A stretch of 63,533 bases of DNA, filler included, from Octopus bimaculoides (GCF_001194135.2; 5 parts of 5 records of this genome joined end to end with filler, not necessarily neighbours in it); one strand, 5' to 3'. Positions 1 to 63,533 are shown, counted from the first letter of the whole stretch. The notes: a model not told the origin generated them from the letters alone. Numbers and translations are program-made.

Positions 1-29
1 AAAAAAACAATAACAAAAGAACAACAAAG

Positions 30-330
30 TGAGGACGTGATACGGATAGTGTTATTGGACGCTCAGGAAAGGAAAGAGAGAGTGTATGACGTTTCGGGCG
101 TAGCCCTTCGTCGGAAAGATGGAAAGTTCGGAGAATGGAAGAACGGAGAAAGAGGAAAATGGTACTGATGCCCACGAGGTTACATTGTGAAAAGACCGGA
201 AGAGGAGGTGGTGGGGGAAAAGTTCTTTCTAAGACAGGAGAGTGAAAAAGGGAGACACCCCAATCCCGGATGTGATCCTAGGTTTCGTGTACGTAAGAAA
301 AAAACAGGCATCTTCGATAGGGGTTGAGCA
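30..330 (-). mobile_element. Penelope-like element terminal relic with degenerate minimal hammerhead motif
   Basis: Minus strand 84-120 reads ccgacga-agggctacgccc-gaaac-gtc, the CUGANGA/stem II/GAAAC/GUC layout typical of PLE terminal repeats, with the core mutated. A related copy is at 58887-58923. Confidence 0.5.
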
Positions 331-799
331 GACCACTGGGACTAAACATCAATAATTATACGTATATACACTAAATTATTTCAATAAATGAAATAATTTA
401 CACAAACACATGTACACCGTTGTCTGGAAATGCATTCATCTCTTCTCCGTCTCTTCTCCATCCTTGTTTTGTCGGTGCGTGTAGGTGCGTATGTCGGTGT
501 ATGAAACACAAACACACAAATACATACACACACGCACACACACACACACACTCTTTCACTCTTTCACTCTCTCTCCTTCTCTCTCTCATATGATATATCA
601 GTGAGAGAGTGAAGGGGACTGTGGGTAGATGGAAAAAATCGAAAATGAGTGAGACAGACTATAAAAAAAGAGAAAAACTCAAGCAAAAGGAAATAGGTAA
701 AATATTGATATGTAAACACAAATGGAAATAGAGGTAAATAGATAGGTTGCTTGATTAAAAAAAAAAAACAGATAAATAAATACCCCCACACACACACAC

Positions 800-1080
800 A
801 CACACAGAATTTGTTGGCGACGAGAGAGCTGAAGTGAGCCTAAGAAACGAAGCAAGCGTGCGCGCACGGGCATTGACACACGCGTGGGAGCGTTTAAATG
901 CTTTCACGCACGAATGTGTCACTTTATCAGCCAATATTTCGCGTTCCTGCGCGCGAGCGCGTGCATTTATTGTGTGTGTGTGTGTGAAAGTGGGACGAAG
1001 ATGACGAGTCAGTGAGCAAATCAGTGATGTGCGAATGTTTATGCAGCGGTAGCAGGTGTGTGCGCGCGCATGTATTTATG
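800..1080. promoter_or_regulatory. CpG-rich non-repeat segment, possible regulatory element
   Basis: Locally many CG/GCGC motifs, an AGCCAAT motif near 929-935, and microsatellite flanks. No TSS evidence. Confidence 0.2.
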
Positions 1081-1126
1081 TGCATGTGTCTGTGTGTGTA
1101 TGCATGCATATTATGTATTTGCCTAA

Positions 1127-1161
<35 letters not shown>

Positions 1162-1439
1162 CGAGAGAGAGAGAGAGAGAGAGAGCGTGTGCGTGTACAC
1201 ATGTTCGAGTATGTTTGTGTAGTGAACAGGTAGTGGCTTAAGCAGACATTATCTGCTCCTTTATCACAAAAAAATTGTTGTTTAGGACCTGTTTGTCTCG
1301 ACTGTGCATACCAGACAAAGTATTTGTACATATTGAGGAAGGTTTAAAAAAATTTTTGTTAAATAGTGTGGGTGTGAAATAGAGAACGATATATATAAAC
1401 AAATAGTAAATGAGTATATGCATATATACGTACAGGTAT

Positions 1440-1586
1440 GTGCATACCGACATCCACCTGTATGTATAGGTGCATATCTGGGTACAGGACATTGCAAACA
1501 AAACGTAGACGAGAAAACACACAAGCCACATAGAGAACATTCTACTTCATCAGCTACCCCTGTTTTAACACCGGCGTTTCGAAGAG

Positions 1587-1635
<49 letters not shown>

Positions 1636-1830
1636 ATATGAGTATATGCATATATATGTACATGTATGTATATACCTTCATCCACATGTACATATAGATA
1701 CATAACTGGGTACATGACGTGGCAAAAGAACATGGACAAAATGGTAAACAAGGTGCAACAAACAAGCAGGCCACATAGAAACATCCCCTTCATCAGCTGC
1801 CACCATTAAAACCCCGGCGTTTCGAAGAAT
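1440..1830 (-). repeat. Two tandem copies of a dispersed repeat carrying GAAAC...CTGATGA motifs (PLE-related); third copy at about 13310-13502
   Basis: Shared blocks ccacatag / cttcatcag / ccggcgtttcgaa at 1541-1590, 1771-1830 and 13451-13502, separated by (TA)n. Confidence 0.6.
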
Positions 1831-2142
1831 TAATGTATGTATATAATCTCGGGAGAGAGATAATTGGTGTGATAAAAGAAACTGAATGTCAAGCAATAAT
1901 AGTGACTGTATGAAATAAAATACGACAGCAAAGATAAACTGAAAGAAAGAGAGTGAGACAATATTAAGAAGAAAAAGAAAAAGAGTGAAAGAGACAGTAG
2001 TGTTATAGGAAGAGGTCTACGTCGCTTGGACTATTCTACCCACAAGGTACCTAAATTCAAGGCTACTATCAACCACCAATTCCATCATCAAGCTAAGCTC
2101 TCTGCCTCTGTTTCTGTCTGTCTGTCTCTTTGCCTCTGTCCT

Positions 2143-2192
<50 letters not shown>

Positions 2193-2599
2193 AGACACAC
2201 ACACACTGTATTTGATACCCCCACATTTAAACAATTTCTTCTCTCCTCCACCCTATCATTATTCGACCACTGACTCATTAGTTACTCAACCACTACCACC
2301 ATTCCCACCTCCACTACTACAGCTAAGTATATCCCGAAATTTTATCTGCCCCATATTGAGGAGCAGATCGTTCCAATCTATCAATTACTTGGACCTTTGC
2401 CAGATATGTGCAGATTATCCCTGGCAACAAACCTGCCTTGCTCGAAACACTCCTTCTCCCATTGAAACGGACACAATCCTTTTCAATTTGTTCCCCTCCC
2501 CCTTATCTTTTTGACAAGTGCCAGGAGGACAGTGAGAAACCACAACGGATTTCACTAGAGGCCTTAACGGCGCATGTTAAAAACCAAAAGTAATAATAG

Positions 2600-3216
2600 C
2601 CTCTGATTTAGGGGAAAGACTATCAATTTTTGAAAGAGAGGGGTTCGTCGATGCTATCGACCTCAATACCTGACAGGTACTTTATTTTATTGACTCATGA
2701 AAGGCAAGCTGGCTTCAGTGGTGTTTGAACTCAGGGCGTAAAGAGCTGGAACCACATAAATAATAACTCTTCTTTATTTTAGCACAAGGCGAGCTATTAT
2801 TAAAGGGAGGGGTAAATCGATTACATCGATCCCAGTACTTGACAGGTACATTATTTTATCGAACTTGAAAGAATGAAAAGCAACGTTGACCTCGGTGAAA
2901 TATGAACTCAGAACATAAAGAGCGGGAAGAAATGCCCGAAAGCATTTTAACCCACGCTCTAATGATTCAGCCAATTAACCATTGCAATAATAATAATTTG
3001 CAGATTTTGACACAATGCCAGCAATTTTTGATGAAGGAAGGCAAGTAGATTACATCCCCCCCCCTCCCATTACTTGTCTGATACTTTATTTTATCAACTT
3101 CGAAAAGGTGAAAGGAATAGTTGAGTTCGGCGGTATTTAAACTCAGAACGTAAAGCCGGAACAAATGCCGCTAAAGGTTTTTGACCGGCATGCCAACGAT
3201 TCTAGCAGCTCACCAG
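2600..3216 (-). mobile_element. Three head-to-tail tRNA-derived SINEs (family A)
   Basis: Repeated reverse-complement core aaagtcgacctcggcggaatttgaactcagaacgtaaag ending in the head gccagctcgccgcc; copies separated by (TAA)n. Confidence 0.85.
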
Positions 3217-4509
3217 TGTTATTCGTTATTGAAAGAAAATAAACAAATAGGGAAATTATCACTTTCAAAAGATGGAAATGACCATTTACCGATTATGTTT
3301 TTAATCTACAAGCTTTTTATTAATCACTGAAGGGGAAAGCAAAAAGTTGCTTTCATTAAGATAACAAGCAAATCATTCCCTTTTCTTATCTAACGGCCGC
3401 TGTCAGTTCTGATTCTTTTGCCAAAGGATTTTCTCCACCTGCAGGCAATCGTCCTACCTTTCTAACCAACTTAGTTTTAGCCTCTCTGTCTCTGATAGTA
3501 GTAGTAGTAGTAGTAGTAGTTCTACTGTTGAGGTCACCATCTTCATTACTTGTCGTACCTACGATTTCACTAACGCCATTAACAAATCTCTTCCACCCCA
3601 TCCTAGTTAAATTCCGCTCAATTACTGCATAATTACGTATCGAATATGAGTCGATATTGAATCGTCCGGACCTGAACTATCAGCCGTAAAAGTCGGCAGT
3701 TCGTAGCCTAGGACTGATGCTGCACATGTCCTTTGTCATTTTCCTTGGTTATCAACTTTTCAGTGGCTAACCACTCAAAATTAAGTATCGACTTAGCCGA
3801 ACCCGCGAAGTCTCCGAACTATCCGTCGAGGGAGTCAATAGTTCGAATCCTACGACTAATGCTGCGTTAAGTCCATAATCAATACTTTTAATTAGCTCTC
3901 AACTGTCCTGTGGTAACAAAACTCGTTAGGTACTAAAGAAGGAAGTGGTGTACCGATGTAAGTCGTGGAAATACTGAAAAGCTGCCAAGCGTTTCACTAT
4001 CTTCTACTTCTGAACGCGAGAACTATTACCACTAATCTAGAGTGAATTCGAAACTGAATAACATCCTTAAGTACTGTCAAACCAGAAACTTCATGATATC
4101 TCAGCCTCTTCAATTACCCTTATGGGGGGGGGGACTCGATCTACTAAGAATGGCAGTCAAACCACATTCAAATTGCACTTTGCCGTCTTAAAAGTGGAAG
4201 AAGATATTGGATAGTGTAGTTTAGTCTAGTATTGAATACACAATATTTCCCGCCAAAGAAGAGATAGTAAGAAGAAATAGCGCCAGGTCAGCTAGACTGA
4301 CCTGGCGCTAAGCAACAATACTTTGTATGAGTTCCAAACATTGAATAAAAAATGTTTGGTTTTTTTTTTATTCTATTTCTATTTTAAAAAAATTGTGAAG
4401 AAGTGTTATTAGCTATTATTGCTAGAAATAAGGCCCAATACAAACAAATCCAGAAGCAAAACAGTGTTGTGAAAAATTATCAGTATTAACATTATTATCA
4501 ACGTAGACA

Positions 4510-4985
4510 TAAGCAGCGCGTTGGCGGAATTGTTAGCGCATCGCGCAAAATGGTTAATGGCATTTCTCCCTGCTTTATACGTTCTGAGTTCAAATTCCGC
4601 CAAGGTCGACTTCGCTTTCCATAAAATACCAGTCAAATACTGGGGTCTATCCCACTTCTGTTTAAATTGCTGACCTTCTGCAAAAATTTGACAGTTATTA
4701 TTAATATAGATAAAGGCAGCGCGCTGGCAGAATCGTTATTACACCCGACAAAATACTTCGCAGCATTTCTCCCACCTCTTTTCGTTTTGAGTTCAAAATC
4801 CGTTGAGGTCGATTTTGCCTTTCATCCCTTCGGGGTTGATAAAATAAGTATTAGCCGAGTACTGGTCTTGTGCCAAAATCTGAAACAATTATAGGGCGGC
4901 GAGGTGACATAATCGCTAGAGCGTCGGACACAGTGCTTAGCGACATTTGTTCCGGCTCTTGTGCCAAAATCTCAAACATTTATTA
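4510..4985 (+). mobile_element. Three tandem family A SINE copies (last truncated)
   Basis: gcagcgcgctggcagaatcgtta...gttctgagttcaaattccgccaaggtcgac A/B-box-like head and body. Confidence 0.8.
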
Positions 4986-7379
4986 ACACAGACACAAGAG
5001 TGCAAGATTTAATCGAATTCAGTACTTGATTTCAACTTTTCACTGGTATGGATACCCAAATCGGACCTCCTCGTAATATACATAACATTGTTACAATATT
5101 ATCAATGAATGCTGCTTTCATTGATATATGCATTTTACAACCGACTTTCACACGCATTCACACGCACAGATACACACACATACACACGACTATACTACCT
5201 CTTTTAGTATAGAATTATGGTTTCTGTATTAACAAGCTTCTTGGTAAATATTATATCTGAGAGCCTCTTCAGACTGCGCTGCTTATTTCACTGGCCTTGG
5301 AAGGAGGAAGGGCAGAATTGACAAGACATTTAGACAGTTATACGTTTGTACAGCATAAAACTAAATAAATTTAATGCATTTAACAATACTAAAGCTTTTA
5401 AATAGATTTAGGATACTGGAATATTATAGTTGTGTACACTTAATTAAGCAAATACATATGAACAAAGGCGTTCCAGCTATGACCATCATGTCTTTTAAGT
5501 CATTTATTGTTTCAGTTTGTCTTTCATTTATAAGATTCGTGGGAGATTTAGCTATTATCTCCACCAGGCCTAGAAACCACGTAGACATCACCCCATCCCT
5601 GTTACCTGTAACTACTTATAAATTTTTTTTTAAACCTGCATTTTTCACCATGTGCTGCAACATCTACGACTGACTATGTTTTGGGAGTGCTGCTTTCATA
5701 TGTAGAATGTCACTCATGCCTTGGTCACTGCTATATCTTCGATCAGAATCAAACACAACAGGGAAGGGAAAAAATCTTTTGCAATTATCGAAATCTTCAT
5801 TTTCAACATGAATGTACTGTCTACTTCTCTACCACTTCTACTGGAGTATATTGAACGCTGTAGACTAACAGTCTTAAGCATATCTGTTACACCTGTCTTT
5901 CTCATCAATCACATCCGACTTTTTCCTCAAACCAACAGTGCCTGAGAGAAACTTGGTGAGTTTTTGTTTGTTTGTGTGTAAAAAAAACATTCACCAGAAA
6001 GTCTCACAAAAATTAAAAACAAATGCCTTTTTTAATAAAGCCATGCAGACTGTGAGGATCTAAGCTGTAGCTTGCTTAGTTTAGACCTAAATCAGGCATT
6101 AACCCTAAACCTTACATAAAGGATCATTTCCCAATCGAACTATTTCTCCTTCCTACATGCTTCAACAAGGCCCTAATATTCACATCGATTCCACTTGATA
6201 CACCACCGTTCTAGAAAAGATTTCCTCTCGACTACCACCCTCGACAGCGTCCTTCTAGAGTCAGTAAGAAGGCCTCGTATTGGCAGCTAAATGTTCCTCA
6301 ATTCACACCTTACCATCTTTAACAAGCACAAGTTAAGTAATACGACCTTGGATTCCCAGCACACAGTAAAAGAAAACACGATGGTAATGGTTGGCCTGCT
6401 TTTAATCATAAGTTTGCGCAATCGGGATTGACCTGGGGTTAAACAAAGTCGACTACAGCAACAATGTATTCTTGCTTCCATACAGTAAGAATGGACCGAG
6501 TGAGAAGAGGAATTGGGAAGTGTTGGTTAGGGTGAGTGGAAATACATATAAGGTGGAGGTCGTTGTTCTTTAGCCTTAATTTAACCTTTATTGAAAAAAT
6601 CTATAATCGTAAGCATTTCTATCATGGTCATCCCGTCTTTTCAAAAGTATTTAGGTCTATATTGCTGAAAATATCTTTTAGTCTCTTATTTATTACTGTA
6701 GTGTAATTTTTGGGAGATTTGACTGCTATATCTAGCAGACTAAGCTACCACGTAGATTTTCTTGTTGGTTTTGTTGCCTTTGAAAATATGCATATTTGGG
6801 ATGTTGCTATATCAAATGATGCACAGTTAATTACAATAGCAGCAGTGGCAACAGAAACAGTAACAACAACAACAACAGCATAGCCGCTATAACCATAACA
6901 ACAACAACAACAAAAACAATTACTGTAACAAAAACACTAACAGCAACAAACAAATCGGCCACGCTCAACGAGTGACACCTCTGTGTAGTTACCTTACATG
7001 CTTGAAATAAAAATTAGACTCTCTCAAAATTACACCTTACTGCTTTGAAAAAAGAAGGACACAGTGAATAATGTCGTCAGACGGGATAGCCACAAATAGA
7101 ATGTCCTTGATCATAGGTATGTTCGATTAGGGATGATTTGGGACTAAACACTAAGCACAAGGCCGGCAATTTTTGATGGGAGGGGGTTATGCGATGCCAA
7201 CGGCCCCAGTACCGACTTTACTTTTTATTAATTTCTACTTATTTATTCACCCCCAAAAGGATGAAATACAAAGTTTAACATCAGCAGGAGGATTTGAACT
7301 CTGGATTTGAGAAGCGGAAAGAAATACCGGAAAATAATATTTTGTGATGCCTTAAAGATTCTGACAATGCAAGGCTTTA

Positions 7380-12000
<4,621 letters not shown>

Positions 12001-12654
12001 ATGGCTCGGCCTGCTGGAAATAGCAGCGATATCGCTTAACGCATCGCACCTGCCTGCGTAGTCGTCGATATCTCTCTTAAAAGCCAAGATGGTCAATAGC
12101 TAAAATGCCACTGTTAAAATGTTGACCTTGGACTAAACTACATCAATAGCGACCAGAACAACAGCTACAATTTAAAGAATGTGAGTTGCGACAAGGAAAG
12201 CGAAAATTGAGAACTCAGAGAAAGTTTGAAAACCTTTATTTGAATAATAGATTGACATATTTAAATAATAGATTGACATATTTAAATAATGGAATGACAT
12301 AATAATAAATGTTTAGCATTCAATGTAATAGATGTATTATTTTCCCGTGATATCGAAATATAATGAATGTGTATGTTTATGGCAATATTATCCCTAACTG
12401 TAATGCATTTCTTAGTATCCCTACGAGTAAAACTAGTATTGTTATACCTAAAGGTACTTTCTAAGTTATCTTTTCAATGTTTCCAATGAAGGTTGCATCA
12501 ACGGGGATGCTTGATGTAAAAAGTCTCAACTAACAACAGGCTCGTTATCTCCGAAGACAAACTTTTCAAGTTAACACATTATGTTATACAAGCATATATA
12601 ACCATTTTCAAGCGCGCGCACACACACACACACGCACACACACGCGCACGCACG

Positions 12655-12719
<65 letters not shown>

Positions 12720-13191
12720 NNNNNNNNNNNNNNNNNNNNNNNNNNNNNNNNNNNNNNNNNNNNNNNNNNNNNNNNNNNNNNNNNNNNNNNNNNNNNNNNN
12801 NNNNNNNNNNNNNNNNNNNNNNNNNNNNNNNNNNNNNNNNNNNNNNNNNNNNNNNNNNNNNNNNNNNNNNNNNNNNNNNNNNNNNNNNNNNNNNNNNNNN
12901 NNNNNNNNNNNNNNNNNNNNNNNNNNNNNNNNNNNNNNNNNNNNNNNNNNNNNNNNNNNNNNNNNNNNNNNNNNNNNNNNNNNNNNNNNNNNNNNNNNNN
13001 NNNNNNNNNNNNNNNNNNNNNNNNNNNNNNNNNNNNNNNNNNNNNNNNNNNNNNNNNNNNNNNNNNNNNNNNNNNNNNNNNNNNNNNNNNNNNNNNNNNN
13101 NNNNNNNNNNNNNNNNNNNNNNNNNNNNNNNNNNNNNNNNNNNNNNNNNNNNNNNNNNNNNNNNNNNNNNNNNNNNNNNNNNNNNNNTACA

Positions 13192-13247
<56 letters not shown>

Positions 13248-13823
13248 AAATATAAATAATATATATATGCATATATACATACATATATGTACATACCCAC
13301 ACACATATACATGCATACATGGGTGCAGGACGTCAAAAAAAACCCTGAACAAAATGAGAAACGAGAACATGAAAAACAAAAACATGCAAAACAAACCCCC
13401 TTTTCGGACAACGAAAGAAACAAATAGAGAAACGAGACAGGCAGCATAATGAACATTCCCTTCATCAGTTGTCCCCTGTTTTATCTACTCCGCGTTTCGA
13501 ATGTATGTGTATATATATATATATACATATGTACGTGTGTGTGATGTGCGTGCTTGCGTACTAGGGTCAATTTGTTCGACTAAGCATTTCAAGGCGGTAC
13601 CCCAGCATGGCCACAGTCTAATGACTAAAATATATATGTATATACACACACACACACACACATAATGTATATATGCATCTATATATATGTATGTATATAT
13701 ATTTATATATGTATATATATATATATATATGTATGTGTGCATATATATAGGGAGAATTCACAAAAAAAAACAAGACATGTATGAATATATATATATATAT
13801 ACATGTATGTATGTACGTGTGTT

Positions 13824-13861
<38 letters not shown>

Positions 13862-13926
13862 CATGTGTATATGCAAGTATATCTATTTATGCATATATAT
13901 ATATATATGTATATAATATGTATATA

Positions 13927-14026
13927 NNNNNNNNNNNNNNNNNNNNNNNNNNNNNNNNNNNNNNNNNNNNTTAATTAATTAANNNNNNNNNNNNNNNNNN
14001 NNNNNNNNNNNNNNNNNNNNNNNNNN
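13927..14026. other. Assembly join marker N44-TTAATTAATTAA-N44 (the 12-mer also at 19782-19793, 26299-26310, 54234-54245)
   Basis: Identical 12-mer, with stops in all six frames, centred in 100-bp N blocks four times. Confidence 0.95.
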
Positions 14027-14664
14027 AGAGAGAGAGAGAGAGAAAGAGAGAGAGCGACAAATAGACAGCCAGAAACAGAGACAGAGACAGACAAACAGAG
14101 AGGAGTAGGAGGAGGAGATTTGTTTCTTGCCTTTTCATTTTAAGAATATATAGACATTTAGGGAGATGGACCCGTGTGACAAAAACTTTTGTCCCTATGA
14201 AATTTGATGTGTTGGTCATTTTCCTGCCCATTTTTTTCCCAATCGAACTTCTTAGAAGTGCAGACAGACAGCTGATTATGCGTTGCTCCAGTAGCAGTGT
14301 CAACGCGAGCCTACAATATTGAAACATCGCTGCATTTGTTGTCTCCTCGATCAAATATGTCTAGAGTTAGATAGCTCATTCAACAGCCTCGGTGTAGATA
14401 TATCTACGATATGTGTTGTTTCCTTGCTCATATATGACTAGTAAAAGCATAATGGTTTACTCAGCACGCTCAGTGTGTGTATCATACCTCAGTGCGTGTA
14501 TCTCTTTGATACGGTGCTGAGACAAGTAACTGAATCAGTATGCATACGAGAATATGACTCCAGTCTTATCTGTGTGACCGAGAAAGTTAACACTAAGGAA
14601 ATATGCGCCAGAGATGCATGCACCTCCCATATACACACATATAGATTTGTGTATTGTTGCTTCT

Positions 14665-14935
14665 GGACATGCATATGGTCTTGTATATATCTATATGTGC
14701 GTATGTGCACATGTAGAGGCGTATCAATTTATACGTGCATGTATTTATGTGTATGTGTGTGTGTATATATATTGTATTCTTCCAATACTGAAACACGTGT
14801 AGTTCCTTCATATTTAATATACTTGTGGCCATGCATATGGCCTTGTATATATCTATATGTGCTTATGTGCACATGTAGAGGTGTATCAATTTATACGTGC
14901 ATGTATTTATGTGTATGTATGCGTGTATATATATA
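14665..14935 (+). repeat. Local direct duplication of a ~105-bp unit, period ~165 bp
   Basis: catgcatatgg(t/c)cttgtatatatctatatgtgc...gtatcaatttatacgtgcatgtatttatgtgtatg occurs at about 14667 and 14828. Confidence 0.85.
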
Positions 14936-16199
14936 TATATATACATATATNNNNNNNNNNNNNNNNNNNNNNNNNNNNNNNNNNNNNNNNNNNNNNNNNN
15001 NNNNNNNNNNNNNNNNNNNNNNNNNNNNNNNNNNNNNNNNNNNNNNNNNNNNNNNNNNNNNNNNNNNNNNNNNNNNNNNNNNNNNNNNNNNNNNNNNNNN
15101 NNNNNNNNNNNNNNNNNNNNNNNNNNNNNNNNNNNNNNNNNNNNNNNNNNNNNNNNNNNNNNNNNNNNNNNNNNNNNNNNNNNNNNNNNNNNNNNNNNNN
15201 NNNNNNNNNNNNNNNNNNNNNNNNNNNNNNNNNNNNNNNNNNNNNNNNNNNNNNNNNNNNNNNNNNNNNNNNNNNNNNNNNNNNNNNNNNNNNNNNNNNN
15301 NNNNNNNNNNNNNNNNNNNNNNNNNNNNNNNNNNNNNNNNNNNNNNNNNNNNNNNNNNNNNNNNNNNNNNNNNNNNNNNNNNNNNNNNNNNNNNNNNNNN
15401 NNNNNNNNNNNNNNNNNNTCGTGATGTGCAAACTGATACCATGAGTTTACTGTCAGATATACTCATTATGTTATTTTTGTATTATTTGAAATAGAATACC
15501 CGCATATCGATTAATCCCCCAAAATTGAATATTGACTTTTATCAGATACTTTGTATATTTAAAGATGAATATATAAAGATATACGATAAATTAGACCTCA
15601 AATTACGATATGTAGATGCATATAACTCTGCAGGATTACACCTGATTGATTTGGGGTGTTTTTCAGTGGGGTATATTTAGATTTTTAGCTTGGCAGAATT
15701 GAAGCCGCCCATCAAGAAAGTGGCAAAGTACTTTTCTCTAAAGGAAAACAAGCGTTTGGACTTGTGATTATCTGAAATGGTTCAAGCATGCATATATGTG
15801 TGTGTGTTGTGCATATGTGTGCGTACGTGTGATTCGATGTGCAAATGTGATTGTGTCCTTATATTCATACAGGAAGTTCAATTGGAGAATCCCTAGTGTG
15901 TGTTTTTACATGTGCATGTTTATAAACATATATATATATGTATCATTGTGTGCATGTAAGTGTGTGTGTGTATGCGTGTGTGTTTGTATACATGTACCAT
16001 ATATTATATATGTGTTCATGGAGATAGGTGCATGTGTGTATGTAAGTATGTGTAATTACAAATGTAAGGTTATACAAACGAATACATATATTATTGACAT
16101 TCTTCGTAGAGTTTTGCTTTGCAAGCCGACTTGCGCTTTCTTTTTTCTTTGTAACACGTCATTCAAATACGATTGATTCTATTTAGCATATACCTATTA

Positions 16200-16441
16200 T
16201 GTTTTATCTTTTATCTTTTACATGCTTAGTCATAGGACAACGACCCAGCTGGGGCACCATCTCGAAGGGTTCAATCGAACAAATCAATAAAAAATACTTG
16301 TTTTTTTGTTTTTTTTAAGCCTGGTTTTCACTCCTCCGGATTCTTTTACCGAACCACTTGGTTACGAAGACATAAACAAAGCAACTCCGGTTGTTAAGTA
16401 GTAGTGGAGAAACAAATACAAGCAAAAACGAGCGAGAACAG

Positions 16442-16445
<4 letters not shown>
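16200..16445 (-). mobile_element. Decayed SINE 3' part (family D); related copies at about 13555-13630(+), 26020-26225(+), 32130-32340(+), 51780-51845(-)
   Basis: Shared motifs ttgacaaccggtg...gtaacttagcggttcggcaaaa...tcgactaaaatccttcaaggcggtgctccagcatggc. Confidence 0.7.
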
Positions 16446-16501
<56 letters not shown>

Positions 16502-16877
16502 NNNNNNNNNNNNNNNNNNNNNNNNNNNNNNNNNNNNNNNNNNNNNNNNNNNNNNNNNNNNNNNNNNNNNNNNNNNNNNNNNNNNNNNNNNNNNNNNNNN
16601 NNNNNNNNNNNNNNNNNNNNNNNNNNNNNNNNNNNNNNNNNNNNNNNNNNNNNNNNNNNNNNNNNNNNNNNNNNNNNNNNNNNNNNNNNNNNNNNNNNNN
16701 NNNNNNNNNNNNNNNNNNNNNNNNNNNNNNNNNNNNNNNNNNNNNNNNNNNNNNNNNNNNNNNNNNNNNNNNNNNNNNNNNNNNNNNNNNNNNNNNNNNN
16801 NNNNNNNNNNNNNNNNNNNNNNNNNNNNNNNNNNNNNNNNNNNNNNNNNNNNNNNNNNNNNNNNNNNNNNNNNNNNN

Positions 16878-16926
<49 letters not shown>

Positions 16927-17219
16927 ATGCTTATATTTTATTTCATTTTCGAAGCTGTGGCTCTTTTATAGCTTCGATGAGTTTCACGTTTTCTTTCTTT
17001 TTTTTTTTTCAATACACCATTTTAAAAAATCGTTGTAATGCACTTACAGGGAGACTTCTACAGACTAAAAAAAGAAAAAGAAGAAAAAAACAGAAAAACA
17101 ACTCCGTACTAAAATACAGTATCCAGAACAGTACAAAGAAAACTATCTGCAATGAAATGACTTCATTTTGGATAAAATATAGCAAATATATCATATCTTC
17201 TAACACCGGCTAAACACAT

Positions 17220-17790
17220 ACATTCACAGAGAGATATAGCGAATGCTTACACAGGTTCAAAATGCCAGTGACGAAATTACTACTTAGAAGATACATTTAG
17301 ATTCTTCTCCACAAACAAAACACTTGATAAAGAAATCCACAGAATAAAAACAAACACTAATGAACAACTGTTATTCCAACGAACGAATAGAACAAGCATT
17401 AAAACAATAGATACACAAATACAGCTCTTATTAAAATTACACAAACCATCAATACATAAATCGTATTATACGAATCAAATGCATAGTAACTATAAAGTAA
17501 ATGAATACATTATTAATGACCTCATAAAACAGAATAGAAAATGCGTTACAACAAACTATAAACCAACGTTAATAATATACTACAAATATACTAAAATTAA
17601 AAATGTTCTTAATAAGAAAGCACAAACATGTAAATCCACAAATAAGCTACTTAATCACTAAATTGATTTATAAATTTGATTGTATATGTGGAAGTTGTAA
17701 ATTTCACGACTGCAATTCATATATTGGTCATACAAGTACGATACTCTCCCGCCGACTCACTATGTACTGACAATAAGCAATTGCAATGCA
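17220..17790 (+). mobile_element. Penelope-like element relic: RT thumb/linker to GIY-YIG endonuclease
   Basis: Frameshifted translation LDKEIHRIK..LMNNCYSNERIEQ, YTNQMHSNYK and IYKFDCICGSC...SYIGHTSTILSRRLT (GIY-YIG Y..C / YIG.T...RR pattern). Confidence 0.8.
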
Positions 17791-18215
17791 CTAAACAACA
17801 TTACACGCTTCGGGGTTCTCCGTCGGTGCAGGATGACCATTTATCTGAAGAAGTATGTGCAGGCTCGGGGTCAGAGTTTTGAAGAAGGCTTTCCAGGCCA
17901 CTGATGGAAAGGCTGCCGACTTCGGCCAATACAACTTCGTACAAGTTTCGCCGCGGGTGTTATTGTCAAAATGCAAACGGTGTCACAAATCTAACGCTTG
18001 ATTTTCACTTCTTCTCTTTTTTTTTTTTATTTCTTAATAACCCTGAAAGGATGAGAAGGTAGTCAGACGGCAAAGCTTGAAGATTTGGAACTAATGCCTC
18101 GAAGCAGTCTTTCCAGCGCTCTAACAACCCTGCCAATTCGCCTTCGTCGTTTCATTTCCTGCAATGCATGGCAGACACGCATGCGCGTACTCACATACAC
18201 AAATCCAAACCCAAC

Positions 18216-18267
<52 letters not shown>

Positions 18268-18399
18268 GAGAGAGAAAGATAGATTTGTGTGCATACATAT
18301 ATATATATACACACGCATACATATATATATATACATACATATACATATATATATATATATATAATCTAAATAAGCAATAAGGATAACCAGAGGTAATGC

Positions 18400-18401
18400 A
18401 T

Positions 18402-18443
<42 letters not shown>

Positions 18444-18790
18444 GTCATTATAAATCATTGTCATTCTCATCATTATCATCATCATCATCATCATCATTAT
18501 CATCGTCATCATGATCATCGTCATCCCCCTCATCATCATCATCATCTTCATCATCATCTTCATCATCATTGTCATCATCATCTTCGCTGCCTGTTTCGGT
18601 GGATTTCAGGCAGAACATAAGCACTCAACAGTAGTCTTCCATTGTGGTCTGTCCTGAGTGCTTTCCTTTACTCTTTGGTTCCATTTCGTTCCCAGTTCCC
18701 TTCAATTTCTCTTCTAATCTCTCTGGTAAGTAACGCTCCAGAACCTTGTCTAATTTTGTTTTCTATCTAGTGTTCCAATCTATCTAGTAT
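18400..18790 (-). mobile_element. RTE-type LINE 3' end with long (ATG)n tail
   Basis: Minus strand aaagcactcaggacagaccacaatggaagactactgttgagtgcttatgttc (A.DR..W...V.AL-like C-terminus), followed by (GAT)n. Confidence 0.55.
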
Positions 18791-19635
18791 TATATAAGAA
18801 ATAAATTATACTCGGAAAGAGAGAAAGATAGTATCTGTCTACTTCGAGCCTAGTCTATCGCGAGACTCGGACTTACTTTCATTTCTAAGTGTTTAAACTG
18901 AAAATACAATCCTTCGCCTCCTCCCCACCTCGCGAACGAAACGCTATTCCATCATAGAGTTTACGCCCCTAGCACAAGTGCTGGATCGAGAAAAAGCTAC
19001 GGAGCTGTAAATCCTACTGGTGTCCGGTCCGGATGAGTTTTCCGGTACTGAGTCAAATTAAACCGCAGGCTTCACTCCAAATAATGCCCTTCCATCAATT
19101 CCTGTAAAATTTCTGTTTGCAACCATACTCACCACAGAAGCATTAATGGTTTCTTATGCAGGCTCCTTCCAGTGTCATCGAAGCGAACGCTGGCGGAGAG
19201 CCAGTCACCTCGTTTACAATTGAAACTACGAATGAATCTGATTGTCTTCGAACCTCGCAGTTTCGCTCTTGATCGAGGAAAAGGTATTTGTCAAATGACG
19301 ACGCTGTAGTACATCTTTTACAGTTGCATGTACTTGAGCAACTAGAAATAAACTGCCTTTCTTGAGAACCTCAAGCGCCGACCAGATCCTAAAATTTTAA
19401 CCACTGCACCTCGCACCTTGACAGGTGTTTGTGCATCTCAGGTAAGATACTCAGAAGATTGATAGCATCTCGGAACCCATTAAGCGAGCTGAAGCGCATA
19501 GATTAAAATGCTTTATTCTAATGCAAGCACTACTATAGATCAATCAGAATTACTAGATAAATTTAATTTAAATTGTTTCAAAACATAACGGATTGTAATA
19601 GAGAATAATCCAAATTGTAAATGCTGCTTATAAAT

Positions 19636-19737
<102 letters not shown>

Positions 19738-19837
19738 NNNNNNNNNNNNNNNNNNNNNNNNNNNNNNNNNNNNNNNNNNNNTTAATTAATTAANNNNNNN
19801 NNNNNNNNNNNNNNNNNNNNNNNNNNNNNNNNNNNNN

Positions 19838-20755
19838 CTTAACGAAATTAGTAGGCAATCAACAGTACTAAGTAACAAGAAGAAAACAAAATTACTGTGC
19901 AAATACAACATTACAGAAAAAGATTTACCTGAGGTAAAAGAAAAGCTAAAGCAAGATATCCTTGCCAAAGCACAAAGAACACGCCGGTATGAGAAACGCC
20001 AACGTTTCTTTGAGCAAAACAAACAGTTCAACTCCAACCACCAAAAATTCTACCAAGAACTTGGCAAAAATAAAATAGACATTACTGCAGCACCAACAGC
20101 AGAAGTGGAAGGATTTTGGAAAGAAACATGGTCGGTGACGGATCAACCTCAGAAAAGGACCATTAAAACAACGAACTCAGCACCTGAGCAACTCTACAGA
20201 CCTATAACCTGTCTCCCTGCAATCTACAAAGTCTTTACTTCAATAATATCGCAGAGATTGAGTAAGCACCTGGAAAATATCAACCTGTTTCCAGAAGAGC
20301 AGAAGGGATGCTGCAAGGGCTCATACGGCTGTAAAGATCAATTAATGATCAATAAAGCCATAACTGAAGACAGCCGCAGAAAGAAAGGCCTCAGTATGGC
20401 CTGGGTCGACTACCGAAAGGCTTTTGATAGTGTTCCCCACACGTGGATCCTCGAAACGCTTGCCATAAACAAGGTAGCACCAATAATTATAAAATACATA
20501 AGACACTATGAATAAATGGCAGACAGTGCTACAGCTCCAAACAAAAGAGGGACTCGTGAAAACCAAAGCCATCCCCATTAGCAGAGGAATATTCTAGGGA
20601 GACACGCTCTCTCCACTCCTGTTCTGCATGGTACTGACACCTTTTATCTGACATGCTAAACAGAACTGGATGCGGATACAAATGTTACGGCAAAACAATC
20701 AGTCACCCTTTATATATGGCTAACCTAAAACTATACGCTACAAGTGATAAACAGC
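19838..20755 (+). mobile_element. R4/Dong-clade non-LTR retrotransposon, reverse transcriptase fragment (dead)
   Basis: KAQRTRRYEKR..., YRPITCLPAIYKVFTSI, EEQKGC..GSYGCKDQL, AWVDYRKAFDSVPHTWI, RGIF*GDTLSPLLFC, HPLYMANLKLYA; internal deletion and stops. Confidence 0.92.
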
Positions 20756-21720
20756 CTTTGCAGCTTGCTTCCGTTTCCTGGCATGACGCTCCACTCTACC
20801 CAGCTTGCTGATCTTCTTACGAATATCACACAAGAGGATCTCAATCTCGACCTTGGAGGGGTCTTCTCGCAGTACTGCTCTTAACCTTCTTGCGTCTTTT
20901 CCAAGTTCACGGATAGCTCTTCACCTCCGGGACTCCTTCACCTGAACTGTAGGTCTTTCAGTCAGATCACGTACACCAAATTTCAGCACTCCATAATTAC
21001 TAATCAACTCTTCCAGCACTCGGACTTGCTTGCTTGGATCAACTTTGACCGTGCAGAAAGTCCTCGTTCATTGTAGATCATGCTTTATCAGAGGCACGAG
21101 GCCACTTGATCACTCGCCGGCCAGATGTAGGGGTCTGTGGGACTCTCTGATGTTCGTCCTGGTCCCAGCACTCCAACGACCTATTGGCATTCACCGAGCG
21201 ATTATCAGTTATGGGCTTCAAGCCACACTTCATCTTTGTTTGATGGAACTTCCTTCCTTTCACAGACTTGAAGACTCGCTACGTCCACCACACACCAACT
21301 AGTTTCCATCATAGCCATTATCCAATAAATCCGTCCTTATTGCAGATGTAGTTGTTGTAAGTCAAGAGGTTTTACATCCCCAGTGGACACATACTAGCCC
21401 AACGATGGGCCGGAAGATTACTTATTGGCCTGGGTTTGCCAGACTTGAGGCGGGTGCTATCTTCAAAAGGCTACAAAGAGCTATCCCACTGTCCCTGCAC
21501 AGGCAGGCCATTTTATAACGGTCATTTAGAACTGTTGCACGACCCGATGCTGCACAAGCGAAGACTCAAGGCGGGCAGCTCATTCCCTGCAGTCCGATTA
21601 CTGACGCCACCACCTTCTCACGGCTCTCACCGTCCTATCACAGTAGTCACCATCCTTTCATGGTTGTTACTGGAAAACGAGAGGTCGCAGTAGAAGAAAA
21701 CACCGAGTCCTCCATTTCTC
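20756..21720 (-). mobile_element. HERO-like (R2 superclade) non-LTR 5' fragment adjoining the R4 RT
   Basis: VKGRKFHQTKMKC (zinc-finger relic), GRRVIKWPRASDKA, SRR..AIRELGK and LCDIRKKISKLGRVE..RKRK resemble HERO ORF N-termini; frameshifted. The 5' part is uncertain. Confidence 0.6.
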
Positions 21721-22704
21721 NNNNNNNNNNNNNNNNNNNNNNNNNNNNNNNNNNNNNNNNNNNNNNNNNNNNNNNNNNNNNNNNNNNNNNNNNNNNNNNN
21801 NNNNNNNNNNNNNNNNNNNNNNNNNNNNNNNNNNNNNNNNNNNNNNNNNNNNNNNNNNNNNNNNNNNNNNNNNNNNNNNNNNNNNNNNNNNNNNNNNNNN
21901 NNNNNNNNNNNNNNNNNNNNNNNNNNNNNNNNNNNNNNNNNNNNNNNNNNNNNNNNNNNNNNNNNNNNNNNNNNNNNNNNNNNNNNNNNNNNNNNNNNNN
22001 NNNNNNNNNNNNNNNNNNNNNNNNNNNNNNNNNNNNNNNNNNNNNNNNNNNNNNNNNNNNNNNNNNNNNNNNNNNNNNNNNNNNNNNNNNNNNNNNNNNN
22101 NNNNNNNNNNNNNNNNNNNACACACACACACACACACACACATACACACACACACATATATATATATATATGTACATGTAGGTGTGTGTGTGTGTGTGTG
22201 TGTATATATTTCAACGAAACAAGAGTATCGAAGGTGATCGCTTCTATAGTACACCGGGTATATCAATATCAGTAAAAGCCAAGTCATTATTTAAGTCTCG
22301 ATCAATAACACTCGATCAATAACACTCAAATGAGGTTTGCCTCATAACAACGATGACAACAGTGAGAGACAACGCCTGTTGTCATATAACTCATCTCGTT
22401 AACTAATTCTTCACCATTGAAACACAATACTTATTTCATTTACATATCTCTTAACTTCACCAAATTCAATTAGCTAACCTTGATTAACTTAAACAGTCAT
22501 CGGCGGAGATCATCGGATGGGTTCCCTGTGAAGGCAGTAAAACTAAAGATATCATTTAATATCTATTGAAATCATACATTCGCAAGTAGTCCGCACGCAC
22601 ATGCACGTACGTACATTCATACATACATACATGAAATTTGCCAGCACTTAAGAAGAACATTCAGTAATTTTTTAAAATAAGATTTTTACCCATATTATTT
22701 TATT

Positions 22705-22912
22705 CTACTCTAGGCACAAGGCCCGGAATTTTGGGGAAGGGACCAGTAGATTAGATCGAATCCAGTACGCAACAGGTACTTAATTTATCAACATCGAACG
22801 GATGAAAAGCAAAGTCAACCTTGGCGGAATTTGAACTAAGAACGTAAAGAAAGACGAAATACCGCTAAGCATTTCGCCCACCATTCTAACGTTTCTGCCA
22901 GCTCGCCGCCTT
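22705..22912 (-). mobile_element. Family A SINE about 25 bp upstream of the GRL start codon
   Basis: Near-consensus copy ending in gccagctcgccgcc. Confidence 0.9.
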
Positions 22913-22935
22913 TTTTCCGATATAATTAAAGAAAA

Positions 22936-23958
22936 ATGGTGTCTTCGACTACAAATGAGAACAGAGGACATGCAAAAGAATGTAGTCTTTATGATTTTAT
23001 TCATTCCTTAAAACCACCAGATTACTTCCCTCTACGCCGCATAAAAATGACACGAAATATTTGGATTTCTCTTGGAATATNNNNNNNNNNNNNNNNNNNN
23101 NNNNNNNNNNNNNNNNNNNNNNNNNNNNNNNNNNNNNNNNNNNNNNNNNNNNNNNNNNNNNNNNNNNNNNNNNNNNNNNNNNNNNNNNNNNNNNNNNNNN
23201 NNNNNNNNNNNNNNNNNNNNNNNNNNNNNNNNNNNNNNNNNNNNNNNNNNNNNNNNNNNNNNNNNNNNNNNNNNNNNNNNNNNNNNNNNNNNNNNNNNNN
23301 NNNNNNNNNNNNNNNNNNNNNNNNNNNNNNNNNNNNNNNNNNNNNNNNNNNNNNNNNNNNNNNNNNNNNNNNNNNNNNNNNNNNNNNNNNNNNNNNNNNN
23401 NNNNNNNNNNNNNNNNNNNNNNNNNNNNNNNNNNNNNNNNNNNNNNNNNNNNNNNNNNNNNNNNNNNTAGATTTTCTGCAGATCTTCCCTTTCCCAGCGA
23501 AAGGCTCAGACTACCTTTTCCTACCAATTCTAATAACAACTTATATGCTGACCGTATCACTTATTTTAATGCGTTATAACGAGAATATAGTCCCTGTTTT
23601 CCTTATGGAGATCGTGAAAAAAGAGTTCGATGAACTTAATGAAAGCTTTCCGAAATATATGTTCGATATAAAACATGGAAAATCTATAAATAAATTCAAA
23701 GCTAAAAGTCGTTTGATAGCCGAGATATCACAAAAACATCGAATACTTTGTAAACTGCTCGAACTGTGCAGTGATAAATTTCAACTCCAGTTAGCAACAA
23801 TCATATTCTATATCCCATGCGGCATTTTTTGTACGATATACGGAACACTGAATAAACTACTAAACTATGATGAGATAATTTTTATGGTATGTTTCTTGCT
23901 TGGAAGCACATGTGCAATGCTCAGGTATTTTCATGAAGGCATATTACTGTATAACAAG
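22936..23958 (+). CDS. Gustatory-receptor-like (GRL / 7tm_7, 7TM ion channel superfamily) protein, first coding exon (341 codons including ~129 in the gap); final TM7 exon not located
   Basis: 163 stop-free codons after the gap. TM4 (YLFLPILITTYMLTVSLILM), a long IL2 with F..LN..F and EISQKHRILCKLLELCSDKF, TM5 (LATIIFYIPCGIFCTIYG) and TM6 (IIFMVCFLLGSTCAML..F.EGILLYNK) are present. Canonical phase-0 donor AAG|GTAAGT at 23958/23959; AAAAATGG start context. Confidence 0.75.
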
Positions 23959-24189
23959 GTAAGTAAATTCTTACATATTTATCATTGTCAGCAATTCAAC
24001 TCAAACCAAGATGGAGAAACGCATTCATTTCTTCACTATTGGTCATACCACTTTGTCACGTGTGAAGTAGTGTATTATTTTCACTAGAACACCTCCCATT
24101 TTAGATTTTTTTTTGTTTGGGAAGCAAGTAATTTTATCTTACTTTATTCACGTCTTCTCCCATTATAGCGTTTTTTTGCAACGTATTAC

Positions 24190-25780
24190 TTTAATTTCTT
24201 TTTGGCGTCTATTTGTAGGCACTCTGTGTTCTTTTTCCTTTCACTTGTACGCGTGGGTTCAAGTGAATCTCCGAGAAAATTATTCCTCCATTTAGTTTTA
24301 AAAACACTTCTTTTGCCATGGTAATGGATAGTTTTGTTCGGGTAAACAGTGATTTTATCCAATTGAAAAGTCCGTATACACTCTTAGTTTATTTATTTAT
24401 TTATTTATTTATTTTCTTTGTACAGACTTTTGCAGTTGCCCAGTCTGAATGGTTGTCTATTTAAATTATAGCTAGACTTTCTAGTCTCTCATGCTCTTTA
24501 TTGATTTAGTTCATCGCCGCAAATAGCACATTATGTTTGAGCCTAAAAACAGGGGTTAGCTTTTCTTTTACTCCGATCCTCGCTTTCGTTTTAGTGCAAC
24601 AGCCTAATCCTTCCAAAAAAGACATTTGGAAACAATCTTTCCTTTCTTGTCTCAGTTCGACTTCATCCGAAATTTTAACCGTACCAACAATATTTTCACA
24701 AGAAACACCAATGGGGGTATTCCATATCTTAAATAGGTTTAGTGATGTTTTTCAACACACAGGATTGTCCTTTTCGTTTCACCTCGAAACATTACGTTGA
24801 TAATACATTCACCGATGCAATATAATTTCTTTCTTGTAACACCATATACTACTTAATTTGATTTCAATAATTTCGCCTTTCCGTTTTGTCACCTTGTTTC
24901 TTCATTTATGATAGTGATGTTACTACTCGTGTCTAATTGCATTTTGATACTAATGATTTCGATTTTCACCTTGATGAATATTCTGTTAGTTCTTAAACTT
25001 TTTTCTCAAATGACAAACTATTTATTTTTTCTCGTTAGGACCATTTTTTGTCAACTTAGTTCTTCATTGCAATTTAACGTCTCCTGTGTTCCCGCAACGA
25101 AAGCATTTCGCTTTTTTCAACGGACACTCTTTTCTCAGGTGCCTACCACCACATGCCATACATGGCTCTATCTCTTGATATATATCGTGTCTTTCGCGAA
25201 TCCTTTTATCCACCTTCACAATTGTTCGAACTGATTTGATCTGCAAACAGTCTCTGCGTTGGGTTTCTTCCTTGTTGTGCCTTACTTTTAGTATCCTATC
25301 GCACTCCTCTGACAGTTTCTGAAGGCTTATATTCTGTTCTATTCACAGCTCTGCGAGAATCTTATCACTCTCACTACCGCGTCCTTTCTAGCAGTAAGAC
25401 CCCCCAGTGAGCACTACACGGTAGAACGAGTCTGGAGTTAGTTTATCAGTTTAAGTCTCTCGCACTCTCTGTTCACTCTACCTGCATATGTAGTAAAGTC
25501 TTCGCTATCGCTCTTCTCAGTGATCAAACACTTCCAACGGGTGCTGAACCTCGATGTATTTTCACTAAAATATCAATTGTGTCCGTAAGATTTCTATCAG
25601 AAACTTTTTTAGGCAATATACGGTTACATTATTTCTCATGCTCTGTCGTCGCCGGTTTCCATAGAATTAGACGCGTTTTCATTTCTAACATTGGGTCTGG
25701 GCATTTCCCCCCCAAAATTGTTGAAATCTTCAGTAATAAGCCTCAAAAGAGATTCCTTCTTCCGGGTCATATTTAACTTC
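24190..25780 (-). mobile_element. Ty3/Gypsy (K02A2.6-like) gag-pro-RT relic, antisense in the GRL intron
   Basis: KYDPEEGISFEAYY, TRWKCL...EDFTTYAGRVNRECE, zinc knuckles CMACGGRHLRKECP and CFRCGNTG, GLGCCTKTKA..PVFR, SDWATA, KEVFLKLNGGIIFSEI; many stops and frameshifts. Confidence 0.88.
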
Positions 25781-26571
25781 ATGTATTGAATTTGCTACGT
25801 GGTCTGGCGAAAACGTGTTTTCCAGTTTTGTTATTGAGTTCATTATTTGTAGTATTTACTGCTGTAACATTTGTTTTTATTGCTGTTGTTGCAACTCAAA
25901 TATATGATTGTTTGTATGCATGTAGATGTGTATGCATTTAGGCATGTATGTATGTATATATGTATGTATGCATTTAGGCATGTATGTGTGTATATATGTA
26001 TGTATGTATCTGTGTGTCTGTGTTTGTCCCACCACCATCTCTTGACAACCCTGATGTTGATGTGTTTACCTCACCGTAAAATAAGTATTTCGGCAAAACG
26101 GAACCAAGAGATTAGGTACCCAGATTTCAAAAGAATATAAGTGCTGGCATTGATTCACTTGACTAAAAATTCAAGGCCTCAGCATGGCGGTAGTCTCAAA
26201 GCCGAACCAGGTAAAAGAATAAAAGTATATATATATATATATATATATATATATNNNNNNNNNNNNNNNNNNNNNNNNNNNNNNNNNNNNNNNNNNNNTT
26301 AATTAATTAANNNNNNNNNNNNNNNNNNNNNNNNNNNNNNNNNNNNNNNNNNNNTATATATGTATGTATGCATGTATCCATATATGCATACATACACTCA
26401 TACATTCTTACATGCATAATCCATGAAAGGATACGTAGATACTTATATGCATGCATACATACTTACTATACACTTATCTACAAACACACACTAATATCTG
26501 GGGGTCTTAAAATATACGCTGCATACACAATTCTACACACACATACACACCATGAAACACAAACATATATA

Positions 26572-26603
<32 letters not shown>

Positions 26604-28077
26604 TGCACGTACACACATCATACAAACATATAAAAAAATGCACACACAATCTGCATAAAGGCCGAGTTACAATGTGCATATATGCTCTCGTTGGCTCGCG
26701 CACACACACGCACACGCACACACATACACACACACCAAACACCCACAAATATAACACACACACACAAATATTCTAAATTACGTCACTTCCTGCTATTGCA
26801 ATATAGATTATAATGCCGAGAGCAAACTTTCATAAAAATTATCAAAGTCACTACAGTTTTTTTTTTGTTATTTTTTTCTTTCCTGTTCACTTTTAAAAAT
26901 GTATTTATTTTTGTTTTTCTCCTTGCAGGTTTCCCAATGCCGTAATTAATACAAAATTTGTTAATTTACGATGAAGATTGACTGGCAGACTCGTTAAAAT
27001 TGAAAATAAATTTTTTTTAAATTATTTAGAAAACTATCAGAATAAAATCATTATAATAATTATGTTTGTTGTTCTTCTTCTTCTTTGTGGTTGTTACGTT
27101 TTGTCAAATATTTTATTGTTGTTGCGATTATTATTCTTGTTGTAATTGTTGTAATAGTTGTTGTTCCTCCTTGAAATAGTTTCATTTTTCTTGATTATCG
27201 TATCTGATATTGTTGAAGAGCTTTCTAACGAATCTAGGTGTGTTATAAATTTAATAAAATGTTGGGAGATCCTCGGGTAATTTACATTGTTGATATTTTG
27301 TGACCTATTTTATTTCTTCTCATTGCTTTTCTTTTTCTCCTCCTCCTACTCCTCCTCCTCACCAATTAATTAATAGGGCTTATTAATGTATCTATATTTC
27401 GTTATCAAACATAACATTCTATCACTTAGATTTATATATTATATTTGAACATCTTTTTAGACATAATTGATTGATGTTATTTTTTTTTCTTCATCTCATT
27501 TCACATAATTATTATAAATAATCGATAAACTACCAAACAAAACGACGTTTAGTTACATTGTGGTATTTAGTTATGAATCATTACATTTCAGGTTCAAATA
27601 CTACTAGAATTATCTTTGTTTCGGGGATCGATAAAATAAATACCAGCCAAATATTGCATCTGATTTAATCGACCATACGGTAATCCTGTTAAACGGAATT
27701 CAAGACTTTAAAAGAGTAAAGGTCTTTTTGTTTTTATTATATTTTTCCCCCGCAAAAAAAAATAATCACGTAATTACAATCAAAGAATACCGTTTACGAA
27801 AATTTCTCGTAAATGCACTAGTTTTCACAAATGATAACAATAGATGATAAAGTACAAAAGTATAAAAGCAAAATTACTGCTCCGGTCTCTCCCATCTCAA
27901 CTGTTCACCGAAAAGAAATCTAATAGTTTACACACAGGACTAAACCACATAAATATAATACAATGTTAAAATACTGCAATATTGAATGAATTCTCAAACT
28001 AATAAATACTATGTCTCCTCCAAAATATTGAAATTTGTTGCCCCAACCTCAACATTTTAGTATTAATGAGAAGATAA

Positions 28078-28287
28078 AGTCGGCGAGCTGACAGAATCGT
28101 CAACACGCCAAAAAACATGCTTAGCAGCATTTCGTCCGTCTTTACGTTCTGAGTTCAAATTCCGCTGAGGTCGACTTTGCTTTTCATCTTTTTGGGGTCG
28201 ATAAAATAAGTAGCGGTTCAGCACCGGAGTCGATATAATCGAACCTCTCACCCAAAATTACTAGCCTTGTGCCAAAATTTGAAACCA
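28078..28287 (+). mobile_element. Family A SINE (inverted partner at about 29185-29306)
   Basis: gtcggcgagctgacagaatcg...ctgagttcaaattccgctgaggtcgactttgc. Confidence 0.9.
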
Positions 28288-29852
28288 TTATAAATGAGAA
28301 GATAAAATAGAGCTTACATCCATATAGTTCTTTTTTAGTCACCATAGTGTTGCACAGGTTTTAAAATTTTTAAACCATCTAAATTTTATTAAGCTGGAGC
28401 GGATCTTTTCTATTTGGCTGCCAATTTTCAATCTCTTCAATTTCTGTTCGAATTGATTTCATATCCGGTATAATGATGTAGTTTTGTATGCTAATAAATG
28501 CTTTGATATTCATTTTCGCCATAAATCAACAAATAAAGAGTTAATAGCTTTTAAAGTTTATAAATTCTACCAGTATTTCATTTGTTTACAGTTGATACCA
28601 CGTGCTGTCACGCACAAAATGACAGCTTCCAAATCCTGTTTTCTGACTGAGTGAAAATTTAAACTTTAAACTTCTATAACTTTTTTTTTTTTAATTTCTG
28701 GAAAAGTGAAATATCTCTGGAGNNNNNNNNNNNNNNNNNNNNNNNNNNNNNNNNNNNNNNNNNNNNNNNNNNNNNNNNNNNNNNNNNNNNNNNNNNNNNN
28801 NNNNNNNNNNNNNNNNNNNNNNNNNNNNNNNNATACTCACGCATAACATACACGTCGCTGTGATAGAAGAAACGAAATTCAAGCCCGAAATAGGACGGTC
28901 CAATAGGACGGGTGTCTAAGGAAAATGGTAATGTAAATTGCATAATTTCTTTTGAAATTGTATTCTCTCTAAAGCGTTATCTTCTTTAAATCGTGTAAAG
29001 CTCTCATAGACTGTACTGATAGTAAATCTCACAGAAACCATCGTTGAAAACAATAGTCTTTCTAATACATTTGTCACTTCCTCTATTTGGAGAGTTGTTA
29101 TTTATTATTTCTACATTATGCCAAGGAGTAATCTCGTTTAAATTAGGACGAAGTCGAAAATTATCAGTAATATTCTTTTCTACGCTAGACACAAGACCCG
29201 AAATTTTGATGGGGTGGAGCCAGTCGATTAGATCGACCCAGTACGCAACTGGTACTGAATTTATCGACCCCCGAAAGGATGAAAGGCAAAGTCGACCTCG
29301 GCGGATATAATCAGTAATATTACTTACTGTGTAAGGTCTGAGTAAGTCTTAATATACTAAATTGCATTTTTATTTTCATAACAAAGAAAAATGTACATCA
29401 CTGGACTTGAATTTACAGTAGCTTCCCTACCAAGCTGTGGGTTTGAAAGAAATTCTTAATTTCAGTATTCATCAATCAGTTATTTTATGAATAATATTAA
29501 CATAAATATATCGTGAATATATAATATCTTTTATTTCCTTCCATAGTTTATCAGTCTGTTGTCTTGCGAATTATGTAAATGTTATGTGTATAATAGATTA
29601 TGTCTTTAATTTTCTTCCGTAGTGATATCATTCTATGTAATAAACTGCTTGTTTTTTAAATCATTCTCAAATTTCTATTTTTTTTTTTTTTTATGGAAAC
29701 TGTTTCTGATTTCAGTCCTCATAATCTGGTTATCTCTATTTCCAGATATTTAAATTAAAATTTTCATTTCTATCCTATGTTGAAACTGATAATTCGATTA
29801 CGAATCATTTCATTTCTTGCGTTTTTTGACAACAATATGACATATAAGCCTT

Positions 29853-29904
<52 letters not shown>

Positions 29905-29909
<5 letters not shown>

Positions 29910-30295
29910 CTGACGTATCACAGAATATAGTTGTTTTGTCATCCTCTGATACCTATTCCGATGTCCGTTTATACCACTATTTTCTGTTTGCATTCTTCAA
30001 TGATCTTGTAACTTCTAGAGTATGAACACCACAACACTATCTATTGCCTTGTACTTTGCCTTGTCTAAAACTGAGATGCATGAGACAGTGTAGTTCATTG
30101 TTTCTTCCCAGTCTGCACATATTTTGAAGTTAACTCCATTTATTCTTTTTCATTAGTTAATGTTAACAGTTTTAACGAGGCGGCTTTGATGCTGCCGCAA
30201 TAAAAACTCCTTCAATCTTATCTTTGAGTCCTAAGCCAATTGAGTGTTTTTCTTTGTCTATTTCCACTATGTCCAGGGTTTTTTAAAGTCAGATT
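29905..30295 (-). mobile_element. Decayed R4-type LINE fragment (CCHC region)
   Basis: Minus-strand traces W..T.GLKDKIEGVFIAA and KICADWEETMNYTVSCISVL..KY. Confidence 0.55.
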
Positions 30296-30413
30296 GCCGC
30301 CTTAACCGATCACCTTGCAGACCATAAAATATTAATTAACGCTGAGATTTTTTAATTAATAATTGTAATTAATAATGTAAGTTTATTATATTTCGTTTTT
30401 CCTTTAATATATA

Positions 30414-30592
30414 GGCGCAGGCACGGCTGCATGGTAAGAAGTTTGCTTCACAACTACATGGTCTCGGATCCAGTCCCACTGCGTGGCAACTTAGGTGAAT
30501 GTCTTCCACTATGGCCCCGCGCTGACCAAAGCTTTGCAAGTGAATTTGACAGACAGAAACTGGAAGAAGCCCACCGTGTGTGTGTGTGTGTG
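30414..30592 (+). mobile_element. tRNA-derived SINE family C; other copies at about 32017-32100, 32990-33090, 41995-42150(-), 46160-46310(-), 57605-57765, 59420-59586(-)
   Basis: ggcgcaggcgtggctgtgtggtaagaagcttgcttc...gttcagtcccactgcgtggcacctt...gaaactgaaagaagccc consensus. Confidence 0.85.
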
Positions 30593-30934
30593 NNNNNNNN
30601 NNNNNNNNNNNNNNNNNNNNNNNNNNNNNNNNNNNNNNNNNNNNNNNNNNNNNNNNNNNNNNNNNNNNNNNNNNNNNNNNNNNNNNNNNNNNNNNNNNNN
30701 NNNNNNNNNNNNNNNNNNNNNNNNNNNNNNNNNNNNNNNNNNNNNNNNNNNNNNNNNNNNNNNNNNNNNNNNNNNNNNNNNNNNNNNNNNNNNNNNNNNN
30801 NNNNNNNNNNNNNNNNNNNNNNNNNNNNNNNNNNNNNNNNNNNNNNNNNNNNNNNNNNNNNNNNNNNNNNNNNNNNNNNNNNNNNNNNNNNNNNNNNNNN
30901 NNNNNNNNNNNNNNNNNNNNNNNNNNNNNNNNNN

Positions 30935-31211
30935 CACGTGTACCCTTAACGTAGTTCTCGGGGATATTCAGCGTGACACAGTGTGACAAGGCTGACCCTT
31001 TGAATTACAGGCACAACAGAAACAGGAAGTAAGAGTGGGAGAAAGTTGTGGTGAAAGAATACAGCAAGGTTCGCCACCATCCCCTGCCGGAGCCTTGTGG
31101 AGCTTTAGGTGTTTTCGCTCCATAAACACTCACAACGCCCGGTCTGGGAATCGAAACCGCGATCCTATGACCGCGAGTCCGCTGCCCTAACCACTGGGCC
31201 ATTGCGCCTCC
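30935..31211 (-). mobile_element. Young tRNA-derived SINE family B (3' end in gap)
   Basis: Head GGAGGCGCAATGGCCCAGTGGTTAGGGCAGCGGACTCGCGG...GTTTCGATTCCC with A and B boxes; near-identical to 42536-42918. Confidence 0.92.
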
Positions 31212-31982
31212 TGGAGCCTCAGCATAGCCGCAGTCTAATGACTGAAATAAGTAGAAGATGAAAGATACTAAAAGTTGCATGAGTTAGTAGAGACGCAACA
31301 CTTCAGTATTAATCATCAACAAAGTTCCGATTAACCTCAGTGGCATTTGAGCTCTAAGTCCAAATGTTCGCAGCTAAATACTGCAATTGAGCTCCTAACA
31401 AACCATAAAATATTAATTAACACTAAGTTTTTAAAAATTGATAATTGTAATTAATAAGGAAAGTTAGTTCTATTTCGTTCTGTTCTGTTTTCCCTTAATG
31501 TTCTAAAAGTTAGTAAAAAAAAATTAAGTATCATTTCAACATTTCAGAAAGTATTATTGATATCAACAATTTAAATTATCTGCAACTCTACTTTCTACTT
31601 TAATTACAACAGGAAACTGTGGACGGTTAATTAGTGTAAATGTAACATTGTAGACAATGTGAAAAATACGGAATTTTAATCAACAGTGTTAATATTTAAT
31701 TAGTTAAAAACAGTCATGATCAAGGAATAGAACATGAACTTGTTAATATGGGAATCGTAAATTAAAACCCCTTCTTCGAATGAGAGTGCCGCGAGATGCC
31801 ATTCGGGTATGAGACACTAAAGTGAAAATTGGCCGCTAAGGCCTATCCGAGAAATATTTGGCAAGAGAATTGAGATACCTTATGGTCTTATTTACTCTGT
31901 GTGTGTGCGTGTGCGTGTGTGTGTGTGTGTGTATGCGTGTGTGTGTGTGCGTGTGTGTGTGCGTGTGTGTGTGCGTGTGTGT

Positions 31983-32015
<33 letters not shown>

Positions 32016-32359
32016 AGCACAGATGTGGCTGTGTGGTAAGAAGCTTGCTTCCCAAACATATACTTCAGTTCCACTGAAACTGAAAGAAGCCCATCGCATG
32101 TGTGTGTGTGTGTGTCCTTTGTGCCCCCCCCCACACTACCACCACCATCGTTTGACAACCGGTGTCGATGTGTTTACGTTCCAGTAACTTAGCGGTTCGG
32201 CAAAACATACTCGATAGAATAAGTACTAGGCTTGAGAAATAAGTTCTGGGATCGATTTGTTCGACTAAAATCCTTCAAGGCGGTGCTCCAGCATGGCTGC
32301 AGTCAAATGACTGAAGTAAATAAACGAATAAAAGAATGCAATTAATTCTACGTCAGATA

Positions 32360-32720
32360 GTATTGTGATTATCTTGACAAGTTGAGTATGAGCATTGTGG
32401 ATAGTGAAAACTTCAGCTTCTTATCAACAATGATAATAGAGGAATAGAAATTATTTGGAATTAACGAATCTGCATACGACATGTTTCTACAAGATAGATG
32501 GAAGAAATTCGAGCAAATTCGGAGTGCTGTTTCACACAGTAAAGACATCGGATTGTTTGAACAACGATAGCTATCGATGATACTGTCACGCCATTATGTA
32601 GCAACATGCCATTCCAAAATGGAGAAGGAACTGTTGATGAAAAGCTTAAATTTCATTCCGAAGCACGATATGCTGCAATTTAGCTATCTTCACATGATTG
32701 ATGTTGAATGCCCAGACTAA
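32360..32720 (+). pseudogene. Possible decayed piggyBac-type transposase fragment
   Basis: Coding-like composition with in-frame stops: EE*KLFGI, DRWKKFEQIRSAV and (frameshift) GTVDEKLKF resemble the RF..I / VDE motifs. Confidence 0.3.
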
Positions 32721-33104
32721 TACCAGACAAAAGTGAGATTAATGAAGCAAATAAATCGCCCCAATTTTTTGTCTTGGTAGTTACCATGATCATGTTACTA
32801 AATTAAACGTATCGCTCAAAAGTCTTTCTACATAGTATGCCAAAGTTTTACTCTTAAATTAGGTTAAGTTGTAACGATTTATGAACTGGATGAATGTCAA
32901 CTCAACACGAACTTATTTAAAACTTGAATTATACATTCATTATTTTAGATTTTCATGTTGTCACTTCAATTTACATTGAAAGGCGTGTCTTTGTGTTAGG
33001 AAGTTTGCTTTACAACCACATGGTTCCGGGTTCAGTACTACTAACTGGCACCTTTAGTAGCTGTCTTCTACTACAGCATCGGGCCGATCAAGGATTATTA
33101 TTAT

Positions 33105-34009
33105 TATTATTATTTTATGTTTGACTTTTGTTTTGCATTTGTACAAGTTGGATCCAAGTCTCACCCAGAGACCTCAAGAGACAACAAGTTAGAAGTATAT
33201 GTAGGTGTTATGCCTAGGGTACCATATATTTGGATTTGTACAGTGTTGTTCTAGTGAATGTTTAAGAAACCATAAGAAAATTATGTGTTTGTTTTAAAAT
33301 TTGAGATCNNNNNNNNNNNNNNNNNNNNNNNNNNNNNNNNNNNNNNNNNNNNNNNNNNNNNNNNNNNNNNNNNNNNNNNNNNNNNNNNNNNNNNNNNNNN
33401 NNNNNNNNNNNNNNNNNNNNNNNNNNNNNNNNNNNNNNNNNNNNNNNNNNNNNNNNNNNNNNNNNNNNNNNNNNNNNNNNNNNNNNNNNNNNNNNNNNNN
33501 NNNNNNNNNNNNNNNNNNNNNNNNNNNNNNNNNNNNNNNNNNNNNNNNNNNNNNNNNNNNNNNNNNNNNNNNNNNNNNNNNNNNNNNNNNNNNNNNNNNN
33601 NNNNNNNNNNNNNNNNNNNNNNNNNNNNNNNNNNNNNNNNNNNNNNNNNNNNNNNNNNNNNNNNNNNNNNNNNNNNNNNNNNNNNNNNNNNNNNNNNNNN
33701 NNNNNNNNNNNNNNNNNNNNNNNNNNNNNNNNNNNNNNNNNNNNNNNNNNNNNNNNNNNNNNNNNNNNNNNNNNNNNNNNNNNNNNNNNNNNNNNNNNNN
33801 NNNNNNNNNNNNNNNNNNNNNNNNNNNNNNNNNNNNNNNNNNNNNNNNNNNNNNNNNNNNNNNNNNAAGCAGCAATTTTAGTACGGGTTTTCAAGCGCTT
33901 AGCTTTTTCTGCAGGTGTTTCTAGTTCATCTAATTCTTGAATTTGTTGCAATTGGAATGCACTTAGATATTCCTTTGCCTGTTTTGTTACTGAGTAAGAT
34001 GCTTTCTTG

Positions 34010-34010
<1 letters not shown>
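33105..34010 (-). mobile_element. R4-type LINE 3' portion spanning a gap, with (TAA)n tail
   Basis: KKASYSVTKQAKEYL...ETPAEKAKRLKTRTKIAA before the gap; 3' UTR gaggtctctgggtgagacttgg...aaaataataataat after it. Confidence 0.7.
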
Positions 34011-34040
<30 letters not shown>

Positions 34041-34049
34041 TTATTATTA

Positions 34050-34495
34050 TTGCAGCGAGCTGGCAGAATCGTTAGCACGCCGAGGAAAATGCTTAGCGGC
34101 ATTTAGTCCGTCTTTACAATCTAAGTTAAAATTCCGCCGGGGTCGACTTTGCCTTTCATTTTTTGAAGCCGATAAATTAAGTACCAGTGAAACACTGAGA
34201 TCGATGTAATTGACTCATCCCCTCCCCCCAAAATTGCTGCCCTTGTGGCAAAATTTGAAGCCATTATTATCATTATTATTAAGGTAGCGAGTTGGCAGAA
34301 TCGTTAGCTCGCTGGGCGAAATACTTAGCGGCATTTCGTCCGTCTTTACGTTCTGAGTTCAAATTCCGCCGAAGTCGACTTTGCCTTTCATCCTTTCGAG
34401 GTCGATAAAATAAGTACCAGTTAAATACTAGGGTTGATGTAACTGACTTACCACTCCCCTGAGATTGCTGGCCTTGTGCCAAAACTTGAAATCAT
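34050..34495 (+). mobile_element. Two tandem family A SINEs; inverted copy at about 34880-35080
   Basis: Near-consensus heads and bodies. Confidence 0.9.
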
Positions 34496-34506
34496 AATTA
34501 TTATCA

Positions 34507-34870
34507 GGACAAGGCTGAAAAGCATGAGGATAGATACATTCCTCTTTGATAGAACTCTCATCGACTTTTTCAAGTTTCACTTGAAAAGGAAATTGAGAGT
34601 GGAGAGGGAAGTGCTGTCCTCGAGTGAGTTTATTGAAAGGTGGGTGAAAGTTGCGAAAATGGCAAGAGTGGGTGGTACTTCTCTAAGTGTAGATTTGTGA
34701 GTCGGAGAAAAGGAATTGGAGAGGGGCACTTTCAGGGAAATCTCGGGCAGTGTGGTTCCTCGATTATCCCTACAGACGTTCTTGTATCAGGAGGGCCACA
34801 TCTCTATCATCCTCACCTCTTTTTTTTTTACCTTTGTGTCAGCACAGGACATCCTGAGACGAGATGGTCT
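34507..34870 (+). mobile_element. L1/Tx1-type LINE ORF2 C-terminus and 3' UTR
   Basis: TLIDFFKFHLKRKLRVEREVLSSSEFIERWVKVAKMARV...LSVDL* (stop at 34698-34700), then a T-rich end. Confidence 0.6.
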
Positions 34871-35074
34871 ATTTTTTTTCTACTCTAGGCACAAGGCCCG
34901 AAATATTTTGGGGAGGGGGCCAGTCGATTACATCGACCCAGTACGCAACTGGTACTTAATTTATCGACCCCGAAAGGATGAAAGGCAAAGTCGACCTCGG
35001 CGGAATTTGAACTCAGAGCATAAAGACAGATGAAATACCGCTAAGCATTTCGCCCGGTGTGCTAACGTTTCTGC

Positions 35075-35815
35075 CAGCGCATCGCTTTGACGAGATGGTC
35101 TACTATTTCGTCAAATGTGTCGCAGAATCTGCATTTAGGGTCAGAACCGTTTTGAAGAACGTTAGCCGCCAATATGAAACCTTCAGTCTCTGCTTTCAGT
35201 CCTGAACTTCTCAGCCACTGATGCGTTGTTGCTTGATCTGCATCAGCGTATCGATTTCGAAGTATATACTGTCCATGTAGAGGCTTCTGGCTCCACCGCT
35301 CCTCAGTTTGTTTCCGCCCGCTTTGCTTGTTTTGTGGCAGTGGTTTCAGGTTCTTCAAATATTTCAGGATTAATGCCAAGTTCTCTTGCGAATTTGCAAG
35401 CTTCCTTGACAAGAGAATGTGATTTTTTTTTACTGCTTTCGTGTTAGCACAAAGTCGCAGCATCAAATTCTCTATACTAGATAAGTAACTGTTCATTGCT
35501 ATAGTGGAGGTCTTATAACACAGTTCTACCTGCATCATTCCTCTTCCCCCCATTATTTCTAGGTAGGTACAGACGATCGACATCTGCTTTTGGGTGGTGC
35601 ATGTTCTTATAAGTTAGTAGTTTTCTTGTCTTCCTGTCCAGATGTTGGAGCTCTGTAAGATTCCAGTTAATGATGTTAAAACTATATTGGACTACTGGAA
35701 GTGCCAAGGTGTTAATAGCTTCGATGCAATTTTTAGAGTTGAGTTCAGTTTTTAGTATGAGTCTTATTCTCCTGTAATATTCCTTTCTTATTTCTCTCTT
35801 CATGGTAGCATATTA
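35075..35815 (-). mobile_element. R4/Dong LINE fragment (post-RT thumb to CCHC finger)
   Basis: KEYYRRIRLILKTELNSKN, AINTLALPVVQYSF, LDRKTRKLL..HHPKADVDRLYLPR..GGRG, KPLHGQY, WLRSSGLKAETEGFILAA, CRFCDTFDEIVDHLV. Confidence 0.92.
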
Positions 35816-35846
35816 TTATTATTATTATTATTATTATTATCATTTA

Positions 35847-35997
35847 TGGCGGCGAGCTGGCAGAATCGTTAGCACCCCGGGTGATTAAATAAGTACCAGT
35901 TACGCTCTGGGGTCGATGTAATCGACTTAATCCCTTTGTCTGTCCCCTCTGTGTTTAGCTCCCTGTGGGCAATAAAGAAACATGTTGTTGTTATTAT

Positions 35998-36048
<51 letters not shown>

Positions 36049-36322
36049 GGTGGCAAGCTGGCAGAAACGTTAACACGTCGAGCGAGATGCTTAGCGTCAT
36101 TTAGTCCGTCTTTACGTTCTGAGTTCAAATTTTGCCGAGGTCGACTTAGCCTTTCATCCCTTCGGGGTCGATAAATTAAGTACCAGTGAAACACTGGGGT
36201 CGATTTAATCGACTAGTCCCCTTCCCCAAAATTTCAAGGCCTTGTGCCTTCAGTAGAAAGGATTATTATTGTTGTTGTTGTTGTTGTTGTTGTTAAAGCG
36301 GCGAGCTGGTTGAATCGTTAGG
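35847..36322 (+). mobile_element. Three SINE copies (35847-35985 internally deleted, 36048-36270, head only at about 36297-36322) separated by (TAT)n, (TAC)n and (GTT)n
   Basis: ggcggcgagctggcagaatcgttagc heads. Confidence 0.85.
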
Positions 36323-36323
36323 A

Positions 36324-37040
36324 CAGTGAACTCACAACCTTTTTGCTTGCATGAATCAAAGAGAAAATTACAATGCTGCTGAGTCAGAACTTTTCCAGCA
36401 CTTCGATCGAGACGAGTTCACTTCTGGTAGATTTTAGAAGATTCAGATTGGAGGAAGTTCTTCTTCAACTTAAACTGAAACAAAGTCTCTTTCGATTACT
36501 AGATGACATTCAAACTCTTGGCAATAACACATTACCTCTTGGATTATAAGATGAACAATATCCCCAATATTTATAAAGAATATTCGGTTTCTTTTTGTTG
36601 GCACAAGATAAAGATATGGCCATTTAATCTGAACTAGCCGTAAAAATTCAGAGAAACCAAAATAAGTGAAAATAGTGTAAGTGTTATAGAATGGCGGATA
36701 CGGGAGGAGGAGAGAATTGATAAGCTTCATCCTGTTTAAGCAAAGTGATGAGTGACAGCTTAGACAGGTCTCTGCAAAATATTCAAGAATCCATAAGTTT
36801 GTTTTGGAATATACAAAGATTGAAAGATAGATGTTACCCTTAAACTGATTCATTTTATAAACGTGTTTCCACATTGCAAGCCACAGTATCTACATTAAGG
36901 TTTAAATTGTACAAAGGTGTAGTTCAAAAACTACTGTTTCGATCTTATGTTGAGGAAGGCATTACGTGAAAGTAAATAAAGAAACTTACTGGGTACCTGT
37001 AGAGTTGAAACCAGTTTATGGCTATCTGTTAATAGTTCTT
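36324..37040 (-). mobile_element. Possible decayed hAT element end, inserted in a SINE head
   Basis: Terminus cagtgaactcacaacctttt resembles the hAT TIR cagtggttctcaacc at 46322; minus-strand trace ILYKYW...LLPRV*MSSSNRKRLCFS resembles the hAT dimerisation motif. Confidence 0.4.
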
Positions 37041-37069
37041 CGTGCATAAAGAATACACATATATATATA

Positions 37070-38359
37070 TTGGTTGGCAAGAAAGTAATTTCGTTTTCTT
37101 ATTGGGAAATAAAAGTCTGTTTTTTTTTTTCGTACAAAGAATGAACTTTAATCAACTATATATTTTCCATTTTGTTCGATGACCTTTTGCCATCTTTCTG
37201 GCAACTTCATGATTCCGCGCTTATAGGACTTCTGGTCCTTATCAGCTAAAAACTGAAGTGAATACGATTTCAGGTCATCATCATTATTGAAAGTTTTACT
37301 CTTCAAAACATTTTGTAAACTTTGAAATAAATGGTAATCTGATGGTGCAAGGTCAGGGCTATATGGTGAATGACCCATCACTTCCCAACCAAGCTCTAAT
37401 AATATTTCGCGAGTTAGCAAAGACGTGTGTGGTCTAATGTTGTCGTGGTGGAACACGATTCCTTTACGATTTGCCAATTCTGGTCGTTTTTCTTTGATTG
37501 CTCCCTCCAGTTTCATTAGTTGTTGACAGTAAACATCTGAATTGATCGTTTGGTTCCTTGGAAGCAGCTCAAAATACACAACACCTATGCAATCCCACCA
37601 AATTGACAGCATGACCCTTTTTGATGCAATTCAACTTTCGATGTGGTTTGTGCTGGTTCATTACGCTCGGGCCATGATCGTTTTCGATTGATGTTATTGT
37701 AGACAATCCATTTTTCATCACCAGTGAAAGCTGATTTTTAGAAAAAAGGTCGATTTCATTGTGTTTGAGATGCATATCGCAAATATTGATTCGTTGTACT
37801 AAGTGAATCTCTTTCAATTTATGAGGAACTCAAATATCGAGCTTCTTAACGAGTCCAAGATATTTTAAGTGGTTTTTCAGTTGTTGTGTGTGATACATTT
37901 AACCTCTCTGCAATCTCTCGCATAGTTATATGACAATCAGATTCAATTATGGCTTCGATTCGGTCATCATCAACTTCAGTAGGTCGACCAGAACGTTAGT
38001 TATCTTTGAGAGAAAAATCTCCGGAACGGAATTATTTAAACCATTTCTGATATGTGCGTTCTGTTAAGCAATCAACACCATAAACTTCACATATCGCTTT
38101 GTGAGCTTCAGTAGCTTTCTTGCCTTTACGGAAATAAAAAAAAGCAAAATATGGCGAAAATGTTCCTTTTGCACTTCATGTTAAAATTGACACTGAATAG
38201 CTGTAAACAAAATTACGTACAATTTGCTTCTAAAGTAAGCTAAAAGTAACGGCTATCAAATGTCACAAGGAAAAAAACATAACCTTGACAAAAGTTATTA
38301 CAAAAAGATCGCAACTCTATCCATTTGCGAAAAACGAAATTACTTTCTTGCCAACCCAA
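37070..38359 (-). mobile_element. Full-length (1290 bp) inactive mariner transposon (DD34D), mellifera-like TIRs
   Basis: TIRs ttgg(g)ttggcaagaaagtaatttcgttt at both ends with TA target duplication. Transposase motifs HHDNIRPH and YSPDLAPSDYHLF; ORF broken by frameshifts and stops. Confidence 0.97.
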
Positions 38360-38668
38360 TAAATATAACTACAAACTTATCATTCAAATATACTTGAGGT
38401 ATATTCAAACCCGTAAGAAAGTTATTTCTCGTTCTAGACAAATGGGTGTAAATACACAGTCAGCTCACAGCGCCCCCTAACCAAACTGATGCATTTTGGA
38501 GTGGTTATCTCTTCTTCATCAACAGAGACTGGAAAGGCAGACGCTGCGAATTAACACGGGAGACAGGTTCCTCTTATGATATTATAACCTGTCATTCTGC
38601 AATGACTGATTCCAAATTTCAGCAGCTCGCTGTAAATAAAATGTATACATACGCATGTAAATACATAC

Positions 38669-38723
38669 CTGAATTTATAGAGGGCTCAAGGGTATATAGG
38701 TAGAAAGAGGACAATAAGCTCAA
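38669..38723 (-). CDS. Candidate 55-nt exon of an unidentified minus-strand transcript (LSLLSSFYLYTLEPSINS)
   Basis: Acceptor ttcctttcccttgtag and donor cag|gtatgt; only one frame is open. No homology recognised. Confidence 0.25.
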
Positions 38724-38914
38724 CTACAAGGGAAAGGAAGGTGATTTTAGTATGATGGTCAGAATGAATTCCAATGTGTCAGTAAAAGCTTATCAAAGTG
38801 CAGGCATTTTGAAAATATTTCATTTCTTGTATTTAAAAAATCAGCAATCACCAATTCCACTAATCTATCTTTTTTTTTTTTAATTATTATAATAATTATT
38901 TTAAAATGTGACAC

Positions 38915-40501
38915 AAAGCCAGCAATTTTAGGGGCAGGGATTTAGTTCATGAGATCAACCCTAGCGCTTAACTGGTAGATATTTTATATGAAATTGCGAA
39001 AGCAAAGTCAGCCACGATGGAATTTGAACTCAGAACGTAAACAGCCAAGAGAAATACTGTTAAGCATTTTGTCAAATGTGCTATCGATCTGCCAACTCAC
39101 TGCCTTAACAATAACACGATTATTTCTAATTTTTGGCACATGGCCAATAATTTTTAGCAGGAGGGGATTACTTGAGACAATCGACCCTAGTACTTGATGA
39201 GTGGCTGACCGCAGCAGAATTTCATATAAGAACATCAAGACTTAGAGGAAATGCCACAAAGCGTTTTGTGCTAATGACCATATCAAATATACAATTAATA
39301 ATAATTTTTAAGGCGACGAGATGGCAGAGTCGTTAGCACGCTGGGTAACATGCTTAGTGGCATATCATCCACTTTTACGTTCTGAGTTCAAATTACCCCG
39401 CCTTTCATCCATTCAGGGTCGATAAAATAAAGTACCAGTCAAGTATTGAGGTTGTTTTAATTGAAAGTCCCTTCCTCTACATTTCTGACTTTGTGTCAAT
39501 GTAAAAAATTATGAAGTGTAGTGGAGTGGCAGACTCATCAGAGAGAATGCCTTTTCCTTGTTTTCAATCTCTAATTTCTATTAATCCATAGTTCCTATGT
39601 GTTCCAGAACAAAAGATGTGGCCATGCTAAAACGCTACCATCTAGAATGATAATAATAATAATAATGTTTTAGATTGGCACTAGGTCAGCAATCTAACAA
39701 TCAAATCAATCTTGGTAGTTCATTTTACAAATTCTAGAAGTTAAGAAAATGAAGTTCAACATAGTGGAATTTAAACTCAGAATATAAAGAGCTGAAACAA
39801 ATACTGCAAAACATTTTATCCAACACTAACAATTCTGCCAAACTATAATAATAATCCCTTCTACTGCAAGTACAAGGCCTGAAATTTTTTTTTAGGAGAA
39901 GGGGCTAGTCCAGTACAGTGACCTGAAGTGCTGTCTGGTGTTTATTTCATCAACTGCAAAAAAGAATGAATAGTAAAATAAACCTCAGTGGAATTTAAAC
40001 TCAGAACATAGTGAAATGTGCTGCAAAACATTTTATCTGACATGCCAACAATTCTGCCAGCTCGTCGCCTTTATAATAATCCTTTCTACTATAGGTACAA
40101 GGGCTGAAATTTGGGGAGGTGGATAGTCGATCATATCAACCCTAGTGCTCAACTGGTACTTATTTTATTGACTCCGAGAGGATGAAAGGCAAAGTCAAAT
40201 CTCAGTGAAATTTGAACTCAGAATGTGGTGACAGACCGAATACCACTACACATTTCATCCAGAGCACAATTCTACCAGCTTGCTGCCTTAATAATACTAT
40301 AGGCACAAGGCCTGAAATTTGGGTGTGGCGGGGGGAGTCGATTACATCAACCCCAGTGTTTCACTGGTACTTAATTCATCCACCCCACAAGGAAGAAAGG
40401 TAAAGTCGACCATGGCAGAATTTGAACTCAGAATGTAGCAATGGGTGAAATACTGCTAAGCATTTCGTCCAGTGTGCTAATGATTCTGCCAGCTCACCGC
40501 C

Positions 40502-40505
<4 letters not shown>
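38915..40505. mobile_element. Family A SINE cluster: 38915-39105(-), 39310-39500(+), four head-to-tail copies 39670-40505(-), all CpG-eroded
   Basis: Core gaatttgaactcagaatg/aacat with CG replaced by TG/CA. Confidence 0.85.
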
Positions 40506-40532
<27 letters not shown>

Positions 40533-40905
40533 GAGCACAAACATCTGCCAAGGCAATACCAACATCCTCTCAACAATTAGCCAGAGATGATTTTTAAAAT
40601 GAGAATATCTGAAATAAACTCAACTGCTCTCACAAACAAGGATACTAAAAATGAACCTGACTGCTCTCAAAAATTAAGTAGAAAAAAAAACAGGAAAAAT
40701 AATCCAGAAGCCTTCTCTGGTACCGGATTGATCTCCAAAGCTAATCAGTTCGTGCCAGTCACAAGGCCAAGCATCCCTGAAAGTTTCATCCAAATCCATC
40801 CAGCAGTTCTTGAGACATCTTGTCCACGGACACACAAAGAAACAAACAAACAAATATGACTGAAAACAATACCTCCGCCTTCACACTAAGGTGGAGGTAA
40901 TAATA
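40533..40905 (+). mobile_element. Helentron-type non-autonomous element (HINE-like)
   Basis: 5' agagcacaaacatctgccaaggc; 3' microsatellite (AAAC)n then the hairpin acctccgcctt-cacact-aaggtggaggt; inserted in an (AAT)n tract. Confidence 0.55.
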
Positions 40906-41466
40906 ATAACAACAAAGACAAGATATGGTTAAGTCAATGTTTACTTTACAATGAGATCATATATATTTGCATACACACTCACACATACAGAGCTACTTAT
41001 GCTTGTATAATGTAAGTGAATAACTGAGTTGTCCAATAAAAAATATAATGTTAATATGTAGTTGCCATATGTGAACAGGAATTTCATTTCATTTCATCCT
41101 TTTTTTTTTCAAGTTTTTCAATGAAAGAAAAAAACAACAATAATAATAATAAATCTTAGTGTACTGCACAAGATAGAACATTGTTCCATACTGCAGGCCA
41201 CATATTTTGGGCAAATGATGGTATTAGAACAGGAGGGAAGAGGGTGGGGAGCAGAGAGAGACGAAGAGAGAGAGAAGTATCTAAAATTTACTGAGACAAA
41301 AATCAGGATTTATATTTTCTTTGTTCTATTTTTCTCTTTTTTTTACAAGTTTTGTTTGATTTTTGTCAATATCTGTGTATGTGTATGTATGATGGGGGTC
41401 TTGTTTTTTTGCTACTTTAAATATTTTTCAATTGATTTTAGGGAGAGAAAAACAAAGAAAAATGTG

Positions 41467-41644
41467 TTAAGCCTTTTGATACCAACTCACCTGAGACACA
41501 AACTTTGTGTTCAAAGAGATCTAAATTAAAACCTTCCATCAAAATTTATGTTCCAAATACCAGCTTAATAAATGACAAAGCTATTTTACTAAATTCATCA
41601 TTAACAAAATTAATTAAAAGAAATATGGTAACAAGAAGAGTTAA
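41467..41644. mobile_element. piggyBac-type MITE (TTAA flanks), related to 43698-43920
   Basis: ttaa-gccttttgatacc ... aagag-ttaa; shared internal motifs with 43698-43920. Confidence 0.55.
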
Positions 41645-42195
41645 AGCAAACAGAAAGAATAAATAAAAATTATTGGAATCAACTCAAAATTCTACAAAAA
41701 ATATATATATTATATACATATCCTTGTGCTCATTCATATTCTACATAGTTAATGAATGTATGTTACTGAATTTGAATCATAAAAATATAAAGAATAAACA
41801 TTTAATAATCGAACAACTATGATGATTCTTTAACTAGTTTCATTCTTTGGACTGTGGCCATGCTTCAGGTAGAAACTTCAAAATTCTTTAGATATTTTAC
41901 TGACCTTGGAGAAATTCAAGAAACCAAAAGTTGATTAGGTGTAAAGGGACATAATCCAAATAGCATATTTTTGTTTTACCCCCATATGTATACACACACA
42001 GACACGCATGCTATCCAACAGGCTTCCACACACTTTTCATCTACTAAATTCTAATTGAAGGTTTTGGTCAACCCAAGGTTATGTTAGGAAGACACTTGTT
42101 CATTGAAATTGAACCTGTAACCACATTATTGCTAAGTAAACATCTTGACCCCCATGACAAAGTATTACCAGATTACAGATATTAACAGAATATTT

Positions 42196-42284
42196 CTAAT
42201 CTTTGTTAGTAAGCTTGGCAAAATCCCACAGATTATGCACGTCAGTGCGTAGAAGTCTCTGTTTCTTGGTTGTAAGATTAATTT
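42196..42284 (-). CDS. Candidate terminal exon (EINLTTKKQRLLRTDVHNLWDFAKLTNKD*)
   Basis: Strong acceptor ctctgctctttctccacacag; protein-like peptide; not recognised. Confidence 0.25.
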
Positions 42285-42535
42285 CTGTGTGGAGAAAGAG
42301 CAGAGTTAAGTGAATAAACCACAGTATATTATTAGTGTTTATTTTCTTGTTTCTACCAAGATTTGAACTCAGAATTTTTAGAGTTGAAGCCATGATCAAC
42401 CACCCAGTCTTCATATCCTCAGTCCCCAGGAAGATCAGAGCAATAACAATGGTAGAGAAAACCCAAGCTGGATTGTGTAATTACAATGCAAGGTTGGCAT
42501 CAACTCCTAACTCTGCTCCCTACCAAAACAGTTGT

Positions 42536-42918
42536 GGAGGCGCAATGGCCCAGTGGTTAGGGCAGCGGACTCGCGGTCATAGTATCGCAGTTTCGATTCC
42601 CAGACCAGGCGTTGTGAGTGTTTATTGAGCGAAAACACCTAAAAGCTCCACGAGGCTCCGGCAGGGGATGGTGGCGAACCCTGCTGTACTCTTTCAACAC
42701 AACTTTCTCTCACTTTTACTTCCTGTTTCTGTTGTGCCTGTAATTCAAAGGGTCAGCCTTGTCACACTGTGTCACGCTGAATATCCCCGAGAACTACGTT
42801 AAGGGTACACGTGTCTGTGGAGTGCTCAGCCACTTGCACGTTAATTTCACGAGCAGGCTGTTCAGTTGATCGGATCAACTGGAACCCTCGACGTTGTAAG
42901 CGACAGAGTGCCAACAAC
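42536..42918 (+). mobile_element. Full-length family B SINE with LINE-like 3' tail
   Basis: A/B boxes, body and (AAC) tail; nearly identical to 30935-31211. Confidence 0.93.
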
Positions 42919-43118
42919 CAAAACAGTGTGCAAATGGGACACACTACAAAACATATGAACAGCACCATTGCAGGTTGCGTTGGCGGTTTATGCATTAAGG
43001 ATTAGTAACGGAAAGCTACGATATTACATATTATTTCACTAATGATAATGTACTTGTGTGTAGAAAGTTGTATGAGCTGTTACAAATAACAGCCCAAACT
43101 GACAAGTTACACCTTACT

Positions 43119-43346
43119 TTAACTCTTTAGCATCTCAACTGGCCATATCCAGCCCAAATATTCTATTTGCTTTATGTTCAAACTAGCCAGATCTGGCTTC
43201 TCACATCTAGCCTACAATGTCATTCTAAAAATAAACAATTAGATCATTGAAATGTCAAAGCTATGAGATAATACATGATTAATTCAAAACAATGTGAATA
43301 AATAAGCATCACGTTTGGCAGAGTAATCAGAATGCTAATGGGTTAA
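43119..43346. mobile_element. piggyBac-type MITE; second copy at 47271-47454
   Basis: TTAA-c(t/c)ctttagcat ... atgctaa(t/a)ggg-TTAA inverted ends and a shared interior (tacaatgtcattctaaaaata). Confidence 0.8.

Positions 43347-63533: not shown

What the first reader, a model, noticed from the sequence alone, without database searches (positions are those of the whole stretch)
22936..23958. Gustatory-receptor-like 7TM ion channel gene in a probable octopus genome
Seen: a 341-codon first exon with three hydrophobic helices, a long amphipathic loop (F..LN..F ... I.QKH..LC.LL....KF) and a canonical phase-0 donor right after the third helix. Established: this spacing and the H..L..L IL2 motif characterise TM4-TM6 of insect GRs/ORs and invertebrate GRLs, which are ligand-gated ion channels. 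The known octopus chemotactile receptors are a different, nAChR-derived family. Inference: a divergent GRL could be a separate, little-studied chemosensory channel in cephalopods.
Basis: partly seen in the sequence, partly recalled or inferred. Interest (0 to 1): 0.85.

Follow-up and report, generated by a model that had tools for sequence, protein, structure and literature searches.

The report
Octopus gustatory-receptor-like gene first exon
This is a real but gap-broken first exon of an unannotated octopus relative of the insect taste-receptor ion channels. It is one of several near-identical first exons lined up in front of one shared gene tail, the same layout as in some insect taste-receptor genes, and it belongs to a known family whose function in octopus is untested.

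Summary
The piece is 100% identical to Octopus bimaculoides chromosome CM046608.1. The ORF at 22936-23958 is the long first exon of a gustatory-receptor-like (GRL, Pfam 7tm_7) gene. Only 48 + 163 of its "341 codons" are real; 387 bases are N.

The gap-free O. vulgaris locus has the same exon as an uninterrupted 332-333-codon ORF. Both window flanks fall in one frame there, and about 363 nt (TM1-TM3) would lie in the gap. The readable part encodes TM4, the long IL2 loop with the H..LC.LL motif, TM5 and TM6, and ends at a conserved phase-0 GTAAGT donor.

Family membership rests on:
- hhalign of the window peptide against other mollusc GRLs (95%, E 4e-8);
- Pfam 7tm_7 above threshold in the tandem paralogue;
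- a profile hit to Drosophila Gr64a;
- an AlphaFold model whose top 20 PDB matches are all insect Orco/OR/GR channels;
- three phase-0 3' introns.

New here: the exon is one unit of a 5-7 kb tandem array of first exons upstream of one shared set of TM7 exons, as in insect Gr28b/Gr39a. Another octopus GRL gene and an abalone GRL gene have the same layout.

Expression, splicing and any chemosensory role are untested, and GRLs in molluscs are already known. I rate it a new member of a known kind, of moderate interest.

The parts
22936..23080 (+). Start of the first exon: ATG and 48 codons (plus one base). Encodes the cytoplasmic N-terminal tail up to the beginning of TM1 (MVSSTTNENRGHAKECSLYDFIHSLKPPDYFPLRRIKMTRNIWISLGI).
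   Evidence: The ATG and frame align without indels to all four O. vulgaris copies (M[LV]YSTADGNKGHTKERSLYDFIHSLKPPDYFPLRRMKMTRNTWNSFGL). BLASTP of the last 13 residues to the N-terminus of P0021 gives E 0.001. An internal ATG at 23047 matches the start used by the O. vulgaris annotated model.
23081..23467 (.). Assembly gap of 387 N. Expected to hide about 363 nt of the same exon, encoding TM1, TM2, IL1 and TM3.
   Evidence: In O. vulgaris the homologous flanks are 365 nt apart and in the same frame within an open 332-333-codon exon. The same gap is present in the public assembly.
23470..23514 (+). Extracellular loop 2 (DFLQIFPFPAKGSDY). The coding frame continues upstream into the gap; the acceptor-like ttttctgcag at 23472-23481 is inside coding sequence.
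   Evidence: The sequence is identical or near-identical in the O. vulgaris, O. sinensis and second O. bimaculoides copies, where the frame stays open upstream. This loop is poor in K/R.
23515..23571 (+). TM4 (LFLPILITTYMLTVSLILM)
   Evidence: Hydropathy peak of 2.17. Corresponds to AF2 helix 152-202 of P0021.
23572..23784 (+). Intracellular loop 2, 71 residues, amphipathic. Contains the conserved SQKHRILCKLLEL motif at 23728-23766.
   Evidence: The RxxHxxLCxLL consensus and an invariant H are seen across mollusc GRLs. It aligns to Gr64a EHYVKMCELLEF. hhalign to the GRL profile covers this loop. The loop has 13 K/R.
23785..23841 (+). TM5 (LQLATIIFYIPCGIFCTIY)
   Evidence: Hydropathy peak, hhalign alignment and AF2 helix 207-262 of P0021.
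23842..23874 (+). Extracellular loop 3 (GTLNKLLNYDE)
   Evidence: Short acidic loop without K/R in the orthologue. Contains the invariant G of the 'LYG' column.
23875..23931 (+). TM6 (IIFMVCFLLGSTCAMLRYF)
   Evidence: Hydropathy peak of 1.89 and AF2 helix 268-308 of P0021.
23932..23958 (+). Start of intracellular loop 3 (HEGILLYNK); last codons of exon 1.
   Evidence: Conserved in every copy and species examined.
23959..23964 (+). Phase-0 splice donor GTAAGT.
   Evidence: AAG|GTAAGT. The same donor follows LYNK in the four O. vulgaris copies and in the second O. bimaculoides copy.
23965..26254 (+). Intron and spacer of the tandem unit, reaching the edge of the piece. The exons for IL3 and TM7 are not in the window.
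   Evidence: tblastn of P0001 finds no downstream exon in the piece. The shared exons lie at L001 12206, 13523 and 14588, beyond a 2935-N gap and a second exon-1 copy. Window 24382-25202 recurs at 92% identity after the next copy.
22703..22913 (+). SINE-like interspersed repeat directly upstream of the ATG, part of the duplicated unit (putative promoter/5'UTR region).
   Evidence: About 82% identical copies lie in reverse orientation in introns of the neighbouring copy. The same element precedes every O. vulgaris exon-1 copy.

Best explanation
Window 22936-23958 is the long first exon, broken by an assembly gap, of an unannotated gustatory-receptor-like (GRL; insect GR/OR superfamily, 7TMIC) transcript unit on Octopus bimaculoides chromosome CM046608.1.

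Shown:
- The readable parts encode the N-terminal tail and EL2-TM4-IL2-TM5-EL3-TM6 of a GRL, ending at a conserved phase-0 donor.
- The exon is one unit of a tandem array with a 5-7 kb period. There are at least 2 units in O. bimaculoides and at least 4-5 in O. vulgaris.
- The array lies upstream of a single set of three short phase-0 exons that encode IL3 and the pore-lining TM7.

Inferred:
- Each unit carries its own promoter. Transcription from one unit is followed by splicing of its donor to the first shared acceptor, and downstream first exons are removed as intron. This is the way insect Gr28b/Gr39a-type genes make isoforms.
- The roughly 435-residue product inserts with its N-terminus inside and C-terminus outside, and assembles into a tetrameric ligand-gated cation channel like Orco, Gr43a and Gr64a.

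What gates it, and in which cells it is made, is unknown. A chemosensory role is the leading guess but is not supported by any data here.
For: - Identity of the locus.
- Direct homology of the window peptide to mollusc GRLs outside its own orthogroup: hhalign 95%, E 4e-8.
- The tandem paralogue P0001 (92% aa identity) passes the Pfam 7tm_7 gathering score, with weaker Trehalose_recp and 7tm_6 hits.
- An exhaustive HMMER profile search gave 18 hits, all GRL-type, and their Pfam 7tm_7 scores reach 112 bits.
- The family profile hits Gr64a at E 9e-7 over nearly its full length, Orco at 0.019 and MhOR5 at 0.08.
- The AF2 model of O. vulgaris P0021 has pTM 0.64. Its top 20 Foldseek PDB hits are all insect Orco/OR/GR (probability 1.0, TM about 0.5), then the E-value drops to 0.37.
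- The K/R distribution and C-tail glycosylation sequons fit an N-in/C-out topology.
- Gene structure: a long first exon plus three phase-0 3' introns, which Robertson et al. 2018 (PMC6175461) give as ancestral for GR/GRL genes.
- Array: four intact exon-1 copies followed by one set of exons 2-4 in O. vulgaris, with units 97-100% identical.
- The O. vulgaris model P0021 joins copy 2 to the shared exons across copies 3 and 4.
- The paralogous gene LOC118764606 has two first exons only 43% identical. Annotated proteins from two species (P0003, P0004) each use one of them with the same shared exons.
- Abalone 'gustatory receptor 28b' has the same layout.
- dN/dS against O. vulgaris is 0.60, with a binomial p of 0.043 for being below 1.
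Against: - The window fragment alone has no Pfam hit.
- Full-length P0021 also fails Pfam 7tm_7 at E<1, so the Pfam evidence is marginal and depends on which protein is scanned.
- TM1-3 are unread, and TM7 lies outside the window. TM7 is shared with, or possibly belongs only to, the last exon-1 copy.
- No transcript data were available, so use of this particular exon is not shown.
- The units are so similar (dS 0.03-0.04 within a species) that intact frames could persist by chance. Between the two O. bimaculoides copies dN/dS is about 0.8 on 16 differences.
- In O. sinensis one copy carries three 1-nt indels and the copy next to the shared exons is 5'-truncated at a SINE. Members of the array do decay, or that assembly has errors.
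- The TM7 motif is only partly kept: SYAILAYQT against TYhhhhhQF.
Confidence: 0.85

Rival explanations
1. Orphan exon. The exon is a recent partial (5'-only) tandem duplicate that is not transcribed or not spliced to the shared exons. On this reading it is a young pseudo-exon that still looks intact, and only the copy nearest the shared exons makes protein.
For: - Units are 96-100% identical within a species, so open frames need no selection.
- dN/dS between the two O. bimaculoides copies is about 0.8.
- RefSeq annotates only the downstream copy, LOC128248504, and no database protein contains the window's exon.
- Two O. sinensis copies look damaged.
Against: - The ATG, frame and GTAAGT donor are conserved in every O. 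vulgaris copy and between species that differ by dS of about 0.17. The exon is more conserved (90%) than its flanks (80-84%), and dN/dS is 0.6.
- The O. vulgaris model uses an internal copy of the array.
- Diverged alternative first exons in the paralogous octopus gene and in abalone show the layout is maintained over long times.
- In O. sinensis it is the copy next to the shared exons that is truncated.
Confidence: 0.3
2. Assembly chimaera. The pre-gap and post-gap pieces come from different units of the array, or the two O. bimaculoides copies are an artefact of mis-assembled repeats, so the 'exon' as laid out does not exist as one molecule.
For: - The region is full of gaps: 8 N runs in 24.7 kb, including a 2935-N gap between the copies.
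- Units are about 96% alike, which is hard for short-read scaffolding.
- The N count (387) differs from the expected 363.
Against: - The gap-free O. vulgaris assembly has the same order and orientation in every unit, with 365 nt between the flanks.
- The two O. bimaculoides copies differ by about 4% in DNA and 12 amino acids, more than allelic variation would give.
- Even if the flanks come from two units, each would still be part of a GRL first exon.
Confidence: 0.12
3. Chance ORF or another kind of membrane protein, for example a transporter, given the weak Pfam SDF hit.
For: Pfam on the fragment alone gives only sub-threshold hits: SDF at 13.5 bits and DUF818 at 11.8 bits.
Against: All homology, structure and gene-structure tests point to GR/GRL. 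The SDF hit is far below its cut-off of 27.9 bits.
Confidence: 0.01

Closest known systems
Insect alternatively spliced gustatory receptor genes (Drosophila Gr28b, Gr39a, Gr23a; many cockroach GR/OR genes)
   Same: - Same protein superfamily.
[quoted passage not shown] The description is in PMC6175461; the octopus data are.
   Different: - The first exons of this octopus gene are nearly identical (93-100% aa within a species), so they would add little receptor diversity.
- Splicing is not demonstrated.
- Sequence identity to insect GRs is only about 11-15%.
- The last residue of the TM7 motif is T, not F.
Mollusc GRLs, e.g. Haliotis cracherodii 'putative gustatory receptor 28b' (P0022), Argopecten irradians XP_069122622 (P0012), Solemya velum KAL5017310 (P0005)
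   Same: - Recovered by the profile at E 1e-6 to 1e-9, with strong 7tm_7 hits.
- Same four-exon plan.
- The abalone gene also has several long first exons before the shared exons.
   Different: About 17-26% identity. The scallop gene has a single first exon.
Octopus paralogues LOC118764606 / A0A0L8FL56 ('Gustatory receptor', UniProt) and LOC118764607
   Same: - Same family and same chromosome in O. sinensis.
- Same four-exon plan with alternative first exons.
   Different: Only about 23-26% identical to the window's gene. Their alternative first exons have diverged to 43% identity.
Solved insect 7TM ion channels: Orco (6C70), MhOR5 (7LIC), Gr43a (8JM9), Gr64a (8JME), BmGr9 (8UVT)
   Same: The predicted fold of the O. 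vulgaris relative matches these and nothing else. The sequence profile reaches Gr64a, Orco and MhOR5.
   Different: - The model has only moderate confidence (pLDDT 68, with the N-terminal half about 50).
- TM-score is about 0.5.
- Tetramer formation, pore and ligand pocket were not examined.
Octopus chemotactile receptors (CRs)
   Same: Both would be ionotropic receptors encoded in the octopus genome.
   Different: CRs are Cys-loop, nAChR-derived pentamers (PMC11526382, PMC12635824). This protein has no Cys-loop domain and has the GR fold. CRs number up to 26 in O. bimaculoides. The GRL family found here is small: three loci in O. sinensis.

Membership tests
GR/GRL family (Pfam 7tm_7; insect chemoreceptor superfamily, 7TMIC) | Significant sequence-profile match to the family | tested here: met
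   - The window peptide against a profile of mollusc GRLs gives hhalign 95%, E 4e-8.
- The tandem paralogue scores 28.4 bits on 7tm_7 against a cut-off of 26.6.
- The family profile reaches Gr64a at E 9e-7.
- Caveat: the window fragment alone and full-length P0021 give no Pfam 7tm_7 hit.
GR/GRL family | Seven transmembrane helices with intracellular N-terminus and extracellular C-terminus | tested here: inconclusive
   - The window shows only TM4-TM6. TM1-3 are in the gap and TM7 is outside the piece.
- In the O. vulgaris relative, AF2 gives seven long helices plus one short IL3 helix.
- K/R counts are 9/7/13/5 in the N-tail and the three intracellular loops, against 1 (EL2), 0 (EL3) and 3 (C-tail). 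Two N-x-S/T sequons lie in the C-tail.
- This is consistent with the expected topology, but it is prediction only.
GR/GRL family | TM7 motif TYhhhhhQF | tested here: inconclusive
   - Shared exon 4 (L001 14588, outside the window) reads SYAILAYQT: Y and Q are kept, T becomes S, and F becomes T.
- Y and Q are invariant in the mollusc alignment.
- Partial motifs are accepted for some GRLs in PMC7746228.
GR/GRL family | [quoted passage not shown] | tested here: met
   - Intron 1 follows LYNK (window 23958|GTAAGT).
- Intron 2 follows AKME, and intron 3 follows VLG.
- All three are phase 0 in O. bimaculoides, O. vulgaris and O. sinensis.
- The family criterion comes from PMC6175461 and PMC7746228.
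- Positional homology with insect introns was not checked residue by residue.
GR/GRL family | Fold of Orco/OR/GR subunits | tested here: met
   The top 20 Foldseek PDB hits are all Orco/OR/Gr43a/Gr64a/BmGr9, with probability 1.0 and TM 0.40-0.53. The next hit has E 0.37. The model is of the O. vulgaris relative, not of the window protein, and has pLDDT 68.
GR/GRL family | Forms a tetrameric ligand-gated cation channel | not testable with these tools
   Needs expression, electrophysiology or cryo-EM.
Gr28b/Gr39a-type alternatively spliced chemoreceptor genes | Tandemly arrayed long first exons upstream of one shared set of C-terminal exons | tested here: met
   - O. vulgaris has exon-1 copies at L002 4881, 10001, 16097 and 23095, then exons 2-4 once at 29129, 30750 and 32184. 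A fifth unit is implied upstream.
- O. bimaculoides has the window copy plus the copy ending at L001 10390, then exons at 12206, 13523 and 14588.
Gr28b/Gr39a-type alternatively spliced chemoreceptor genes | Each first exon is intact, with its own start codon and donor | tested here: inconclusive
   - Met for all four O. vulgaris copies.
- The readable parts of the window copy are intact, but 363 nt are unread.
- Two O. sinensis copies are frameshifted or truncated.
Gr28b/Gr39a-type alternatively spliced chemoreceptor genes | Transcripts that join each first exon to the shared exons | not testable with these tools
   Only annotation models are available. P0021 joins copy 2 across copies 3 and 4. 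P0003 and P0004 use different first exons of the paralogous gene. No RNA data could be examined.
Octopus chemotactile receptors (Cys-loop / nAChR-like) | Cys-loop ligand-binding domain plus four-helix channel domain | tested here: not met
   No Neur_chan domains were found in the window peptide, P0001 or P0021. The fold matches GR/OR only.

The most novel reading that the evidence does not exclude
Octopus, and more widely mollusc, GRL genes are built as arrays of variable first exons spliced to constant TM7 exons. That architecture is so far described for arthropod GR/OR genes, which would make it either ancestral to protostome GRs or repeatedly evolved. The octopus array would be transcribed in sensory tissue, giving cephalopods a second ionotropic chemoreceptor family beside the nAChR-derived chemotactile receptors.
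Probability: 0.3. Interest if true: 0.65.

Novelty: new member of a known kind. Interest (0 to 1): 0.4.

Why it matters
Work on cephalopod chemosensation centres on the chemotactile receptors and GPCRs. None of the papers I could search describes cephalopod GRLs, although database entries exist. This locus shows three things:
- Octopuses keep a small GRL family.
- At least one transcript unit is missing from the O. bimaculoides annotation because of assembly gaps.
- The first-exon-array layout known from insect Gr28b/Gr39a also occurs in cephalopod and gastropod GRL genes. This bears on how old that way of diversifying receptors is.

It also gives concrete targets (the exon junction and the full-length ORF) for expression and channel assays. 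The family is known and no function is shown, so the gain is incremental.

Tried and rejected
- Pfam on the window fragments alone gave no family hit, only sub-threshold SDF and DUF818. Full-length P0021 also gave no 7tm_7 hit.
- A word-indexed search with the 48-aa pre-gap peptide found nothing. The link to the N-terminus came from the cluster member P0021 instead.
- The acceptor-like ttttctgcag just after the gap was considered as an exon start. I rejected it because the frame and sequence continue upstream in every homologous copy.
- The downstream exons (IL3, TM7) were searched for in the piece and are absent.
- MAFFT misplaced the 48-aa peptide, so I used pairwise BLASTP.
- A crude hydropathy scan split TM1/TM2 into three peaks and misplaced TM7. 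I used the AF2 helices for numbering.
- P0020's first exon is an out-of-frame piece of exon-1 copy 2, probably an annotation artefact and not evidence of another promoter.
- The P0009 locus could not be fetched.
- Rfam 'miRNA' hits at 22118-22214 and 25940-26020 are microsatellite palindromes below the gathering scores. No tRNA was found.
- The literature searches found no paper on cephalopod GRLs. Robertson 2015 and Allard 2023 are not held.
- The CCHC-like ORF at 25064-25246 (minus strand) gave no Pfam hit.

Full report
**What is in the window**

The piece 19838-26254 is 100% identical, gaps included, to Octopus bimaculoides assembly GCA_001194135.2, chromosome CM046608.1, at about 5,813,758-5,820,174.

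The ORF listed at 22936-24087 consists of three parts:
- 48 real codons at 22936-23080;
- 387 N at 23081-23467;
- 163 real codons at 23470-23958, followed by AAG|GTAAGT.

The '341-codon exon' is therefore 211 read codons plus a gap whose length is only estimated.

**Continuity across the gap**

Continuity cannot be read in this assembly, so I tested it on relatives.
- A search with the post-gap peptide found one protein, P0001 (O. bimaculoides LOC128248504, 92% identical).
- Its cluster relatives include a 399-aa O. vulgaris protein, P0021, which UniRef names 'Gustatory receptor'.
- P0021 starts MKMTRNTWNSFGL, which matches the last residues before the window's gap, IKMTRNIWISLGL-type sequence IKMTRNIWISLGI (E 0.001).
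- P0021 has DFLQIFPFPAK at residue 136, which is the first sequence after the gap.

In the gap-free O. vulgaris locus (L002) the exon is one open frame of 332-333 codons. The window's two flanks align to it without indels and in the same frame, and they are 365 nt apart there. The in-frame ATG at window 22936 is conserved at the same position in all four O. vulgaris copies. The following 35 codons are conserved too, with SLYDFIHSLKPPDYFPLRR identical.

The acceptor-like ttttctgcag just after the gap lies inside coding sequence in all copies. The gap most likely hides about 363 nt encoding TM1-TM3. One caveat remains: the units of this locus are about 96% alike, so the scaffold could have joined flanks from two different units.

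**What family it belongs to**

The fragment alone has no Pfam hit. Several independent tests nevertheless agree.
- The window's 163-aa peptide aligns to a profile of mollusc GRLs that excludes its own orthogroup. hhalign gives 95% probability and E 4e-8, and maps residues 45-162 to IL2-TM6.
- The tandem paralogue P0001 passes the Pfam 7tm_7 gathering score (28.4 against 26.6 bits, model positions 206-361 of 370). It also has weaker Trehalose_recp and 7tm_6 hits.
- An exhaustive HMMER profile search of 1.8 billion representatives returned 18 proteins. Those whose source was looked up (10 of the 18) come from Octopus, Haliotis, Solemya, Argopecten and a tardigrade, plus one unnamed Logan contig, and those scanned score up to 112 bits on 7tm_7.
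- A profile of the family hits Drosophila Gr64a at E 9e-7 over nearly its full length, Orco at 0.019 and MhOR5 at 0.08.
- An AlphaFold2 model of P0021 (pLDDT 68, pTM 0.64) has seven long helices. Its top 20 Foldseek matches in the PDB are all insect Orco, OR, Gr43a, Gr64a or BmGr9 chains (probability 1.0, TM 0.40-0.53). The E-value then jumps to 0.37.
- Basic residues concentrate in the N-tail, IL1, IL2 and IL3. EL2 and EL3 have almost none, and the C-tail carries two N-x-S/T sequons. This fits the inverted N-in/C-out topology.

Its H..LC.LL motif (23728-23766) is the most conserved part of IL2 in mollusc GRLs and aligns to Gr64a EHYVKMCELLEF.

No Cys-loop domain is present, so this is not a chemotactile receptor.

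Two weak points remain. Full-length P0021 does not reach Pfam 7tm_7. The TM7 motif in the shared last exon is only partly canonical: SYAILAYQT.

**Gene structure and surroundings**

The paralogue's gene has four exons. They are the long first exon, then SHGIL...AKME, then LTFF...VLG, then IFGTVVSYAILAYQ... to the stop. All three introns are phase 0 in three Octopus species. Robertson et al. 2018 give this pattern, a long first exon plus three phase-0 3' introns, as ancestral for insect chemoreceptors and present throughout animal GRLs (PMC6175461; PMC7746228).

The window itself contains none of the three short exons. Instead, the exon is one unit of a tandem array.
- In O. bimaculoides a second exon-1 copy lies 5.7 kb downstream. 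It is 96% identical in DNA, and its 5' part is lost in a 2935-N gap. Exons 2-4 follow it.
- In O. vulgaris four intact exon-1 copies occur at 5.1-7.0 kb spacing, in units 97-100% identical, each with the conserved ATG and GTAAGT donor. A single set of exons 2-4 follows them. A fifth unit begins upstream of the fetched locus.
- The O. vulgaris gene model P0021 joins copy 2 to the shared exons, across copies 3 and 4.
- A second octopus GRL gene (LOC118764606, L004) has two first exons only 43% identical before one set of short exons. Annotated proteins from O. sinensis (P0003) and O. bimaculoides (P0004) each use a different one.
- The abalone gene named 'putative gustatory receptor 28b' has at least three long first exons, at 61% and 30% identity to the annotated one, before its shared exons. 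A scallop GRL has a single one.

**How it most likely works**

Shown:
- the sequence features and their conservation;
- the array layout.

Inferred:
- Each unit, including the SINE-like element directly upstream of the ATG (22703-22913, conserved in every unit), provides a promoter.
- The transcript is spliced from the phase-0 donor at 23958 to the first shared acceptor, and downstream first exons are removed as intron.
- The roughly 435-residue protein forms a tetrameric cation channel like Orco and the GRs.

The ligand and the tissue are unknown. Non-arthropod GRLs have developmental, light-related and motor roles as well as possible chemosensory ones (PMC7746228), so 'chemosensory' is a guess.

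**Is the exon functional or decaying?**

- Between O. bimaculoides and O. vulgaris, dS is 0.17 and dN/dS is 0.60 (binomial p 0.043). The exon is 90% identical, against 80-84% for the flanks. This is weak purifying selection, as is usual for chemoreceptors.
- Within a species the copies differ too little to judge: dS 0.03-0.04, and dN/dS about 0.8 between the two O. bimaculoides copies.
- In O. sinensis one copy has three single-base indels, and the copy next to the shared exons is truncated at a SINE-like sequence. That is either decay or assembly error.

The main rival, that this unit is a young orphan duplicate that is not used, therefore keeps about 0.3.

**Novelty**

GRLs are known in Mollusca (Robertson 2015 and Eyun 2017, as cited in PMC7746228). 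Octopus relatives are already in RefSeq and UniProt, two of them auto-named 'Gustatory receptor'.

None of the papers I could search describes cephalopod GRLs or first-exon arrays outside arthropods. Robertson 2015 could not be read, so I cannot claim priority for the array observation.

The window's exon itself is unannotated, since no database protein contains it.

Noticed in passing
window 19838-20515 (+): Fragment of a non-LTR retrotransposon reverse transcriptase (Pfam RVT_1, 41-43 bits). It is open from the edge of the piece to a stop at 20513-20515, with stops and frame breaks afterwards. It has no counterpart in the O. vulgaris locus, so it is probably a lineage-specific insertion between array units.
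   Followed up: partly
window 20516-21720: A stretch with higher G+C (48% against 34-40% elsewhere) and several 60-110-codon open frames, none of which I scanned against Pfam. It ends at a 399-N gap and has no match in the O. vulgaris locus. Probably degraded mobile-element sequence, but unexplained.
   Followed up: partly
window 22703-22913 (+); L001 13271-13060 and 12485-12306 (-); before every exon-1 copy in L002: A SINE-like interspersed repeat of about 210 nt sits 22 nt upstream of the GRL start codon and is conserved there in every unit and in both species. Inverted copies lie in the introns between the shared exons. A similar sequence abuts the truncated exon-1 copy in O. sinensis (L003, about 9300-9432).
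   Followed up: partly
window 22120-22214 and 25900-26020, 26230-26254: Compound microsatellites, (CA)n(TA)n(TG)n and (TGTA)-like repeats, flank the gaps. They give palindromic 'miRNA' hits in Rfam, all below the gathering scores, so these are low-complexity artefacts.
   Followed up: yes
window 25064-25246 (-), within 24824-25900: A 60-codon ORF with a CCHC zinc-knuckle-like pattern (CMACGGRHLRKEC...CFRCGNTG) but no Pfam hit. It lies in a segment of about 1.1 kb that is present in the window and in one O. vulgaris unit (L002 25001-26482) but missing from the other units. Likely a retroelement gag remnant inserted in the spacer.
   Followed up: partly
L004 (O. sinensis CM016866.1, 83.05-83.10 Mb), 23267-24277: The second alternative first exon of LOC118764606 ends with a GC donor (AAT|GCAAGT) instead of GT. 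Even so, the O. bimaculoides protein A0A0L8FL56 uses the orthologous exon with the shared exons.
   Followed up: no
L005 (Haliotis cracherodii JAJLRC010000007.1), 19594-19851: Three short tandem partial repeats of the last (TM7) exon lie just downstream of the abalone GRL gene's stop codon.
   Followed up: no
L006 (Argopecten irradians CM084267.1), 22483-22690: The scallop GRL gene lies about 10 kb upstream of an ionotropic glutamate receptor-type gene (Pfam Lig_chan, Lig_chan-Glu_bd).
   Followed up: no
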